Shown here one piece after another: positions 1 through 64,000 of a stretch of DNA of 64,000 nt. The DNA is from Candidatus Nanohalarchaeota archaeon (GTDB lineage: Archaea > Nanohalarchaeota > Nanosalinia > Nanosalinales > JAFCCC01): contig JAFCCC010000001.1 in NCBI GenBank assembly GCA_017610385.1, positions 64,001 through 128,000 of the forward strand. The letters run 5' to 3'. Position 1 is the stretch's first letter; each line of letters begins with the position of its first letter. The translations under genes were made by a program, and so were the position numbers. Under the pieces are notes generated by a model. The model had not been told where the DNA came from, made no database searches, and saw only the letters and a list, made by a program, of their open reading frames with translations.

Positions 1-468
1 GAATTAGTTCCAGAAATTTTAAAGAATTCTATTGGAGAATTTTCTACAGCATTAAACTCTATATTATACGATAAATACAGTTCAGAAAATTTAGAACAGT
101 CTTTGAGATCTTATACAAATTTTCAGAGGTTTTATTTTAAGAAACATGGTTTAAATCACAAAACATATTTTTTGGTAGGCGTACCAGACGGCAATAAAGT
201 AAATGTTACGTTTGGAAACTTCTATGGCAATTTAGAAAATTTAGAAATTTCTATAAATTCAGAGAAGAAATATTTGTGGGTTAATGATACAGAAATAAGA
301 ACTGTGGTATTTGATAACGTCCCAGAATTTTTTAGTGTCAATCTAATGCTTTCAGAGGATGGAACTCCCGTAAATTACACCATAAACACAGAAAAGAGAA
401 CGTTTTATATTGTGAAACTTGTAGCGGACTTTAAAGAAAATCATTTTGAAGAAGTAAGAAATAGTTAA
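1..468 (+). CDS. Hypothetical protein, 5'-truncated by window edge
   Basis: Frame is open from base 1 to the TAG at 466-468; no recognisable motif. Confidence 0.6.
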   Translation, partial: ELVPEILKNSIGEFSTALNSILYDKYSSENLEQSLRSYTNFQRFYFKKHGLNHKTYFLVGVPDGNKVNVTFGNFYGNLENLEISINSEKKYLWVNDTEIRTVVFDNVPEFFSVNLMLSEDGTPVNYTINTEKRTFYIVKLVADFKENHFEEVRNS

Positions 469-1289
469 AGTAAACCACGAATTGCCAGTTTCTTCCTTAA
501 AAAATACCCATAAAGCAACCCAACGAGTAATCCTGCTAAATGTGCTGTATTTGCAATTGGTGCACCAGCAAGTCTTAAAACGAGATCCAAGACAATAAAA
601 ATAATCAAGGCGCGACTTAATTTTACGGGAATTGGAATAAACATTATAAAAACCCGAATTTCTGGTGCTAAAAATACTAATGCTCCCAATATTCCATAAA
701 TTGCTCCAGAAGCTCCAACTGCGATTGCTGGAAGAGTGTATAGTGCAAATATGCTATACCCCACACTTGCAATTATTCCTGCAACAAAGTAGAGTATTAA
801 AAACCTTAATTTGCCAATTTTTTTCTCTAAATAACGACCAAACATAAATAATACAAACATATTCAAGAAAAGGTGCCAAAGACCAGCATGTAAAAACATG
901 CTAGTAACCAACCGCCAAGGCTGAGCCAATATTTTGGCTGGATCTAATGCAAACAAATTGAAAAAGCTTATATTGGATAACCCGATTAATGAAATAAGAA
1001 TAGTAACACCCACCAAAAAATTAGTAATTTTTTTTGGCAAATAATTTTGAAGGCTGAATTTTTGTTTTTTAGACGCTTCGTGGGCATAATGCCGAAAGGG
1101 TTCGTAGATCACATTTACTTCCTTTTTAGCTCGTTGTTTATGTTCTATTAGACCAGAACATTCGTGATTCTCAGGAAGTCTGTGTTCTGCACAAAAATAT
1201 TTTCCACAAAACTTACATTTAAATGGCATAGAAATTTTTTTCTTGCAATAATAACATTCCGACATAGTAAAATCTTCTCTCTCAAACAT
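465..1289 (-). CDS. AN1-type zinc finger plus rhomboid intramembrane serine protease
   Basis: N-terminal CxxC..CKFCGKYFCAEHRLPENHEC; rhomboid motifs PWRLVTSMFLH, HLFLNM, GASGA, AHLAG. Confidence 0.9.
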   Translation of the reverse strand: MFEREDFTMSECYYCKKKISMPFKCKFCGKYFCAEHRLPENHECSGLIEHKQRAKKEVNVIYEPFRHYAHEASKKQKFSLQNYLPKKITNFLVGVTILISLIGLSNISFFNLFALDPAKILAQPWRLVTSMFLHAGLWHLFLNMFVLFMFGRYLEKKIGKLRFLILYFVAGIIASVGYSIFALYTLPAIAVGASGAIYGILGALVFLAPEIRVFIMFIPIPVKLSRALIIFIVLDLVLRLAGAPIANTAHLAGLLVGLLYGYFLRKKLAIRGLL

Positions 1290-1301
1290 ATATTCTTATT
1301 T

Positions 1302-2795
1302 TTAATGTTTATTTATCTGAGAAAATTTAAGTGCTCCAGAAATAAGCTCATTTACTGTTTTCTCTATATCTGAAATTTTAATTCTGATTTGTTTCATAGA
1401 ATCTTTATCTCTTAGAGTTACTGTTTGATCCTCTTTTGTTTGGTAATCAATAGTAATTACAAAGGGGATTCCTTTTTCGTCGACACGCCTATATCGTCTA
1501 CCGATAGACGCAACTTCGTCATAATAAACTTCTAATTTTGCTTTTTTCAGAGTTTGGTAAATTTTATTAGCTAATTCTGCAATTCCATCTTTTTTAACCA
1601 GGGGGAATACCGCCAATTTGATTGGAGTCAATTGTTTCGGTAATTTTAGAACTGCTCGAGATTCTCCATTAACTGTTTCTACCTTGTAAAAAATATCTAA
1701 TAAACAATAAATTGGTCTATCAACGCCAAATGCTATTTCTAAAATTTGCGGATGAACATTATTCCCATTTTCATCTAAAATCACTAAATTTTCATTTGAA
1801 TATTTTGAGTGTCGCTTTAGATCATAATCTCCTCGATCATGTACACCACAGCACTCAATCCAACCTAAAGAGGTTTTTACTTCAAAATCCCACGCATCAA
1901 CTGCATAGTGCGCTCTTTCATCATCTTTATGTTGTCTTATTCTTAATTTATCCTGAGGAAAACCCAAACGCTCAAACAATTTATATGTTAAAAATAAGTA
2001 ATAGACATAAGCCGGCTTTTCAGTATATTTTGAAACTTCTTGGTAGTTCATTAATTTTTCTTTTTGGGCCTTTTCCTGGAATTCTGCTGGCCAAAAAACA
2101 CCTTTAACAGACTTAAACTCCTTCAATTTACTTTTAAACCGTTCCGAATATTCTAATTCTTTTGTTATGAAAATCTGACCTTCCGCCTGTGTAAATTCTC
2201 TCCCTCGAAGTACATTTTGCCGTGGAGAGATTTCATTTCTATAAGCGCGACCAATCTGAAAAACCTTAATTGGGAGTTTTTTTCTGAAGAAATCATAATA
2301 TCTTTTAAAAGGCAAATAGGTCATTGTAGCTGTTTCAGGACGATTAAATGCCTCTCTTCCACCCACCTCTGTTTTAATCATTAAATTAAAGGATTCAACT
2401 TTAGATCCGAGAGCCCCGTTGCAATTAGGACACTTAACTTTATTTTCCTTTATTCTCTTCAGAAGCTCTTTTACTGAGATTCCTTTTTCTTCTGCTAATT
2501 TATCAATTCTAAAAGACCTTTTACATTTTTTACAAATTACTACTTTATCAACAAAACCCAATAAATGACCAGAACCCTCCCAAACTTCTTTTGGTGCAAT
2601 AAAAGGCGATTCTATTTCGAAGAAATCTTGAACTTTGAATTCATTTCGAATTGTGTTTTCTACATTTCGTTTTAATAAGGTGCCCAGTGGTCCATAAGTA
2701 TAAAAACCAGCTAATCCTCCATAAATTTCAGGCTCGGGCCCCCAAATAAATCCGTTTTTAATTAAAAAAGATTCAAAATCATTTGTTCTTGCCAT
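1302..2795 (-). CDS. glyS: Glycine--tRNA ligase (alpha2, archaeal/eukaryal type)
   Basis: EIYGG..GFYTYGPLG, RPETA, RNEISPRQ..LRGREFTQAE, anticodon domain SIGRRYRRVDE. Confidence 0.95.
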   Translation of the reverse strand: MARTNDFESFLIKNGFIWGPEPEIYGGLAGFYTYGPLGTLLKRNVENTIRNEFKVQDFFEIESPFIAPKEVWEGSGHLLGFVDKVVICKKCKRSFRIDKLAEEKGISVKELLKRIKENKVKCPNCNGALGSKVESFNLMIKTEVGGREAFNRPETATMTYLPFKRYYDFFRKKLPIKVFQIGRAYRNEISPRQNVLRGREFTQAEGQIFITKELEYSERFKSKLKEFKSVKGVFWPAEFQEKAQKEKLMNYQEVSKYTEKPAYVYYLFLTYKLFERLGFPQDKLRIRQHKDDERAHYAVDAWDFEVKTSLGWIECCGVHDRGDYDLKRHSKYSNENLVILDENGNNVHPQILEIAFGVDRPIYCLLDIFYKVETVNGESRAVLKLPKQLTPIKLAVFPLVKKDGIAELANKIYQTLKKAKLEVYYDEVASIGRRYRRVDEKGIPFVITIDYQTKEDQTVTLRDKDSMKQIRIKISDIEKTVNELISGALKFSQINKH

Positions 2796-3126
2796 TTTCT
2801 TCTCTTAAAAATAAAGTCTTTTATAGTTATAAAATTATACTCAATTTATGAGAGCAATAGATTATCGGTGGCTCTGAAAACCGAAACGATTTCTTTAGTT
2901 GTATCTCTAATTTATTGTGGCGTAGTTATATTTAATTTATAAGCTCGGCATCAGCTTTGTAACTCAATCAGCGTAAGCTCTACGGTTCATTTCAAATTTT
3001 GAACCGTAAGATATTTAAATAAGATAGAATAAGAAATATTATGTTTAAAATGAAACTAAGTGAGTATCTTTGGCTTTGAATTCTTAAATGCACTTAGTTT
3101 AAACATTTTTTCTAAAGAAAATTTAA

Positions 3127-3376
3127 GGGGTTGTAGTTTAATCCGGCAGAATATTCGGCTCCAGATAACAGCTAGCTTAGTTAACATGCTCAACGAGTTG
3201 CGGGCAACTCACTTCACTTCGACGTTTAATTTTGCTTGAATTGGGAATGCATTAATTTCCGATTTAGGAAACTTAACAAGTTTCCGTGAGCTTTTATTTG
3301 AAAAGCTCATCCGAGCGCTCGGACTTTCTGGTTTTGGAGAAACCGAAGGATCTGGGTTCAAATCCCAGCGACCCCA
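3127..3376 (+). tRNA. tRNA-Trp(CCA) with intron at 37/38
   Basis: Acceptor GGGGTTG/CGACCCC+A; anticodon stem TTCGG/CCGAA with CT-CCA-G; T-arm CTGGG-TTCAAAT-CCCAG; exons 3127-3164 and 3342-3376. Confidence 0.92.
3165..3341 (+). other. 177-nt tRNA-Trp intron carrying a multi-hairpin element
   Basis: Interrupts the anticodon loop after position 37; intron 3' end TTTGGAG can pair with exon CTCCA (BHB-like); several internal hairpins. Confidence 0.8.
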
Positions 3377-3418
3377 TCAAAACAAATTATTAAATGTCAG
3401 AGGAGGTAATTAATTAAA

Positions 3419-4534
3419 ATGACAAAAATGATCGTCACGCCATGGACTGTTGAAGGAGACATAAACTATGAACGGTTGATTAAAGAGTTTGGAATTCAAC
3501 CACTTAGAAAATTACCAGATGTTTTTGAAAAAAATGTTTTGTATAGAAGACGTGTCGTTTTTGCACACAGAGATTTTGACAAAATTATAAGGGCGATTGA
3601 TCAAAAGAAAAAGGTCGTAATGATGACTGGTCTAATGCCTTCTGGAAAATTTCATTTGGGACATATGTTGCTTGCACAGCAATTTGTTTTTTATCAGAAA
3701 CTAGGAGTTAAATTGTATATTGCAGTGGCAGATCTTGAGGCATATAATGCCCGCCAAAAAACAACAGAAGAATTAAGGGAGATTGCAATTGATCAGTATT
3801 TATTAAATTATATTGCATTGGGATTAAAACCAGAAAATGTCGATTTTTATTTTCAAAGTGAAAGAAGTAAGGACGCAAAAAAATCAAATGCATTTTATTC
3901 TTTAGCAGGCAAATTTGCGCGTTATGCTACGTTTAATGAATTTAAAGGAGTTTATGGAGAAATTACGCCAGGAAAGATGTCTTCATCTCTTTTACAAGCA
4001 GCAGATATGTATCATCCACAATTAAAAGAGTTTGAGGGTCCAAATACTTTCACTTTTATTCCTGTTGGAATCGATCAAGACCCACACATAAGATTAGCGA
4101 GAGGAATGGCAAATAGAATGAAAGATTACACTTTTACTTCAATTGCTTCAACATATCATACTTTTCTTCCTGCACTAAATGGGAAAGGAAAAATGTCCAG
4201 TTCAAAGGAATCCTCTTTTATTGCGATGACAGATGATGAAAAAACTGTTGAAAACAAAATCAAAAAATACGCATTTTCTGGAGGCAGAACCACTGTGAAA
4301 GAACACAGAGAAAAAGGCGGTAATCCAGATAAAGATGTTTCCTTTCAATATTTGAAAATGTTCTTTGAACCAAATGATAAAAAATTAGAAAATATTTATA
4401 ACTCGTATAGCTCCGGAGAAATGTTGAGTGGAGAATTAAAACAGATCCTAATTGAAAAAATAAATGCGTTTTTGAAGGCGCACCAAAAAAACAGAGAAAA
4501 AAGCAAAAAGCTACTTGATAAGTTTATTTATTAG
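3419..4534 (+). CDS. trpS: Tryptophan--tRNA ligase
   Basis: VTPWTVEG, TGLMPSGKFHLGH (HIGH), PVGIDQDPH, KMSSS, KKYAFSGGR. Confidence 0.95.
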   Translation: MTKMIVTPWTVEGDINYERLIKEFGIQPLRKLPDVFEKNVLYRRRVVFAHRDFDKIIRAIDQKKKVVMMTGLMPSGKFHLGHMLLAQQFVFYQKLGVKLYIAVADLEAYNARQKTTEELREIAIDQYLLNYIALGLKPENVDFYFQSERSKDAKKSNAFYSLAGKFARYATFNEFKGVYGEITPGKMSSSLLQAADMYHPQLKEFEGPNTFTFIPVGIDQDPHIRLARGMANRMKDYTFTSIASTYHTFLPALNGKGKMSSSKESSFIAMTDDEKTVENKIKKYAFSGGRTTVKEHREKGGNPDKDVSFQYLKMFFEPNDKKLENIYNSYSSGEMLSGELKQILIEKINAFLKAHQKNREKSKKLLDKFIY

Positions 4535-5121
4535 TTCTTTTTAATACTTCTTTTTTTCCACTTGATCCAAATTATATAGAATAAAACCAATAGAATAGAC
4601 ACAACAAAGGTAGTTAGACCCCAGTAAATCTTTAAAAATTCTACAATTTGCTGACCAAACAACATAATGATAAATGCTTCTGTGAAAAAACGTGCACCGC
4701 GAGAAATAAAGGAAACTAAAATAAATCTTTTCAAATTATGATTAAAGACACCCGAAGTAATAGTAAAAACTTTGTAAGGAATCGGAGAAAATCCAGAAAT
4801 TCCTAATGCCCAGTCACCATATTTTTTATAATACAAGTCAATCTTGTTTGCTCTATCTTTTGAAATGATTTTTCTTAACAACGGTCTGCCACCTTTTTTA
4901 CCTATAAAATAGCCAAATAAAGCTCCAGAAGTAGATCCTAAAGTGCAAACTAAAGCGTAAAGCCACCATAAATTTGGGGCTAATAAGGTTAAAGGAATTA
5001 AAAAGACATCTGGTGGTATCGGAAAAAAAGATGCCTCAATAAACGCTAAAATGAACAATCCAAAAATCCCCATATTTTCTAGAGCAGTTTGGACAGCAAT
5101 AAAAAAAGAAGTGATGGTCAT
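4531..5121 (-). CDS. DedA/YqaA (SNARE-associated) membrane protein
   Basis: AFIEASFFPIPPDVFLIP, GFSPIPYKVFTITSG, SRGARF. Confidence 0.88.
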   Translation of the reverse strand: MTITSFFIAVQTALENMGIFGLFILAFIEASFFPIPPDVFLIPLTLLAPNLWWLYALVCTLGSTSGALFGYFIGKKGGRPLLRKIISKDRANKIDLYYKKYGDWALGISGFSPIPYKVFTITSGVFNHNLKRFILVSFISRGARFFTEAFIIMLFGQQIVEFLKIYWGLTTFVVSILLVLFYIIWIKWKKRSIKKN

Positions 5122-5289
5122 TTTTCTAAAGTAGTTTTATATATTTTTAATCCTTTGTTCTTTTTAGAAAGTGGGTATCATTTCAATTTATAAAATAATT
5201 TGTATCATGAAATGCTTTCTGCTTAGTTTCAATTATTTATTCTACAAATTCTATTTTATTAACAGAAGAAAATAATTTTGGTGATTTAT

Positions 5290-6789
5290 ATGAGTGAAGC
5301 CCCACTAAAAGCAATTGAAGTTTTAGAGCATTTAGAGAAATTGGGGGGAATCGCTTTTGTAAAACAAATAGAAGAAAAGGGCCTAGCGCACTCTGCAATT
5401 ATGCGTTCTATTTTATTTTTAGAGGAAAATAACCACATTAAAAAATACGAAAGCAAAAAGGATTTATTTATTTTGACAAAAAGGGGTAAAGAGGCCGTAA
5501 AAGACGGATTACCAGAAAGAAATTTAATTCGGGGCTTTAATGGAAAAAATAAAATGTCTTTCTCAGAACTGAAAATAAAAAATGTTGGTGTGGCCTTGGC
5601 CCAAGCTAAAAAATTAAATTTGATTTCTATTGGTTCTAATAAGACTTTTGAATTAACAAAGAGTGGGAAAAATTTAATCAATAATAAATCTGCAGAGGAG
5701 ATCGCATTAAAAAACATTGAAAATGGGAAAATAAGGAAAGATGTGTTGAAAAACCTTTTAGAAAGGGGGCTTATTGAAAATAAAGTTCAAAAAACAATTA
5801 AAATTTCTATTTTACCTGCTGGAAAAGAATTATTAAAAAAAGGAATAATTAAAACCATAACCTCGTTGGATTCAAAATTAATACGATCCAGAGACTGGAA
5901 AAAAGTGAAATTTAGAGCATATAATGTCAAAGATCCAGTTAAAATACCCATAATCGGAAAGAAACATGTTATTTCAGATGCTATAGAATATGTACGAAAC
6001 ATTTGGTTGGAAATGGGATTTAAAGAAATGACCGGCCCAATGTTAGATACAAACTTCTGGGTTTTCGACGCACTTTATCAACCTCAAGATCACCCTGCAC
6101 GAGATATGCAAGATACACTTTTTATGAAAATTCCAAGCAAAGGGAGACTTCCTTCAAAAGAATTAGTTAATGCTGTAAAAAACGCACATGAAACCGGTGG
6201 CGATACTCAATCTACTGGATGGGGATATAAATGGAATTTAGAATTTGCTAAGAAATGTATTTTAAGAACTCATACCACATCTCTCTCAGCAAGAACTCTT
6301 GCGCAATTAAGAAAAGATGTAAAAGAAAATAATCTTCCTGCAAAATATTTTTCAGTTGGACGAACTTTTAGAAATGAAACTCTAGATTGGAAGCATTTAA
6401 TAGAGTTCCATCAAACAGATGGAATTGTTGTGGGTGAATCTGTAAACTTCAGGCAATTTTTATTCTATCTAAGAAGATACTTCCAAAAATTAGGCTTTCA
6501 GAAAGTAAGATTTAGGCCAGCTTATTTTCCTTATACAGAAATGTCTACAGAGATAGAGGTATTTCATCCCGTCCATAAAAAATGGTTAGAATTGGGTGGC
6601 GCAGGTATGTTTAGACCAGAAGTAGTTAAGCCATTATTAGGAAAAGATATTCCTGTTTTAGCTTGGGGTCCTGGTTTCGAAAGAATTTTGATGGTACAAT
6701 ATGAACTAAATGATATTCGAAAATTGTATAATAATGATTTAAAAGAATCACGAGAAAGGGTTTTGTGGGGTGCAAAATGCCTACGATAA
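5290..6789 (+). CDS. pheS: Phenylalanine--tRNA ligase alpha subunit
   Basis: FDALYQPQDHPARDMQDT, LRTHTT, FRNETLDWKHLIEFHQ, FRPAYFPYTE, ELGGAGMFRPEV. Confidence 0.96.
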   Translation: MSEAPLKAIEVLEHLEKLGGIAFVKQIEEKGLAHSAIMRSILFLEENNHIKKYESKKDLFILTKRGKEAVKDGLPERNLIRGFNGKNKMSFSELKIKNVGVALAQAKKLNLISIGSNKTFELTKSGKNLINNKSAEEIALKNIENGKIRKDVLKNLLERGLIENKVQKTIKISILPAGKELLKKGIIKTITSLDSKLIRSRDWKKVKFRAYNVKDPVKIPIIGKKHVISDAIEYVRNIWLEMGFKEMTGPMLDTNFWVFDALYQPQDHPARDMQDTLFMKIPSKGRLPSKELVNAVKNAHETGGDTQSTGWGYKWNLEFAKKCILRTHTTSLSARTLAQLRKDVKENNLPAKYFSVGRTFRNETLDWKHLIEFHQTDGIVVGESVNFRQFLFYLRRYFQKLGFQKVRFRPAYFPYTEMSTEIEVFHPVHKKWLELGGAGMFRPEVVKPLLGKDIPVLAWGPGFERILMVQYELNDIRKLYNNDLKESRERVLWGAKCLR

Positions 6790-8450
6790 CAATAACTCTT
6801 GACGATTTAAATCAATTAAGTGGAGCGGACTTTACGTTAAACGAATTAAAAGAGCATCTTCCCATGATAGGTTCTTGTTGGGAAAGTGAAGTCGGAAACG
6901 AGTTTGTTTTGGAATTATTTCCAAATAGACCAGATATGTTATCCTTGGAGGGTTTAGCGCGGGCTTTTTCCTCGTTTATGAATATTAAAACCGGTTTAAG
7001 AAAATATATTGCAAAAGACTCTAAATTCGAGATTAATGTAGATCCAAAAGTAAAAAAAATCAGACCGTATATTGTTTCCTGTGTTGTTAAAAATGTAGAA
7101 TTTAATGACAGATTAATTAGATCTATAATGCAATTACAAGAAAAACTTCATATGACGCATTGCAGAAAAAGAAGAAAATGTGCAATAGGTGTTTATGATT
7201 TGGATCAAATAAAATTTCCTTTAAAATATACAACAAAATCGAAAAATACTAAATTTATTCCTTTAGATGAAAACAAAGAATTTACTTTTGAAAATACGTT
7301 GAAAAAAACCCAGAAGGGGAAAGACTATGCAGGAATTTTAGAAAATTTAAAAGAATATCCTTGTTTAATTGATTCAAAAAATAAAATTCTTTCACTAATT
7401 CCTATTTTAAATTCAAATAACACAAAAATTACTGAAAACACGCAAAATATTCTAATTGAGGCGACAGCGACAGATGAAAAAACCGCACTTCAGGCATTGA
7501 ATATTATTGCAACTTCTTTTGCAGATCATTATTCTGATTTATATAAAGTAAAAATTAATTATGGAAATAAAAAAATCACAACTCCAAATCTAGAAGTTAG
7601 TAAAATTAAAGTCAAATTAGAATATATAAATAAATTATTGGGAATGAATTTTTCTAAAGAAGAAATTAAAATTCTTTTGAATAAAATGGGTTTGGGAATT
7701 TCTAAAAAATCAATAGCAAATGAATTAGAAGTTTTAATTCCGTGTTATAGAACTGATATTATGCATTCGATGGATGTTGTGGAAGATATTGCTATAGCAT
7801 ACAGGTATAATAACTTTGAATCAGAGCCGCCTGAGATTGCCACTATTGGCGAAGAAAACCCCTTAGAAGTATTTACTAGAAATGTTCGTCATTTAATGAT
7901 AGGTCAGGGTTTGCAAGAAGTAGTAACCTTTATTTTGAGCAATAAAGAAAAATTATTTAAGAAATTAAATTCGAATGAAGAAAAACTTGCTGAAATTGAG
8001 AACCCAAAAACCAGAGAATATTGTGTTGTCAGAAATAAATTATTGCCAAGTTTGCTGGAAGTATTGTCAAATAATACTCATAATGAGTATCCACAAAATA
8101 TTTTTGAAATTGGAGATATTATTGAATTAGATTCTAAAGAGGAAACAATGTCTAAGACGGTTAGAAAACTGGCGGTTTGTTTAAGCCACAAAGATACAAA
8201 TTTCTCTGAAATTAAGGGAATTTTAGAATCGCTTTTTTTGAATTTGGGTCTTTCAAAGTATTCTATTAAACAATTAGAAAGAACCCATTATATTCCGGGC
8301 AGGTCCGCTAAACTGGAAATAAATGGAAAAGTAATTGGGGAGTTTGGGGAAATTCATCCACAGGTTCTAAATAATTGGAATATTGAAATGCCAGTTTCTA
8401 GTTTGGAAATTAATTTCTCAGAATTGTTTAAAATTCTAAACAAGGATTAA
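6777..8450 (+). CDS. pheT: Phenylalanine--tRNA ligase beta subunit (archaeal type)
   Basis: MPTITI start, PNRPDMLS, QLQEKLH, RTDIMHSMDVVEDIAIAY, GEIHPQVL; overlaps pheS end. Confidence 0.95.
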   Translation: MPTITITLDDLNQLSGADFTLNELKEHLPMIGSCWESEVGNEFVLELFPNRPDMLSLEGLARAFSSFMNIKTGLRKYIAKDSKFEINVDPKVKKIRPYIVSCVVKNVEFNDRLIRSIMQLQEKLHMTHCRKRRKCAIGVYDLDQIKFPLKYTTKSKNTKFIPLDENKEFTFENTLKKTQKGKDYAGILENLKEYPCLIDSKNKILSLIPILNSNNTKITENTQNILIEATATDEKTALQALNIIATSFADHYSDLYKVKINYGNKKITTPNLEVSKIKVKLEYINKLLGMNFSKEEIKILLNKMGLGISKKSIANELEVLIPCYRTDIMHSMDVVEDIAIAYRYNNFESEPPEIATIGEENPLEVFTRNVRHLMIGQGLQEVVTFILSNKEKLFKKLNSNEEKLAEIENPKTREYCVVRNKLLPSLLEVLSNNTHNEYPQNIFEIGDIIELDSKEETMSKTVRKLAVCLSHKDTNFSEIKGILESLFLNLGLSKYSIKQLERTHYIPGRSAKLEINGKVIGEFGEIHPQVLNNWNIEMPVSSLEINFSELFKILNKD

Positions 8451-9214
8451 TTCAAGAATCCAAAAATTCGTGTAATCCAATTTCTTTTTTTCGCTTTTGG
8501 AACATAATCCGATCCACTTAAATGTGCTGCTAATTTCTTTAATTCAGTTGCAGCAGAGGAATCTGGTCTATGATGAACAACCGGGCTCTTCATTGCTAGA
8601 CTTTCGGCAACCTTTTTATCTTCTGGAATTGTTGCAATGACTGGGTGTCCAATCATAGCCTCAACTTCTTCTACACTTAATTCGCTTGGAGATTTTCTTA
8701 TTCTATTTAAAACAACACCCAAAACCTTGGTTCCACATTCTTCAGCAATATTTGCTGTTTTTAATGCGTCTGTAACCGCAGGCAAATTTGGATTTGTAAC
8801 AAGAAGTAATTCATCTGAGCTCTCAATTGCTTTAATTGCTTCTCTACCAAGTCCAGCAGCACTATCAATTAAAACAACGTCTGGTTCTCCAACTAAATCT
8901 AATAAAACACCGCCTAGTTTATTCGGAGAGGTACTTTTCAAATCTTCTATAGAAAGTCCTGCAGGAATAACTTTTAAGCCAGAATTATGCAGATATGTGG
9001 CCTCACTAATATGTGCTTCTCCTCTTAAAACATCATGAAGAGTTTTAGGATATAATGGAACACCTAAATGAAATCCTAAATTAGGATTAGTTAAATTCGC
9101 ATCAACCACAACAGTATCTTTACCAAATTGAGTTAGTGCAGCCCCCAAATTTGCGGTGACTGTTGTTTTACCTACTCCTCCTTTCCCAGAACTTACACAT
9201 ATTAATCTTGTCAT
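8447..9214 (-). CDS. minD: MinD-family ATPase
   Basis: SGKGGVGKTT deviant Walker A, DSAAGLGREA, amphipathic C-terminus WITRIFGF. Confidence 0.9.
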   Translation of the reverse strand: MTRLICVSSGKGGVGKTTVTANLGAALTQFGKDTVVVDANLTNPNLGFHLGVPLYPKTLHDVLRGEAHISEATYLHNSGLKVIPAGLSIEDLKSTSPNKLGGVLLDLVGEPDVVLIDSAAGLGREAIKAIESSDELLLVTNPNLPAVTDALKTANIAEECGTKVLGVVLNRIRKSPSELSVEEVEAMIGHPVIATIPEDKKVAESLAMKSPVVHHRPDSSAATELKKLAAHLSGSDYVPKAKKRNWITRIFGFLN

Positions 9215-9465
9215 TTTTATACGTTACAATTTGGGCAGTGCAAATATTAAAAGGTTAGCTCCAAAATTGTCAGATTAAAGAAAGTAATTTGGTGGGATTA
9301 TTTGCATAGAATATCAGCTAGTTGTGATGAATGGGCTTTTTACTGAATTACTTATCCCAAAATTGAACATACGGCCACCCAAATCACAATTAAAATTGAA
9401 TCTTCTTAAAATAAAACATCAAAACTATCAATAAAGATAGTTTTAAATACTAATTATAAGAAAGT

Positions 9466-10158
9466 ATGGTTATGAATGCCATTACACTTCTGAAATTGTT
9501 GGAAGATAAATCAGTTTTCAGAATGGAAGATATACAAAGAATTAAGAAATGTAGCCAAGGGTATGCTTGGCAAGTTCTTGCTAGACTTCGTAAAAAAGGT
9601 ATTATCAAAAAAGTAAGTGAAAATAGTTACACCACAAAAAGCGACATAAACGTAGTAGCCACTAATTTGTTATATCCTTCTTATATCTCATTTTTGTATG
9701 CTTCATATTATTATGGATATACAGAACAAATAGTGAGGATTGTACAACTTGCTACCACTACAAGGAAAAAAGAAATAGACTTTGAAAAATATACAATCAA
9801 ATTTATTCCTATAAAGCATTTTTTTGGCTACAAGAAAATAAGAATATCAGAAGGTGAAATCTTCATAGCAGAAAATGAAAAGTTGTGTATAGATGCCCTA
9901 TTGAGACCAAAAGAGTGTGGAAATTTCAATGAAATCGAAAAAATGTTTGAAAATGCCAAAATTTCAAAAAAGAAGATAATAGAATACTTAAAAAGAACTA
10001 AAATGCAATCATTGATAAAACGAGCAGGTTTTCTTCTAGAAAAACACCAAAACATAGATGTTAGAAGACATTTTGAGCTTGATAAAAATTATACAATCCT
10101 TAATCCCTTTCAAGATAAATGCACAGTGTTAAACAGTAAGTGGCGAGTAAAAACATGA
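9466..10158 (+). CDS. AbiEi-like type IV antitoxin / transcriptional regulator
   Basis: N-terminal wHTH-like region, PSYISFLYASYYYGYTEQ, IAENEKLCIDAL; coupled to the nucleotidyltransferase gene. Confidence 0.8.
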   Translation: MVMNAITLLKLLEDKSVFRMEDIQRIKKCSQGYAWQVLARLRKKGIIKKVSENSYTTKSDINVVATNLLYPSYISFLYASYYYGYTEQIVRIVQLATTTRKKEIDFEKYTIKFIPIKHFFGYKKIRISEGEIFIAENEKLCIDALLRPKECGNFNEIEKMFENAKISKKKIIEYLKRTKMQSLIKRAGFLLEKHQNIDVRRHFELDKNYTILNPFQDKCTVLNSKWRVKT

Positions 10159-10907
10159 TAACAAAAAAAGAGCTAAGGGATTACGCAAAAATAACCGGAC
10201 TTAACTTAGGGGAAGCAGAAAAGGATTACTTTCAGAACATCTTGCTTTTTATTATTTATCAGTTTCATGACGTGGGAATAATTTTCAAGGGAGGTACAGC
10301 ACTAAAAAAGTGTTATGGTCTTAATAGATTCTCAGAAGATTTGGATTTTACATGTATTAAAAAATTCAATATTCAGTCACTCAAAAAGGGTATGAACAGA
10401 TTTAGAATAGACTTTGAAATAAAAATGAAAAGTTATGAGAGAAGTCAAAAAATAATGCTAAAAATTAAAGGTCCGTTATACATGGGAAATCCTCAAAGCG
10501 TTTGTGGCATTGCCCTTGATTTGAGCTTCAGGGAAAAGATTATTCTTCCTCCAAAGCTAAAAACTATTGGAAGGTTCTTAGAAGAATTGCCTGCCTTTGA
10601 TGTTATTGTAATGCAGGAAAAAGAAATATTGGCAGAAAAGATAAGAGCTATGCTCTCGAGAAATGCTGCAAGGGACTTATATGATATTTGGTTTCTTCTT
10701 AATAAGGATGTAGAACTTGAACCGAAACTACTCAATGAAAAATTTAAATATTACAATCGGGTCTGGAACCTGAAGGATTTTGAATCACAAATAAATAATT
10801 TAAAACATATTTGGAAGTCAGAATTATCTCTTCTGATAAAAAACGTTCCAGATTTTAACGTAGTAAAGAATTTGGTTATGTGTCATGCTCAAAAGTGGAA
10901 AAGGTAA
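10155..10907 (+). CDS. AbiEii/AbiGii-family nucleotidyltransferase toxin
   Basis: EKDY, IFKGGTALKKCYGLNRFSEDLDF, ILAEKIRA, RDLYD; ATGA overlap with upstream gene. Confidence 0.88.
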   Translation: MITKKELRDYAKITGLNLGEAEKDYFQNILLFIIYQFHDVGIIFKGGTALKKCYGLNRFSEDLDFTCIKKFNIQSLKKGMNRFRIDFEIKMKSYERSQKIMLKIKGPLYMGNPQSVCGIALDLSFREKIILPPKLKTIGRFLEELPAFDVIVMQEKEILAEKIRAMLSRNAARDLYDIWFLLNKDVELEPKLLNEKFKYYNRVWNLKDFESQINNLKHIWKSELSLLIKNVPDFNVVKNLVMCHAQKWKR

Positions 10908-11001
10908 TGCCTAAACAAATAGTCAAAGGTTGTTCTTGCGTATTATCTCTGTAGTACTTCAACTAATTCAAATAGTGGGTCTTCTTCCTCTTTAGTAATG
11001 T

Positions 11002-11865
11002 TCATAAATCAAATTCTGGTGCCTCGCTCCGCTCAGCAACTCTACTGGCAGGGAAAGAACCGAAATAAGGGCTCCTGTAACTCGGCTCAAAGTAGAGGTC
11101 TATACACAAAGGACCGTCGTCCCCGAAAGACCAGGAAAAGATGGCTCTTGTTCCTGAATCTACTCTGTAATTTCGAGATAATTCATATTTTGCCTGTTCT
11201 TCACTTATTCCTAAGCCCTCTGCGATTAGTTTTCTTGCAGTTTCAGAATCTTCCTCTGATTTTAAAAGTGTTCCTGTAACAGAGTGGAACATTCTTCCAT
11301 TTAGAGGAACAATAACGCTTCCATTTCCTCTTGGCAATGGAACTAAAACGCCTCTTGAATGTTCTTCTTCAATAGATGGCTTTACTTTCCAATCTCCTTC
11401 GGTTTGCTCAAATCCTTGAATGTATTGGAAATATCTTGCTAAAACATAATCTTGTTCTAAAAGTGGCTGGAATCTTTTGAAAATTTGTGGGTGTCTTTTC
11501 GTAAGTTCTTCTGTATCAAAAATAACTGCTCCGTCTCTGTGCCATGTTCCTTGGTATGATTGCCAGGGTTTGTACTATTCATTTCTTCTTGCTCTGCTCT
11601 GGCAGTCTGCATAAACTAACTTCATGGCTTCTTGAACTTCTTCTGGAAGTTTTCCTGCATTTCCTACTCCGTATGCTAAATCAAAACCGCCTCTATAAAG
11701 AACTTCTTTAAATAATAGAATATCTGATCTTGGTGCTAAAACTTGTGCTTGTTCTCCTGAACCAATATCTGCATACAAACCTCTGCCTAATTCTCTTGCT
11801 TCTATTTGAGAACCCAAATATTCAAAATCTGGTGCTTTTATGGTTTCGGTTGTCATTTTTATCAT
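11002..11865 (-). pseudogene. Putative DGR target protein interrupted by one in-frame TAG (11575-11577)
   Basis: ORFs 11575-11865 and 11002-11337 share a frame; the 79 codons between them are open and resemble the upstream paralogue (GTWHRDG vs GGWHKDA; LARYFQYIQGFEQ vs WARYYQDILGFEE). Confidence 0.75.
11017..11145 (-). repeat. Putative DGR variable repeat, copy 1
   Basis: Ungapped 129-nt match to 11980-12108 with 27 mismatches by hand count, concentrated in codon positions 1-2 of NNC/NNT codons. Confidence 0.75.
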
Positions 11866-11871
11866 AAACCT

Positions 11872-12777
11872 CTATTTTGCTCTACGCTCAAGGAACTCTT
11901 GAAATCTGTCCAACATCTCGCGATCTGCTTCCAGAGCTTCCAGTTCTTCTCTTCTTCTTAAAACGTAGTCTGGATTTGCTGGTGCCTCACTCCGATCAGC
12001 AACTCTACTAGCAGGGAAAGAACCGATATCGAAGTTCCTGTCCCTAGGCTCATTGCTGAGGCTTATACTCAAAGGGCCGTCGTGCACATAAGACCAGGAA
12101 CCGACGGCTTTAACTCTTTCTGTTCCTCTGAAAAATTTTGAAAGTTCTTTTTCTGCTTCTTCATCTGTTAAATTTCCGGCTTGTTTCCATATTCCAATTG
12201 CATTGTCTTTATCTGTTGTATATGTTGGCGTTCCAAATCTTGGGTCAAAAACAAATCCGTTTTGAGGGTTTGGCGCAATAAATTTGCCTCCTCCTTGTGG
12301 AAGCAAAACTAAACCTGTAACAGTATTCTCATCTGTCGTTGGTCTCCATACACCCTCCTTTACTTCTTCAAAACCTAAAATGTCTTGGTAATATCTTGCC
12401 CACTGGTAGGTTTCTGGAGCAGGCATAACGCCCAAAGGCAGTTGGTCATTTGGCAAAAATTCGACAGCATCTTTATGCCACCCTCCTCGTACTTTTCTCT
12501 CTTGAGCATCATTGTAAACTAAAAGACCTAATTCTTTTACCTCTGTTGGAAGTACTTTTAATTCAAAAGAAGGTTCTCTTTCTCTTGTTTGATATAATGT
12601 TAAATCTCTTCCGATTTGATATAAACAAACTCTCCAAGATAGAGGACTTGACAAAGGAGTTAATTCATACACGGATTTGCTTGTTCCTAAATTTTCAATT
12701 AATTTCGTTGGGGTTTCAATTGCTGGAACATGAATTCCACGGTAAATAAATCCTGGAGTTTGAATGGTGTTGGGCAT
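11872..12777 (-). CDS. Putative DGR target protein (C-type-lectin-like variable C-terminus)
   Basis: C-terminal GSWSYVHDGPLSISLSNEPRDRNFDIGSFPA resembles the CLec VR pattern (SW..N.N.P.N.N.NIG); paralogue of 11002-11865. Confidence 0.7.
   Translation of the reverse strand: MPNTIQTPGFIYRGIHVPAIETPTKLIENLGTSKSVYELTPLSSPLSWRVCLYQIGRDLTLYQTREREPSFELKVLPTEVKELGLLVYNDAQERKVRGGWHKDAVEFLPNDQLPLGVMPAPETYQWARYYQDILGFEEVKEGVWRPTTDENTVTGLVLLPQGGGKFIAPNPQNGFVFDPRFGTPTYTTDKDNAIGIWKQAGNLTDEEAEKELSKFFRGTERVKAVGSWSYVHDGPLSISLSNEPRDRNFDIGSFPASRVADRSEAPANPDYVLRRREELEALEADREMLDRFQEFLERRAK
11980..12108 (-). repeat. Putative DGR variable repeat, copy 2
   Basis: See copy 1; near-constant 3' tail GGTTCTTTCCCTGCYAGTAGAGTTGCTGA. 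Confidence 0.75.
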
Positions 12778-12972
12778 ATAAAAATACTTTGATCAAAGAG
12801 TTATAAAGTTATTGCATTTTACTACTTGGCGTGAGTTATAATAATTATAATTTATTATATAAAATAGATTATAAATGCAATATCCACTATATATATTACA
12901 GCATACGAGTTAGCGGGTTATTTCAGTAGATATAGAATATATTAAAAGCTTTTGAATCCCTAACTTGTTATT

Positions 12973-15597
12973 ATGGATGATTCTATAAACTTTCAGAAAA
13001 TTGAACGTAAATGGCAGAAAAGATGGAAAGAAAGTAAGATTTTTCAGGTAAAAGAAAACTCAAAGAAAAAAAAGTTCTACAATTTAGAAATGTTGCCGTA
13101 CACTAGCGGATTAGGCTTGCATATGGGCCATGTAAGAAATTATTCGATTGGGGATTCTTTCGCACGTTTTAAAAGAATGAATGGTTTTAATGTTCTTTAT
13201 CCTATGGGTTTTGACGCTTTTGGACTTCCTGCAGAGAATGCAGCTATAAAGAACAATATTCATCCAAAAAAGTATACAGACAAAGCAATTACACTATACA
13301 AAAATGCAATGGAAAGAATAGGTTTGAGTTATGATTGGAGTCGAGAACTTGCAACTTGTAATCCAGATTATTATAAATGGAATCAATATTTCTTTTTGAA
13401 ATTTTTGGAAAATGGATTAATTTACAGAAAAAAAGCGCCGGTGAACTGGTGTCCGAAGTGCAATACGGTTTTGGCAAACGAACAAGTCATAAACGGTAAA
13501 TGCTGGAGACATGAAGACACAGAGGTCAAAACGAAATATCTAGAACAATGGTTTATTAGAACCACAAAATATACAGAAGAATTATTAGAATATATTGATA
13601 AACTAGATTGGCCTGAAAAAATAAAGTCCATGCAGAAAAATTGGATTGGAAAAAGCGAGGGAACAGAAATATTATTTGAAATTAATCAGAAAAAGTGGCC
13701 TGTTTTTACAACGCGGCCAGATACGATTTATGGAGTAACCTTTATGGTTATTTCTGCTCAGCATCAAAAATTAGATGAATTAGTTACAAAAAAGCAGAAA
13801 AAGAATGTTGAAAAATTCCTGAAAAAAATAAGGGCGACAACTGAAAAAGATGCAGATATTCTAGAAAAAGAAGGTGTTTTTACAGGAAGTTATGCTATTA
13901 ATCCAATCAATAAAGAAAAAATTCCAGTTTATGCTGGTAATTTTGTTTTGGCAGAATATGGCTCTGGAATGGTCATGGCAGTTCCAGCGCACGATCAAAG
14001 AGATTTTGAATTCGCAAAAAAGTATAAAATACCGATTAGAACTGTAATTAAACCAAAAAAAAGTGATGCGAATGCTCAAAAATTGAAGAAAGCATACACC
14101 CAAAATGGGCGTTTAGTTAATTCTGAAAAATTTGACGGTTTAGAAAATTCAAAGGCCATTAAAGAGATTTCAAAATATTTAGAGAGAAAAAAGCTCGGAA
14201 AAAGAATTGTGCAATATAAATTAAGAGATTGGTTGATATCTAGACAAAGATATTGGGGAACACCAATACCGATAATCTGGTGCGGACACTGTGGTTTTGT
14301 GCCAAGTCCCGAGGAAGATCTACCAATTCTACTTCCAAAAAATGTAAAATTCGGTGAAAAAAATCCGTTAGAAACCAATGCTAATTTTATCAAAACAACC
14401 TGTCCAAAATGTGGTCGGCCTGCTAGAAGAGAAACAGATACAATGGATACCTTTTTTGACAGCTCTTGGTATTATTTGAGGTATTGCGATCCTAAAAACA
14501 ACAAAGAACCATTTAGTACAGAAAAAATAAATCATTGGATGCCCGTAGATCGTTATATTGGAGGAGCGGAACATGCTGTACTTCATTTACTATATGCAAG
14601 ATTTTTTACAAAAGCATTACGAGATTTAGGATATTTGAAATTTGATGAACCTTTTACTAGTTTGTTTAATCAAGGAATTGTACACAAAAACGGTTTGAGA
14701 ATGAGTAAAAGTAAGGGGAATGTGGTCACGCAGGAAGAAATAGAAAAAAAATATGGTATAGACACAGGAAGAATTTATGTTTTATCTGTGGCGGCACCAG
14801 GAAAAGATATTGAATGGGATGATAAAGATATTGGTGGTTCTTTTAGATTTATTAATAAATCTATGGCACTCTTAGAACGGAGTAAAAACATAAAAATGGA
14901 AGAAAAAGTCGAATCAAAAACGAATTTAGTTATAAAACGCGTTACAGAAGAAATGGAATATTTTGGGATGAATAAAGCTATTCGAATACTTATGGAATAT
15001 GTAGATTATTTATATTCTATAGAAATAATACCAAAAAAGGCTCTAGAGAGTTTTTCACTATTACTAAATCCTTTCGCACCACACATTTCAGAAGAAATGT
15101 GGGAAAGATTAGGAAATAATACGTTTGCTTCAATTCAAAAATGGCCCAGGTTTGACGAAAAGAAAATTAATATGGATTATGAAATTGAAGAACAATATCT
15201 TCAGGATATTTTTTCTGATTTGAGAGATGTTTCTAAATTTGTGAAATCATTTAAAGAAATCAAAATAATTGTGGCTTCAGAATGGAAAAACACACTTTTT
15301 AAAAAAATAAGTGTGATTGGCAGAAAAAAAGAATTAATTTCAGAGTTAATGAAAACTGCTGGATTTAAAAAACAAAGTCGATTTACAATAGATTCTGCTC
15401 AAAAATACATGAAAAATCCTGGAAATATTCCAGAACGCTTGTTGGGTATGCAAAAAGAGTTTGAAATTCTGGTTCAGAATCAGAAAGATTTTGAAAAGGA
15501 ATTCAAAGCGAAAGTAAATGTGGTTCTTGAAGAAAATTCAAAAGACCAAAAAGCAAATAAAGCTGCACCAGGCAAACCTGCAATTATCTTGAAATGA
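12973..15597 (+). CDS. leuS: Leucine--tRNA ligase (bacterial-type core, archaeal-like C-terminus)
   Basis: PYTSGLGLHMGH, GFDAFGLPAENAAI, FTTRPDT, DWLISRQRYWGTPIP, RMSKSKGN, terminal KAAPGKPAI. Confidence 0.95.
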   Translation: MDDSINFQKIERKWQKRWKESKIFQVKENSKKKKFYNLEMLPYTSGLGLHMGHVRNYSIGDSFARFKRMNGFNVLYPMGFDAFGLPAENAAIKNNIHPKKYTDKAITLYKNAMERIGLSYDWSRELATCNPDYYKWNQYFFLKFLENGLIYRKKAPVNWCPKCNTVLANEQVINGKCWRHEDTEVKTKYLEQWFIRTTKYTEELLEYIDKLDWPEKIKSMQKNWIGKSEGTEILFEINQKKWPVFTTRPDTIYGVTFMVISAQHQKLDELVTKKQKKNVEKFLKKIRATTEKDADILEKEGVFTGSYAINPINKEKIPVYAGNFVLAEYGSGMVMAVPAHDQRDFEFAKKYKIPIRTVIKPKKSDANAQKLKKAYTQNGRLVNSEKFDGLENSKAIKEISKYLERKKLGKRIVQYKLRDWLISRQRYWGTPIPIIWCGHCGFVPSPEEDLPILLPKNVKFGEKNPLETNANFIKTTCPKCGRPARRETDTMDTFFDSSWYYLRYCDPKNNKEPFSTEKINHWMPVDRYIGGAEHAVLHLLYARFFTKALRDLGYLKFDEPFTSLFNQGIVHKNGLRMSKSKGNVVTQEEIEKKYGIDTGRIYVLSVAAPGKDIEWDDKDIGGSFRFINKSMALLERSKNIKMEEKVESKTNLVIKRVTEEMEYFGMNKAIRILMEYVDYLYSIEIIPKKALESFSLLLNPFAPHISEEMWERLGNNTFASIQKWPRFDEKKINMDYEIEEQYLQDIFSDLRDVSKFVKSFKEIKIIVASEWKNTLFKKISVIGRKKELISELMKTAGFKKQSRFTIDSAQKYMKNPGNIPERLLGMQKEFEILVQNQKDFEKEFKAKVNVVLEENSKDQKANKAAPGKPAIILK

Positions 15598-15867
15598 TCA
15601 ATATTCCTCTAAACTTTTTCTTAGAACTGGATTTAAAGTGACGCGGGGTTTAATATGCGTTCTTTCTATTATTTGTTCTATATCTCCCAGTCTCTGATCT
15701 AATTGATCTAATTTATTTTGTAGTTCCGCTATACCCACCCAAATCTGTGCTATAGTTGGATTTTTACAATAGTAATATGCATTTTGATGCATTTTAACGC
15801 GTTTTAAAATTTTATTCAGTTTAAATTCTATATCAGAACTTAATTTATTTCGCCAATCAGTCAACAT
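15598..15867 (-). CDS. Small hypothetical coiled-coil protein
   Basis: 89-aa ORF filling the gap between leuS and the PPIase gene; no motif recognised. Confidence 0.65.
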   Translation of the reverse strand: MLTDWRNKLSSDIEFKLNKILKRVKMHQNAYYYCKNPTIAQIWVGIAELQNKLDQLDQRLGDIEQIIERTHIKPRVTLNPVLRKSLEEY

Positions 15868-15921
15868 ATTTTAAAAATAGACTCAAATTTTTAAATAGTA
15901 TGCTTCTATAAAAAGAATAAG

Positions 15922-16563
15922 ATGAAAAAAGGAGATGTAATTGAAATAGAGTATGTTGGAAAAATCAAAGAAACTGGAAAGGTTTTTGATTTAACTTCAG
16001 AAGATGTGGCAAAAGAAAATGGGGTTTATATTTCACAAGGAGAATATGGTCCAAGAAAGATTGTTCTTGGTGCAGATTACATTCTAAAAGGATTAGATGA
16101 AAAGTTAAAAAAAATGAATGTCGGAGAAAAAAAAGAAATTGAACTTTCACCAGATTTAGCTTTTGGGAAGCGAAATCCAAACTTAGTAAAATTAGTTTCT
16201 GAAAAAAGATTTAAATCAGACGGCGTAAAAGCGGAAATTGGTACCCTCGTTTCCTTAGGTACCTCTATTGGAAAAGTCATTAGTAAGGGTGCGGGAAGAG
16301 TTAAAGTGGATTTAAATCACCCGTTAGCAGGAAAAAAACTTGTTTACACAATTAAAATTAACAAGCAAATTACAGAAAATGAAGAAAAACTTTCTACAAT
16401 CTTAAAGCATCGATTAGGAGTAAATACGAAAAATTTCGCGTTAGATTTAGAAAAAAAGACATTAGAGATAAAGGTGAAGGACATTACAGATGTAATGCAA
16501 AAGAAAATCGTTTCTGACATTAAGTTGTGCTTCTCTGACATTGAGAAGGTTAATTTTAAATAA
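15922..16563 (+). CDS. slyD: FKBP-type peptidyl-prolyl isomerase (SlyD-like, long archaeal type)
   Basis: IEYVGKIKETGKVFD, GLDEKL, AFGKRNP, VDLNHPLAGKKL. Confidence 0.9.
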   Translation: MKKGDVIEIEYVGKIKETGKVFDLTSEDVAKENGVYISQGEYGPRKIVLGADYILKGLDEKLKKMNVGEKKEIELSPDLAFGKRNPNLVKLVSEKRFKSDGVKAEIGTLVSLGTSIGKVISKGAGRVKVDLNHPLAGKKLVYTIKINKQITENEEKLSTILKHRLGVNTKNFALDLEKKTLEIKVKDITDVMQKKIVSDIKLCFSDIEKVNFK

Positions 16564-16612
16564 CTACTACTTAGAAACGCAAAATAACATATTTATTTAA
16601 AAATTCCTGATA

Positions 16613-17740
16613 ATGTATGTTTCACAGGGTTGGGAGATATATATGAATAACATAAATGATTCGGATATTATGAATATTTCTAGATCACAAACTGATCATA
16701 GTATTGATGAAGATTTAAAAAAGATTCTTGAAGAACGACAGGCTCAAATTGTTGTTGTTGGTACTGGTGGAGCAGGAAATAACACTGTTACAAGATTAAC
16801 TACTGTTGGGATCATAGGAGCAGAAACAGTTGCAATTAATACTGACGCTCAAGATTTACTTTATGCTGACGCAGATAAAAAAATTTTAATAGGCAAAGAT
16901 TTGACTAATGGATTAGGTGCTGGTGCAGATCCAAATGTAGGACAAGAATCTGCAAGAGAAAGCAAAGATCAAATTAAAAAAGCGCTTCATGGCGCAGATA
17001 TGGTATTTATTACGTGTGGTCTTGGTGGAGGAACTGGAACAGGAAGTGCGCCAATTATTGCAGAAGTTGCTAAAAAAATGGGTGCATTAACAGTTGGAAT
17101 TGTGACTCTTCCTTTTAGAATGGAAGGAATGCAAAGATCTGAAAACGCGAGAAGAGGATTAGAACAAATGGAAGCGGGGGTTGACACACTAATTGTTATT
17201 CCTAATGATAAATTATTAGAAATCGTACCTGATGTTTCTTTAAATACTGCATTTAAAATTGCAGATGAAATTTTGGTTAATGCAGTAAAAGGCGTAACAG
17301 AACTAGTTACAAAACCAGGATTGATTAATTTGGATTTTGCAGATATAAGAGCAGTCATGGGCCAAGGAGGAATAGCGATGATTGGAATGGGACAATCAGA
17401 TACAGAGAATAGAGCAAGAGAGGCTGTTGGTAAAGCATTAACAAATCCTTTATTAGATGTCGAAATAAACGGCGGAAATGGTGCTTTAATTAATGTTTCT
17501 GGTGGAACGGATATGACTTTAAAAGAAGCGCAAGAAGTCGTAACAGCTGTTTCTGAAAAATTAGATCCTTCTGCGAAAGTAATCTGGGGAGCACAAGTTC
17601 AAAAGGATTTGGAAAACACTTTAAGAGCCATGATTATTGTAACTGGAGTTCAATCACCACAAATATTTGGACCAGATCAATCCTTTAAAGTGGAATATAC
17701 AAAAGAAATTGAAAAAGAACTTGGAATTGAATTTGTATAG
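16613..17740 (+). CDS. ftsZ: Cell division protein FtsZ (start may be 16643 or later)
   Basis: GTGGAGNN, GLGGGTGTG tubulin signature, INLDFAD. Confidence 0.97.
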   Translation: MYVSQGWEIYMNNINDSDIMNISRSQTDHSIDEDLKKILEERQAQIVVVGTGGAGNNTVTRLTTVGIIGAETVAINTDAQDLLYADADKKILIGKDLTNGLGAGADPNVGQESARESKDQIKKALHGADMVFITCGLGGGTGTGSAPIIAEVAKKMGALTVGIVTLPFRMEGMQRSENARRGLEQMEAGVDTLIVIPNDKLLEIVPDVSLNTAFKIADEILVNAVKGVTELVTKPGLINLDFADIRAVMGQGGIAMIGMGQSDTENRAREAVGKALTNPLLDVEINGGNGALINVSGGTDMTLKEAQEVVTAVSEKLDPSAKVIWGAQVQKDLENTLRAMIIVTGVQSPQIFGPDQSFKVEYTKEIEKELGIEFV

Positions 17741-17805
17741 GCATCATTTGTAACAAACAAGTTCTCTAAGACACAGAAATTCATCACAGCAAAGGTACAT
17801 TGGTT

Positions 17806-19149
17806 CTAATTAAAATCAAAAGAATTTAAAACATTTTTTAACTCTAAAAATCGCTTTTCAATAAGCTTTTCCTTTTCAGAATTTCTCTTTTTTAGTTGTT
17901 CTACTTCCTGAAATTCTGTTTCAATATTGCTTTTGATTTGTTCAATCTCTTTTTCTAGGGCGGTTTGTTTTTCTCTGTGCGAAGTAATCTTTGATTTCTC
18001 TAATTCAACAAATTCAGATTGAATATTCTTGTATTTTAAAATTAATTTTTCAAAAAGATTTTGATTTAATATTTCGTTTAATTTTCTGGTAATTTTTCCT
18101 TTGTTTTTTAATTCAATTTTATTTTCTAAAATACTATCCCTAAACCTATTCAAAATTAGATTTAAAGAAATAATATTGTCCTTTTCTGTTAAAACACCCA
18201 GGGGATCCTCAAGAAATTTGTTTGTCAATAATATTTTGTCTTTTGTTATTTTTCCGGATTTTTGAGAAAAATAAATAAATTTCTTTAATGGGTGTTCTAT
18301 AGATGACACTTGTGCATGAATTTTGCTTTTAGTAAGTAAAAGATCTTGATATAGTTTTTTATGCAATTCTCTGTTTTTAAGATACTCTGAATTTTCTCTT
18401 AGAAGGTTAATTTGTTTTTCCAGATCCTTTTCCTTAGTTCTTTGATTTTTCAGTTTAGTACTGAATCTAATGATCTCTTTTTTATTATTGCTTATATTTT
18501 CTTTTTCTAATTTTATTTTAGATGAGAAATCCTGTGCAGAGTTTATTTGTGCGGTCTGCGTATTTTGTTCCCAAACAGACACACTAAACTCACGTATTTT
18601 AGAACTTAGTTCTTTGAATGAATCTAAAGTGTTTTTGCTCTCTGGGATTAAAAGATTCCTGAAAAACAGGAAATCGCGCATGGATTTTTTGTTAAAGTCG
18701 ATTAATAGGTGATTTACTCGTTCATTATACTCTACAATGGAATTAGTATCAGAAAGTGATTTTCTTAGCTGTTTCAATAAATTCTGGCCTTTCTCTGTGA
18801 AATTTTTTCTATGAATCTTTAGTAAATTCAAATGAGCTTTATCGCTTTTTGTTAGTGTGCTTCCAAAATTCCTTTTAAAGTTTGCTTTGTTTAATTTTTT
18901 TAGATAATCTTCAAATAACTGCGCGTTTTTTTGTATTTCATTGTATTTGATATGTGAGGTGATTTTAAATTCTCTTACTTGTTTTTGACGTGTCTCTTTT
19001 AAAAAAGAATCAATATGCTCTAAATCAAAATCTTTTAGAGACGCTTTATTTCTTGCGGTTATCTTAGGAGTTTTTTCAGTTTCTTTTCTTATTATTTTGC
19101 TACTTTTTGTGTTTCCAAATATTTTTCCAAGTTTTGAGAACAAATTCAT
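17806..19149 (-). CDS. Hypothetical coiled-coil protein
   Basis: 447-aa Lys/Glu-rich helical ORF; no motif recognised. Confidence 0.7.
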   Translation of the reverse strand: MNLFSKLGKIFGNTKSSKIIRKETEKTPKITARNKASLKDFDLEHIDSFLKETRQKQVREFKITSHIKYNEIQKNAQLFEDYLKKLNKANFKRNFGSTLTKSDKAHLNLLKIHRKNFTEKGQNLLKQLRKSLSDTNSIVEYNERVNHLLIDFNKKSMRDFLFFRNLLIPESKNTLDSFKELSSKIREFSVSVWEQNTQTAQINSAQDFSSKIKLEKENISNNKKEIIRFSTKLKNQRTKEKDLEKQINLLRENSEYLKNRELHKKLYQDLLLTKSKIHAQVSSIEHPLKKFIYFSQKSGKITKDKILLTNKFLEDPLGVLTEKDNIISLNLILNRFRDSILENKIELKNKGKITRKLNEILNQNLFEKLILKYKNIQSEFVELEKSKITSHREKQTALEKEIEQIKSNIETEFQEVEQLKKRNSEKEKLIEKRFLELKNVLNSFDFN

Positions 19150-19336
19150 TTTAGATTAATTATTGATTTTTATTCTATAAATGCATGGTGGCAGCGAGTT
19201 TTCGAGAATAAATTTATAAAGGTTGTTGTAAAAACCTAATTAAACTCGCTTAACTGCTTTGGCAGGAGAGATAAAAAATGAAGTTCGGAATGCGAACTTA
19301 AACTTGAATTAATTCTTTCTTGTCTTTGGTGAAAAA

Positions 19337-19507
19337 ATGAGTTTTAAGAAAAAAATTAAAAATTATATTCGGGTATTAAAAATAACAAAAAAGCCCAATA
19401 AAAAGGAGTTTTGGGGAAGTGCTAAAATTACGGCCCTTGGAATCGCAATAATTGGCTTCATAGGTTTTTTAATTTACATAATAGCAACTATGATACAAAA
19501 CATTTAG
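19337..19507 (+). CDS. secE: Protein translocase SecE / Sec61-gamma (not in ORF track)
   Basis: MSFKKKIKNYIRVLKITKKPNKKEFWGSAKITALGIAIIGFIGFLIYII..; conserved position before spt5. Confidence 0.92.
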   Translation: MSFKKKIKNYIRVLKITKKPNKKEFWGSAKITALGIAIIGFIGFLIYIIATMIQNI

Positions 19508-19517
19508 AAGGGAAAAA

Positions 19518-19949
19518 ATGATCTTAACTGTAAGGACAACAAGAGGTAGAGAGAAAACTGTCGTAGATTCTCTTGAAGCACGAATGAGTCAAGAGAATAT
19601 TGAAGTTCAGTCAATATTTTACCCACAAGAGTTAAAGGGTTATATTTTTGTTGAAGGGGACGAGAGTGCGGTCGAACAATTGGTTCGTAATTTAAGGCAC
19701 GTTCGAGGTGTAATAAAAAAGCCTGTTCCAATGGAAGAACTTGAGAAGTTCTTGTCAGAAAAACCCAAGGAAATCGAATTAGAAAAAGGGGATGTTGTTG
19801 AAGTCATTGGAGGACCATTTAAAGATGAATTAGCTAAAGTAGACCGTATTGATAAGGTTAATAGAGAAGCAACAATTGAACTGTTAGATTCGCCAGTACC
19901 AATCCCATTAACAATTGATGTAGAACAATTAAGAAAAAAGAGAGATTAA
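19518..19949 (+). CDS. spt5: Transcription elongation factor Spt5/NusG
   Basis: LKGYIFVE, KOW motif GDVVEVIGGPFK, PVPIPLTI. Confidence 0.93.
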   Translation: MILTVRTTRGREKTVVDSLEARMSQENIEVQSIFYPQELKGYIFVEGDESAVEQLVRNLRHVRGVIKKPVPMEELEKFLSEKPKEIELEKGDVVEVIGGPFKDELAKVDRIDKVNREATIELLDSPVPIPLTIDVEQLRKKRD

Positions 19950-19950
19950 A

Positions 19951-20433
19951 ATGGCAAAAAATATGATTTCAGCATTAGTAGAAGGCGGAAAAGCCTCTGC
20001 AGGGGCTCCTTTAGGTCCTGCTTTAGGCCCCTTAGGAGTAAATATTGGTAAGGTTGTATCTAAGATTAATGAAAAAACTGCGGCGTTCGCTGGAATGAAA
20101 GTACCTGTAACTGTGGTTGTAGAACTGCGCGATAAATCTTTTGAGATTGAGGTGGGTTCACCGCCAATTTCCGCATTATTAAAAAAACAAATTTCATTAG
20201 AAAAAGGATCTGGGCAAGCAGGAAAAGAAATTGTAAAAGATGCGGCTTTAGATGATATTATTGCAGTAGCAAAAATGAAAATGGATGGCTTATTTTCAAA
20301 GACATTAAAATCAGCAACAAAAGAGGTTTTAGGAAGCTGTCTAACAATGGGTATCTCAATTGAAGGAAAAGATCCGCGAGAGATTCAAAAAGCAATAACA
20401 GAAGGAGAATTTGATTCAAAATTAGAGGAATAA
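19951..20433 (+). CDS. rpl11: 50S ribosomal protein uL11
   Basis: VEGGKASAGAPLGPALGPLGVN, GMKVPV, GSCLTMGI. Confidence 0.96.
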   Translation: MAKNMISALVEGGKASAGAPLGPALGPLGVNIGKVVSKINEKTAAFAGMKVPVTVVVELRDKSFEIEVGSPPISALLKKQISLEKGSGQAGKEIVKDAALDDIIAVAKMKMDGLFSKTLKSATKEVLGSCLTMGISIEGKDPREIQKAITEGEFDSKLEE

Positions 20434-20434
20434 A

Positions 20435-21055
20435 ATGAGTGTACTTGATACAATTAAAAAAGTGAAAGAACAATCAAAAAAAAGAAAATTCAATCAGTCA
20501 ATGGATATTGTAATTAATTTGAAAAATGTGGATTTGAAAAAACAAGAAAATAAATTTACAGCAGATTTTCAATTTCCTTATGCAGTTTCTAATAAAAGAA
20601 TAGGAGTTATAGGAGAAGTAATTACTAAAAAAGCAAAAGATGCTGATGAACTTATTAATAAAAGCAAATTACAGGAATTAATTAAAGATAAGAAAAAAGC
20701 AAAGGAGTTTTTCAATACATTGGATTTCTTAATTGCTGAGGCACCGCTAATGCCTACCATCGCTAAAGAATTCGGTATTATCTTGGGTCCAAGAAATATG
20801 ATGCCGAAACCACTGCCTATTCAAGAAGATCCATCAAATATGATTAATGCCTTAAAAAAGACAATTACTATTAAATTAAAAGATGCTGCGATCATTCAAT
20901 GCAAAATTGGACATGAAAAAATGGAGAATAATCAAATTAAAGAGAATGCTGAAACACTTCTTTCATTTATTCGAGGGAAATTACCAAAAGGAAATAACAA
21001 TATCAAAGATATTCGATTAAAATTAACAATGGGTGCGCCTATAAAGGTGAAATAA
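20435..21055 (+). CDS. rpl1: 50S ribosomal protein uL1
   Basis: KRKFNQSMDIVINLK, LGPRNMMPKP, KLTMG. Confidence 0.94.
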   Translation: MSVLDTIKKVKEQSKKRKFNQSMDIVINLKNVDLKKQENKFTADFQFPYAVSNKRIGVIGEVITKKAKDADELINKSKLQELIKDKKKAKEFFNTLDFLIAEAPLMPTIAKEFGIILGPRNMMPKPLPIQEDPSNMINALKKTITIKLKDAAIIQCKIGHEKMENNQIKENAETLLSFIRGKLPKGNNNIKDIRLKLTMGAPIKVK

Positions 21056-21056
21056 A

Positions 21057-21914
21057 ATGGTTCTATCAAGACAAGGCAAAAAAGAAACAGTAAAGCAATT
21101 TCAAGAGCTAATAACGAATTCTAAAGTTGTTGGATTATTAAATATGGAAATGTTGCCTTGTAAACAATTACAAACAATTAAAAAAGAACTTAGGGGAACC
21201 GCGATCATTAAAATGAGTCGAAAAAGAATTATGAATTTGGCAATTGATGCGTCTAAACGAGGAGACTTGAAGGATCTTAATCTTAATAGCTTAAATCAAC
21301 CAGCATTATTGTTCTCAGATAAAGATTCTTTTAAGTTATTTGCAGAAATTAAGAAGAGAAAGATTCCTACTGGAGCAAAAGAAGGCGCGATCGTTCATAA
21401 AGACGTTTTTATAGAAGAAGGACCTACAGATTTACCACCTGGCCCAGCAATGTCTGAAATTCATAAAATAGGTTTAAAAACAAAAGTAGAGGGTGGCAAA
21501 ATTTCAATAATGGGCAGTAAAAAAGTTCTAAGTTCTGGTGATGAAATAACAAAAGATATTGCAAATGTTTTAAATAAATTAGGAATTGAGCCATTGGAAA
21601 TTGGTTTAGATTTAGTAAGCACTTGTGAAAATGGAAAATTATTCACAAGAGAAGTTTTAGATATTGATCAAGAACAATATATAACAGACCTTATCTCTTG
21701 CTCCCAGAAAGCATTTAATTTAAGTATAAACGCGGGAATACCTACAAAACAGACGATAGTTCCTATGATTCAAAATGCGTTCCAAAAAGCAAAGAATTTG
21801 GGTGTAAATGCAGAAATTATGGACTCTGGAATTGTGGGTGAATTAATAGCGAAAGCAGTAAGTGAAGCAAAATCTTTGGAATCACAAATAGACATAAAGA
21901 CCTTTGAAAAATAA
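21057..21914 (+). CDS. rpl10: 50S ribosomal protein uL10 (P0), lacking acidic tail
   Basis: GPTDLPPGP, KLGIEPLEIGL; follows rpl1. Confidence 0.92.
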   Translation: MVLSRQGKKETVKQFQELITNSKVVGLLNMEMLPCKQLQTIKKELRGTAIIKMSRKRIMNLAIDASKRGDLKDLNLNSLNQPALLFSDKDSFKLFAEIKKRKIPTGAKEGAIVHKDVFIEEGPTDLPPGPAMSEIHKIGLKTKVEGGKISIMGSKKVLSSGDEITKDIANVLNKLGIEPLEIGLDLVSTCENGKLFTREVLDIDQEQYITDLISCSQKAFNLSINAGIPTKQTIVPMIQNAFQKAKNLGVNAEIMDSGIVGELIAKAVSEAKSLESQIDIKTFEK

Positions 21915-21917
21915 AGA

Positions 21918-23051
21918 TTACGTTTTTAGTCCGTGCCCTGTTATTATACAGACAATTGTTTTTTCACGTAATTGTTCGCGCGTTTGCTTTTTTTTTGACA
22001 ATTTGATTAATCCTGCCAAAGAGACTGCACCAGATTCTTCTGCATAAATACCTTCTTGCTGAGCTAAAAGTCGTTTGGCTTCTAAAATTTCGCGGTCAGA
22101 AACAGTTATTCCTAACCCATTTGATTCTTGAAGTGATTCTAATGCCTCTTGACCATCTAATGGACTTCCACAGGCAATAGCAGCAGCAACTGTAACTGGA
22201 TCATTAACATACGAAGGAGCACTATTATTTAAAAAAGAGCCAATAACTGTATCACAGTTTTCAGATTGTACGCCAATCATCTTCGGTGTTTTTTCAATTA
22301 AACCAGTTAGCTTTAATTCTTTAACACCTTTCCATATTCCTTTTAGCAAAGTTCCATTACCGATAGGAACTACAATGTAATCTGCATTAAGTTCATCCAT
22401 AATTTCATGACCAACACTCTTTTCACCTTCTCCTCTGTATGGGTAATCTCCTAGAAGATAAATACCTTTTTTATTAAACATTTCCATAGCTTTCTGTGCA
22501 GCTAAAACATAATCTCCGTGAACTTGGATTATTTTCGCTCCATGACTCTTCATTTGTTTTCTTTTTATTCCTGGCGTTTTCTCGGGAATGAAAATATTGG
22601 CTTTAATCTGAGCCTTTGCACAATATGCTGCAATTGATGCGCCCATATTCCCTGTTGATGCCACTACAATTTCTTTAGAATTAAAATCAAGTGCTTTAGA
22701 AAGTTCAATAGATGTTCCACGATCTTTGAAAGATCCAGTAGGATTAGAGCTTTCTAATTTAAAATAAAGCTTAATTTTGGAGTCTTTTAAAAGATTCTCA
22801 CTAAAAATTAATGGAGTTCCGCCAGCACCGAGTTTAATTAGATTCTTATCATTTAAAGTTGGGAAAAATTCTCTGTATCGGTAATGATTAAAGGGACGTT
22901 TTCTGAGTTCCTTCCAGCTTACTTTATCTTTAATCTCGTCATAATCATAAATAACATCTAAGCCACCGCCACATTTTTCACATCTAAACTGAATTTTATC
23001 TTTCGAAACTTTGTTTCCGCATCGGACACATTGCAAATATTTAACATGCAT
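21918..23051 (-). CDS. thrC: Threonine synthase-like PLP enzyme (fold type II)
   Basis: N-terminal CxxC/CxxC, KLESSNPTGSFKDRG, ASTGNMGAS, PIGNG, ITGHGLK. Confidence 0.8.
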   Translation of the reverse strand: MHVKYLQCVRCGNKVSKDKIQFRCEKCGGGLDVIYDYDEIKDKVSWKELRKRPFNHYRYREFFPTLNDKNLIKLGAGGTPLIFSENLLKDSKIKLYFKLESSNPTGSFKDRGTSIELSKALDFNSKEIVVASTGNMGASIAAYCAKAQIKANIFIPEKTPGIKRKQMKSHGAKIIQVHGDYVLAAQKAMEMFNKKGIYLLGDYPYRGEGEKSVGHEIMDELNADYIVVPIGNGTLLKGIWKGVKELKLTGLIEKTPKMIGVQSENCDTVIGSFLNNSAPSYVNDPVTVAAAIACGSPLDGQEALESLQESNGLGITVSDREILEAKRLLAQQEGIYAEESGAVSLAGLIKLSKKKQTREQLREKTIVCIITGHGLKT

Positions 23052-23057
23052 TTTAAC

Positions 23058-23522
23058 CTATAACTCCCAAAAAAGCAACCCAAACAAAAACAATGCCATA
23101 ATACTATCCCACAAGGCATTATTTAGAACCAAACTTATTAGTAAACAGGTGATGAAGAGTATTGAAAAAATATAAAAAAAGATTTTGGAAGATAACTTCA
23201 GTTTTTTAGGTTTTTTGATTGCTTTAAAATATAATTTATAAGAAAATCCTAATGAAATAACAAGTAGAATTAAAGAAATCCAAATATTCTGAATAAAATA
23301 ATTTAAAATTCCTGAAAGAATCACACCAAGTACCAAAAGCGGACCAATTATCAACAACACTTTCTTAATAGAGTATTGTAAAAATAATTCCAAATCGAAT
23401 TTTTTCTTCTTTGTTTTAAAATAATAAATTGATCCCAAAATAAATAAAATAAGTAAAATATATTTACTAGTAACAGAAGCAACGTCCCAAATAGCACCCA
23501 ACAAATTAAAAATCCAGCTCAC
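23058..23522 (-). CDS. Hypothetical integral membrane protein
   Basis: Several hydrophobic helices; co-oriented within an operon. Confidence 0.65.
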   Translation of the reverse strand: MSWIFNLLGAIWDVASVTSKYILLILFILGSIYYFKTKKKKFDLELFLQYSIKKVLLIIGPLLVLGVILSGILNYFIQNIWISLILLVISLGFSYKLYFKAIKKPKKLKLSSKIFFYIFSILFITCLLISLVLNNALWDSIMALFLFGLLFWEL

Positions 23523-23526
23523 ATTA

Positions 23527-24825
23527 TCACCTAATTATTGCATTTAAAGAATTTACAATTCTCTCTGATATTTCTCTTTTTATGTTAAGTGGCAGTAAAA
23601 ACCTAATACTCGGATTAAATAAATCATTCCCACACCCATAAGTTAAAATTCCTTGTTTAATCAAAAGATCATTTAAAATCTTGTCTCTCATTTTTGGATC
23701 AGGTTTGCCTTTTTTATTTTGAATTTCAATTCCAAACATTAATCCCATTCCACGAACTTCTTTAACAATCTTTTTGTTTTCTAAATTCTTAATTCCTTTT
23801 AAAATAAAATCTCCTTCTTTTTTTGCATTTTTTAGATAATTATTCTTTTCAATAAGCTCAATCGTATTAAGTACTAAAAAACAGTCCTTGGGAGAACCAC
23901 CAAAAGTATTGCTCATGTGTCCTTCTTCATTCGGAGAGTATTTAGAATCAATTAAAGCAGCACCAAATGCCGAAAATCCTCCGGAAAAGGCTTTTGCTAC
24001 AGAAATCATATCTGGTTTAACTTTAAAATTCTCAATAGCAAACCAATGACCGGTTCTTAAGGAACTTTGGATTTCATCAGCGATTAAAGGAATATCATAT
24101 TTATCACAAACTTCTCGCAACATTGGGAAAAAATCTTTATGAGGAACAATATATCCCCCCTCCCCTTGAATTGGTTCAATAATCACGGAATTAATATTAG
24201 AAGGACTTTCCCGTAGAATTACTTGATTTAAATACGAAATTACCTCTTTTGCTAAATCTTCTTCTGCGATATTAAATGGAAAAGAAGACTTTGCAGGGTA
24301 TGGGATTGGTAACGTTCTAGCTAAGAAATTATAACCTTGCTTATGTACTCCCTTTGAAAAGTTCATTGAAAGTGCTAAAGAAGTTCTTCCGTGAAATGCA
24401 TTTAAAAATGAAATATAACTCCCACCGCCACGATACAATTGAGCAGCTTTTAGGCATCCTCTTTCAACAGCCTCACTACCAGAATTGCAATAAAACACTT
24501 TCAAATCTCCCATTTTCATGTTTCCTGGAAATATTTCTGTGAATTTTTTAGCAAGTTCTAATTGATACGGATGATAATGTTCTTGACCAGCAGTCATAAT
24601 TGGACGAGAATCATTATCTGAATAATATTGTCTCATTAATTCTAATAATTCGGGAGGTCTATGACCTAACGGAGCAGTCCCAACTTGAGAGCTAGCATCA
24701 ATAACTTCTTTTAATGTTTTTTTTGCAGTTCTAACTGTAAGGTATGCTCCTTTAGCTTCTAAAATTTCAAATTCTTGTCGGGTGGTTGGCCACAAAACTT
24801 TTTTGTATTCTTTAAAATTACTCAT
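23527..24825 (-). CDS. Class III PLP aminotransferase (ornithine/4-aminobutyrate-like)
   Basis: NSGSEAVE, AFHGRT, EPIQGEGGY, ADEIQS, PDMISVAK; start reassigned to the ATG just after the ALDH stop. Confidence 0.88.
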   Translation of the reverse strand: MSNFKEYKKVLWPTTRQEFEILEAKGAYLTVRTAKKTLKEVIDASSQVGTAPLGHRPPELLELMRQYYSDNDSRPIMTAGQEHYHPYQLELAKKFTEIFPGNMKMGDLKVFYCNSGSEAVERGCLKAAQLYRGGGSYISFLNAFHGRTSLALSMNFSKGVHKQGYNFLARTLPIPYPAKSSFPFNIAEEDLAKEVISYLNQVILRESPSNINSVIIEPIQGEGGYIVPHKDFFPMLREVCDKYDIPLIADEIQSSLRTGHWFAIENFKVKPDMISVAKAFSGGFSAFGAALIDSKYSPNEEGHMSNTFGGSPKDCFLVLNTIELIEKNNYLKNAKKEGDFILKGIKNLENKKIVKEVRGMGLMFGIEIQNKKGKPDPKMRDKILNDLLIKQGILTYGCGNDLFNPSIRFLLPLNIKREISERIVNSLNAIIR

Positions 24826-24826
24826 T

Positions 24827-26305
24827 TTAGTCGATCCCCTGTGCTTTTTGTAATTTGCCTGAATAATCAATATAAATTGTTTTTTCCTCAGAAAATTCAT
24901 TCAAACACGACCAACCAGCTTCTCGGGTTCCATTACCAGTGTGTTTTGTTCCTCCAAACGGTAAATGAACCTCGGATCCAATAGTACTAGAATTCACATA
25001 CGTTAATCCGGTATTAATCTTTTCGATTGCTTTGAAAGCAGACGTAATATTGGTTGTATAAATTGCAGAAGATAAACCATATTCTATAGAATTACAAATT
25101 TCAATAGCGTCATCTAAATCTTTTGCTTTCATTAAACATAAGACGGGACCAAAGATTTCTTCTTTTGCAATGGTCATTTCCTTTGTAACATTAGAAAAAA
25201 TGGTAGGTTTATAAAAAAATCCATCATAAGCTCGGGGAGTATATTTACAACCACCGATTAATAATTTGGCTTTATCTTTCATTTTACCTAAAATTACATA
25301 TCCATTAATTCGCTCTAACTGCTTTTCATTAACTATAGGACCAACATCGATGCTTTTATCCAATGGGTCTCCCAATCTTAAAGCTTTTGTGCGCTTAAGC
25401 AACATTTTCTCAAATTTCGAATATATTTTTTCATGAACAATTACCCTAGATGTTGCAGTGCAACGTTGACCTGCGGTTCCAAATGCACCCCAAATCACTC
25501 CCTCTAGTGCAGAATCTAAATTAGCATCATCCATAACAATTATAGCATTTTTTCCGCCAAGTTCTAACCCAGTTCTTTTCATTAACGCTGCGCACGTACT
25601 CGCAATAAACTTTCCGGTTTTTAAAGATCCAGTAAATGATATCATCTTAACATCAGGATGCTCAACAAGAGGTACACCTACTTCTGTACCAGAACCAGTT
25701 ACTAAATTTAAAACACCTTTGGGGAGACCGGCTTTCTCTAAAACCTCAACAAATCTTACCGCACAAAGAGGAGTATCTGATGCAGGCTTAAAAACAACAG
25801 TATTTCCACATACTAATGCGGGAGCGATTTTCCAAGCAGGAATTGCAATCGGAAAATTCCATGGAGGAATGATTCCACAAACACCGATTGGAATATGAAA
25901 AGTCATTGCAAATTTATCTGGAAGTTCAGAAGGGGTGGTACGACCAAATAGTCGTCTGCCCTCTCCTGCAATATATTCAAAAAAATCAATGGCCTCCTGA
26001 ACATCTCCTAGTCCCTCTTTTAAAACTTTACCCATTTCTCTAGAAACCAACGTTCCTATTTCCTTTTTTCGTTCTTTTAAGATTTGTGCTGCTTTTAGTA
26101 AAATATCTGCTCTTCTTGGTGCCGGAGTATTTTTCCAAGAGTCAAATGCGTCTTTAGCTGCTCTAACTGCTTTTTCTACATCTTGCTTATTGGATCGCTG
26201 GAACTTTCCAATTATTTTTTTATTAGTGGGATTAAGACTTACAAAAGTTTTTTTAGATAGTGATTTGACCCATTTTCCATTTATATAATTAAAATATTCT
26301 GTCAT
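24827..26305 (-). CDS. Aldehyde dehydrogenase
   Basis: PWNFP, FTGS, LELGGKN, AGQRCTA, EEIFGP, PFGG. Confidence 0.94.
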   Translation of the reverse strand: MTEYFNYINGKWVKSLSKKTFVSLNPTNKKIIGKFQRSNKQDVEKAVRAAKDAFDSWKNTPAPRRADILLKAAQILKERKKEIGTLVSREMGKVLKEGLGDVQEAIDFFEYIAGEGRRLFGRTTPSELPDKFAMTFHIPIGVCGIIPPWNFPIAIPAWKIAPALVCGNTVVFKPASDTPLCAVRFVEVLEKAGLPKGVLNLVTGSGTEVGVPLVEHPDVKMISFTGSLKTGKFIASTCAALMKRTGLELGGKNAIIVMDDANLDSALEGVIWGAFGTAGQRCTATSRVIVHEKIYSKFEKMLLKRTKALRLGDPLDKSIDVGPIVNEKQLERINGYVILGKMKDKAKLLIGGCKYTPRAYDGFFYKPTIFSNVTKEMTIAKEEIFGPVLCLMKAKDLDDAIEICNSIEYGLSSAIYTTNITSAFKAIEKINTGLTYVNSSTIGSEVHLPFGGTKHTGNGTREAGWSCLNEFSEEKTIYIDYSGKLQKAQGID

Positions 26306-26367
26306 ACAATAATTATATCTTAGGTACTTAAAATAATTATTTTAACTCTCTAAGGTAATCTTATACT

Positions 26368-27273
26368 ATGAAAACAGCAGTTCTTGCGTTGGGTGGAAAT
26401 GCGCTGATTCAGCCTGGAGAAAATGCGGAGTTAAAAGTAGAGTTAAAACATTTGAATAGAACTTTAAAGAGCGTCCTATCATTATTCAAAAAATATAAAG
26501 TAATTATAACACATGGAAATGGTCCGCAAGTGGGAAATCTAATTTTACAGCAAAAAAATTCTGAAAAGATTGGGGTATCTAAAGTGCCACTATATGTTAA
26601 TGTTGCGCGGACTCAGGGAGAAATTGGAATCCTTATACAGGAAATGTTGCAAGAACTCTTAGCAAAAGAAAAAATAAAGCTTCCAATTGTTAATATATTA
26701 ACAAGGATAATTGTGGATTCAAAAGACCCAAATTTTAAAAACCCCAGCAAACCTGTTGGACCATTTTATACTAAAAAAGTTAAAGAGTTAGGAAAAACAT
26801 TTATTAAAACAGAAAAAGGTTATCGAAAAATTGTGCCGTCTCCAAATCCTTTAGAAATCGTTGAATTAAATCAAATTAAAACCTTATCAAAAAAAAACAT
26901 AATAATCTGTTGTGGTGGTGGAGGAATACCTGTAAATTCAGAATTAAAAGGAGTAAATGCGGTAATTGACAAAGATTTGACCTCACAAAAACTAGCCACG
27001 AGCGTAAAAGCGGATTTGTTTGTAATTTTAACTAATGTAGAAAACGTTTATCTTAATTTTAATGCGAAAAATCAAGAAAAACTCTCAAAAATTTCCATTA
27101 ATAAACTAAAAAAATATTATGAAGAAGGCCAATTTATGAAAGGAAGTATGAGACCAAAAATTTTATCAGCAATAAACTTCATTAAAGAGGGTGGCAATAA
27201 AGTTATAATTGCGTCACCAAAAAATGTACAGAAGGCTCTGGAAGGAACATCTGGAACAATAATAACAAAGTGA
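26368..27273 (+). CDS. arcC: Carbamate kinase
   Basis: ALGGNAL, THGNGPQVG, PSKPVGPFY, GGGGIPV, AVIDKD, GSMRPK. Confidence 0.95.
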   Translation: MKTAVLALGGNALIQPGENAELKVELKHLNRTLKSVLSLFKKYKVIITHGNGPQVGNLILQQKNSEKIGVSKVPLYVNVARTQGEIGILIQEMLQELLAKEKIKLPIVNILTRIIVDSKDPNFKNPSKPVGPFYTKKVKELGKTFIKTEKGYRKIVPSPNPLEIVELNQIKTLSKKNIIICCGGGGIPVNSELKGVNAVIDKDLTSQKLATSVKADLFVILTNVENVYLNFNAKNQEKLSKISINKLKKYYEEGQFMKGSMRPKILSAINFIKEGGNKVIIASPKNVQKALEGTSGTIITK

Positions 27274-27277
27274 TATC

Positions 27278-28168
27278 ATGAAAGACTTTTTAGACTTAAG
27301 GGATTTTTCAAAAGCAGAATTAATTAATTTATTATCTCTAACAAAAAAATTAGCCACATCTGATAAAAAGTACTTAGAAGGCAAGATCCTAGGTTTGATT
27401 TTTGAAAAGCCATCTACTCGAACTTCTTTATCTTTTATGGTTGCTATGAAAAAACTCGGTGGGGATTCAATTTATTTTAAACAAAATGACTTGCAATTAA
27501 GCCGTGGAGAACCAATAAAAGATATTGCGCGTGTCTTCACAAGGCAGGTAGATGGAATTGCTGCAAGAGTTTATAAACACAAAAGTTTGGAAGAATTATC
27601 AGAAAATGCAGACATACCAATAATAAATGCATTATCTGATCTAATTCATCCCTGTCAAATTTTAGCAGATTTTTATGTGCTAAAAGAACGTTTTGAGAAA
27701 CTTAGAAACCTGACGTTAACATATGTGGGGGATGGAAATAATGTTTGCAATTCCTTAATCACAATGTGTTCTAAATTTGGCATAAATATGAATGTTTCTT
27801 GCCCAGAAGGATATGATCCAAATAAAAAAATCTTGCGGGATGCTAAAAAACAACCAGGCAAAATCACCATTGAACGAGATCCTAAAAAAGCAGTGGAAAA
27901 TGCAGATATAGTTTATACTGATGTGTGGATTTCTATGGGAGAAGAATCAGAAAAAGAAAAACGGTTGAAAGTGTTCAAAAAATATAAAGTGAATTCAAAG
28001 CTTTTATCAAATGTAAAATCAGATTATATTGTAATGCACTGTTTGCCAGCACACAGGGGCCTCGAAATTACAGAAAAAGTAATAGAAAGTTCTAATTCTG
28101 TTGTTTGGGATCAGGCGTACAGTAGAATGCTAACCTCCAAAGCGCTTTTATATCATTTTTTAAAGTAA
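27278..28168 (+). CDS. argF: Ornithine carbamoyltransferase
   Basis: FEKPSTRT, HPCQ, GDGNNV, YTDVWISMG, HCLPAHRG. Confidence 0.95.
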   Translation: MKDFLDLRDFSKAELINLLSLTKKLATSDKKYLEGKILGLIFEKPSTRTSLSFMVAMKKLGGDSIYFKQNDLQLSRGEPIKDIARVFTRQVDGIAARVYKHKSLEELSENADIPIINALSDLIHPCQILADFYVLKERFEKLRNLTLTYVGDGNNVCNSLITMCSKFGINMNVSCPEGYDPNKKILRDAKKQPGKITIERDPKKAVENADIVYTDVWISMGEESEKEKRLKVFKKYKVNSKLLSNVKSDYIVMHCLPAHRGLEITEKVIESSNSVVWDQAYSRMLTSKALLYHFLK

Positions 28169-28196
28169 CATCTTATTTTCTAAAATAATCAAGAAA

Positions 28197-28248
28197 TTTG
28201 TTCTAAAAGAAGTAACTACCGCTTTGTTCTAAAAGAATTAACTACAGC
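28197..28248. repeat. 26-bp tandem duplication (2 mismatches)
   Basis: TTTGTTCTAAAAGAAGTAACTACCGC followed by TTTGTTCTAAAAGAATTAACTACAGC. Confidence 0.7.
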
Positions 28249-30028
28249 TACCAGAAACATTAGAGGTAGTATTTAGAACATTATCACAACCAACCAAACC
28301 CGAATTATGCCTACACATCTGAGATCTGACGGTTTCTGAATCAATTCCTGAAAAAGTATATTTATTGTTTGCTAACCAGGTTGGACTTGCGCCAATTCCT
28401 AGTTCTTGAGCAAGCTTAATATCTGTTCTCAATAGTTCTTTACCTTCTTCTCCCTGAGAACAAGTCTCAACAGCAGAGATATTAACATTTGCAGAGGTAG
28501 CACAGGTTTTCCAGTCAATATTCTTCACACCATTTACACTTCTACAATAAATATAATCAAGCCATTCATCTGGAGAGTAGTTCTTTACACACAGTTGAAC
28601 AATATCTTCATTAACTTCGTATGCCCCATGCAAACTTGAGAATTCGCCTCCCTGTTCGCTTGCAATATAGTGAACTTCATAAGTAATTGCATTCCCAAAA
28701 TTGTCTACAACACCCTTCAATGCTTTGATTGCTTCTTTACCATAAGGACAATCACTCATCACAAAGACTTGAACATCATTTTTAATTTCTGGTTTACATT
28801 CCATGGTTCCCACACAATCTGAATCATTACAATCAATTAGACCATTTCCTGTATCATCAATTCCATTATCACAAATTTCACTAGCTGGATTAAAATCAGC
28901 ACCAATTCTTAAAGATAAATAAGAGCCAACAGGCACTAAATAAGATTTAATTTGATCATACGACGAAGAATTAACTACATTTGCTTCAAAAAGCAGTGCA
29001 GGAAGATATTCAATTCCAATAGAATCATAAAGGGATTTCCCGTCTGTAGTAGAATAATCTAATTCCTCGATTTTAAGTCCGGGAAATAAAGATCTTAATT
29101 GTCCGTATAATCCAGTAATAGAAGCGCATGCGTCGCATCTTTTATCATTTAAAACAATCATTTTAATGGTTTTTGGTTTTGGGATTGATTCACATGGTTT
29201 AATATTATAATCGTATGCGGCACAGATTGCTGATGTAAACGCCTGAGCGGTTCTACCACCAGAATATTGTTTATTATTTAAATAAATCGTGGGGCTTCCT
29301 GTTGCATTCCTTTCGTTAGCTTTTAGGGAGCTTTCTTGCAATAATTGGACTCCCTCATCTGAATTATAACAGCTTTTAATTTTATCAACGTTTAAATTAT
29401 TCTGTTGTGCGCAAATCTCCCAGTTATTCGGAATACTACTTGCGTTTTGATTCATGCAATAAATCATATTTAAATAAGAATCGGGATTGTATTTTGCGGC
29501 ACAAAGTTCAACAATGTTTCCTTTAACTTCATTTACTCCATGCATTCCACAAAAGTCCCCAAGACACATCTGAGCTTCACGACCTGCATAGTATTGTGGA
29601 GAATATGAAATATATTCGATATCCAAATCCAAATACTTTCCAAATTGCTCTTTAACTGGTTTTATAGCATCCATAACCTGTGTTCCATACGGACATTGAC
29701 TCATTACATACATTTCTAATTTGGCGGCATTTTTTACACCCGTTTGATCTGTTGAAGTGGGATTAATCAAAAAAGTAACAAGAATAACTGCTACAAATAA
29801 TAATACAATCCCGCCTAGAAAATAATGTTCTTTCTTTAATGATAATTTTTTTACTTTCTTTTTTACGTTCTTTTCTGATACGTCATTTTCTTTCTTCGGT
29901 AACTCTTTTTTTACGTTCTTTAAGGACGAGTCAGTTTCTTTCTTTGATGATACTTTTTTTATTTTCTTCGCTGCTAAGTCTTTTATTTTGTTTAATGATA
30001 ATTTTTTTATGGCAGCCAAAGGTATCAC
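28238..30028 (-). CDS. Membrane-anchored, Cys-rich protein with two thioredoxin/GILT-like domains
   Basis: One TM helix; repeated MS[QD]CPYG...[GS][ML]HG..EV...[GA]SPT domains; CDNGIDDTGNGLIDCNDSDC motif. Confidence 0.7.
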   Translation of the reverse strand: MIPLAAIKKLSLNKIKDLAAKKIKKVSSKKETDSSLKNVKKELPKKENDVSEKNVKKKVKKLSLKKEHYFLGGIVLLFVAVILVTFLINPTSTDQTGVKNAAKLEMYVMSQCPYGTQVMDAIKPVKEQFGKYLDLDIEYISYSPQYYAGREAQMCLGDFCGMHGVNEVKGNIVELCAAKYNPDSYLNMIYCMNQNASSIPNNWEICAQQNNLNVDKIKSCYNSDEGVQLLQESSLKANERNATGSPTIYLNNKQYSGGRTAQAFTSAICAAYDYNIKPCESIPKPKTIKMIVLNDKRCDACASITGLYGQLRSLFPGLKIEELDYSTTDGKSLYDSIGIEYLPALLFEANVVNSSSYDQIKSYLVPVGSYLSLRIGADFNPASEICDNGIDDTGNGLIDCNDSDCVGTMECKPEIKNDVQVFVMSDCPYGKEAIKALKGVVDNFGNAITYEVHYIASEQGGEFSSLHGAYEVNEDIVQLCVKNYSPDEWLDYIYCRSVNGVKNIDWKTCATSANVNISAVETCSQGEEGKELLRTDIKLAQELGIGASPTWLANNKYTFSGIDSETVRSQMCRHNSGLVGCDNVLNTTSNVSGSCS

Positions 30029-30083
30029 TTAGTTTTTATAATATATTCATTAATTTAAATGTTTTGGTTTTGTTCTTCTGGTA

Positions 30084-30599
30084 TTAACTTACTATTATGT
30101 CTTTTAAATTGTTTAAGTCCACATTAACATAGTATTTGCCACCAACCTTGAATACTTCATGAGTTGTGTATTTATAACCTTCAATAGTAGCATTTAAAGG
30201 AATTCCAAATATGCTCGTACTCCCTGCGGCAGTTAAAGGAATTTTTACATTTAATTTATACGCTGCTGTTAAATTTCCTTTGTAAACAGAATTATATTTA
30301 GATATATCTAGTTCTTCTTTAGATTCTGTTGTTACGCTACCAATACTTAGCCGCTCTCCGTTTTTACCAAATAAGGTTTCTGCGACCAATACAAAAGCAG
30401 AAGTCTTGGCATCATCACCAAAAATAAAATCCTTATCAATGGGTATTGTTGTTTTTACTGCAGCGTCTTTGTAATTTCCTGCATTTAAACTAGAATAAAA
30501 AGAATTCACAGCACCTTCTGGTCCAAATCCAAAATTTTCAATACATCCCGAAGCCAAAAATATACTTATGAGTAAGACAACAAGAATAACTTTTTTCAT
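30084..30599 (-). CDS. Putative lipoprotein / secreted protein
   Basis: MKK-hydrophobic-LASGC lipobox-like signal. Confidence 0.7.
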   Translation of the reverse strand: MKKVILVVLLISIFLASGCIENFGFGPEGAVNSFYSSLNAGNYKDAAVKTTIPIDKDFIFGDDAKTSAFVLVAETLFGKNGERLSIGSVTTESKEELDISKYNSVYKGNLTAAYKLNVKIPLTAAGSTSIFGIPLNATIEGYKYTTHEVFKVGGKYYVNVDLNNLKDIIVS

Positions 30600-30668
30600 A
30601 TTATGTTATTTGTAACGTAGTTTTTATTATTTCTGATTAGCCTAAATGTTTTTAGAATGTCTTTTTTA

Positions 30669-31502
30669 TTATTTTTGAGAATTATAGAAAGTCTTTAGAA
30701 GTATTGCATCTTGTTCATTGTTTGGGCTCTCACAAACCACAATCCCCTTAATTTTAAAATCTTTCCAAACGCGCAGAAGCTCCTTAAAATTAAGATCTGA
30801 ATCTAATAAATTAAGGTGATTTAGCTCTCCTTTATCAGAATAATTTATTCCAGACAGATGTATATGCATATTATCCAATGCAAACCTTCCTAAATCTTGT
30901 TCGATTTTATCTAAAACACCAGTCCACTCTTCAGACGTATTAAATTTACCGTTACTTCGTGCATGCAAGTGAGCGAAATCAATACACGGAAGAACTTGCT
31001 CTACATCCTGACTAAGCTTAATAACTTCATTTATATCCCCAAATTGAGTTCTTTTGCCTGTTGATTCTGGTCTTACCCAAATAGAAATACTTTGATCTTT
31101 TAGCCTAGAAACAATATCTTTAAGCTCTCGTTTAACTTTCTGGTAAACAAGTTCCTTCTCCTGCTTTAAATAGTATGCGGGGTGAAAACAAATGCTCCAT
31201 GCACCACACAACGCACTTATTTTAGCAGTTTTAATGATTCTTTGTTTACTTGCGATCACTTTCTCATTCTCTTGAGCATTTAAATTAATATAATATGGTG
31301 CATGAGCAGTCAATTCAACACCGTGTTTTTCCTTTGCCTGTTTAACCTGCGCTGCAAGATTTTCAGAAATATTAACTGAATGTACAAATTCAAGTTCCAT
31401 TGAATCTAAACCCAAGGATTTAACGTGAGGAATAGCGTTTAAAGTACTTCTGTCTAAAGTACTTCGTGGAATTCCCGCTGTTCCAAAAAAAAGTTTATTC
31501 AT
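30669..31502 (-). CDS. nfo: Endonuclease IV-family AP endonuclease
   Basis: FGTAGIP, HAPYYINLN, PESTGK, CIDFAHLHAR, HIHLSGI, ESP. Confidence 0.9.
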   Translation of the reverse strand: MNKLFFGTAGIPRSTLDRSTLNAIPHVKSLGLDSMELEFVHSVNISENLAAQVKQAKEKHGVELTAHAPYYINLNAQENEKVIASKQRIIKTAKISALCGAWSICFHPAYYLKQEKELVYQKVKRELKDIVSRLKDQSISIWVRPESTGKRTQFGDINEVIKLSQDVEQVLPCIDFAHLHARSNGKFNTSEEWTGVLDKIEQDLGRFALDNMHIHLSGINYSDKGELNHLNLLDSDLNFKELLRVWKDFKIKGIVVCESPNNEQDAILLKTFYNSQK

Positions 31503-31968
31503 TTTGATTTTGAAATTTTTCTTTCATTAGTTCATTCATTTTTGTGATTCGTTCGTGTTTTAGAGTTATTATTTTAGGAATCTCTGTCTTATTTTTAGTA
31601 AAATAATCATAAATAGCTTCATTTAACGCATCTGCCGCTAAAATAGAACAATGGATTTTTATTTGCGGTAGTCCACCCAGAGCATCAATAATCTCCTTAT
31701 TTGAAAATTCCATTGCAGCATTCAAGGTTTTCCCTTTTACTAAATCCGTAATTATGCTGGACGTAGCTAGGGCTGCTGCACAGCCATATGTTTGAAATTT
31801 AATATCCTTGATAATTTTTTCACCTTTTTCATTTTCAGAAATTTTAATATATAGTTTCATTAAATCTCCACAAACTATATTTCCAACTTCTCCAACACCA
31901 TCTGGATCTTCTATTTCTCCAAAATTATGTGGATGTCTAAAGTGTTCAATTACTTTTTCATTGTACAT
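31495..31968 (-). CDS. iscU: Fe-S cluster scaffold IscU/NifU-N
   Basis: YNEKVIEHF..PHNFG, GNIVCGD, TYGCAAA, LPQIKIHCS. Confidence 0.94.
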   Translation of the reverse strand: MYNEKVIEHFRHPHNFGEIEDPDGVGEVGNIVCGDLMKLYIKISENEKGEKIIKDIKFQTYGCAAALATSSIITDLVKGKTLNAAMEFSNKEIIDALGGLPQIKIHCSILAADALNEAIYDYFTKNKTEIPKIITLKHERITKMNELMKEKFQNQNE

Positions 31969-31987
31969 TTTTTCACCTTTAATTCAT

Positions 31988-33142
31988 TTACCTCAATGGA
32001 CTTAGTTTTCGTAGGCGTTCAACTACGTCGGGAAGAACGTTTAAAAAATAGTCTATTTCCGCTTTTGTTGTATCTTTTCCTATTGAAACTCTCAAAGAAC
32101 CGTGCGCTTGATCGTGTTTTAGTCCTAAACTCAATAAAACGTGACTTGGCTCTAAATTCGGTGAAGAACACGCAGAACCAGTACTACAAGAAATTCCTCT
32201 GTCATCTAATAACAAAACAAGACTTTCTCCTTCAATAAAAGAAAAGGAAAAGTTTGCATTATTTGGCAACCTTCGGGTTGGGTGACCATTTAATCTGGAA
32301 TTTGAGATTTTAAGCACTTCTTCAATCAAATAATTTCGTAGTTTTGTTTGTTTTATTTCATCTTCTTTCATTTCGTTTTTGGCAATATTAACTGCTTCTG
32401 AAAAACCAACAATACCTGAAACATTAACGGTTGTGGATCTTAGACCAGATTCGTGACCGCCTCCATGCAAAACTGGCTCAATTGAGACTCCCTTTCGAAT
32501 ATAAAGTGCTCCAACCCCTTTTGGACCGTAGAATTTATGTGCATTAATAGTCATTAAGTCAATATTTAATTTATTAACATCAATTGGCAATTTTCCAAAA
32601 ATCTGAGTTGCGTCTGTATGTAAATAAACTTCTTTGTTTTTACAAATCTCTCCGATTTCTTTCATGTTTTGGATTGTACCAATTTCATTATTTGCATAAA
32701 TTATAGAAACTAAAATCGTGTCTTTTCTAATTGTATTTTTTAATTCTTCTAAATCGATTAAACCAAACTGGTCTACAGACAAATAACTCACTTCGAAACC
32801 GTGCTTTTCCAACCACTCACAGGTTTTTAAAATGGCAGCATGTTCTATTTTTGTTGTTATTATGTGTTTTCCGTTATTTTGATTTGCAAATGCGACCCCT
32901 TTTAATGCCAAGTTATCTGACTCTGTTGCACCAGAAGTAAAGACTAATTCCTCGCTCTTCGCGCCCAGAAATTCAGCTATGTTTGACCTACAAGAGTCTA
33001 AAGTGGCCTTAGCTTTTCGTCCTTCTTCATGCAAAGACATTGTATTTCCAAAGTTCTCATAAAAATAGGGCTGCATTGCGTCCAAAACACGCTTGTCAAC
33101 TGGAGTTGTAGCTGCATAATCTAAGTAAATTCGTTTGTTCAT
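31988..33142 (-). CDS. iscS: Cysteine desulfurase
   Basis: YLDYAATTP, TSGATESDN, AHKFYGPKG, STGSACSS. Confidence 0.95.
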   Translation of the reverse strand: MNKRIYLDYAATTPVDKRVLDAMQPYFYENFGNTMSLHEEGRKAKATLDSCRSNIAEFLGAKSEELVFTSGATESDNLALKGVAFANQNNGKHIITTKIEHAAILKTCEWLEKHGFEVSYLSVDQFGLIDLEELKNTIRKDTILVSIIYANNEIGTIQNMKEIGEICKNKEVYLHTDATQIFGKLPIDVNKLNIDLMTINAHKFYGPKGVGALYIRKGVSIEPVLHGGGHESGLRSTTVNVSGIVGFSEAVNIAKNEMKEDEIKQTKLRNYLIEEVLKISNSRLNGHPTRRLPNNANFSFSFIEGESLVLLLDDRGISCSTGSACSSPNLEPSHVLLSLGLKHDQAHGSLRVSIGKDTTKAEIDYFLNVLPDVVERLRKLSPLR

Positions 33143-33278
33143 AAAAGGGTATTTTATAGAATATTTTTTATATGTGTGTAACTATTCTACCTAATCTTTC
33201 TTGGGTACTTATTCTATAGAACATTTTGTGTGCGGCTATCACGGTTTTTATTTAAATCAAAACAGTCAAAATAATAAT

Positions 33279-33596
33279 ATGACATTACCGAGTTTGGAGA
33301 ACGAAGTAACACTTGTATCTGAAATTATGAATTTAACAGAATTAGAACAAGAGATTTATTTTCATATGCTAAAGGAAGATTGCACTGTTAAAGAACTAGT
33401 AGGAGTAAGTAAAAGGACAAGAAGCGTGGTTCAGCGGGCCCTTCAAGATTTAATGGATAAAAACATGATTGTCAGAGAAGGCAGGATAAATAAAACAGTG
33501 TATTATATTTATAAGTCACTTCCATTACCAGATGTCAAGAAAAAAGTAAAAATTGTTCTTTCTGACTGGTATAATTCTGCAGTAAAATCCTTATAG
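33279..33596 (+). CDS. TrmB/MarR-like winged-helix regulator
   Basis: LTELEQEIY..TVKELV..RTRSVVQRALQDLMDKNMIVRE; divergent from iscS; start reassigned to the ATG at 33279. Confidence 0.75.
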   Translation: MTLPSLENEVTLVSEIMNLTELEQEIYFHMLKEDCTVKELVGVSKRTRSVVQRALQDLMDKNMIVREGRINKTVYYIYKSLPLPDVKKKVKIVLSDWYNSAVKSL

Positions 33597-33601
33597 TAAA
33601 A

Positions 33602-34549
33602 CTAAAGAGTTAAGCTGCTCCACCATGGCTTTCTTATAGAAATTAATTTGCCAAACTGCGCATCTATTTTAGTTCTAATCTTTAGCGAAATTGGAAAAAT
33701 TGCAAATAATTTTGCTTTTTTTGTACTGGTTACCAGATATACAGGTCTCTTCGCCTCTTCTTTAAGTTCTATTTCTTCTACAGAATTCTTTGAAAACGAT
33801 TCAGAGATTTTAATTGCATTTTCTGGAAGAATATTAACTTGCTTTTTTCCGACACTTGTTCTCATAAATAACTTGGATTCTTCTACAAGCATTTCTTTAG
33901 AATATGAAACAGGAATAGAATTTACTTCTATGATTCCTTTGTCTCTTGAAGAAGATCCTGTTTGCCACATTGTCACATTGTAAGAATCTGGCTTTTCGGT
34001 CTCACCAGAGATAATGATGCTGGTCTGTGTAATTATATTATAAGATACTGTATTTGTATTGGCATTTGAATTTGGACATTGCGGACCAGTACACTGACAA
34101 TGAATCTGACCAGGATAGCTTTCTAATATGATACATTCGCTATTTGTTGGGCACTTGTAGTAATTGCATGGATTTAGTTCTGCACACCTTAAACCTAATC
34201 CGGGGAACTGGTAGCATTCTAGTCCTTCTGGACAGGAATTCAGAGCATCGCACCACTGATCTGTAATTTGCGAATAATTTTCTTTGCAATCTTGTGGACA
34301 ATTGTTCTGATCTTCAGGATAGTTGCAAGTGTTATCCCCACAAGCAACACAAATAGAATATGACTTCGAAACTCTTATTTCTGTTAAACCAAGACAACAA
34401 GTTCTATTTGTAGCTCCAGAAAATGGATTTCTATTTACTCTTTTTCCTTCAGCAGCACAAGCAGTGTTTGTAATTGGTCCTGCAAAAACCGTGCTTGCAA
34501 AAAGTAAGAATACACCTAATACCAACATAAAACTAAACTGTTTTTTCAT
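33602..34549 (-). CDS. Secreted Cys-rich protein with PepSY-like C-terminus
   Basis: Signal peptide, Cys-rich modules, C-terminal KLFAIFPI..IDAQFGK..KPWW. Confidence 0.65.
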   Translation of the reverse strand: MKKQFSFMLVLGVFLLFASTVFAGPITNTACAAEGKRVNRNPFSGATNRTCCLGLTEIRVSKSYSICVACGDNTCNYPEDQNNCPQDCKENYSQITDQWCDALNSCPEGLECYQFPGLGLRCAELNPCNYYKCPTNSECIILESYPGQIHCQCTGPQCPNSNANTNTVSYNIITQTSIIISGETEKPDSYNVTMWQTGSSSRDKGIIEVNSIPVSYSKEMLVEESKLFMRTSVGKKQVNILPENAIKISESFSKNSVEEIELKEEAKRPVYLVTSTKKAKLFAIFPISLKIRTKIDAQFGKLISIRKPWWSSLTL

Positions 34550-34654
34550 AATAGTACTATCTTAAATTTTGTTTTTAAAGATTCTGAAAACAGTGGGAAC
34601 TAACCAAACATTCTGTCAAGTTAATTTTTATACTCTAAAAGTTAAAGTTAGTTC

Positions 34655-35293
34655 ATGAAAGCACTTTCCGAATTTGAAGCTAAAAAATTTCTAATTAAAA
34701 ATAAAGTGCCGTGCATAAAAGATGTTCTTGTTTCTAAAAAAAGTGAATTTAAAAAAACTAAAATCAAGTTCCCAGCCTTTATGAAAATCAGTTCGCCTGA
34801 TATTTTGCATAAGACTGATGCAAATTGCGTTCTAGAAGTTAAAAGAGAAGATGAATTGGATGCGGCATTTGATCAATTATTGAAAAATGCCAAGAAATAT
34901 AATCCAAAAGCGAAAATAGAGGGGGTCGTGCTTGAAGAAAAACTTTCAGGAGTGGAACTAATTGTAGGTGTAAGTGTTGATCCTCAATTTGGTCATGTAA
35001 TTATGTTTGGTCTTGGTGGCATTTTTGTTGAAATTCTAAAGGATGTGAATTTTAGAGCAATACCTTTGAATAAAAAAGATGCTTTTGAACTTATTGAAGA
35101 AATGCGCGCCAAAGGGCTTTTAGAGGGTTTTAGGAATCAAAAGAAAGTTAATAAGAGAAAAATTGCTGAATTCTTGTTAAAAATTTCTAAAATCGTTGAA
35201 AACAACCCCAATATAATTGAATTGGATATTAATCCATTATTTGCAAATGAAAAGGGTGTTATTGCAGCAGATGCATTACTACGTTTTAATTAA
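34655..35293 (+). CDS. acdB: ADP-forming acetyl-CoA synthetase, beta subunit (ATP-grasp)
   Basis: LSEFEAK, KISSPDILHKTD, DPQFGHVIMFGLGGIFVE, ELDINPL. Confidence 0.9.
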   Translation: MKALSEFEAKKFLIKNKVPCIKDVLVSKKSEFKKTKIKFPAFMKISSPDILHKTDANCVLEVKREDELDAAFDQLLKNAKKYNPKAKIEGVVLEEKLSGVELIVGVSVDPQFGHVIMFGLGGIFVEILKDVNFRAIPLNKKDAFELIEEMRAKGLLEGFRNQKKVNKRKIAEFLLKISKIVENNPNIIELDINPLFANEKGVIAADALLRFN

Positions 35294-35699
35294 AAGTGTT
35301 TAATCTAAATCCTTTCTTTATGTTATTTCTAAAATCCATTTAAACTTCCTTTAAGATCTCTCTCAGCTCTACTAGATCTGTGAAAATTACCTTACAGTTT
35401 CCAATAGCTACCTCTTTCAAATCTGTTGTGCTGTAAAGAGCCCTAAGAAGCGTTTTTTAAGGTCTAGTTTTTCATTAAGTACAATTTGAGGATGTCCTCC
35501 ACAGGTTGTGTGCTCTCAAATACTCCTTTGCAGGATTTTCTCATTCAAGACATATTATTAAATTATGTTGATCAATAGATAATTCGTACTATTCTTTAAC
35601 TGGTGTTAACTTTTAACCCTGCTAAACTTTAACTGCGGGTTAACTTTAGTTAGGAAATAAAGTAGATGAATGAAAAATGATTGTTTGTTTTTGTAGTTT

Positions 35700-35867
35700 T
35701 TAAGCAGAGGGTTTAAATCTGAAAAATCCTTCGTCTTTGCGTTGTTTTCGAACTTTTTTCGCTTTTGAAACTTCATAAGTTTTAGAACATTTGTGGCACT
35801 TAATGATTTTTTTTGCGAGGGATCTTTGCAAGTGTCCGCAATGTGGGCATTGATAATAAAGGCTCAT
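35700..35867 (-). CDS. Small zinc-ribbon protein (55 aa, not in ORF track)
   Basis: MSLYYQCPHCGHLQRSLAKKIIKCHKCSKTY..; starts 7 bp after the upstream stop. Confidence 0.7.
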   Translation of the reverse strand: MSLYYQCPHCGHLQRSLAKKIIKCHKCSKTYEVSKAKKVRKQRKDEGFFRFKPSA

Positions 35868-35874
35868 AATAAAT

Positions 35875-37017
35875 TCATCTCATATGAAAAATTGTTTTAA
35901 AGAAATTTACAAGTTTCGATAAACCTTGTTTTATGAAATTTCCAGAAAGTGAAGCTTCATGATCTTGTTCTAAAAAAGCTGTTCGTTCTTCTAACTCTAA
36001 TAGATTCTCTCGCTCAGGAGAAATAGAATTTGAAATATCATCTAAATGTGATACAGTATTTCTAATAACTAATGTTTCGCTTGCAAAATTGTTTTCTAAG
36101 TTTTCTTCAGAACAATTTGAAGAAATTACTGTGGTTCTAATACGATAAGCAGACAAGTTATCTTCTATGTCTAACTTTTCAGAGTAGGTAACTGTCTCAC
36201 TGCAAACAATGCTCTTATAAATCCGTTTATTTGATAGCACATTCCCAAAAAAGTCTTCTATAGTGATATAGGCTTCAAAACTCTGTTTTTTTGTTTTACA
36301 ATTCAAATTGGAAAATTCAATAAAATACTGAAATTCTGAACCACTTTCTACAACTTCAGGACTTTTAATTTGAACCTGAAAATCACAAAGGTTGCTTTCT
36401 AAAACGTTTGTGTCTTTTCCTTGAACAATCTCTTCTTTTTTTACTGGAGCTATTACTTCCATTGAAACTTCAGAGGAAGTATTGCTTAATTCTGAATCAG
36501 GAGTAATAACGCTTTCTATATAATTTTCTATTCCAGGAGAAGGAATACAACTAATTAGTTCTTCATTGTTATTACAAAGAGATTGACCTTGTTTTGCAAT
36601 ATTCGTATACTCTAAAGAAGTTATAATGTTTTTTGAATTGTCTGCAATTCCTAAAACCTCTCCAGAATTTCTTAAAGAACTCCAAGAACTATCAAATAAA
36701 TTTCCATTGAAATTAGGATAATTAACTAAAAAAGTTGACCAATCCTGGCAAATTACTGCGTATTGATCTTTATGAAGTGTTTGTTTTCCTTTTTTAAACT
36801 TGATTCTATGATTTGTATCTGCCTCATAAAAATAAAATGTACTAAAATTAATTGCGTCGCCCAAATTTTTAACTTCAATCCATTCTTGATTTTCATCACT
36901 TCCTTCTGGATTATACATTATCTCTGTGATAACCACATTCGCGCCTGCTCGAATGCCCACTTGAGAAACAAAAAGTAAAATAAAAACAAGGTAAAGCAAC
37001 ATGAAATTTGCTTTCAT
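35875..37017 (-). CDS. Secreted lamin-tail-domain protein
   Basis: Signal peptide then VVITEIMYNPEGSD..EWIEVKN, LRNSGE, PSPG. Confidence 0.8.
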   Translation of the reverse strand: MKANFMLLYLVFILLFVSQVGIRAGANVVITEIMYNPEGSDENQEWIEVKNLGDAINFSTFYFYEADTNHRIKFKKGKQTLHKDQYAVICQDWSTFLVNYPNFNGNLFDSSWSSLRNSGEVLGIADNSKNIITSLEYTNIAKQGQSLCNNNEELISCIPSPGIENYIESVITPDSELSNTSSEVSMEVIAPVKKEEIVQGKDTNVLESNLCDFQVQIKSPEVVESGSEFQYFIEFSNLNCKTKKQSFEAYITIEDFFGNVLSNKRIYKSIVCSETVTYSEKLDIEDNLSAYRIRTTVISSNCSEENLENNFASETLVIRNTVSHLDDISNSISPERENLLELEERTAFLEQDHEASLSGNFIKQGLSKLVNFFKTIFHMR

Positions 37018-37253
37018 ACCAATAAAAATAGGATTTGGTAGAATAAAAGAGTTTAGTATATTCGGTGTTTTTCAATCAGGATTTTCCAGAGCAATAGTTA
37101 ACTATATAAATTATTACTACTACTCCATATTAACTACTACTACCTTTCATTATGAAAGATTTTGTTTGAACACATGCTTTTCGTAATGTGTTGTTAGTAC
37201 TTTGAAAAAGATTTGCACGAATTAAAAAATATTGATTAAATGCTTTGATAAAA

Positions 37254-38348
37254 ATGATAACAATTGTTTTAGGAACTAGAGCCGAACTAATTAAGACTTT
37301 TCCAGTTATGAAAGAATTAGATAAAAGAAAAATTAAATGGGAATGGATTCATACTGGTCAGCACAATTTAGATTCATTAATTAAAGATTTTAATATAAAA
37401 AAGCCGAAAATTGTTTTAGATATTCCAATAAGTTCTAGTGGGAGATTTAAAGGCGGAAAATTTTTAGCGGTATTTAACGCTATTTTATGGAATCTTAAAA
37501 CCACAAACAAAATAAGAAAAAGTGTTAAAAAATTAAAATCAAACGTTGTATTGTGCCAAGGAGATACCATGGCTACGGCAGCAACAGTGTTGGCAGGGCG
37601 ATCAATTATATTTAATCGACCAAAAATAGGGCACATTGAAGCAGGAATTAGATCTCATTCATTTACAGAACCTTTTCCAGAAGAAATTTCAAGAAGGATT
37701 TCTGACTTTTTTTCAGATTATTTGTTTGCGCCAACTCAAAAAGCTGTTGAAAATCTAAATAGAGAAAAAATAAAAGGAAAAACCTATTTAACAGGGAATA
37801 CCGTCGTAGATGCGGTTAAAGACATATTATATACTATAGATTTAGAATTTCCTGAAAATTTACGAGCTAAAAAATATATTATTGCCCAAACACACAGATA
37901 TGAAAACATTACATCTCCAGAAAGATTAGGAAGATTTGTAGAGATTATAACAGATTTGCCACACAATATTGTTTTAATAATGCCTGAAAACACTGAAGCA
38001 AAATTAAGGGAATTTGAACTCTGGAATGATTTGCAGAAAGAAAATATTCAAATAAGTGCATTAAAAAACTATAAAGACTTTTTGAAAATGTTATATCATT
38101 CTTCTGGAATAATAACTGATTCCGGAGGAGTGATGGAAGAATGTGCCATTTTAGGAAAACCTTGTCTTGTTTTCAGAAAAAGAACAGAGCGGCCTGAAGC
38201 AATTAATGCTGGCGTGGCCGAGTTAATCATGGAAAAGGGGAGTGATTTTATCTTAGACTTCTTAAACCGAAAACTAAAAAACACAAAGAATCTCTTTGGA
38301 GATGGTAACGCAAGCAAAAAGATTGTTGACGTTATTCAAAAAGAGTAA
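37254..38348 (+). CDS. wecB: UDP-N-acetylglucosamine 2-epimerase (non-hydrolysing)
   Basis: GTRAELIK, HTGQH, QGDT, HIEAGIRS, PEEISR, TDSGG, TERPE, FGDG. Confidence 0.92.
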   Translation: MITIVLGTRAELIKTFPVMKELDKRKIKWEWIHTGQHNLDSLIKDFNIKKPKIVLDIPISSSGRFKGGKFLAVFNAILWNLKTTNKIRKSVKKLKSNVVLCQGDTMATAATVLAGRSIIFNRPKIGHIEAGIRSHSFTEPFPEEISRRISDFFSDYLFAPTQKAVENLNREKIKGKTYLTGNTVVDAVKDILYTIDLEFPENLRAKKYIIAQTHRYENITSPERLGRFVEIITDLPHNIVLIMPENTEAKLREFELWNDLQKENIQISALKNYKDFLKMLYHSSGIITDSGGVMEECAILGKPCLVFRKRTERPEAINAGVAELIMEKGSDFILDFLNRKLKNTKNLFGDGNASKKIVDVIQKE

Positions 38349-38421
38349 ACTCAAAAACGAATTAAACCATTCTGATGCACTGCATTTTTTATAAAATTGT
38401 GTACAATATATTGAGATAAAA

Positions 38422-39072
38422 ATGGAAGTAATAATTCTTTGCGGAGGTACTGGAACAAGATTAATGCCGCTAACTAAGAATAAGCACAAAGCTTTGGTCG
38501 AAGTTGATGGCAAACCAATAATTGAATGGCAACTTCGGTGGTTACAAAAATATGATATTGAAAAAAAGAATGTTATTTTGGCGTGCGGTCATATGTTAGA
38601 GAGCTTAAAAAACTATTTAGGAAATTCTGTAAAGTATTCTATAGAAAAAGAGCCCTTGGGCACTGGCGGAGCATTAAAACAAGCAATGAGATTGATAAAA
38701 GATGATGAATTCTTGGTTTTTAATGTTGATGATTTAAACAATATTGATTTAGGTGAATTAAAAAGAATTGGTTCTAATTCTATCTGTGTTGCAAACCCAC
38801 GTTCACCTTTTGGCGTCGTTGAGCTTCAAGGAAATAAGGTTACAGGATTTATTGAAAAGCCGTTGTTAGAGGTTTGGGTTTCTATGGGAATTTATTTGCT
38901 TAACAAAGATATTATCAAAATGCTTCCAGATAAAGGCAGTCTAGAAAAAGAGGTTTTCCCAAAGATTGATTTAAAGGCCTACAAACACGAAGGTTATTGG
39001 CACACAATAAACAATATTAAACAAGCACAAGCGTTTGACGCAGAAGCATTTAAAAAAGCATTAGATTTTTAA
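38422..39072 (+). CDS. Sugar-phosphate nucleotidyltransferase
   Basis: ILCGGTGTRLMPLT, EKEPLGTGGA, FIEKP. Confidence 0.9.
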   Translation: MEVIILCGGTGTRLMPLTKNKHKALVEVDGKPIIEWQLRWLQKYDIEKKNVILACGHMLESLKNYLGNSVKYSIEKEPLGTGGALKQAMRLIKDDEFLVFNVDDLNNIDLGELKRIGSNSICVANPRSPFGVVELQGNKVTGFIEKPLLEVWVSMGIYLLNKDIIKMLPDKGSLEKEVFPKIDLKAYKHEGYWHTINNIKQAQAFDAEAFKKALDF

Positions 39073-39123
39073 TTTATTTTAAAGAGAGATCATATTATTA
39101 ACTGTTTCTGTCATAATGAAATT

Positions 39124-40203
39124 ATGAAAGTTTATTTGGCGTATCCCTGGATATTTCCAGATTCTCCGTATTATAAATATTTGATTGGAAACCCACCAGA
39201 AGGCGTGGAATATTTGAACGGGGCAAAACAAAATGGAGTTATTACCAATAGAAGAAAGTTTGTGTTTTCTAATAAACTAAAAAATATAATAAGAAAGTCT
39301 TTATCTTTAGCTAATCTTTCAATTCCAAATGCTCATAAAATTAAAACAAAAGAGAATTATGATTTAATTCACTGTGCACATTGTTTGTGCAAAAATAATT
39401 CTCCTTGGGTGGCAGATTTTGAATCTGTCTGGCAGTTTTATGTCGGAAAGAAAACAAAATGGGCAAAAAATAAAGTCAAAAAGATCTTACAAAACGAAAA
39501 CTGCAAAAAAATTATGGCATGGACAGAAAAGACAAAACAAGATATAATTACAGAGTTTCCTGAAATAAAAGACAAAGTTGAAGTTGTTTATCCTGCTGTG
39601 CCTTTACAAAAACTAAAAAAGAAAGAAAATAAGAAACCCACTATTTTGTATGCAACACGCTATTTTTGGATTAAGGGTGGTTTAATTGCGCTGGAAACTT
39701 TGCGCAGATTAAAAGAAAAATATGATATTAATATTATTTTTATTTCTGATATTCCTAAGGAAATAAAAGAAAAATATAAAGACATTAAAATCCTGGATTT
39801 GGTTCCACAAAACAAATTATTTGAATATTATTCAAAATCAGATATTTTCTTTTATCCATCTCTTATGGATACTTTTGGCTTTTCTTTGTTAGAGGCCATG
39901 TCTTTTGGATTGCCAATAGTTACAGTAAACACAGAAGCAACAAAAACAAGAAGAGAAATAATAGAAAATGAAAAAACTGGTTTTATCTTTGACGCCAATA
40001 AAGTAAATTACAAAAATCTAGGTAAACTTGAAAATAAGATTATAAGTCAGTTGGTTAAAGATCTATCCAAATTAGTTGAGAATCGGAAATTAAGACAAAG
40101 GATGGCACATAATTGTTTAAAACTATTTAAAAATGGAAAGTTCTCAATAAATAAACGGAATGAAAAACTAAAAAGAATTTATGATGGGGCTGTTTTTAAA
40201 TGA
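39124..40203 (+). CDS. Glycosyltransferase family 4
   Basis: DIFFYPSLMDTFGFSLLEAMSFGLP. Confidence 0.88.
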   Translation: MKVYLAYPWIFPDSPYYKYLIGNPPEGVEYLNGAKQNGVITNRRKFVFSNKLKNIIRKSLSLANLSIPNAHKIKTKENYDLIHCAHCLCKNNSPWVADFESVWQFYVGKKTKWAKNKVKKILQNENCKKIMAWTEKTKQDIITEFPEIKDKVEVVYPAVPLQKLKKKENKKPTILYATRYFWIKGGLIALETLRRLKEKYDINIIFISDIPKEIKEKYKDIKILDLVPQNKLFEYYSKSDIFFYPSLMDTFGFSLLEAMSFGLPIVTVNTEATKTRREIIENEKTGFIFDANKVNYKNLGKLENKIISQLVKDLSKLVENRKLRQRMAHNCLKLFKNGKFSINKRNEKLKRIYDGAVFK

Positions 40204-41090
40204 AAATTTCAGTGATTTCTACAGTTTTAAATGAAGAAAAAAACATATCTCAGTTTATGAAATCAATATTAAATCAATCCAAAAAGCCAGATGAAATTAT
40301 AATCGTTGATGGTGGCTCAAAGGACAAAACCTTTGAAATTCTCAGAGAATTTTCACAAAAGAATAAACTATTTGCAGTTTTTCAGGAAAAAGGTGCTAAT
40401 ATTTCTAGAGGAAGAAATATTGCAATTAAAAAAGCGAAGGGGGATATACTTATTGTTGCTGATGCGGGATGTGTTGTCGATAAAGATTGGATTAAAAACA
40501 CTATTGCATATTTTCCAGAAGCAGATGTTGTAGCAGGAAATTACAAGGCAATAACAAAAAACAATTTTGAATATTTTCAAAGCCTTTTGGTCGTTAAGTC
40601 AGTAGACCGGCCATCAAGAATGTCCTCTAGAAATATTTCTTTTAAAAAAGAATGTTGGAAAAGTGTGGGAGGATACCCTGAAGATTTTCTGACCGGAGAA
40701 GACACAAAATTTAATTTAATGTTTCAGAGAGCAGGATATAAAATAAAAATAAACCCAAAACAAGATGTTTCTTGGGAAATGAGGCCGACTCTGAAAAAAT
40801 TTGCAAGACAGTTTTATCTTTATGGAAAAGGAGATAGAAAACATGGAAATTTAATTGAAATGAAAAAGAATCTTGCAATGGTTTCAGGATTTTGGATCTA
40901 TTTTGTTTTGTTAATTTTGGCGGCTATCTTTAATTTAAAGGCATTTCTAGTATTGCTGGATTTGCCTGTGTTTGTGTTATTTGTATTTGGAATAAAATAC
41001 AGTATAAAAACAAAGAAAATCTCGGCATTATTCTGGATGCCCTTGTTATTGTTTGTTAAACGAGTAAGTTATATTTTGGGGGCAAGTTGA
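40200..41090 (+). CDS. Glycosyltransferase family 2
   Basis: ISVISTVLNE, VDGGSKD, RGRNIAI, ADAG, GEDT. Confidence 0.9.
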   Translation: MKISVISTVLNEEKNISQFMKSILNQSKKPDEIIIVDGGSKDKTFEILREFSQKNKLFAVFQEKGANISRGRNIAIKKAKGDILIVADAGCVVDKDWIKNTIAYFPEADVVAGNYKAITKNNFEYFQSLLVVKSVDRPSRMSSRNISFKKECWKSVGGYPEDFLTGEDTKFNLMFQRAGYKIKINPKQDVSWEMRPTLKKFARQFYLYGKGDRKHGNLIEMKKNLAMVSGFWIYFVLLILAAIFNLKAFLVLLDLPVFVLFVFGIKYSIKTKKISALFWMPLLLFVKRVSYILGAS

Positions 41091-41091
41091 A

Positions 41092-42045
41092 ATGATTGTT
41101 AATCTCATCGGAAACAGTTTTGACGAGAATTCTGGACAAGGAATTTATCGTTATTCTGCACAATTGTATAAAAATCTAAAGTTTATCGGATTAAATGTCC
41201 ATAAAAATGCCTTGGGAGATATAAACCATGTTCAACAACCAGAACTCATCTGGAAGGTCCTATTTAAAAAAAAGGTTGTTACAACCTTTCACGATCTTAT
41301 GCCTATATTTATTAAAGAAAGAAAATTGTTCTTTAGATTTTTTTTCTTTTTTTCCAGTTTGGTTGCAGCCATCAAATCAAAGAAAATCATAGCAGTATCT
41401 GAATCTACAAAAAAAGATATTCTAAAATATTTTCCGTTTACAAAAAATAAGATTTGTGTTATTTATGAGGGTGTGGATCATAAACGATTTTATCCTTTAA
41501 AAAGAAAGAATAACACAAATTTTACAGTAGGATATGTAGGGGGATTAGGCAAAAGAAAGAATGTTGAAAAGATATTAGAAGCTGCTCAGTTATTTAAAGA
41601 AGATAATAAAATAAAGTTTGTTATTGCGGGAAAGGGACCAGAATTAAATTCTTTAATTGAATTAAAAAAGAGATTAGGACTAAAAAATGTGCAATTTGCT
41701 GGTTTTATTCCTGAAAACAAGTTAAATGAATTTTATAATTCTTTAGACGTGTTTGTTTTTCCTTCTTTCTATGAAGGATTCGGACTTCCCGTTTTAGAGG
41801 CAATGGCTTGTGGGGTTCCAATCATAACTTCGAATGTAAGTTCCATGCCGGAATTGGTAGGCGCTTCAGGAAGGTTTATTAATACCAAAAATTCTAATGA
41901 GGTGGTAAATGAAATAATACAAATTTTTAAAGATGAGTCCTTAAAAGAGGATCTACATAAAAAGGGATTAAACCGAGCCAAAGAATTCACTTGGGAAAAA
42001 TGTGCTAAAGAACATTTAAAAATATATGCAGAATTAATAAAATGA
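41092..42045 (+). CDS. Glycosyltransferase family 4
   Basis: FVFPSFYEGFGLPVLEAMACGVP. Confidence 0.92.
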   Translation: MIVNLIGNSFDENSGQGIYRYSAQLYKNLKFIGLNVHKNALGDINHVQQPELIWKVLFKKKVVTTFHDLMPIFIKERKLFFRFFFFFSSLVAAIKSKKIIAVSESTKKDILKYFPFTKNKICVIYEGVDHKRFYPLKRKNNTNFTVGYVGGLGKRKNVEKILEAAQLFKEDNKIKFVIAGKGPELNSLIELKKRLGLKNVQFAGFIPENKLNEFYNSLDVFVFPSFYEGFGLPVLEAMACGVPIITSNVSSMPELVGASGRFINTKNSNEVVNEIIQIFKDESLKEDLHKKGLNRAKEFTWEKCAKEHLKIYAELIK

Positions 42046-42178
42046 TTATAAAAATAGATTTTATCGAATTATATTAAAACACTTACAACGATTAAAAGAA
42101 AGTAAATCCATCCAAAATAAACTAATCATTCTTAGATGCATGATTCGTTTAGAAAAATACTTGCGCTGGTGAGAAAAT

Positions 42179-42436
42179 ATGCAAAAAATAGTTTCTATAT
42201 ACATCTCCACATGGAATCGTGCAGAACATCTTAAAAATATTCTAAACAATGTAGCACAAGAAGCTAAGAACTTAGAAAAATATTTGCAGATTTATATTTC
42301 AGACAATGGTTCAACAGACAATACAGAAAAAGTAGTAAAATTATTTAAAAAAAGTAGTGTAAAAAGAGTAAGAGAATTCTTATGGGAAAAATGTGCTAAA
42401 GAAACTTTGGTAGTGTATAAGGGGATTTCGAAATGA
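42179..42436 (+). pseudogene. Chimeric remnant: GT2 N-terminus fused to a GT4 C-terminal tail
   Basis: VSIYISTWNRA..ISDNGSTDNT (GT2) joined directly to REFLWEKCAKETL (GT4 tail). Confidence 0.7.
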
Positions 42437-43227
42437 ACTTTAATAAAATTATAAAAGACTATTTTAGATTAATAAAAGAGGGGGAAACTTTTAAAGATAA
42501 AGGCATTATCCTTGTTTATTTCGTACAAATGCCCATAAGACAAATTATTAAGCGTTTTAGAAAGAATTATGCGATGCGATTAATTTCTAATGTAAGCTTA
42601 AAAAATAAAGATGGGAGATATTTTTGTGGGGACAATATTTTTGCGGCATGGTGTTGTAGCACCTTGGGGGAAGAAAATGTAAGTTCGAATATCGTCTTAA
42701 ATTCTGGGGTATTTGTAGATGTTGGGGCAAATGTTGGAAAATATACTGTTAAACTTGGAAATCAATTAAAGAATAAGGGAACTGTAATAGCAGTAGAGCC
42801 AGAACCAGTAAATTTCAAAGCATTACAAAAAAATGTAAAATTAAATAACCTCGAAAATGTTTTTTTGGAGAATGTTGCTTGCTCCGATTCAAACGGATTT
42901 GCAGAATTTTATATTGATGTTATGGGAAATTATGGGGGCGCTCACTCCTTAATCAAAAAAACAAAGAATAAAATAAAAGTTAAAACTCGAAGATTAGATC
43001 ATATCATAGATAAACTAAAAATGGAGAATATAGACTTAATTAAAATAGATGTTGAAGGCGCAGAGGCAAACGTACTGAAAGGTGCTTCGAACGTTTTGAA
43101 GAAATATCATCCAAAAATTATCTTTGAATCCTGGAATAAAAAACAACTAGAAACCGTGAAAAACGTATTAAAACCATTTAATTATAAAATTGAAAAAATT
43201 GATAAGGAGAATTATTTAGCGTGTTAA
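42433..43227 (+). CDS. FkbM-family methyltransferase
   Basis: FVDVGANVGKY, AVEPEP, IKIDVEGAE. Confidence 0.9.
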   Translation: MNFNKIIKDYFRLIKEGETFKDKGIILVYFVQMPIRQIIKRFRKNYAMRLISNVSLKNKDGRYFCGDNIFAAWCCSTLGEENVSSNIVLNSGVFVDVGANVGKYTVKLGNQLKNKGTVIAVEPEPVNFKALQKNVKLNNLENVFLENVACSDSNGFAEFYIDVMGNYGGAHSLIKKTKNKIKVKTRRLDHIIDKLKMENIDLIKIDVEGAEANVLKGASNVLKKYHPKIIFESWNKKQLETVKNVLKPFNYKIEKIDKENYLAC

Positions 43228-43353
43228 GATAAAAACATTAATTGTGGGATCTACTATTGTTGAATTTACGTAATAATTCTTTTGGAAAATATACGTTAAT
43301 TTAAAAAAGCTTCTGTGAGTGCAGTTATAAAAATATTCAACCAAATAAAAACA

Positions 43354-44393
43354 ATGAAAAATGAGGAAATAAAAACTGTCGCGATAATCAATGAAGACTG
43401 TGTGGGCACGAGCAAGGGACGATATGCTATACAGATGGCGAAATTGCTTAATAAAAAAATCAAAGTTAAACTTTTTCTAAGAGATACTGCACCATATAAC
43501 TCCGAATTTGTTGTGAAAGTAAAAACATTTAAAACAAAGATAAGAATACTTGCCGGCCTAGGTTATTATATTCCTTTATTTTTTAAATTAAGAAAAGACA
43601 AATCTATTGACATTATTCACGCTCAAGATGATAAAACTGGTGCTTTTGCAATCGTTTTAAAAAAACCGCTAATAAGTACCTTTTGCGATGCTATTCCGTT
43701 CAACTTTAACTTCCCATTTAATTTTCAGGGGGTTGCACATCTTTTTACATAAAGCTAAATCAATTGTAGTCATTTCGAACAGCACAGGAAATTTGTTGAT
43801 AAAAAAATATTCATCACTCTCAAAAAAGGTTGTACCGATTCATCTTGGAGTAGATATAAATAAATTTCAGCCGAGTGTCAAGAAAAATCCGGACCACCCA
43901 AACCTAGGAATATTGGGCAATTTGGATCAACAATTAGCAGCCGTTTTTGAAAGGATTTTGAAGGAATACAGAAAAAATGCGGGACTCGATCTTGCAGGAA
44001 AAGGTCTTTCTAAAAAATTCAGTCAATTCAACTGCATCCAGGAAATTATTTTTAAGGGTTTTGTAAAAAGAGTCAGAGCTTCCGAAACATTATCAAAACA
44101 TTGATATTTTTGTATACAAAACAAATGTAGAATGATTTGGACTAATTCCATTAGAAGCTATGGCGTGTGGGTGTGCGGTGGTTGCAATTAATGTGGACTC
44201 CTTACCAGAAGTAATTAAAGATGGTGGGTTGCTTGTAGAAAACACAGAAGATGCGTTTTACAGTGCCATCAAAAGATTAATAGAAAATAAAAACCTCAGA
44301 GAAGAATATCAAAAGAAAGGACGAGAACGTGCTAAAAAATTAACTTGGGAAAATGTGCGAAGAAACATTTGGAACCTTATAAGAAAGTTTTAA
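43354..44393 (+). pseudogene. Degraded GT4 glycosyltransferase
   Basis: Three ORF pieces in different frames; in-frame TGA at 44133 inside E*FGLIPLEAMACG; frameshifted WEK tail. Confidence 0.8.
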
Positions 44394-44435
44394 ATGAGAG
44401 GGATACGACGTATCTTGCGTGATGGGCATAACTTT

Positions 44436-45911
44436 TTATTTTCTGACCGGGGTAAATTTCCTGATCATTTCTTTGTCTTTTTTATCAAATCCTTTTAGTA
44501 AATACATTACCGAAAAATAAAGTACTATAGCTAAAAAAATAATTACAACCATCTTCATGATTTTGGGTAAAGAAGTTTGTAAAATTAAAATGGTTGAAAA
44601 AGCCATAATCGCAGAAGAAATAATTGGCTTAAAAATGTAACTTAAGTTTAGTTTTATTTTTTTTCTTATAAACTTAATAGAAAGTAGGAATAATAATATA
44701 AGAGAAGTAACTGTGGCTATTGCGGCTCCATTAATACCCCATAACGGAATTAAGAAATAATTCAGAATTACATTTAAAATTGCTGCAATGAATGTATACT
44801 TCATTATCTTTCTAGGCTCATTTATTCCTGCAATAAAGCTCCTAGAAATCACAATCAAAGAAGTGAAAATTGTTCCTATACTTAAAATTCTAAATGCGGG
44901 AACTGCTGCCAAGTATTCTGAAGTAAATAAAATCTGAATAATTGGTTTAGCTAATAAAAAAGATCCTGTGGCCGCTGGAAGAATGAAATAAATAGAATAT
45001 TTTAATGATCGATTAAAAATCTCACCCAAACTTTTTTTATCTTTTTTTGCATTTAATTGAGAAATCATGGGAAATAATGCTACTGCTAATGCAGCCATTA
45101 CCATACTTAGCAGACCTACGACAGGTAGAGCAACATTATAATAACCAACATCTTTCGCTGTTAAAAAATAACCTATAAAAAACGAATCAGTCCATCCTAA
45201 AAACGTTGCTGCAATCCCTGCCATAAAAAGTGGAACTCCAAAACTAAGTAGTTTTTTTGCTAAGTTAAACTCTGCTTTTTTGAAAATTATGGGTGTTGTG
45301 TGTTTGTAAGCTACAACAAGAAAAACGAACATCACAAAAAAACTCAAAGAATAAGCCCAAGTTGCTCCGAGAATCTTGAAACCTAAACTGAAAAATAAAA
45401 TTGTAAGTAAAAACTTTGAACCTTTTTCAATTACACCAGAGAAAGAAAGAATTCCCATCTTTTGAAATCCTGTGAGTACTCCACTAAAAAGACCGCTAAA
45501 TAAACTAAAAAATACTGCTAATGATCCGATTTTGAAAGGAATTACTGCTAAGGGATTATGAAAAACATTTATTGCAAAAAAGCCTGAAAGAAAAAATAAT
45601 AAAACTGAACCTAAAGTCGCTGTGAAAACGGTAATTGGTGCGGCAGTGGAAAAAATCGTATGAATCTCTTTCTTTTGAGAAATGTATTCAGAAGTATATT
45701 TGGTTATTGCACTTGGAAGTCCTAAAGAAAAAAAGGTTGTAAAAAATCCGACCATCATTAAAACCAAAGAGAATACTCCATATTCTTCTGGTCCAAGACC
45801 TCTGGCTAAAATTATCTTATAAAAAAAAGAAATAAAATATCCTGCAAGTGAACCCATAAAAAGTAAGCTGGTCCCTTTGGCTATTTTTACAGTTAGGTTC
45901 TCTGGGTTCAT
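44436..45911 (-). CDS. Oligosaccharide flippase (Wzx/MOP family)
   Basis: ARGLGPEEYG, DSFFIGYF..VGYYNVA, LIPLWGINGAAIAT; many TM helices. Confidence 0.9.
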   Translation of the reverse strand: MNPENLTVKIAKGTSLLFMGSLAGYFISFFYKIILARGLGPEEYGVFSLVLMMVGFFTTFFSLGLPSAITKYTSEYISQKKEIHTIFSTAAPITVFTATLGSVLLFFLSGFFAINVFHNPLAVIPFKIGSLAVFFSLFSGLFSGVLTGFQKMGILSFSGVIEKGSKFLLTILFFSLGFKILGATWAYSLSFFVMFVFLVVAYKHTTPIIFKKAEFNLAKKLLSFGVPLFMAGIAATFLGWTDSFFIGYFLTAKDVGYYNVALPVVGLLSMVMAALAVALFPMISQLNAKKDKKSLGEIFNRSLKYSIYFILPAATGSFLLAKPIIQILFTSEYLAAVPAFRILSIGTIFTSLIVISRSFIAGINEPRKIMKYTFIAAILNVILNYFLIPLWGINGAAIATVTSLILLFLLSIKFIRKKIKLNLSYIFKPIISSAIMAFSTILILQTSLPKIMKMVVIIFLAIVLYFSVMYLLKGFDKKDKEMIRKFTPVRK

Positions 45912-46136
45912 ATAGTATTTTTATTCAAATAGATATATTATATTTTTCGCTTTGCCTAACTATGTAAAAATAACGTCGAAATTAAGAGGCAAGACTAACG
46001 TGTAATTATAAAAGTGGTGTTTAAAATGGGGGTTTGGTCTATATTTCTATAAATTGATTGCAATAAGTAACTTTATAAAAAGAAAATAAAAAATAAATTC
46101 AGAGAATTTGTTAGGAATATCTTTGCAAGGATAAAA

Positions 46137-46889
46137 ATGAGTATCAAACTGACCAATCAAAAAACGATTTTACCAAATGTTTTTGTAGTTGGCGCTACAC
46201 GTTGTGGAACCACTTCTTTATATCAGTACCTGGGAGAACATCCAGAAATTTATAAGCCACCTTATAAATGTGCGGAATTATTCCTTACAGAAAAAATAGA
46301 TTACAAAAAAGCTCGATTACTCTATAATAAAAGTACAGACGCCCTACGCCTAGATTGTAGCCATTATTTTCATCTTGAATCTGCTGCTGAAAGAATAAAA
46401 TCCGCGGTTCCTGATGCGAAAATAATCATTGGACTTAGGCCCGCTAAAGAATTGTTTCTTTCAAGTTATATTTATCGCCAAAATAAGGGAGAAATTCCTA
46501 AAAAGCTTACCTTTGAGGAGTACACACATACGTATATGGATAAAGGAAAGTGGTATGTAGTAGAACATTTAAAATATGACCGCAACATAAATTTTTGGAT
46601 TTCTCGATTCGGGAAAAAAAATGTGTTAATATTTCAATTTGAAGAACTTGCTACTGACGCACCTCAACTATGTAAAAGAATCTTTAAATTTTTGGGGGTT
46701 GATAATACTTTTAGGCCACACATCTACCAATATAACAAACGTGATAGCAACATTCCCCGTACACGTTGGTTAAATAATTTCGTTAAAAGACTACCTCTAA
46801 GCTGGCGGCTAAGAGTTAAAGAGATGTTTCCAATCTTAGAAAAAATATATTCGGAAGTAATTTATTCTAAAATGGAAAAAGCGGAATAG
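46137..46889 (+). CDS. PAPS-dependent sulfotransferase
   Basis: PNVFVVGATRCGTTSLYQYLGEHPEI (5'-PSB loop), AKIIIGLR, FEEL..IFKFLGV. Confidence 0.85.
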   Translation: MSIKLTNQKTILPNVFVVGATRCGTTSLYQYLGEHPEIYKPPYKCAELFLTEKIDYKKARLLYNKSTDALRLDCSHYFHLESAAERIKSAVPDAKIIIGLRPAKELFLSSYIYRQNKGEIPKKLTFEEYTHTYMDKGKWYVVEHLKYDRNINFWISRFGKKNVLIFQFEELATDAPQLCKRIFKFLGVDNTFRPHIYQYNKRDSNIPRTRWLNNFVKRLPLSWRLRVKEMFPILEKIYSEVIYSKMEKAE

Positions 46890-46894
46890 ATTTT

Positions 46895-47419
46895 CTAGTA
46901 ATTGCATTCCTTTAAAAATGAAATAATTTCAGTTACAGATTTGTTTGGTGCTTCTTCATAAGTATTTACAATTATTTCTGGATTTGTGGGCGGTTCGTAA
47001 GGAACATTTTCTGAAACACCTATAAAGTTTTCAATTTCGCCCCCAAGGGCCCTTTTGTAAAGCCCCTTAATGTCTCTTTTAATGCAATATTTCAAAGAGC
47101 AGTTTACATAAACTTCTATAAATTCATCGCCCAACCTTTGCCTTGCAAATCTTCTAGACACTGCAAATGGAGAAATTATTGGAACTAATATGAAATCATA
47201 ATTTTCTTTTTCTTTGGCACAAATTTCGGCAATGAGTCTGTTATTTTCTTTAATATCTTCTGGAGTAAATCCTAAATGTGTATGAAATTTCGATCTAACT
47301 ACATCTCCGTCTAGTACAAGTGTTTTTTTGTGTTTTAGAAATGGGTGTTTTATCAAGGCATTAGAAATTGTTGTTTTCCCTGATCCAGAAAGTCCGGTGA
47401 ACCAAATTATTTTTCCCAT
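46895..47419 (-). CDS. cysC: Adenylyl-sulfate kinase
   Basis: IWFTGLSGSGKTT, LDGDVVR, RDIKGLY, PYEPP. Confidence 0.93.
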   Translation of the reverse strand: MGKIIWFTGLSGSGKTTISNALIKHPFLKHKKTLVLDGDVVRSKFHTHLGFTPEDIKENNRLIAEICAKEKENYDFILVPIISPFAVSRRFARQRLGDEFIEVYVNCSLKYCIKRDIKGLYKRALGGEIENFIGVSENVPYEPPTNPEIIVNTYEEAPNKSVTEIISFLKECNY

Positions 47420-49632
47420 TACAAATCACTTACAAAAACTTTTTCCCCTGTGTTAATCTTGTTTATAATCAATTGAGAGATTTCTGGTCTCATAAACCAT
47501 TCAGGGGGTTTTTTTCCTTGCATCAATAGTTTTCTAGCATGAGTTCCTGAAATGTGTTTTTTTTGAGTCTCAGGGTGATCTAAATAATCATCTTCATGTA
47601 TGTGTTTGTTTTCCAATGTTGAATAAAATACCTTGTTATATTTTATAGGAATAATTCCTATTTCCTCTTTTCCAAATTGGTCAAATATTTTGTGAGATGC
47701 CTGCGGATCATAGTAATTTTTAACTCCTGTGTGATCTCTGCCTACAATAAAGTGACTGCATCCAAAATTTTTTCGAACTAATGCAGTAAAGACCGCTTCT
47801 CTCGGTCCTGCGTATCGAGAATATGAAGAAAATGTTGAAAAAATTACCTTACCTTTCGGATAAATTTCGTTTATCATTTTTTCATAAGTTGTAATTATGG
47901 CACTTGCCTCAAAATCACCCTTTTTCTTTTTTCCTATAATGGGGTGAACAAATAGACCATCACACAAAAATTTCTTCATGGCATCCATTTGAATAAACTC
48001 ATGAGATCTATGAATAACATTTCTAGTATGAAACGCAACAATTTTACTCCATCCTCTCTCAGAAAAAATTCTTCTAATTTGTCTGGGTGTTAAATTATAT
48101 AACTGAAAACCATTGTTTCTTCTTTTAATTAGATCTATTTTTCCTGCTAAAAAATACTGCCCCGAATCAAAAAAAGTTTTAACTCCAGGGTGATTCAAAT
48201 CAGTTGTTCCAAACCATTTTTTTGCTGTGTCTTGCATATTTACTTGATAAATTTGTTCTAAATGTAATAGTGCGTGCGGTTGAGAATCCTTGTTATAAAC
48301 AAGTAAAACATCTTGACCGTCCTGTAAGCCCTCGATGGTTTTAGTCTGTAATATTATTGGCATAGGCCACACAACACCGTTTTTAAGTCTCATTGTGTGC
48401 AAAACAGACATTAGATTTTCTTTATTCATAAAACCTTCTAAAGGGCTAAATGCTCCACAGGCAATTTGTTCAACATCCATAAGATTTGTTTCATCAATGC
48501 TAATTTTTGGCATTGTGAGCATTTGTTGTGAATCAAATCCTTTTTTTATATATCTCTCAATTAGTTTGCCTCCGTGGGGTGGCACCAACAAATTGTCTGT
48601 AGTATCTGTTATATTGAATTCCGATAAATCTTTGTTTTTATCAAATTCACGTATTAGTGCAGAAAGCATATTCAAAGTTTCTATGGGATAGTTCCCGATT
48701 GCAGTCTCTTTTGTTAGAACAAATCCTGTTGCACCGTCAAATAAAGTATTTATGACATCGTTAACTTCTGATTTTGAGGGTTTACGACATACAGACATAT
48801 TTTCAAGGGTATTCGTAGCAACATAAACTTCTTTATTCAATTCATTTGCTTTTTTTAAAATGCTTTTTTGAACAAAGGGTAGTTTCTGCAAAGGTACTTC
48901 TCTGCTTAAATCTCCTCGATCTATTAAAATTCCTTCAGAAAACTCTAAAAGCTCTTCTAAATTCTCGAGAGCTTCTCTGGTTTCAATTTTGGTTAAAAAT
49001 GTTGCATCACAATATAATTTCTGAAATTCCAGAAGATCTTTTTTATTATGAATGAAAGAAAGACTAAATTGTTTTACTCCGAGTTTTTTTGCGAGTTCTA
49101 TTGCAAATCTGTCTTTTTCACTAAAGGTTGGAGCATCTAACTTTGGTTCTAAATGAGCTCCTTTTTGTCCACCAATCTTACCGCCCAATAAAACAGTACC
49201 TTCTACAAAACCTTCATGAATTGTTGAGGTGTTACTTATTTTAATTAATGCGGAATTAAAATCAAGGGAAATCAGTGTCCCTTCTTCAAGTTGTTCAACA
49301 ACAGTTAAAGGTCTCAGAAAAAATGTTTTGTTGTCTGTCTCTACTTCTCGATTGTATATTCGAATTTTATCTCCTTCTTCGAAAGTGATTTCATGGACAT
49401 TTCCTGTCCGTATTTGGCGCCCTTCTGTATCTAACATAATTGGTACACCATATGTTTTTAATTCTATAATTTTCTTTTCAATGTCTTCTTTAGAGGTATG
49501 AGACAAATTTATGCGAAAATAATCTACAGATCTATCTTTTAATTTCTTGAGAACTTCGGGGTTAAATGATGCTTCTCCAATTGTAGCAATTATTTTTATG
49601 TTCTTAATCATAATTATCTCATGTGCATTCAT
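47419..49632 (-). CDS. Pyruvate-kinase-like domain fused to ATP sulfurylase (Sat)
   Basis: N-terminal ATIG, RINLSH, KIET, RGDL, ETAIG; C-terminal PHGGKL, GAFSPLEGFM, FHTRNVIHRSHE, YAGPREA, HFIVGRDH, WFMRPE. Confidence 0.88.
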   Translation of the reverse strand: MNAHEIIMIKNIKIIATIGEASFNPEVLKKLKDRSVDYFRINLSHTSKEDIEKKIIELKTYGVPIMLDTEGRQIRTGNVHEITFEEGDKIRIYNREVETDNKTFFLRPLTVVEQLEEGTLISLDFNSALIKISNTSTIHEGFVEGTVLLGGKIGGQKGAHLEPKLDAPTFSEKDRFAIELAKKLGVKQFSLSFIHNKKDLLEFQKLYCDATFLTKIETREALENLEELLEFSEGILIDRGDLSREVPLQKLPFVQKSILKKANELNKEVYVATNTLENMSVCRKPSKSEVNDVINTLFDGATGFVLTKETAIGNYPIETLNMLSALIREFDKNKDLSEFNITDTTDNLLVPPHGGKLIERYIKKGFDSQQMLTMPKISIDETNLMDVEQIACGAFSPLEGFMNKENLMSVLHTMRLKNGVVWPMPIILQTKTIEGLQDGQDVLLVYNKDSQPHALLHLEQIYQVNMQDTAKKWFGTTDLNHPGVKTFFDSGQYFLAGKIDLIKRRNNGFQLYNLTPRQIRRIFSERGWSKIVAFHTRNVIHRSHEFIQMDAMKKFLCDGLFVHPIIGKKKKGDFEASAIITTYEKMINEIYPKGKVIFSTFSSYSRYAGPREAVFTALVRKNFGCSHFIVGRDHTGVKNYYDPQASHKIFDQFGKEEIGIIPIKYNKVFYSTLENKHIHEDDYLDHPETQKKHISGTHARKLLMQGKKPPEWFMRPEISQLIINKINTGEKVFVSDL

Positions 49633-49774
49633 TTTTAAATAATTATAAAATGGTGGTGTCTTTTTTGGTTCTTAAACTGTCTATTGCAGTAGAGGCTGGC
49701 TTATAAAAATGAAAACGCCAGTAGATTCTTCGCACATTAATAAATTATTTAAACATTCATTCTAATTTCAAACT

Positions 49775-50137
49775 ATGACAAAAACAGAGAAACCTTGGGG
49801 GTATGAAGAAATAATATTTAACACAGAAATTGATTCTGGGAAAGGTTATATTCCTATTGCATTAAAAAAGTTTGCTGTAGACAGCGAACAAATGACTTCT
49901 TACCACATACATAAAAAAATCAATGAAATTTTGTATGTAAACAAAGGGATGATTGAAGTTAGGTTGGAAAATGATGTCATTTCTTTAAATGAAGGCCAGT
50001 CTTATTTTATTGAGACAAAAATACCTCATCAAATTCAAAATATTACATCAAAAGTTGTTGAAGTTATTGAGGTTTCTTTTCCATTTGATTTAAAGGATGA
50101 GGAAAGAATTGAGGATCCTTATTCTGAACAGAGATGA
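49775..50137 (+). CDS. Cupin (mannose-6-phosphate isomerase type II C-terminal-like)
   Basis: EKPWGYE, SYHIH..NE, PHQIQN, RIEDPY. Confidence 0.8.
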   Translation: MTKTEKPWGYEEIIFNTEIDSGKGYIPIALKKFAVDSEQMTSYHIHKKINEILYVNKGMIEVRLENDVISLNEGQSYFIETKIPHQIQNITSKVVEVIEVSFPFDLKDEERIEDPYSEQR

Positions 50138-50229
50138 TGCGTTAAATTAAACCGCAAAAGCTTATTAGGGGTTAAGTTAGCTTGTCAGAAACAAACCATT
50201 ATATGTCTAGCCTAATTATAGTATGAGTT

Positions 50230-51258
50230 ATGATTATCCAAAAATATCATTATTTTGGAGAATTTGGGGGATTAATTTTTGTGGTTTTGGGCGGATTAGA
50301 AAATTTTTTTAATCTTTATCCCTCTGTAAAATTAGAAATTTGCACGTATAGAAACTATGGAATATTATTAGAACATCTGTTTCCAAAAAATGTAAGAGCC
50401 ACCACAATAAAGTGGAATTTTAAAGATAATTTGAGAATAGGTTATGAATATGCAGATAGAGATTTTATAAATAATTTACATAAGAAAGGATATTTAAAAA
50501 ATGTTATTGTTCTTTTTAAACAATTTTCTAATGATAAAATGGCTGTAAAATGTTTTAATAATCTATGTTTTAACGTATTTGATAAAGATGATGCGATATA
50601 TTTCAGATTAAAAAAACCTATTACCTATGGGAAAAAGTCTTCTCGTCCAAAATACATAAGCATTTTCCCAAGATTTCGGAAATTGGATAGTAAAAGAAAT
50701 ATTAGTAAAAAAGATTGGGAATACATACTTAAAATTCTAAAATCTTATTATAAAAATTATAAAATTGTCGTTCATGGCTCAAATAACGAATTTTTAAAAT
50801 TGAATATTGATGATGCAATTTATCCTAAAAATATTTTAGAACAAATTTATTATTTGAATAATTCCCGCGTATGTGTTAGCCCTAATTCTGGGTTTGCACA
50901 TTTTGCAGTATATTGCAAATGTCCTCTACTTGTTATCGGTATGGGCTATTGGGAATACGAAGACATAAATCCTTTTAAAGTTCCTATAAAAATAACAGAC
51001 GTAAAACACGTACGAAACTCTAATGTTTTGAGAAATTTCCTTGATAAAGTTGAAAATACAAAAGATAATTCAGAAATCAGAAAATCTTTTTATGATTTTT
51101 TATGGATTCATTATAGACAATCAAAGCGTATTGTAGGTACTTTTCTAAAGTATTATATCCCAAAAGCTTATTATTTGCTTCGGGGTCCAGATAGTTTTGA
51201 TTCATATTCTGCAAAGTTAAAGAAGCAGATTTTTGACGGAATTCAAGGACGAGAGTAA
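50230..51258 (+). CDS. Putative GT-B/GT9-like transferase, paralogue 1
   Basis: YFGEFG, ISIFPRFR..RN, SPNSGFAHFA resembling the GT9 DSG..H.A motif. Confidence 0.5.
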   Translation: MIIQKYHYFGEFGGLIFVVLGGLENFFNLYPSVKLEICTYRNYGILLEHLFPKNVRATTIKWNFKDNLRIGYEYADRDFINNLHKKGYLKNVIVLFKQFSNDKMAVKCFNNLCFNVFDKDDAIYFRLKKPITYGKKSSRPKYISIFPRFRKLDSKRNISKKDWEYILKILKSYYKNYKIVVHGSNNEFLKLNIDDAIYPKNILEQIYYLNNSRVCVSPNSGFAHFAVYCKCPLLVIGMGYWEYEDINPFKVPIKITDVKHVRNSNVLRNFLDKVENTKDNSEIRKSFYDFLWIHYRQSKRIVGTFLKYYIPKAYYLLRGPDSFDSYSAKLKKQIFDGIQGRE

Positions 51259-51313
51259 TTGAAACCAGCAATACATAAAACTAAAAAATAAAAGTTTAAA
51301 AAAAGTTAATAAT

Positions 51314-52888
51314 ATGATGAGAACATTAATAATTCCGGCAGCAGGCCATAATCTTCGTATGAAAGAATATTACTTTCCAAAATGCTTATTGCCAGTACAT
51401 CAAAGACCGATTTTATTTCGAATTATCCATTCTTGGAAAAAGTTTATTGATCAAGTAATTATTGTGGTTAATAAACAAAATCACGAAATGATCAAAGAAT
51501 ATATGGATAAGTATTTTACCCTAACAAATATTTCGGTTGAGTATTGCGTTCAAACTAGAAATGGGGGGACGTACTTTGCAGTTAAGCTCGCGTTAGAAAA
51601 AGCGAAAAATGATCAAGTAATCTTGAATTGGTCTGATGTATGCCTAACGAAACCTTCTAAATTAAATGCGTTTATGGATATTGAAGAGAAAAACTTGATT
51701 TTTACTACAGATAAAGTAAGATGCCGTTGGAAGTTTGATGACCAAAAATTTATTCAGGATGAAAGTTATATTAGTTTAGATGATGGCATATTCGGCGTTT
51801 TTGTAATGAATAAAGTAAATGGAACTTTCTTAAAAAACATATCTGAAAAAGACAAAGAAGTTGAAATTTTGGAGGCTATGGACTCCAGTTCCTGCCTCAA
51901 AATAGACTTTGAAGATTTTGAGGACATAGGCGATCCAAAGAAGTACGGGTTGAATGTGCGTGGAGCCCAACAGAACGTTAGGGCTTTTGGATCACATAGC
52001 AAAATATACCAAAATAAGTCCTTTGTTATCAAAAAAAATAGTGATCCAAAACTTCAAGTTAATGAAATTAACTGGTATAAAAATAGTAATTTTTCATTTA
52101 CGCCGAAAGTATACAGCTATGAGCCATTAATTTTACAAAAACTCCCTGCGGCCCCCATCGCAGAAAAACTCACCGAAGCAAATGAAGTTTTTGAAACAGA
52201 GGTAATATCCAATTTATTTGATATAGTTCAAGAAATTCATAACTTCAAAGAGCCTGTAGACGCCAAAAATGATGATTCGTATGAACAATACATTGGAAAA
52301 ACGATTAAAAGATTGGAAAAAATTAATTTTCTGTTTAAAGAATTTAATCAAAGTTCCTTCAAGATTAACGGTATTTTATGCAAGAATCCTCTGACACTAC
52401 TAAAGGAAAAGGAGGAAGATATTAAATCTCAATTTACTAGAGAATTTAGATTCATTCATGGAGATCTCCAAACATCAAATGTATTAATAGACAATAATAA
52501 GTCACTTTATGTGATAGATCCGAGAGGTTATTTCGGAAATAACCGACTTTACGGTGATCCTGCATACGACTTTGCTAAAATGTATTATGGGTTCTGTGGG
52601 GGGTATCATACATTTAGTAAAGGAAATAATCAATTCATTATACAGAATGGTGGGTTCGAAATTTTGCCGTTAATTCCAAAAACCATTGTAGAAAGAAGAC
52701 GAAAAACATATATGAAGCTGCTTAAGAACATAAATTATAATAATATAACAGAAAGGAAGATTGATTTATTACACGCCATAATTTGGATTTCTGTAGCAGA
52801 ATATACTTCAAATGACGTTCTTAGTGCCATGTATGCTTATTTAAAAGGAACTTTACTATTAAATCAATATTTCGGAGGTTTGAAATGA
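51314..52888 (+). CDS. Nucleotidyltransferase plus APH/choline-kinase-like phosphotransferase fusion
   Basis: IIPAAGHNLRM..PKCLLPV at N-terminus; IHGDLQTSN and IDPRGYFG..GDPAYDFAK at C-terminus. Confidence 0.8.
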   Translation: MMRTLIIPAAGHNLRMKEYYFPKCLLPVHQRPILFRIIHSWKKFIDQVIIVVNKQNHEMIKEYMDKYFTLTNISVEYCVQTRNGGTYFAVKLALEKAKNDQVILNWSDVCLTKPSKLNAFMDIEEKNLIFTTDKVRCRWKFDDQKFIQDESYISLDDGIFGVFVMNKVNGTFLKNISEKDKEVEILEAMDSSSCLKIDFEDFEDIGDPKKYGLNVRGAQQNVRAFGSHSKIYQNKSFVIKKNSDPKLQVNEINWYKNSNFSFTPKVYSYEPLILQKLPAAPIAEKLTEANEVFETEVISNLFDIVQEIHNFKEPVDAKNDDSYEQYIGKTIKRLEKINFLFKEFNQSSFKINGILCKNPLTLLKEKEEDIKSQFTREFRFIHGDLQTSNVLIDNNKSLYVIDPRGYFGNNRLYGDPAYDFAKMYYGFCGGYHTFSKGNNQFIIQNGGFEILPLIPKTIVERRRKTYMKLLKNINYNNITERKIDLLHAIIWISVAEYTSNDVLSAMYAYLKGTLLLNQYFGGLK

Positions 52889-53973
52889 ATCAAGAATTTG
52901 ACTGGTTAATATCTGACGTAGATGGTATTCTAACAGATGGCGGTCATTATTATACTGCAGAGGGAAAGCTTATGAAAAAATTTGGAAGTAATGATAAAGA
53001 TGCCCTAAAGAAACTAAATGAATTATATGTTAAAGAAATTGTTTTTATTACTGCAGACAAATTAGGTTACTCCATTTCCTGCAAGAGAATTAAGCGAGAT
53101 TGGGGTCTTAATTTGAAGTTGATACCGATAGATAAAAGAAATGATTTTTTTAAGCAATTAAAAGGCAAAAAAATCTATATCGGGGATGGAATTCATGATG
53201 CGGAAGATTTCGAAGGAATAGATTTGTCTTTTGCTTTAAATAATTCTACACCGCAAGCAAAGAAAAACGCTTCAGTGGTTTTAGACACATCTAGCGGAAA
53301 TAACGTATTTCCATACCTTTTAGAATTCTTGGGTCGCCGAAAGTTAAAAATTGAAAAACCTACTGAGTCTGAAGAAACCTTAGACGCTTCTGAATTATAT
53401 AGGATGTTAAAACAAATCAATTTGATTCCAGAAAAACGACAAGAAATTAATAGATTTTGTAATTCTATTAAAAATAGTTATACCGAAAAAAACAAAATTG
53501 TTTTGTGTGGTGTCGGGAAAAACGCGCTTCTAGCGAATTTAATTTGTGAATTTTTATATCCATATAACATTACGTCAGTAGTTTTAGATCCGCATAGGGC
53601 GTTGCATGGAAATTTAGGTCTTCTAGAAAAAGACGACATATTAATTATGACTTCTAAAAGTGGTAATACTGCAGAATTAGTTCACTTGATGAAATGTCTT
53701 CAAAATAAGGGAGATATCGAAAATAAATTTTTACTTACATGTAATAAAGACTGTGAACTGGCGAAATACGATATAAAATGTATCCTTTCTGTCCCTGTAT
53801 CTGATGAAGTTTCGCGATTTAATCATTCTCCTCAGACAACTTTCGTGGTTTTTGCAATTATTTTATTTTTGGTGGTAAATGCTTTAGCAAATACAAAAGA
53901 AATGACTCAGATAGATTATTTGTTGAATCACCAAGCAGGAGAAATCGGAAAGGTTTTACGCAATGAAAGATAA
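52885..53973 (+). CDS. KdsC-like HAD phosphatase plus KdsD-like SIS isomerase fusion
   Basis: DVDGILTDG, YIGDGIHD; CGVGKN, ALHGNLG, SKSGNTAEL, HQAGEIG. Confidence 0.82.
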   Translation: MNQEFDWLISDVDGILTDGGHYYTAEGKLMKKFGSNDKDALKKLNELYVKEIVFITADKLGYSISCKRIKRDWGLNLKLIPIDKRNDFFKQLKGKKIYIGDGIHDAEDFEGIDLSFALNNSTPQAKKNASVVLDTSSGNNVFPYLLEFLGRRKLKIEKPTESEETLDASELYRMLKQINLIPEKRQEINRFCNSIKNSYTEKNKIVLCGVGKNALLANLICEFLYPYNITSVVLDPHRALHGNLGLLEKDDILIMTSKSGNTAELVHLMKCLQNKGDIENKFLLTCNKDCELAKYDIKCILSVPVSDEVSRFNHSPQTTFVVFAIILFLVVNALANTKEMTQIDYLLNHQAGEIGKVLRNER

Positions 53974-54886
53974 ATACTGCTATTTTGGAGAATTTGGATA
54001 TTTGCATATGGAGCTTTTAGGCAGTTTAGAGAAATACTTTACACAAAACCCTAAAAAGAAACTTGAATTATGCACTTATTTACAGTATGGCCAATTATTA
54101 TCGTATTTATTTCCCGAGAATTTGATTATTTCAACCATTTCTTGGGACTTTAACGAGCGATTTAGATGTGGACACCAATATACTGAACAACACTTCCAAG
54201 AGCAATTACAAAGGGGGGGTTATACTAAAAACCTCATTAATTTTTTACGAGAAAATGTGAATTGTGATGAGCGTGCTAAAGGCTGTTTTGCAAATAGGTT
54301 TTTGAGTTCTGTATTAAATGTTAGAATCCATTTTATTTCTAAAGCATTAACGTATGGAAAAGCAAAGAAAAAACAATATCTCAGCATTTTTCCGAGACTC
54401 CGAAATTTAGATGCTTATCGAAATCTGGATCAAAAAACTTGGAAAACAATAATTGATTATCTTTTAGAAACATATCCTTACAAAATCGTAGTTCATGGAG
54501 CTGAATCAGAATTTATGAAATTTGACAATCCTCGCTTAGTATACCCAAAATCGCCGTTAGAACAAATTAAATATTTTAATGAATCTTTTGTTTGTATTAC
54601 AACAACATCGGGTATAGCACAGTTTGCGGCGAATTGTGCGTGCGATGTACTAATTCTAGATAAATTCTATGGATTAGTTCAAGATTTTAATCCTTTTAAT
54701 AGAATAATCACGATGTGTAATCCAAAACAGTTGTTAGAAACAACACTATTAGAAAAAGTAATTCATCTGAGTACTGTGGAAGAAAGTGGAACGCAATTCC
54801 GAGAATCTCTCAAAAATAGGTTCTGGTACAATCAAATGAGATACAAAGTTCTTGTAGGTAATAAACTACAGAAACTTATGAAGTAA
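53963..54886 (+). CDS. Putative GT-B/GT9-like transferase, paralogue 2
   Basis: YFGEFG, LELCTY, LSIFPRLR..RN, TTSGIAQFA; clearly similar to 50230-51258. Confidence 0.5.
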   Translation: MKDKYCYFGEFGYLHMELLGSLEKYFTQNPKKKLELCTYLQYGQLLSYLFPENLIISTISWDFNERFRCGHQYTEQHFQEQLQRGGYTKNLINFLRENVNCDERAKGCFANRFLSSVLNVRIHFISKALTYGKAKKKQYLSIFPRLRNLDAYRNLDQKTWKTIIDYLLETYPYKIVVHGAESEFMKFDNPRLVYPKSPLEQIKYFNESFVCITTTSGIAQFAANCACDVLILDKFYGLVQDFNPFNRIITMCNPKQLLETTLLEKVIHLSTVEESGTQFRESLKNRFWYNQMRYKVLVGNKLQKLMK

Positions 54887-54925
54887 GACGGAAAAGGTTT
54901 ATTTTTTGGGAAAATGTGCACAGAA

Positions 54926-55897
54926 TTAAAGCAACAAAAGAGGACCAATAATACATAATACCACTTCTAGCGTGATAATACAAAACACAACTTTCTTTTC
55001 AGTTGCTTTTTTGCCCATAAACACGTGAGTTAAAGAGTAAATTTTTGGGTATGGTCTGTGCAAAGTTCCGTCTTTTTGTGGAATTCCAAAGGATTCTGCC
55101 TTTAATTTGCTTCTAAGTTTTAGTGCTCCCTCTATGAAGTACGGAATAAACAACAATAAAGCCAATTTCTCCATGTTTCCTAAAATAGCCACAATGGCGA
55201 TAAGAGCACCTATTGGATATGTTAAAGAGTCTCCTGGGAAAACTTTGCTCGGGTATTTATTAAATGTTAAAAATCCCAATAAACAGGCGACCATTGAGAA
55301 AGCGATTGCAGATAAACCAATTTGCCCTTGGGAATATGCAATGGAACCCATGGTAGATAAAATAACCGTTCCCATCAATGCTTCTAAGCCATTTAACCCT
55401 GCAAGTATATTAAAGGCATTGGACGCACCAATAATCGCAATTGGGATAATAACCAGAGCATATAACCAACTTAAATCTACAGAACCAATAAATGGAAGAT
55501 TCATAATTGAATTACCCGCATTAATTACAATCAACGGAATAGCAATTGGGATAGTTAATAAAGGCTTTTGCCACTGTTTCAATCCTTTTTTCCAACCCAA
55601 AATATCATCTACAAATCCAATAAATCCAGCAAGCAATACAGAAACCAATACTGCGAAAACTACAACCAAATTAGCGTCTGTATGAAAAATAAATGTCTTA
55701 ATAAACACGTAACCAAGCAACGCAATAGCAAAAGACACTAAAACAGCTATGCCACCTGATTCTGCAACCAACGGTTTATCTAACTTATTCATATCTTTTC
55801 CAGTTAGGTTAGAACGTCTAGCGACCTTAATCCAAGATTTAGTAAAAAATAAACTTACAAAGAATAAAACAACATAAAGTATAATTTGCCCCCACAT
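54926..55897 (-). CDS. aglH: UDP-GlcNAc:dolichyl-phosphate GlcNAc-1-phosphotransferase (AglH/MraY-like)
   Basis: GKDMNK..VAESGG, GFVDD, NAFNILAGLNGLE, NKYPSKVFPGDS. Confidence 0.88.
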   Translation of the reverse strand: MWGQIILYVVLFFVSLFFTKSWIKVARRSNLTGKDMNKLDKPLVAESGGIAVLVSFAIALLGYVFIKTFIFHTDANLVVVFAVLVSVLLAGFIGFVDDILGWKKGLKQWQKPLLTIPIAIPLIVINAGNSIMNLPFIGSVDLSWLYALVIIPIAIIGASNAFNILAGLNGLEALMGTVILSTMGSIAYSQGQIGLSAIAFSMVACLLGFLTFNKYPSKVFPGDSLTYPIGALIAIVAILGNMEKLALLLFIPYFIEGALKLRSKLKAESFGIPQKDGTLHRPYPKIYSLTHVFMGKKATEKKVVFCIITLEVVLCIIGPLLLL

Positions 55898-55948
55898 TTT
55901 AACACCCTCTGGTACAATACTTCATAACAGCACAACACTCAAGATCCT

Positions 55949-56620
55949 TCATTTCTCTAAAATGTAAATTCCTCCAAAATTTTTGATTATCTTAAAATTT
56001 GTACGTGAAAGTAGATCTTGAAGTTCTATATGAGAATATCTTGAAACAGTAACCAAAAAACCACATCCGCCAAAAGTACGATAAATTTTAGAAGTCAACA
56101 ACCACAATGCGGAATGTAATCTATGCTTCATGGAAGGCGCTTTTAGTGCAAACTGCACCGCACAACGTCCGTTTTGAGCAAGATTCTGATAAAATTTTTC
56201 CAAAGTTCGTAAAGACAAATAGGCTGGCAAATGATAAAAAGTCTCAAGACAAATAATTGCATCTACTGGTTGTTCTAACTTCAATTCGGACAAATCTTGC
56301 AAAATAAGACGATAATTTTTAAAATTATGATTTTTTAATACCGTGTCTGCTTTTTTTAAGGCGGTAGGAGACACATCAACACCCAAAACTCTGTAATTTA
56401 AACCAAGAAGCTGAGTTGCAATTCGCGCCAAGGGACCGATTCCAGCATCAAGAATTGCGCCATCTTGTTTGATTTTGGGTAAAATTTCCTTTTTTATGAT
56501 TTCTATATCTGAATCCGTATGCATCTGAATAACCTTGGCGCTCGCAGTCTTTCCTAAAACTACGTGTTCTGATCGTTGTTTTTTTGACTTTTCTTCCCAC
56601 ACTGTAGAATACCATTTCAC
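55949..56620 (-). CDS. Class I SAM-dependent methyltransferase
   Basis: ILDAGIGPL, GVDVS, DAIICLETFYHLP. Confidence 0.82.
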   Translation of the reverse strand: MKWYSTVWEEKSKKQRSEHVVLGKTASAKVIQMHTDSDIEIIKKEILPKIKQDGAILDAGIGPLARIATQLLGLNYRVLGVDVSPTALKKADTVLKNHNFKNYRLILQDLSELKLEQPVDAIICLETFYHLPAYLSLRTLEKFYQNLAQNGRCAVQFALKAPSMKHRLHSALWLLTSKIYRTFGGCGFLVTVSRYSHIELQDLLSRTNFKIIKNFGGIYILEK

Positions 56621-59202
56621 CCCGAATCCACCTCGTAAGTTAGAATCTTCCAGATTTTTACAAATCCGTTATCAAAAACTTTTTCAAATTCTGGCATTTC
56701 GTTTCCGTCTCTTAAATACAATTTGACTAAATTTGCATTAACAGATTCTTTAGGAACATAAACCAAACCAGACATTCCATAGTATGGATCAAAATGAGGA
56801 CAGCCGGGAATTGTTGGCGAGTCCTCAGGAACTGCGAACTTTTTTATCCCATTTTTCGAACAAAAAGTACTAAAATGTGCTGTGTTTCCTGCATAATCTC
56901 TGAAAATTGGTGCAGCAGTAACAGTTAAAGATGTATTTGAAATCAAAACAGGGATAAAAATCTTTGGAGAATTTGTTACACAGTTTGCACCCGATTTAAC
57001 ACAATAAGTTAGGTACGTTTTTCCTTCTGATTGTGCTTGTTTTTCAAACTGAAAATTTTGTAAAACAGTATACTTAGAATTATTTCTATTGTGAATTTGA
57101 GTAACCGCAGAATATTTTCCAATCATAGTATAATCTAATACAATATAATTAACTCCAAAATCCTTAAGCCACCCCAACCACGAATCATATTCCTGGTCAC
57201 TAAAAAAATCAGCTAGTCTTTCATGAATTAAGTCTCCATTATCAAAAGTGTATGTGTTTCCACCCCCATCTGCGAATGCAGGTCTAGAGCCTATAACTTC
57301 AAACCAGTATCCATAATCCCACCAAGATAAAACAGTAGAATTTGCGGGCGTTTCAAGTCTTAAGTAATCTAAACTTTCCATCCATGCTTTGTTAGGAGAA
57401 CCACCAATTCCCTTCGCCATAGAGTCTGCATTAACTATATTGATTCTAATGGTTGGGATTAATATTAATGTCAAAATAATTAAAAAAACCCCAATTTTTG
57501 CATAATTTGCTTTAATTGATTTAATTTGTTTAGAGATAAACTCTCCGAGTTGAGTTATCAGTAGTGAATTTTTAATCTCAGTAATTAACATAACAAAGCC
57601 GTATCCTGCAAAGAATGCAACCGGCTGAGCAGTCAAGAAAATAATTCTTGCTTTTTGGGCTGACCCGTATAAAGCAGACAATAACCACAACAAAAGCAAG
57701 ATATAATACCACTTAAACTCAATTTTACGAGTAATTTTTTCTGAATTAAACAAGGAAAGCAAAATAATGCTCGTAATCATTATTATAAGATATGGAGTAA
57801 AAATTAAGCTGAAGTTCTGAACTGTGATATTTTTCATGAGCATAAATAACATTAAAATCAATGCAAACATGGAAGCGAAGCTTATTCCATAAACCGTCCT
57901 CGCAGAAACTTCATCTTTCTTTTTAAATTTGCGATAAAACATTAATAAAATCAATGTTCCCATCACTGTTAAGCCAACTAAAGCAAAAGTCCAAGGACTA
58001 AAATATTCTGAAAATTTAGATAAAAATGAAGATAAATGTGCTTTTGCTCCAAAAGCGCCTAACTGACTTACAGTTTGCATCGCAGATGCAGGATTATTCT
58101 CCGCAACCGTGTTTCCAACAACTCCTGACGTTGAACGACTTTGTGACGCCAGACGAATTAATCCAGTAGTATATTTAGACATGTTTTGAGAAAATAATGG
58201 CATTAAAAGAAGTATGAAAAGACCAATTACACATAAAACAGGAATGAGATAGGGTAATTTTTTCTTGGAAACCCCTTTGTATTTGCCCGCGAGGTATCTT
58301 ATCCAAATTAAACCTAAAATGCCCATAGAAGCTAAAAATAAGGAACTAGGAATTCTAAATGACCCACTACTCAAAGCAAATGCCAAGAAATTCCCTATTA
58401 ATAATGTTGGAGTAAAGGCGCAAACCAGTGCTTCTGTGTCTTCATTAAACAATAAAACAATGAATGCTGTAAGCGGATACAATAAAAATAAGTGTTGTGT
58501 TCCCCCCCAGGAAGTCATTGAAATCGCTAAAAAGATTCCAGAAAGAATTCCTGCGCCCCAGGATTTTCTCTTCCATGCACGAACAATAAAATAAATTGAT
58601 AAAAGCATTAAAACGCCTGCAATAGCTTCTTTTTCAAACCAGCCAGCAGAAGATCTGTGTAAAACCGCCGCAGAGGTGGCTAAGAAAAAAGAAGAAGAAA
58701 GACCGACCCATTTATTAGAAACTTCTTTGCCAATAAAATACATTACAACAACCATTAAAGCCCCCATTAATGCTGGATAAATTTGGGTCCAGCTTAAAAA
58801 ATCAATATTTGTCAACCAATTGAAAAATTTAAACAAATACGCAGGAATTGCACTTTCTCCTGCGAAAAAACCAAAGGAAGTTGGAGCAGAATATGGAAAA
58901 GACCTTAAAAAATCTACAACTGGAACTGCGCCATATTTAACAATACTATAACTCATTTTAGAAATCTGATAAGGGTCCAAAGCCTGAAGATATTGTATAG
59001 ATTTTAAAGGAATCAGTCGAATCTTCATTGCAAGGTAAAAGATTAATAATAATAATGCTGGCGGGAGCGCTTTCCAAAACGTGTTCTTTACCCAACGCCA
59101 TTTCACCTTTTGAATAAAGTTCATAAGCATAATTTCAAATTGGAAGTTAAGTTTAAATGCTTTCATTAAGTTGTTAATAAAAAGATGACAAAAACGAATC
59201 AA
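56617..59202 (-). CDS. aglB: Oligosaccharyltransferase AglB (STT3); start probably near 59124
   Basis: ALDPY, multi-TM N-terminus, TVAEN, SWWDYGYW, DYTMIGK. Confidence 0.93.
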   Translation of the reverse strand: MIRFCHLFINNLMKAFKLNFQFEIMLMNFIQKVKWRWVKNTFWKALPPALLLLIFYLAMKIRLIPLKSIQYLQALDPYQISKMSYSIVKYGAVPVVDFLRSFPYSAPTSFGFFAGESAIPAYLFKFFNWLTNIDFLSWTQIYPALMGALMVVVMYFIGKEVSNKWVGLSSSFFLATSAAVLHRSSAGWFEKEAIAGVLMLLSIYFIVRAWKRKSWGAGILSGIFLAISMTSWGGTQHLFLLYPLTAFIVLLFNEDTEALVCAFTPTLLIGNFLAFALSSGSFRIPSSLFLASMGILGLIWIRYLAGKYKGVSKKKLPYLIPVLCVIGLFILLLMPLFSQNMSKYTTGLIRLASQSRSTSGVVGNTVAENNPASAMQTVSQLGAFGAKAHLSSFLSKFSEYFSPWTFALVGLTVMGTLILLMFYRKFKKKDEVSARTVYGISFASMFALILMLFMLMKNITVQNFSLIFTPYLIIMITSIILLSLFNSEKITRKIEFKWYYILLLLWLLSALYGSAQKARIIFLTAQPVAFFAGYGFVMLITEIKNSLLITQLGEFISKQIKSIKANYAKIGVFLIILTLILIPTIRINIVNADSMAKGIGGSPNKAWMESLDYLRLETPANSTVLSWWDYGYWFEVIGSRPAFADGGGNTYTFDNGDLIHERLADFFSDQEYDSWLGWLKDFGVNYIVLDYTMIGKYSAVTQIHNRNNSKYTVLQNFQFEKQAQSEGKTYLTYCVKSGANCVTNSPKIFIPVLISNTSLTVTAAPIFRDYAGNTAHFSTFCSKNGIKKFAVPEDSPTIPGCPHFDPYYGMSGLVYVPKESVNANLVKLYLRDGNEMPEFEKVFDNGFVKIWKILTYEVDSG

Positions 59203-59655
59203 ATTACTAAAAAGAAAAATGAACTTTTAACTTTCTTAAACAAGTTCGATAAAAATTATTTATATTTAGGATTAACAATTGCCATTATTCTTTTAATTAT
59301 GATAATTCATACTGCAAAAATTGAAAACAATTCGTTCTCTTTTGGTTTTTGTAATTATAGCATAAGTTGTTCTGGAATTTCATTAGGTAATGTATGTTTA
59401 GGAGGCAAAGTGAAAAGTGTTTCTTGTATAAATCCTGAAAATTATACAGAAGAATATAGAATGGTAGAAATGAATTGCGCGTTAGAAGCAAATGCTATCT
59501 GTAAATCTCCAGAGGTTGAAGATTTTGAATGGATTAATTCTTCAGAATATAACGGGAAAAATTGTCAAGAGTGGAAAGCAATTTATCCAAAGATAACTTT
59601 AATAAGTTGTAATCAAACCTTTGCAGATATAACTCAGTATTCCTTATTGCGGTGA
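59185..59655 (+). CDS. Hypothetical single-TM Cys-rich protein
   Basis: One TM helix then a Cys-rich domain; precedes secF. Confidence 0.65.
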   Translation: MTKTNQITKKKNELLTFLNKFDKNYLYLGLTIAIILLIMIIHTAKIENNSFSFGFCNYSISCSGISLGNVCLGGKVKSVSCINPENYTEEYRMVEMNCALEANAICKSPEVEDFEWINSSEYNGKNCQEWKAIYPKITLISCNQTFADITQYSLLR

Positions 59656-59665
59656 GATGTAAATT

Positions 59666-60556
59666 ATGATCAAAATTAATATTGAATCAAAGTTTAGAAA
59701 AACATTTAGTTCGATCTGGAAGAATTACGAAAAGTTTTTAGTAATTCCAATCTTGTTGGTTGTATTATCTGTAGCAATCATTGGAATTAATTATCAAAAA
59801 AATGGTTGGTTTTTAAAGAAAGGTATTGATTTTTCTGGTGGAACCGAAGTTATATTGTCTGTTCAAGGAGATCTAAATTTTGTTGGAGGTGTTTTTGAAA
59901 AAATAACTGGTTCAGAAGTAGTTATAAGAACTCTTGGTTCTGGAGAAGAACGGTGGGTTTCATTTACTACCGCAAAACATCTAGAAAAAGAGTCTTTGGA
60001 AGCGAAATTAACAGAAGAGGGTGTTACTTATTCCGGATTAAGTCTCAGAAATTTGGGTTCATCGGTTTCCTCAGCTTTCTTTAAACAGGCATTAATTGCA
60101 CTAATTGTTGCTTTTATTTTAATGAGTCTGGTTGTTTTTATTGCATTCCGAACAGCAATTCCTTCTGCAGCTGCTATTTTATCTGTTGTAGTAGATATAA
60201 CAATTGCTATTGGCTTAATGTCTTTGTTTAATATAGAATTAACACTGGGTTCTTTAGCCGCGTTATTAATGTTAATTGGTTATTCTGTTGATACTGACAT
60301 TTTACTCTCAACGAGAATAATTAAAGATCGTACTGGAAATTTAGAAGAAATAACATTTGGTGCAATGAAAACTGGACTAACTATGTCTGTAACATCAATC
60401 TCTGCCTTCTTGGTCTTATTATTTGTTTCTTCGTCCGCGACATTAGATTCAATTGCCATTGTAATTATATTTGGGTTGCTAGCAGATATTCCCTCAACTT
60501 GGTTCCAGAACGCAGTGATTTTAAAAAGATACGCAGAAAAGAGGTTTAAAAAATGA
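59666..60556 (+). CDS. secF: Protein translocase subunit SecF
   Basis: GIDFSGGT, LMLIGYSVDTDILL. Confidence 0.93.
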   Translation: MIKINIESKFRKTFSSIWKNYEKFLVIPILLVVLSVAIIGINYQKNGWFLKKGIDFSGGTEVILSVQGDLNFVGGVFEKITGSEVVIRTLGSGEERWVSFTTAKHLEKESLEAKLTEEGVTYSGLSLRNLGSSVSSAFFKQALIALIVAFILMSLVVFIAFRTAIPSAAAILSVVVDITIAIGLMSLFNIELTLGSLAALLMLIGYSVDTDILLSTRIIKDRTGNLEEITFGAMKTGLTMSVTSISAFLVLLFVSSSATLDSIAIVIIFGLLADIPSTWFQNAVILKRYAEKRFKK

Positions 60557-62013
60557 ATTGGAAGGCTCTTTTTAAAGATTTTAGGATTTGGATACTTATC
60601 ATAGCCCTATTAATTTCAATAGTTGCAATAGGACCTCATTATGTTCAAAACGGAGATAAACTTAGTTTAGGAACTAATTTGAAATATGGATTAGACTTAC
60701 AGGGGGGTTCTCGTATCTTGGTTAAACCAACAGGTAATGCAACTACAGAAGATATGGAAGCGGTGATACAAACTTTACAAACAAGGATTAGTGCGTTTGG
60801 TTTGAAAGAAGCGGTTATTAGACCAGTAACTTCTTTGAATGAGTGGTATGTTCAATTAGATGTTGCGGATACGAACGTTTCAGAATTAAAGAAATTAATT
60901 GAAGAAGAGGGGAACTTTGAGGCCAGAATATCTATTTTAGCTAAGAATGCACAAAATCTTCTCCTTGGTCAAGAAAAATATCTGGTTTTTGCAGGAGAAG
61001 ATTATCTTGATATTAACAACAACACATATGTTTTGAATGATACTTTTTCTTTAAGTTCTGGGAATCATAACATTTCCCTAAAAGTCGTTAATTTTACACA
61101 AGAGGGAGCTGTTTTATCTACTTTAGCCTTTTCTGGCGCAGATATAGAAATGGTCTTGACTGATGTTCAGCATTCTAGAGTCTATCCGCAAGGAAGCGGC
61201 TGGAGATTTGAATTTCAAACAATCATTAAAAAAGGTGCGGCAGAGAGATTCAAAGACATTACACAGGCTTTAGAAGTGGTTCTTTCTGGAGAAGCAAGTG
61301 GTAATGCGTATTTGAACGCCAATTTAGAATTATACTTAGATGGTAAGTTAATGGATTCTTTGAGAATCGGGTCTGAATTTAAAAAGGATATTGTAACTAG
61401 TCCCTCTATTTCAGGAGGAGCAGAAACAAAAGATGCGGCAGTAACCCAAATGAAGTACTTACGTTCTATTTTACAAAATAGATTGCCAGTTCCAATTTCA
61501 ATTGTAAGTGTAAGCACGATTTCACCAGCATTAGGAAAATATTTTATTAGAATTGCTTTACTTTCTATTTTAGCATCGATTTTGACAGTAGGAACTATTA
61601 TTTTTATAAGATATAGAAAACCCAGCATTGCTATTCCAGTTATTATTACAGGTTTGTCAGAAGTTATTATCATATTTGGAATCGCAGCATTAATTAAGTG
61701 GACATTGGATCTTCCGTCTATTGCAGGTATTATTGCTGCAATAGGTACTGGAGTAGATGATCAGATCGTTATTACAGATGAAAGAAATAAACAAGAAAAA
61801 GAAGTAAGAAGTATCAGATCAAGATTAAAAAGAGCGTTCTTTATCATCTTTACTGCATTCTTCACAACAGTTGCAGCTATGTTGCCTTTGAGTTTTGTTG
61901 GGGCAGGATCGATTAAAGGATTCGCGATTACCACAATTATTGGTGTAACAATTGGTGTTCTAATCACCAGACCAGCATATGCACGAGTTTTAGAACATTT
62001 GGATGAAAAATAA
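60553..62013 (+). CDS. secD: Protein translocase subunit SecD
   Basis: GLDLQGG, ISPALG, AGIIAAIGTGVDDQIVITDE, KGFAITTIIG, ITRPAY. Confidence 0.94.
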   Translation: MNWKALFKDFRIWILIIALLISIVAIGPHYVQNGDKLSLGTNLKYGLDLQGGSRILVKPTGNATTEDMEAVIQTLQTRISAFGLKEAVIRPVTSLNEWYVQLDVADTNVSELKKLIEEEGNFEARISILAKNAQNLLLGQEKYLVFAGEDYLDINNNTYVLNDTFSLSSGNHNISLKVVNFTQEGAVLSTLAFSGADIEMVLTDVQHSRVYPQGSGWRFEFQTIIKKGAAERFKDITQALEVVLSGEASGNAYLNANLELYLDGKLMDSLRIGSEFKKDIVTSPSISGGAETKDAAVTQMKYLRSILQNRLPVPISIVSVSTISPALGKYFIRIALLSILASILTVGTIIFIRYRKPSIAIPVIITGLSEVIIIFGIAALIKWTLDLPSIAGIIAAIGTGVDDQIVITDERNKQEKEVRSIRSRLKRAFFIIFTAFFTTVAAMLPLSFVGAGSIKGFAITTIIGVTIGVLITRPAYARVLEHLDEK

Positions 62014-62334
62014 TTAGCTCATTAGTTTTATTATTGCTTCAGCGATATCACCAGTTTCTTCTAGTGCTTTTTTAGCTTCTTCTTTAGAGCAACTAGCTTT
62101 TTCCATAATCATTTCTATGTCTTCTTCGTTGGCAAATTCTTCTTCAGAATAATTTCCTTGAAGTTGGAACATTTCTTGTCCTTTAACACCAATTTTAGTT
62201 ATCTCTGGGTTAGAAAAAATGATTTTCTTGTCTTCTAATTCAATAATAACTTTTTTGGCATTTATGCTTTCAGTCTTCATACCAAGCTGCTTCATTACTT
62301 TTTCCATATTTTTTGGATTCATTCCAGGAAACAT
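62014..62334 (-). CDS. nac: Nascent polypeptide-associated complex protein
   Basis: MFPGMNPKNMEKVMKQLGM, UBA-like tail AKKALEETGDIAEAII. Confidence 0.93.
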   Translation of the reverse strand: MFPGMNPKNMEKVMKQLGMKTESINAKKVIIELEDKKIIFSNPEITKIGVKGQEMFQLQGNYSEEEFANEEDIEMIMEKASCSKEEAKKALEETGDIAEAIIKLMS

Positions 62335-62371
62335 AAATCTTTTTTGAATAGGAAGATTTAAATTTGTGGAT

Positions 62372-62654
62372 GTCCGAGCGCTCGGATGCCTGCAAAATCA
62401 GGCAGCACTTTAGGCCGCACTCAATTCGTGAGGCAACCTTCACAAAAATAACCGCGAAACCGGTTAATTGATTAACGTGATTGGGCTAACTTAACATTAA
62501 ATTATATTTTCCGGTCAAGTTAATCGCCGCGGTGCGCTACACGCACTTCATTAGGCAGCCCTCACCTAACTATGCTAAAAAGTGAAGTGAGTTAACATTC
62601 AGTTAACTCGCTGTTGGTGCCAGCTGGCATTTCAGCTGTCCGACTATTCGGATG
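62372..62654 (-). ncRNA. Unclassified multi-hairpin element related to the tRNA-Trp intron (ncRNA or non-autonomous mobile element; strand set by analogy to the intron)
   Basis: GC-richer than flanks; bounded by GTCCGA-NNNN-TCGGATG hairpins; exact 14-nt and 17-nt reverse-complement matches to 3206-3219 and 3308-3324. Confidence 0.55.
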
Positions 62655-62693
62655 GAATAGGTTATAAAACTAAAAAAGAAAGATAATTTGGAA

Positions 62694-64000
62694 ATGACTG
62701 ATGTTTCTCAGGAAGTTCAATTGGAAGAAAAAGTGGTTAAATCACGTAAAAAGCTTGATATGAGCTCTTATTTTAAATATATAGAAGATAAAACTAAAGA
62801 AGCCTATGAAATGGCCAAAAAAGCAAGAGCAAGTGGGAAGGACCCTGAAAAATACGTGGATATTCCTAGAGCACGAGATTTAGCTGAGAAATCAGTTGGC
62901 TTGGTTACAAGTGTTTTATTTCCAGAATTAGGTGGCATTGGTATTGATGATCGGGTAAGAGAATTAGAAAAAGAATACGGTAAAAACGATGAGCGAGTGG
63001 CGTTTGTTATAGGGAAAGAAATTGCTCAAGGAAAATTTTACAAGTTTGAAACTTTAGAAAAAGCAGTTGAAGCAGGAATTAGAATTGGGTTGTCTTATTT
63101 AACCCAAGGCGTTGTAACTGCCCCATTGGAAGGAATCGGTGCAATTAAAATAAGAAAAAATGATGATGGAACAGATTATTTGGCAGTTTATTATGCAGGT
63201 CCAATTAGAAGCGCGGGAGGAACGGCTTCTGCAATGAGTGTTCTTTTAGCAGATTATGTAAGAAAAGAAATGGGAATTGATAGATACAAACCACGTCCCG
63301 AAGAATTAGAACGGTATGGTGTAGAAGTAGAGGATTATTACACTCGAGTTACTAAAAAACAATATACTCCCACTAGAGAAGAAGTAAAAATGATTGCTAA
63401 GAATGTTCCAATTGAAATTACTGGAACACCTACTGAAAAAATTGAGGTTTCTAATTTCAAAGACCTGGCACGTATTGAAACAAATGTTGTACGTGGAGGA
63501 ATGTGTTTAGTATATTTGGATGGTTTGCCACTCAAGGCACCCAAAATTAAAAAGAGAGTTAATGCGTGGGGAAAAGATTTTGGTTTAGAACATTGGAACT
63601 GGATTAAAGACTATTTAAAATTCCAGGAAAGTTTGCATAGCGTAACTAAAGGCCAAACAGAGGTCAAATATAAACCAAACACCACATACTTACAAGATTT
63701 AGTTGCTGGTAGACCTGTATTTGCGCACCCAGGAGCTGTGGGTGGATTTAGATTAAGATATGGTCATTCTAGAACGTCTGGAATCGCTGCAACAAGCATG
63801 CATCCTGCCACAATGGAAATTACAAATGGGTTTATCGCAATAGGAACACAAGTTAGGACAGAATATCCGGGAAAGGCCACAGTTCCGACTCCTTGTGATT
63901 CAATAGAACCGCCTGTAGTAAAACTAAAAAATGGGAATGTCTTGCGCGTTGAGACCCGAAAAATGGCCAAAGAAATAAATAGTGAAGTTAAAGAAATCTT
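62694..64000 (+). CDS. polC: DNA polymerase D large subunit DP2, 3'-truncated by window edge (not in ORF track)
   Basis: AKKARASGKDP, GVVTAPLEGI, YYAGPIRSAGGTA, VAGRPVFAHP..GGFRLRYGHSR, PCDSIEPP. Confidence 0.95.
   Translation, partial: MTDVSQEVQLEEKVVKSRKKLDMSSYFKYIEDKTKEAYEMAKKARASGKDPEKYVDIPRARDLAEKSVGLVTSVLFPELGGIGIDDRVRELEKEYGKNDERVAFVIGKEIAQGKFYKFETLEKAVEAGIRIGLSYLTQGVVTAPLEGIGAIKIRKNDDGTDYLAVYYAGPIRSAGGTASAMSVLLADYVRKEMGIDRYKPRPEELERYGVEVEDYYTRVTKKQYTPTREEVKMIAKNVPIEITGTPTEKIEVSNFKDLARIETNVVRGGMCLVYLDGLPLKAPKIKKRVNAWGKDFGLEHWNWIKDYLKFQESLHSVTKGQTEVKYKPNTTYLQDLVAGRPVFAHPGAVGGFRLRYGHSRTSGIAATSMHPATMEITNGFIAIGTQVRTEYPGKATVPTPCDSIEPPVVKLKNGNVLRVETRKMAKEINSEVKEI

Follow-up and report, generated by a model that had tools for sequence, protein, structure and literature searches.

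Hairpin modules of a lineage-specific repeat stock in a tRNA-Trp intron and in the nac/polD spacer of a Candidatus Nanohalarchaeota archaeon

Why should the intron of an archaeal tRNA gene share sequence with a spacer between two protein genes, and is the shared sequence an RNA family or repeated DNA? The question is raised by a stretch of 64,000 nt (hereafter the window) from a Candidatus Nanohalarchaeota archaeon (GCA_017610385.1, JAFCCC010000001.1:64001-128000), in which a sequence-only reading had noticed two exact blocks in the same order at two loci, one inside a tRNA-Trp intron and one described as a free-standing copy. The blocks were confirmed by reading the sequence: block 1 (AACTCACTTCACTT) occupies 3206-3219, with its second copy at 62593-62580 of the minus strand, and block 2 (CATCCGAGCGCTCGGAC) occupies 3308-3324, with the second copy at 62388-62372, again of the minus strand. 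The middles between them do differ (gaps of 88 nt in the intron and 191 nt in the spacer copy), and ACAGCT is indeed close to the 5' end in both copies. Two interpretations had been put forward, i.e., a structured non-coding RNA (ncRNA) family, or a small mobile element sheltering in a tRNA intron. We propose that both loci are probably different mosaics drawn from one lineage-specific stock of short hairpin modules, which would have been copied as DNA into non-coding safe havens.

The first locus comprises a split tRNA gene and trpS, with the following features (all coordinates without a contig name are those of the window):

3127-3164, plus strand: 5' exon of tRNA-Trp(CCA), ending at G37 (ARAGORN with introns; sequence read).
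3165-3341, plus strand: 177-nt intron at the canonical 37/38 position, with a bulge-helix-bulge (ARAGORN; by eye).
3167-3220, plus strand: degenerate F+M1 cassette, with the M1 hairpin and block 1 (covariance model R1, 19.6 bits).
3229-3310, plus strand: 82-nt three-hairpin module, ending in the TGAGCTTTT...AAAAGCTCA hairpin (BLAST).
3310-3323, no strand assigned: palindrome P, TCCGAGCGCTCGGA, with the trpS start 95 nt further downstream (found at 15 exact sites genome-wide).
3342-3376, plus strand: 3' exon of tRNA-Trp (ARAGORN with introns).
3419-4534, plus strand: trpS, tryptophan--tRNA ligase (Pfam tRNA-synt_1b; NCBIfam TIGR00233).

In intron mode ARAGORN called a tRNA-Trp(CCA) gene with a 177-nt intron at 3127-3376; default ARAGORN called no tRNA in the whole window. 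By eye, CTCC at 3160-3163 pairs with GGAG at 3336-3339, with bulges AGA and AAA, so that the canonical archaeal bulge-helix-bulge is present at the 37/38 site, with two 3-nt bulges and a 4-bp helix between them, and the exon ends, also inspected by eye, give the anticodon stem TTCGG/CCGAA and the mature anticodon loop CUCCAGA. The ARAGORN call and the bulge-helix-bulge thus uphold the intron bounds first claimed (3165-3341). The interior of the intron is made up, in this order, of the F+M1 cassette, the 82-nt module and palindrome P, and the repeat modules occupy most of it. The tRNA-Trp gene is located 42 nt upstream of trpS, the gene of its cognate synthetase, which scored 273.9 bits with TIGR00233 against a cut-off of 176.75. 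Relatives of this TrpRS were found at 26 metagenome loci (approximately ten at 68-75% identity), none of which has a tRNA-Trp upstream, an R1 match or a BLAST match to the modules.

The euryarchaeal tRNA-Trp intron nests a box C/D guide RNA (PMC4090602 and PMC3326292). The intron studied here resembles that intron in gene, canonical position, unusual length and the likelihood of forming a circle. However, a regex search of 3165-3341 detected neither a C box (RUGAUGA) nor a D box (CUGA), and the content of the 177-nt intron is repeat modules; the absence of both boxes sets it apart from the box C/D-bearing intron of Euryarchaeota. A box C/D guide RNA was rejected on the same ground, and snoRNA-like Rfam matches lay far below gathering. 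The intron also has no run of five or more T. Since the tRNA-Trp introns of Sulfolobus and Haloferax persist as stable circles once excised (PMC3326292), circularisation of the excised intron is plausible by analogy. At gathering thresholds Rfam 15 gave 0 matches in the whole 64-kb window, and in E-value mode the two loci and a second tRNA-Trp gene of the genome gave sub-threshold noise only, i.e., no Rfam family matched either locus. The free copy is not SRP RNA or RNase P RNA, because both genes map elsewhere in the genome.

The host genome of the window is archaeal, 788 kb in 18 contigs and 93.5% complete, and is the sole member of its family among 70 species genomes of the phylum; searches at the level of order, class and phylum all covered these same 70 genomes, i.e., 69 others. 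BLAST searches with both loci and a self-comparison of the genome revealed a network of short dispersed repeats, which on inspection are chains of small hairpins joined via a recurring linker, TTTTSGCTTRAG. Repeat DNA at four or more copies amounts to 4,119 bp, of which ORFs take up 0.8% and tRNA genes, through their introns, 9.7%; a further 31% is no more than 300 nt from a tRNA gene, and the remaining spacers account for 58%. Six contig ends (C3:1-148, C6:1-114, C9:1-176, C9:42443-42590, C12:1-232 and C11:176194-176421) stop within repeat arrays, so the assembly breaks there and true copy numbers are uncertain. A virus or plasmid origin of the repeats was rejected, as phage and plasmid collections and two viral-contig scans gave 0 matches to them. 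A pattern scan of genome contigs gave at least 120 single-match loci, which is the chance level for 16 fixed bases in 596 Gb, and no description of such a hairpin-repeat family was found in the main texts of the literature searched.

Seen against this network, the two blocks have different weight. Block 2, with up to three mismatches allowed, had 4 matches in the window (2 sites, both strands), whereas 100 shuffles led to an expectation of 0.01. For block 1 by itself the count is not significant there (2 matches versus 0.85 expected, 19 of 100 shuffles reaching at least 2), and this block gains meaning only at the scale of the genome. All four hairpins that had been tied to the blocks are present, but the second pair consists of two different repeat modules: the TGAGCTTTT...AAAAGCTCA hairpin has 14 sites in the genome and the TGCCTG...CAGGCA hairpin has 5, so that the apparently kept pairing just reflects the abutment of both on the same palindrome.

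Block 1 is the 3' edge of the F+M1 cassette, which is built of hairpin F (CAGCTG-N6-CAGCTG), a linker GCACCAA, hairpin M1 (CAGC-GAGTT[variable tip]AACTC-AC) and a final TTCAC. The exact M1 pattern, CAGCGAGTT-N3-18-AACTCAC, occurs 18 times in the host genome and 0 times in 40 relatives (reversed control, 0). A covariance model of the cassette (R1), built from six full copies, found 28 matches at E<=1 in the host genome and 2 marginal ones (E about 0.06) in the 69 other genomes; further copies, which the sequence-only reading had proposed to look for, are thus numerous by BLAST as well as by covariance model. The intron copy is a weak one (19.6 bits, E 0.008 to 0.054 depending on the search), with its M1 hairpin GAGTTG-CGGG-CAACTC at 3195-3210.

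Other introns of the genome carry the same material. All four long tRNA introns (151, 167, 177 and 276 nt) hold repeat modules. A second tRNA-Trp(CCA) gene (C17:23520-23757) has a 167-nt intron, a different acceptor stem and a bulge-helix-bulge that seems relaxed (CTCC/GAAG); its intron holds F+M1 in the leader orientation, opposite to that in the window's intron. The genes for tRNA-Pro(GGG) (C9:7021-7373, 276-nt intron) and tRNA-Pro(CGG) (C12:15892-16114, 151-nt intron) have the same hairpin modules, and the tRNA-Pro(GGG) intron has T runs of 5 in the tRNA sense. The 82-nt module had 7 further BLAST matches in the genome at 92.7-97.6% identity and in both orientations; one lies in the 276-nt tRNA-Pro(GGG) intron, and four are no further than 111 nt from a contig end, so the assembly may have broken a single physical copy into some of these.

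The pairing of the cassette is conserved. In the R1 alignment (30 matches), 95.7% of the cells are paired versus 78.7% in shuffles and 23-39% in slid controls, with changes on both sides in 10 of 12 pairs, in an alignment that is fitted to the structure, includes weak matches and consists of paralogues from a single genome. Even so, the changes at the variable M1 tip (GC, AT, AAC/GTT and more) are clearly compensatory. Eight cassettes end exactly at a tRNA 5' end, on the strand opposite to the orientation first adopted for the shared sequence (the tRNAs behind them were recognised in five cases by the Rfam tRNA model, in one by ARAGORN only, and in two as 5' halves by eye); these eight end at tRNA position -1 in the tRNA sense, as a structured pre-tRNA leader would. 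One particular strand folds better in 18 of 19 cassettes and this is the tRNA sense in all eight tRNA-abutting ones (by 1.5-10.5 kcal/mol), an asymmetry that is due in part to one strand being rich in G+T. In four of the abutting copies there are six non-standard pairs that become G.U in the tRNA sense but read as A.C or C.A on the opposite strand; one exception was seen by eye, a G.T in the reverse direction in the tRNA-Arg copy. Together, covariation and tRNA-sense folding suggest an RNA-level function, at least for the tRNA-leader copies.

The cassettes might accordingly be taken as functional RNA parts of pre-tRNAs, i.e., structured 5' leaders or signals for processing that end exactly at tRNA +1 and are kept alike by concerted evolution, with the intron and spacer copies being displaced or exapted leaders. 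An analogous hairpin, GAAAATCTYTGATTTTC, beside or inside tRNA genes across the phylum would fit such a role, as would the covarying pairs. Yet a cassette stands upstream of only about 7 of the 39 host tRNA genes, the rest having ordinary AT-rich upstream regions, as do 30 tRNAs from three relatives. Neither locus of the window shows the leader arrangement: the intron cassette is reversed and lies in the worse-folding orientation as RNA, and the nac/polD spacer has no tRNA. With the covariation alignment being model-fitted and the strand asymmetry partly compositional, we consider the leader explanation a real possibility, though an unlikely one, and continue with copying of modules as DNA as the preferred reading.

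Two other hairpin types are associated with tRNA genes. The 'A' hairpin has 20 sites in the host genome and 1 site in one of the 69 other genomes. Hairpin modules of 'A' type lie directly 3' of seven tRNAs (C3:26186, C3:27012, C6:4296, C9:100, C9:12789, C11:122145 and C11:176181), each with a run of five or more T in the tRNA sense (7/7), and such T-run hairpins would be suitable as archaeal terminators. Hairpin GAAAATCTYTGATTTTC occurs in 40 of the 70 phylum genomes (control pattern, 0; host site, C9:9514-9530). Among 30 of its loci, no tRNA was called at 16; of the others, 3 are in called tRNA introns, 3 are 15-23 nt upstream of a tRNA, 7 follow a called tRNA at 34-169 nt (some of them right before the T-arm, as judged by eye) and 1 is remote from all tRNAs. 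The hairpin often comes after a UGAUGA-like or GGUUGA run. The GAAAATC hairpin was rejected as a conserved ORF start: 15 of 17 loci give a start, 14 of the frames are only 11-42 codons long, and the remaining frame of 110 codons has an N-terminus that is not conserved.

The second locus, the supposed free-standing copy, turned out to be a complete intergenic spacer:

62335-62687, no strand assigned: divergent spacer of 353 nt between nac (minus) and the gene of the polD large subunit DP2 (plus) (ORFs; Pfam NAC, PolC_DP2_N).
62373-62386, no strand assigned: palindrome P, 38 nt ahead of the start codon of nac (pattern search).
62387-62404, minus strand: TGCCTG-ATTTTG-CAGGCA hairpin module abutting P (5 genome sites).
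62405-62578, minus strand: spacer middle with further hairpin modules (BLAST).
62579-62640, minus strand: full F+M1 cassette (F hairpin, GCACCAA, M1, block 1; R1, 82 bits), with F hairpin CAGCTG-N6-CAGCTG at 62621-62638.
62639-62652, no strand assigned: P-like palindrome TCCGAATAGTCGGA, 35 nt before the TTG of polD DP2 and 41 nt before the next ATG.

Since P and the P-like site bracket it, the free copy is the entire divergent nac/polD promoter spacer. Modules of its middle are shared with five other loci (C3:41.7k, C8:45.8k, C10:10.2k, C11:129.6k and C13:146.6k). Among 17 cassettes tested, five have F-M1 followed by P within 450 nt in the same order, i.e., both loci of the window and those at C3:41.7k, C13:146.6k and C11:129.6k; their middles are unrelated or partly shared, and a protein gene starts 38-95 nt past P in 5/5. 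F-M1...P is therefore a real recurring architecture, which resembles a spacer unit that is used repeatedly more than it does an RNA gene.

The core of block 2 is the 14-nt palindrome P, of the pattern TCCGA-N4-TCGGA. Exact P has 15 sites in the host genome; of the 69 other genomes three have it, all from a single different family, with 1, 2 and 4 sites (control, 0). When any central four bases or one mismatch were accepted (P-like), the host has 23 sites, 11 of which are 30-48 nt upstream of a start codon versus 9.5% of random intergenic 14-mers, and a TATA-like run usually follows P directly. P-like sites elsewhere in the genome include C3:41996, C8:45928, C6:13804, C13:135005, C17:8402 and C14:25777. 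In the relative G011, 2 of the 4 P sites are 40-45 nt upstream of starts; the sites in two GC-rich genomes of family f3 are mostly inside ORFs, so only G011 is informative on the conservation of P. P is also found inside the gene of the PolD small subunit (DP1), approximately 190-220 nt in, both in the host (C13:133335-133348) and in G011 (C2:19891-19904), a genome of another family in which this DP1-internal P is beside orc1/cdc6. Genes behind P encode a DNA ligase, an HhH-GPD glycosylase, PolD DP2, a KaiC/RadB-like ATPase and an OB-fold protein, as well as NAC, a THUMP protein and transporters. From these positions P is most likely a promoter-proximal protein-binding site, and the gene set may be a regulon with P as its candidate operator. 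In the intron, at 95 nt from trpS, P is outside its usual distance from start codons. A gene for a Crp-like HTH regulator (C11:123776-124576) has a P-like palindrome, TCCGAGTACTCGGA, 61 nt upstream; this regulator was rejected as the P binder, as the query found none in the 69 other genomes, including G011, which has P.

These results bear on the ncRNA interpretation, in its fuller form a discrete structured family of about 180-330 nt with conserved ends, F-M1 at the 5' side and the palindrome hairpin at the 3' side, one member of which sits in the tRNA-Trp intron and is released as a circle. The five loci with F-M1 then P and variable middles have the appearance of such a family, both sequences fold far better than shuffles (z-score -5.0 for the whole pre-tRNA-Trp and -5.1 for the spacer), and there are the circular tRNA-Trp introns of Sulfolobus and Haloferax (PMC3326292). 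But the opposite strand of the spacer folds nearly as well (z-score -4.4), the presumed 3' end is a palindrome that, at 11 of its 23 sites, keeps a fixed distance to a start codon, with a second one bracketing the 5' side, and the blocks are independent modules of 15-28 copies each. The cassette does not keep one orientation, either between the two tRNA-Trp introns or with respect to the tRNA leaders, no Rfam family matches, and the 69 related genomes contribute just the 2 marginal R1 matches. The intron and the free copy are not a two-member RNA family, and a discrete ncRNA family in the fuller form is very improbable.

The placement of P allows another explanation, in which the elements act only as DNA, as sites of regulators or chromatin proteins or as terminator or insulator hairpins in a compact genome, and their repetition reflects shared regulation, not mobility. 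P-like sites are indeed placed where BRE/TATA-proximal operators sit (in G011 as well as in the host), several of the genes behind P act on DNA, as listed above, and the 'A'-type hairpins 3' of seven tRNAs have their T runs in the tRNA sense. This explanation leaves the compensatory M1 stem tips, the tandem arrays and the intron copies unaccounted for, and with the query used the Crp-like regulator was not found in the 69 other genomes, G011 included; we judge this explanation improbable.

We therefore return to the mosaic reading, in which modules would be copied and reshuffled at the DNA level and would persist only where they are harmless, i.e., in tRNA introns, from which bulge-helix-bulge splicing would remove them, in tRNA flanks and in promoter spacers. 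The tRNA-Trp intron is a canonical one, the interior of which would have been filled by three module pieces, one of them (F+M1) elsewhere usually placed directly against tRNA 5' ends and another (P) normally just upstream of the TATA region. The copy numbers, positions, orientations, conserved pairing and lineage restriction given above are observations; from them we infer copying at the DNA level and a passenger status of the intron copies, DNA-level copying being the best explanation of a cassette that occurs in both orientations relative to the host transcript. Mobility is judged here from paralogues within the host genome only, because no close relative holds the locus, and the high identity among copies could be concerted evolution of functional elements, not selfish spread.

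As for the means of copying, we would favour exchange between shared linkers and hairpins, by recombination or gene conversion, over transposition. Between the paralogous spacers on C3 and C13 one hairpin module is inserted, flanked by two copies of another hairpin, and tandem 61-nt arrays are present; both would fit unequal recombination or gene conversion. Searches of the 93.5%-complete genome gave 0 matches to the Y1 transposase (PF01797) and no TnpB above cut-off (one TnpB-like match was sub-threshold), and no terminal inverted repeats or target-site duplications were seen by eye at module borders. Mobilisation of the REP/RAYT or IS200/IS605 kind was rejected on these results, which do not support a MITE class either, and the check for IS or transposase ends was likewise negative. 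The genome has three tyrosine recombinase genes (4 matches, two in one 489-aa frame), to which the repeats could not be linked. None of the outcomes named in advance as refuting the sequence-only reading was obtained, as there was no Rfam family or IS end, further copies are many and the pairs covary. The earlier suggestion of a small mobile element sheltering in a tRNA intron is close to our reading.

Bacterial REP, BIME and REPIN sequences are short imperfect palindromes, extragenic and lineage-specific, that form variable mosaics and tandem arrays. The palindromic units described here are likewise mosaic and extragenic (the 0.8% of repeat bases in ORFs). They differ in their archaeal host, in having no RAYT/Y1 transposase found, in the strong association with tRNA genes and introns, and in comprising several unrelated hairpin types joined by a common linker.

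Closer parallels come from archaeal tRNA introns, the origin of whose sequence is an open question on which the host repeats bear. The review PMC4090602 (2014) gives the mechanism of archaeal tRNA intron transposition as unknown and a length range of 11-129 nt, compared with the 151-276 nt of the host introns, and a 2026 preprint (10.64898/2026.10.13.758758) did not find a general donor route for the introns of Asgard archaea. In Thermoproteales, intron sequence is shared among tRNA genes and DNA-level spread is suspected (Fujishima et al. 2010, as related in PMC4090602 and 10.64898/2026.10.13.758758). Like those intron families, the near-identical 82-nt module is present in introns of different isotypes, tRNA-Trp and tRNA-Pro(GGG); unlike them, modules and not whole introns are shared here, and the modules are commoner outside tRNA genes (leaders, trailers and promoter spacers). 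In Caldiarchaeum subterraneum, a tRNA-Thr intron was gained through an integrating mobile element of 1.8 kb that encodes a recombinase (PMC3293823); there too the disruption of a tRNA gene is tied to DNA repeated elsewhere in the genome, but the host pieces are 20-100 nt and non-coding. Within what these sources cover, the nearest described phenomenon is the tRNA intron sharing of Thermoproteales, from which the present case departs in that sub-intron modules are shared and that most of them lie outside tRNA genes.

A bolder proposal would combine the RNA and DNA properties: F-M1...P units as portable gene-boundary cassettes, with one end serving as a tRNA leader and the opposite end as a promoter operator, mobile as DNA and capturable inside tRNA genes. 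We hold this to be rather unlikely. If true, the genome would show archaeal tRNA introns growing or arising from intergenic repeats, the tRNA-Trp intron would carry a working trpS promoter element, and a 177-nt circular RNA with the same protein-binding hairpins would be released. Irrespective of that proposal, P is a candidate promoter operator ahead of several DNA replication and repair genes, in a type of genome with almost no known regulation. The source of unusually long archaeal tRNA intron sequence may be visible here, as the repeats that fill the introns are also free in spacers of the same genome; donor and recipient sequences can both be seen, so the direction and mechanism of copying are testable with population data.

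Follow-up and report, generated by a model that had tools for sequence, protein, structure and literature searches.

A single gene in the window, by which we mean the whole 64,000-nucleotide stretch of archaeal DNA that was analysed, joins a pyruvate kinase (PK)-like A/B barrel to the PUA_2 and ATP-sulfurylase domains of Sat in one chain of 737 residues (47419..49632, reverse strand; ORF, Pfam, NCBIfam, AF2 and Foldseek). The C-terminal two thirds of the protein are an ordinary-type ATP sulfurylase, and the N-terminal third is predicted to be a catalytically competent, unregulated PK that consists of A and B domains only and belongs to a distinct subfamily. On balance, we favour a reading in which the PK half may act as a PEP-driven module for conversion of ADP to ATP, dedicated to PAPS synthesis. 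The domain architecture and its conservation, the retention of the catalytic residues, and the linkage to Sat, CysC and sulfotransferase are established. Our literature searches turned up no account of PK fused to Sat, nor of any PK located within a sulfation cluster.

Architecture of the fusion protein

The reading frame starts with ATG and runs uninterrupted through both halves. The PK barrel (PF00224) is matched by Pfam over residues 10–319 with 189 bits against a cut-off of 30, and the PK-like domain as delimited by Pfam, alignment and the AF2 model covers residues 10–332 (48637..49605, reverse strand), with the B domain inserted in the A barrel and no C domain. The C-terminal alpha/beta domain of PK (PK_C) forms the tetramer and binds effectors; no Pfam match to it (PF02887) was obtained in the fusion protein at E ≤ 0.01, and in the AF2 model the PK part ends at about residue 332, followed by the linker and PUA_2. 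The linker (residues 333–350; 48583..48636, reverse strand) has lower confidence in the AF2 model, and across the family it measures 14–38 residues, counted between the equivalents of residues 332 and 351 of this protein. The Sat half comprises a PUA_2 domain (residues 351–504; 48121..48582, reverse strand; Pfam, 153 bits) and the ATP-sulfurylase catalytic domain (residues 512–723; 47464..48099, reverse strand; Pfam, 254 bits). This is the organisation that the first-pass annotation had described, i.e., PK A and B domains without the C-terminal domain, in frame with a complete Sat.

The AF2 model has a pLDDT of 91.8 and a pTM of 0.88. In Foldseek comparisons, it matches the ATP sulfurylase 8a8d_A with a TMt of 0.94, and aligns with PKM2 and rabbit PK over about 342 columns with an rmsd of 2.5–2.8 Å. 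A phmmer search with the fusion protein retrieved 102 PDB PK sequences at E ≤ 1e-10. All PK models of NCBIfam match the protein and all do so below cut-off, the best being NF004491 (236.7 versus 432); for TIGR01064, the score is 226 versus 306.4. The ‘pyruvate kinase’ family NF005234 (PRK06739) is of similar length (model length 352) and, judging by that length, also lacks the C domain, but the fusion protein is not a member (146 bits versus a cut-off of 564), and we know of no link between this family and sulfation.

The fusion gene is genuine. All 120 proteins among the matches listed carry PF00224, PF14306 and PF01747 in a single chain, and fusion genes occur on independent genome records, 22 of them whole and one cut. 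The recurrence of the same joined chain in these proteins and genome records shows that the junction did not arise by accident during assembly. The same in-frame junction is also present on 27 metagenome contigs and the linker is modelled continuously, which makes a sequencing or assembly error that joined two genes exceedingly improbable. The relatives on genome contigs were found with an alignment-based search; a single-protein query had matched none. The architecture is common to more than 100 protein clusters, in some of which CysC is fused as well, and the PK domain is conserved together with Sat.

The ATP sulfurylase half and its APS kinase neighbour

ATP sulfurylase converts ATP and sulfate to APS and PPi, and the APS kinase CysC converts APS and ATP to PAPS and ADP. 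The Sat half scores above the NCBIfam cut-offs for NF003166 (424.5 versus 387) and TIGR00339 (359.4 versus 323). It contains the motifs HRSH and GRDHTG, and FHTRN where FQTRN is usual; we take these to be the active-site motifs named HxxH, GRD and QxRN, respectively. The change from Q to H in QxRN is found at 22 of 22 fused loci versus 2 of 58 unfused ones. Homo-oligomeric ATP sulfurylases of the type represented by 8a8d (Methanothermococcus thermolithotrophicus) and 1v47 (Thermus), which match at 39–40% identity with TM values of 0.93–0.94 to the target (Foldseek), have the PUA_2 and ATP-sulfurylase domains, HxxH and GRD in common with the fusion, but retain FQTRN and lack the N-terminal PK-like extension.

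The cysC gene (46895..47419, reverse strand; 174 residues; Pfam, TIGR00455) overlaps the TAA stop codon of the fusion gene with its ATG (TAATG). Its product carries the P-loop GLSGSGKT, and matches APS_kinase (PF01583) with 156 bits and TIGR00455 with 169.9 against 138.7. The model for a bifunctional Sat/APS kinase PAPS synthase, NF004040, reaches 277.7 bits on the fusion protein against a cut-off of 669; CysC is separate here. PAPS synthases such as those of Aquifex aeolicus (2gks) and animals (PAPSS1/2) likewise fuse consecutive enzymes of sulfate activation, and 2gks_A is a structural match to the Sat half (Foldseek), but they do not have the N-terminal PK-like domain, which itself lies outside the PAPS pathway proper.

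A PK subfamily with its own active-site signature

Canonical PKs (EC 2.7.1.40), as exemplified by Geobacillus stearothermophilus PK (2e28) and rabbit muscle PK/PKM2, share the A barrel and B lid with the PK half at about 30–36% identity, and their catalytic and metal- or cation-binding residues all align with it. They possess a C domain, whereas the PK half does not, and is fused to Sat in a sulfation cluster. Residues were compared in 249 sequences, comprising 239 subfamily members (120 fusions and 119 short relatives) and 10 canonical PKs. Throughout the fusions, short relatives and canonical PKs, the residues that are Arg40, Asn42, Ser44, His45, Asp68, Thr69, Arg75, Lys157, Lys215, Glu217, Asp241, Thr273 and Glu309 in the fusion protein are invariant or nearly so; they presumably correspond to Arg72, Asn74, Ser76, His77, Asp112, Thr113, Arg119, Lys206, Lys269, Glu271, Asp295, Thr327 and Glu363 in rabbit-muscle PK. 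Because the catalytic residues are invariant across the 239 subfamily members while the mean identity of the PK part is only 51%, the PK domain is under catalytic constraint.

Retention of these residues bears on the possibility that the barrel is a pseudoenzyme, serving Sat as a scaffold, an oligomerisation domain or a nucleotide sensor. The lost C domain and the missed family cut-offs would suit such a role, as would the glutamate at position 20 of the window protein, where 234 of the 249 compared sequences have a proline (TIGPxS), and the lack of PK in L020 and L037, which belong to the fused Sat clade and show that the PK half is dispensable. A non-catalytic module is nevertheless very unlikely, considering that the metal ligands, the catalytic lysine, both arginines and the Thr/Glu pair are invariant over 239 sequences at about 40–60% identity, and that the PK-like domain also exists as a free-standing protein of 330–380 residues.

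The subfamily is set apart by four positions close to the active-site cleft or the hinge. Glu70 is fixed where the 10 canonical PKs have Lys, Gln, Ala or Pro, and Gln73 where they have Glu or Lys; Asp238 and Asn274 are fixed where 10 of 10 have Ala and Gln, respectively. This EQDN signature, written as a string DTEGxQxR / IDRGDL / ATN, is found in 114 of the best 150 cluster representatives, and Thr307/Lys308 are typical of the fused clade. Four altered motifs had been pointed out in the first-pass annotation, and all are present; relative to 2e28 they are DTEG for DTKG, IDRGDL for VARGDL, ATNTLE for ATQMLD, and LTKETA for LSGETA. In the phylogeny against canonical PKs that had been proposed as a check, a 100* branch splits the subfamily from the canonical enzymes.

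At hinge positions 113/114/117/120, the window protein and the family have T/E/Q/T. This matches neither of the known hinge signatures given in the accessible parts of two papers (PMC4374775, PMC8835810), T/K/E/T for K+-dependent and L/Q/K/(L,I,V) for K+-independent PKs. Within the same accessible text, the K114Q variant of rabbit PK is described as retaining full kcat (PMC8835810), and crenarchaeal PKs in which residue 117 is Ser, Gln or Arg as active and K+-independent (PMC4374775). By analogy, the changed hinge residues would be compatible with activity. We found no demonstration in the literature that a PK without the C domain is active; the sole match for ‘truncated pyruvate kinase’ is, as far as the accessible part of the paper goes, an unrelated deletion mutant (PMC6997586).

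Glycosylation and sulfation genes around the fusion

A glycan-sulfation setting had been suggested for the locus, and the gene content agrees with it, with glycosylation genes on both sides in addition to a sulfotransferase. The latter (Sulfotransfer_1, Pfam; 250 residues; 46137..46889, forward strand) converges on cysC and the fusion gene, an arrangement that had also been recognised at first pass, and the queries used matched no other sulfotransferase in this genome. A Wzx/MATE-type polysaccharide flippase of 491 residues is encoded at 44436..45911 (reverse strand; Pfam), and the segment 37245..43227 (forward strand) holds glycan-building genes for a UDP-GlcNAc 2-epimerase, a nucleotidyltransferase, GT1/GT2 glycosyltransferases and an FkbM methyltransferase. 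On the other side, a Glycos_transf_4 (PF00953) phosphosugar transferase, a methyltransferase and an STT3/AglB-type oligosaccharyltransferase (54926..59202, reverse strand) together are the mark of an archaeal protein-glycosylation cluster.

The association extends beyond this genome. A sulfotransferase lies at most two genes away at 13 of 21 genome loci, and the short-PK subfamily, whether alone, beside cysC or fused to it, is nearly always located in sulfation clusters. Loci L126, L127 and L139 have the order TauE permease, sulfotransferase, short PK, cysC, and L171 has the same order without cysC; in L127 and L171, the sulfotransferase is immediately upstream of the short PK, with a 12-nt gap or an overlap. 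Among 66 signature-bearing metagenome loci, 27 are in-frame Sat fusions and a further 16 have cysC no more than 2.1 kb away, whereas none of 14 canonical-type PK loci has a Sat fusion or cysC within that distance. The PK-like module is directly upstream of a separate cysC at 11 metagenome loci, and is fused to CysC alone in P0141, P0198, P0243, P0331 and P0308.

Distribution

Holders of the fusion include DPANN archaea, CPR bacteria, Planctomycetes, Alphaproteobacteria and Acidobacteriota. Among the matches listed, 99 of 119 relatives are 701–800 residues long, and 18 of 119 have at least 890 residues and include PF01583, i.e., PK, Sat and CysC in one chain. P0362, in which two PK domains are combined with adenylate kinase, was considered as a supporting fusion and rejected, as its signature is canonical and it falls outside this subfamily. 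A search of 197 genomes of the class to which G080 belongs returned neither the fusion nor a short PK, but only stand-alone Sat and PKs of canonical length (470–634 residues, 29–35% identity); likewise, a short PK was not found in five genomes with Sat-only loci (L045, L020, L031, L043 and L036). From the patchy distribution across distant phyla we infer horizontal transfer. The cassette is an accessory, and the copy in this genome was probably acquired by that route.

Three DPANN genomes keep a short PK beside a sulfotransferase, and in these we found no Sat, and no APS kinase except for a 23-bit match to profile positions 4–51 in G307. Since the PK is kept there without Sat, the module is not strictly dependent on Sat/CysC. 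That the PK half stayed intact there after the apparent loss of Sat and CysC fits a generic, self-sufficient activity such as that of PK.

Housekeeping PK and supply of PEP

The fusion could also be an ordinary glycolytic PK that was joined to Sat by chance and that, in small genomes, is simply the PK of the cell, with no mechanistic meaning to the fusion. No other PK-family gene occurs in this genome or in any of five small DPANN/CPR holders, four of which have enolase, and persistence of the short form without Sat or CysC in the three genomes above points the same way. However, the five large bacterial fusion genomes all contain a separate canonical PK of 484–538 residues, scoring 328–377 bits versus 216–248 bits for the fused copy. 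In one DPANN order, enolase is present in 142 of 151 genomes and any PK in only 13, with 138 lacking one, and nine of the 13 PKs are of the sulfation type. Searches of the present genome, which is 93.5% complete, gave no enolase, no PGK, no PEP-utilizers_C (PEP synthase/PPDK) and no second PK; without enolase and PGK, there would be no glycolytic flux for a PK to finish. With the 100* branch, the missing allosteric C domain and the location in sulfation clusters, where none of the 14 canonical-type loci lies, also arguing against it, a glycolytic role is distinctly unlikely.

Of the 70 genomes searched in its phylum-level group, a count that includes this genome, itself without a match, 64 have enolase and 57 have PGK. 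Because no route to PEP was found in this genome, PEP would have to be imported, unless its source lies in the unassembled part. Enolase, hence PEP, is presumably available in all large fusion holders.

Possible function of the PK half

Of the two options raised in the first-pass annotation, a built-in PEP-driven ATP regenerator and a repurposed kinase, the former is the better supported. The PK module would spend PEP to convert ADP back to ATP, the ADP coming from the translationally coupled APS kinase CysC, and would keep ATP high and ADP low where PAPS is made. Removal of ADP would relieve a dead-end CysC-ADP-APS complex, and PAPS would go to the adjacent sulfotransferase, leading to a sulfated surface or N-linked glycan. 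A parallel exists in vitro: according to the accessible part of PMC9885120, almost no PAPS is formed without ATP regeneration by PK/PEP, the reason being a dead-end complex of APS kinase, ADP and APS. The PAPS cascade described there combines the same activities (Sat, APS kinase and PK, the last removing ADP), but its enzymes are unrelated commercial products combined by design, whereas here they are predicted from genes in a natural operon or polypeptide. We infer that the module has PK activity, with PEP and ADP as its donor and acceptor, and that PAPS flux gains from it, and favour the ATP module because the catalytic residues are invariant, cysC is fused or adjacent, the housekeeping PK is separate, and PAPS synthesis in vitro needs PK/PEP. 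Counting against it are the lack of a visible PEP route in the genome, the four non-canonical residues, the missed NCBIfam PK cut-offs, the missing C domain, Glu20, and the observations that the PK half can be dispensed with or be independent of Sat.

Alternatively, the EQDN subfamily could have kept the phosphoryl-transfer machinery for another donor or acceptor and assist the sulfotransferase step instead of Sat/CysC, for instance acting on 3′-phosphorylated adenine nucleotides (PAP recycling), on GDP for CysDN-type sulfurylases, or in sulfuryl-group chemistry. PK can transfer a sulfuryl group from sulfoenolpyruvate, according to older literature. Invariance of the non-canonical Glu70, Gln73, Asp238 and Asn274, scores under all PK family cut-offs, the clade-specific Q-to-H change in QxRN of the partner Sat, and a host without visible PEP source are in line with such a repurposed kinase, as are the short PKs retained beside a sulfotransferase in the three genomes that gave no Sat match, and those immediately downstream of one in L127 and L171. 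Yet every residue for PEP/ADP chemistry is retained, substitutions at 114 and 117 are tolerated by real PKs, fusion with Sat and CysC is the dominant arrangement, enolase and with it PEP is available in four of five small and presumably all large holders, and no result points to a candidate substrate, so that we consider this rather unlikely. Taken further, the subfamily would not be a PEP:ADP kinase at all, but a sulfation-pathway enzyme of a new kind, acting together with the sulfotransferase. Such an enzyme could recharge the spent cofactor, in the form of PAP-derived nucleotides, or transfer a sulfuryl or phosphoryl group in the manner of PK to an acceptor specific to sulfation, with Asp238, Asn274, Glu70 and Gln73 forming a new site for substrate or metal. 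Both the persistence of the module beside a sulfotransferase without Sat/CysC and its presence in a genome without visible PEP route would then be accounted for, but this is an unlikely reading.

PPi as an alternative substrate had been raised in the first-pass annotation as well. The anatomy and the sulfation setting of that interpretation are right, and the ATP regenerator is its best-supported option; the PPi variant we consider thermodynamically unattractive. By textbook free energies, PPi hydrolysis pulls the unfavourable Sat step; a PPi:ADP phosphotransferase would conserve PPi and remove this pull, and the extra residues are acidic, so we rejected it.

If the ATP module is real, nature has hard-wired ATP regeneration into PAPS synthesis, as biochemists do in vitro, and glycans and drugs could be sulfated enzymatically with direct benefit from so compact a PK-Sat(-CysC) enzyme. 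The subfamily is also a distinct branch of a textbook enzyme family, without C domain, predicted to be unregulated, and with its own active-site signature. For annotation of DPANN and CPR genomes, the same gene is scored both as ‘pyruvate kinase’, implying glycolytic ATP gain, and as ‘sulfate adenylyltransferase’, implying sulfur metabolism, and in the accessible parts of two DPANN papers these activities are counted separately. The gene actually marks a cassette for surface-glycan sulfation that is scattered across distant lineages, and the three genomes that have only the PK half, beside a sulfotransferase, constitute a natural experiment on the real role of the module.

Architecture of the fusion gene and its surroundings

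The gene at window positions 47419–49632 (− strand) is a single uninterrupted frame of 737 residues, in which Pfam places a pyruvate kinase (PK) barrel (residues 10–319, 189 bits), a PUA_2 domain (residues 351–504) and an ATP-sulfurylase (Sat) domain (residues 512–723; window 47464–48099, − strand), and reports no PK_C domain. The intact PK–Sat frame and the missing C-terminal regulatory domain described in the first-pass annotation are thereby borne out, and the four altered PK motifs that it listed (DTEG, IDRGDL, ATNTLE and LTKETA) are all present and can be aligned to the canonical motifs of solved PKs. The Sat half scores above the NCBIfam curated cut-offs (NF003166, 424.5 versus 387; TIGR00339, 359.4 versus 323), and all NCBIfam PK models match the fusion, each with a score under its cut-off. 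Directly 3′ of the fusion lies cysC, whose ATG overlaps the fusion stop codon (TAATG), and a gene matching Sulfotransfer_1 converges on this module, in agreement with the gene order first proposed; the flanks hold a flippase, several glycosyltransferases, a Glycos_transf_4 enzyme and an STT3/AglB oligosaccharyltransferase.

An AlphaFold2 model of the fusion, computed from 44 aligned sequences, has high confidence throughout (pLDDT 91.8, pTM 0.88). The predicted Sat half matches ATP sulfurylase 8a8d (TMt 0.94), and the predicted PK half matches PKM2/rabbit PK over about 342 columns with an rmsd of 2.5–2.8 Å. Residues 1–9 have pLDDT values below 50, and family conservation begins near residue 13. 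In this start region (window 49611–49650), a second in-frame ATG (Met8) and a TTTATAA string 11–17 nt 5′ of the first ATG, of a kind common by chance at about 30% G+C, suggest that the true start could be Met8.

Elsewhere in the window, an 85-residue ORF (42179–42436, + strand) that overlaps the start of an FkbM methyltransferase gene by 4 nt (42433–42436) matches only the first third of Glycos_transf_2, and may be what is left of a truncated glycosyltransferase. Three genes at positions 28238–33142 (− strand), upstream of the glycan genes, encode a 596-residue protein carrying thiol-oxidoreductase domains of GILT/DsbA type and, adjoining one another, a NifU-like scaffold and a class-V aminotransferase of cysteine desulfurase type.

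Distribution and history of the fusion

A search over 5.8 billion proteins (7999 candidates scored, 1342 matches) bears on the domain-architecture check proposed in the first-pass annotation: PK, PUA_2 and ATP-sulfurylase stand in one chain in 120/120 proteins among the matches listed, at 47–62% identity. Among the 119 relatives listed (P0006–P0124), 99 are 701–800 residues long, and 18, of at least 890 residues, carry APS kinase as a fourth domain. The best 80 Sat loci on one-genome-per-species contigs include 22 complete fusion genes and one cut one. The records of these 23 bear archaeal labels (Woesearchaeota, Pacearchaeota, Nanoarchaeia) as well as bacterial ones (Parcubacteria, Staskawiczbacteria, Saccharibacteria, Gammaproteobacteria, Methylococcaceae, Acidobacteriota, Chloroflexota, Rhodospirillales/Nisaea, Planctomycetaceae/Pirellulales, Cytophagia and Nitrospina). 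An assembly artefact as source of the fusion is excluded by dozens of independent records.

In a quick IQ-TREE phylogeny of the Sat domain (81 rows: every locus and the window), one starred 25-row set (99*) contains each of the 23 fused Sats, and its only unfused members are loci L020 and L037. This topology fits a single origin, after which the fusion spread widely by horizontal transfer and lost its PK half at least twice. The phylum-level group of the window returned 70 genomes, and in none of the 69 others, all labelled 'same order', are PK and Sat halves found in one frame; 31 have a stand-alone PK-type match (25–36% identity) and eight a stand-alone Sat. The fusion is thus not inherited within the window's own lineage. 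It occurs in 6 of 151 sampled genomes of the DPANN order that holds the fused locus L015. The distribution speaks against an accidental fusion of a housekeeping PK, an explanation that we consider distinctly unlikely. On a Candidatus Kuenenia stuttgartiensis contig (L070), a Sat gene is preceded on its own strand, at a distance of about 850 nt, by a PK-type match (32% identity) that is truncated where the contig begins; this may represent an unfused neighbour arrangement of the two genes.

Full-text searches covering the main texts of freely accessible articles turned up neither a PK–Sat fusion nor any PK assigned to a sulfation cluster. Source databases name the fusion proteins 'sulfate adenylyltransferase' or 'pyruvate kinase', and DPANN genome papers list PYK and Sat as distinct traits (PMC8091004, PMC11537232). 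The fusion of a PK paralogue to Sat is real, conserved and uncharacterised.

Relation of the PK half to canonical pyruvate kinases

When the PK part alone was searched among proteins of 189–604 residues, its nearest relatives were free-standing proteins consisting of the PK barrel only (short forms). Among the 119 relatives listed (P0126–P0244), 108 have 300–440 residues (39–53% identity), three are PK–APS kinase fusions and seven are cut PK–PUA_2 pieces. These were aligned with the 120 fusions and 10 canonical PKs (five of them from relatives of the window genome, the other five from fusion-bearing large bacteria). All catalytic and ligand residues are kept in the three groups, and this invariance argues against the PK half being a pure scaffold, which we regard as very improbable.

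Four other positions set the fusions and short forms apart from canonical PKs: Glu70 (118/120 fusions and 115/119 short forms; canonical Lys, Gln, Ala or Pro), Gln73 (119/120 and 109/119; canonical Glu or Lys), Asp238 (120/120 and 119/119; Ala in 10/10 canonical PKs) and Asn274 (116/120 and 106/119; Gln in 10/10). Thr307/Lys308 marks the fused clade, with mostly Ala/Ala in short forms and Ser/Gly in canonical PKs. Residue 20 (window 49573–49575) is Glu in the window protein (TIGEAS versus the usual TIGPxS), a position occupied by Pro in 109/120 fusions, 115/119 short forms and 10/10 canonical PKs (234/249 overall). The comparison with housekeeping PKs suggested earlier likewise sets the subfamily apart: in a quick IQ-TREE phylogeny of 31/120 fusions, 35/119 short forms and all 10 canonical PKs, the latter split from all others with 100* support, and at least three changes between fused and unfused states are required.

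Positions 70 and 73 correspond to 114 and 117 in rabbit PK, in the A–B hinge loop beside the K+ site. The rabbit K114Q variant retains full kcat (PMC8835810), and PKs in which position 117 is occupied by Ser, Gln or Arg show activity that does not depend on K+ (PMC4374775). The substitutions at 70 and 73 therefore speak for a change in how cations are handled, not for a loss of activity. The PK half belongs to the PK superfamily and lacks three defining features of canonical PKs, namely a C domain, scores above the curated full-length cut-offs, and either of the two known hinge signatures; we therefore class it as a new subfamily and not as 'a pyruvate kinase'.

When 1.84 billion cluster representatives were scanned with a short-form profile, 114 of the best 150 matches bore the E/Q/D/N signature (positions 70, 73, 238 and 274), and the partners among the best matches included APS kinase, CBS and type-I phosphodiesterase domains. 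Individual proteins include P0265 (478 residues, PK-like plus CBS), P0377 (786 residues, type-I phosphodiesterase/nucleotide pyrophosphatase plus PK-like, signature R/E/D/H) and P0362 (1051 residues, two PK domains plus adenylate kinase, canonical signature).

The Sat half and linkage to sulfation

The Sat half is a Sat by membership; its QxRN motif is unusual in having His for Gln: residues 534–544 read FHTRNVIHRSH versus the usual FQTRNPxHRAH. The replaced Gln is one that we take to contact sulfate/APS. Across loci L014–L093, His occupies this position in 22/22 PK-fused genome loci versus 2/58 unfused Sats, both L020-type relatives inside the fused clade.

A sulfotransferase lies at most two genes away at 13 of 21 complete fusion genes, and the other neighbours are polysaccharide genes. 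On a Rhodospirillales chromosome (L026:4559–6922), a 787-residue protein that combines PPDK_N with the PEP-utilising mobile domain and lacks the C-terminal PEP barrel is encoded two genes upstream of the fusion, and is another PEP/phosphohistidine-type enzyme in a sulfation cluster.

The short-PK alignment retrieved 80 metagenome loci, 66 signature-bearing and 14 canonical-type. Of the former, 27 are fused in frame to Sat (two also to CysC), one, whose contig measures 1.4 kb, has Sat adjacent, 11 are followed within 90 nt by a separate cysC and have no Sat, five have cysC 0.8–2.1 kb away, and 22 have neither in the available flank. For the 47 signature loci with at least 1.5 kb downstream the corresponding numbers are 24 Sat-fused, seven with cysC within 90 nt, five with cysC at 0.8–2.1 kb and 11 with neither. 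Neither Sat nor cysC is found near any of the 14 canonical-type loci, a contrast that is descriptive only since metagenome loci are not phylogenetically independent. Three of eight annotated stand-alone loci (L126, L127 and L139) share the order TauE/SafE-family permease, sulfotransferase, short PK, cysC, and L171 has the same order with cysC absent; for this cassette, the permease may act as sulfate or anion carrier.

Proposed role and PEP supply

In the proposed scheme, Sat would yield APS and PPi, CysC would yield PAPS and ADP, and the PK-like domain would convert the CysC-released ADP to ATP with PEP as donor. Loss of the C domain would leave an unregulated enzyme, which would suit a dedicated helper and be detrimental in a glycolytic valve. 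Published work directly supports the reasoning behind this scheme: a PAPS-synthase cascade run without a PK/PEP regenerating system gave almost no PAPS because APS kinase is trapped in a dead-end enzyme–ADP–APS complex (PMC9885120). The PK–Sat protein is proposed to work as PAPS-synthase-type fusions do, with an ATP-regenerating enzyme added. An ADP-centred role fits the fusion of the module to CysC alone, to Sat, and to both, and we lean, if only slightly, towards the PK-like domain being a PEP-driven ADP-to-ATP helper for PAPS synthesis. The fusion offers a clear, testable mechanism and one alternative, a repurposed enzyme with a changed substrate or one serving the sulfotransferase.

Each of five large bacterial genomes that carry the fusion also encodes a canonical PK of 484–538 residues, which outscores the fused copy against PF00224 (328–377 versus 216–248 bits); in these genomes the fused copy is not the housekeeping PK. 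Five small DPANN/CPR holders have no PK besides the fused copy, and four of them have enolase. Of the 151 genomes sampled from the DPANN order, 142 have enolase and 13 have any PK-type match (a fusion in six, a short form in three and a canonical PK in four), so that PEP is commonly available and PK usually dispensable; most of the PKs that do occur in this sample are of the sulfation type. In the window genome (788 kb, 93.5% complete), Enolase_C, PGK, PEP-utilizers_C and family-I pyrophosphatase all went unmatched, and a second PK was likewise not found; GAPDH is present on contig C10. Within its group, enolase is found in 64/70 genomes (27/28 high-quality) and PGK in 57/70 (26/28). Either lower glycolysis seems to have been lost, or the genes lie within the missing 6.5%; both ways the PEP source is not visible, which weighs against ATP regeneration.

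Two further observations bear against ATP regeneration and on the side of a repurposed enzyme, which we nevertheless hold to be rather unlikely. The four fixed non-canonical residues, together with the window-specific Glu20, could reflect a changed substrate. Furthermore, three DPANN genomes (G422, G307 and G335; loci L196, L197 and L198) carry a stand-alone short PK of fused-clade type, with signature EQDNTK or EQDDTK (the last two letters being positions 307/308) and intact catalytic residues, adjoined in all three by a sulfotransferase gene. ATP-sulfurylase is matched in none of these genomes, whose completeness is unstated, and APS kinase, under the same proviso, only by a 23-bit partial match in G307 (profile positions 4–51); the three regions fetched around the short PKs hold no Sat remnant. 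Enolase is found in two of the three, and the gene order at L197 is that of the fused locus L015 minus the Sat half. Retention of the short PK in genomes lacking matches to Sat and CysC indicates that the module has value without them. It may be a generic PK, given the enolase in two of the three genomes, or something that serves the sulfotransferase, and this keeps the repurposed-enzyme reading alive.
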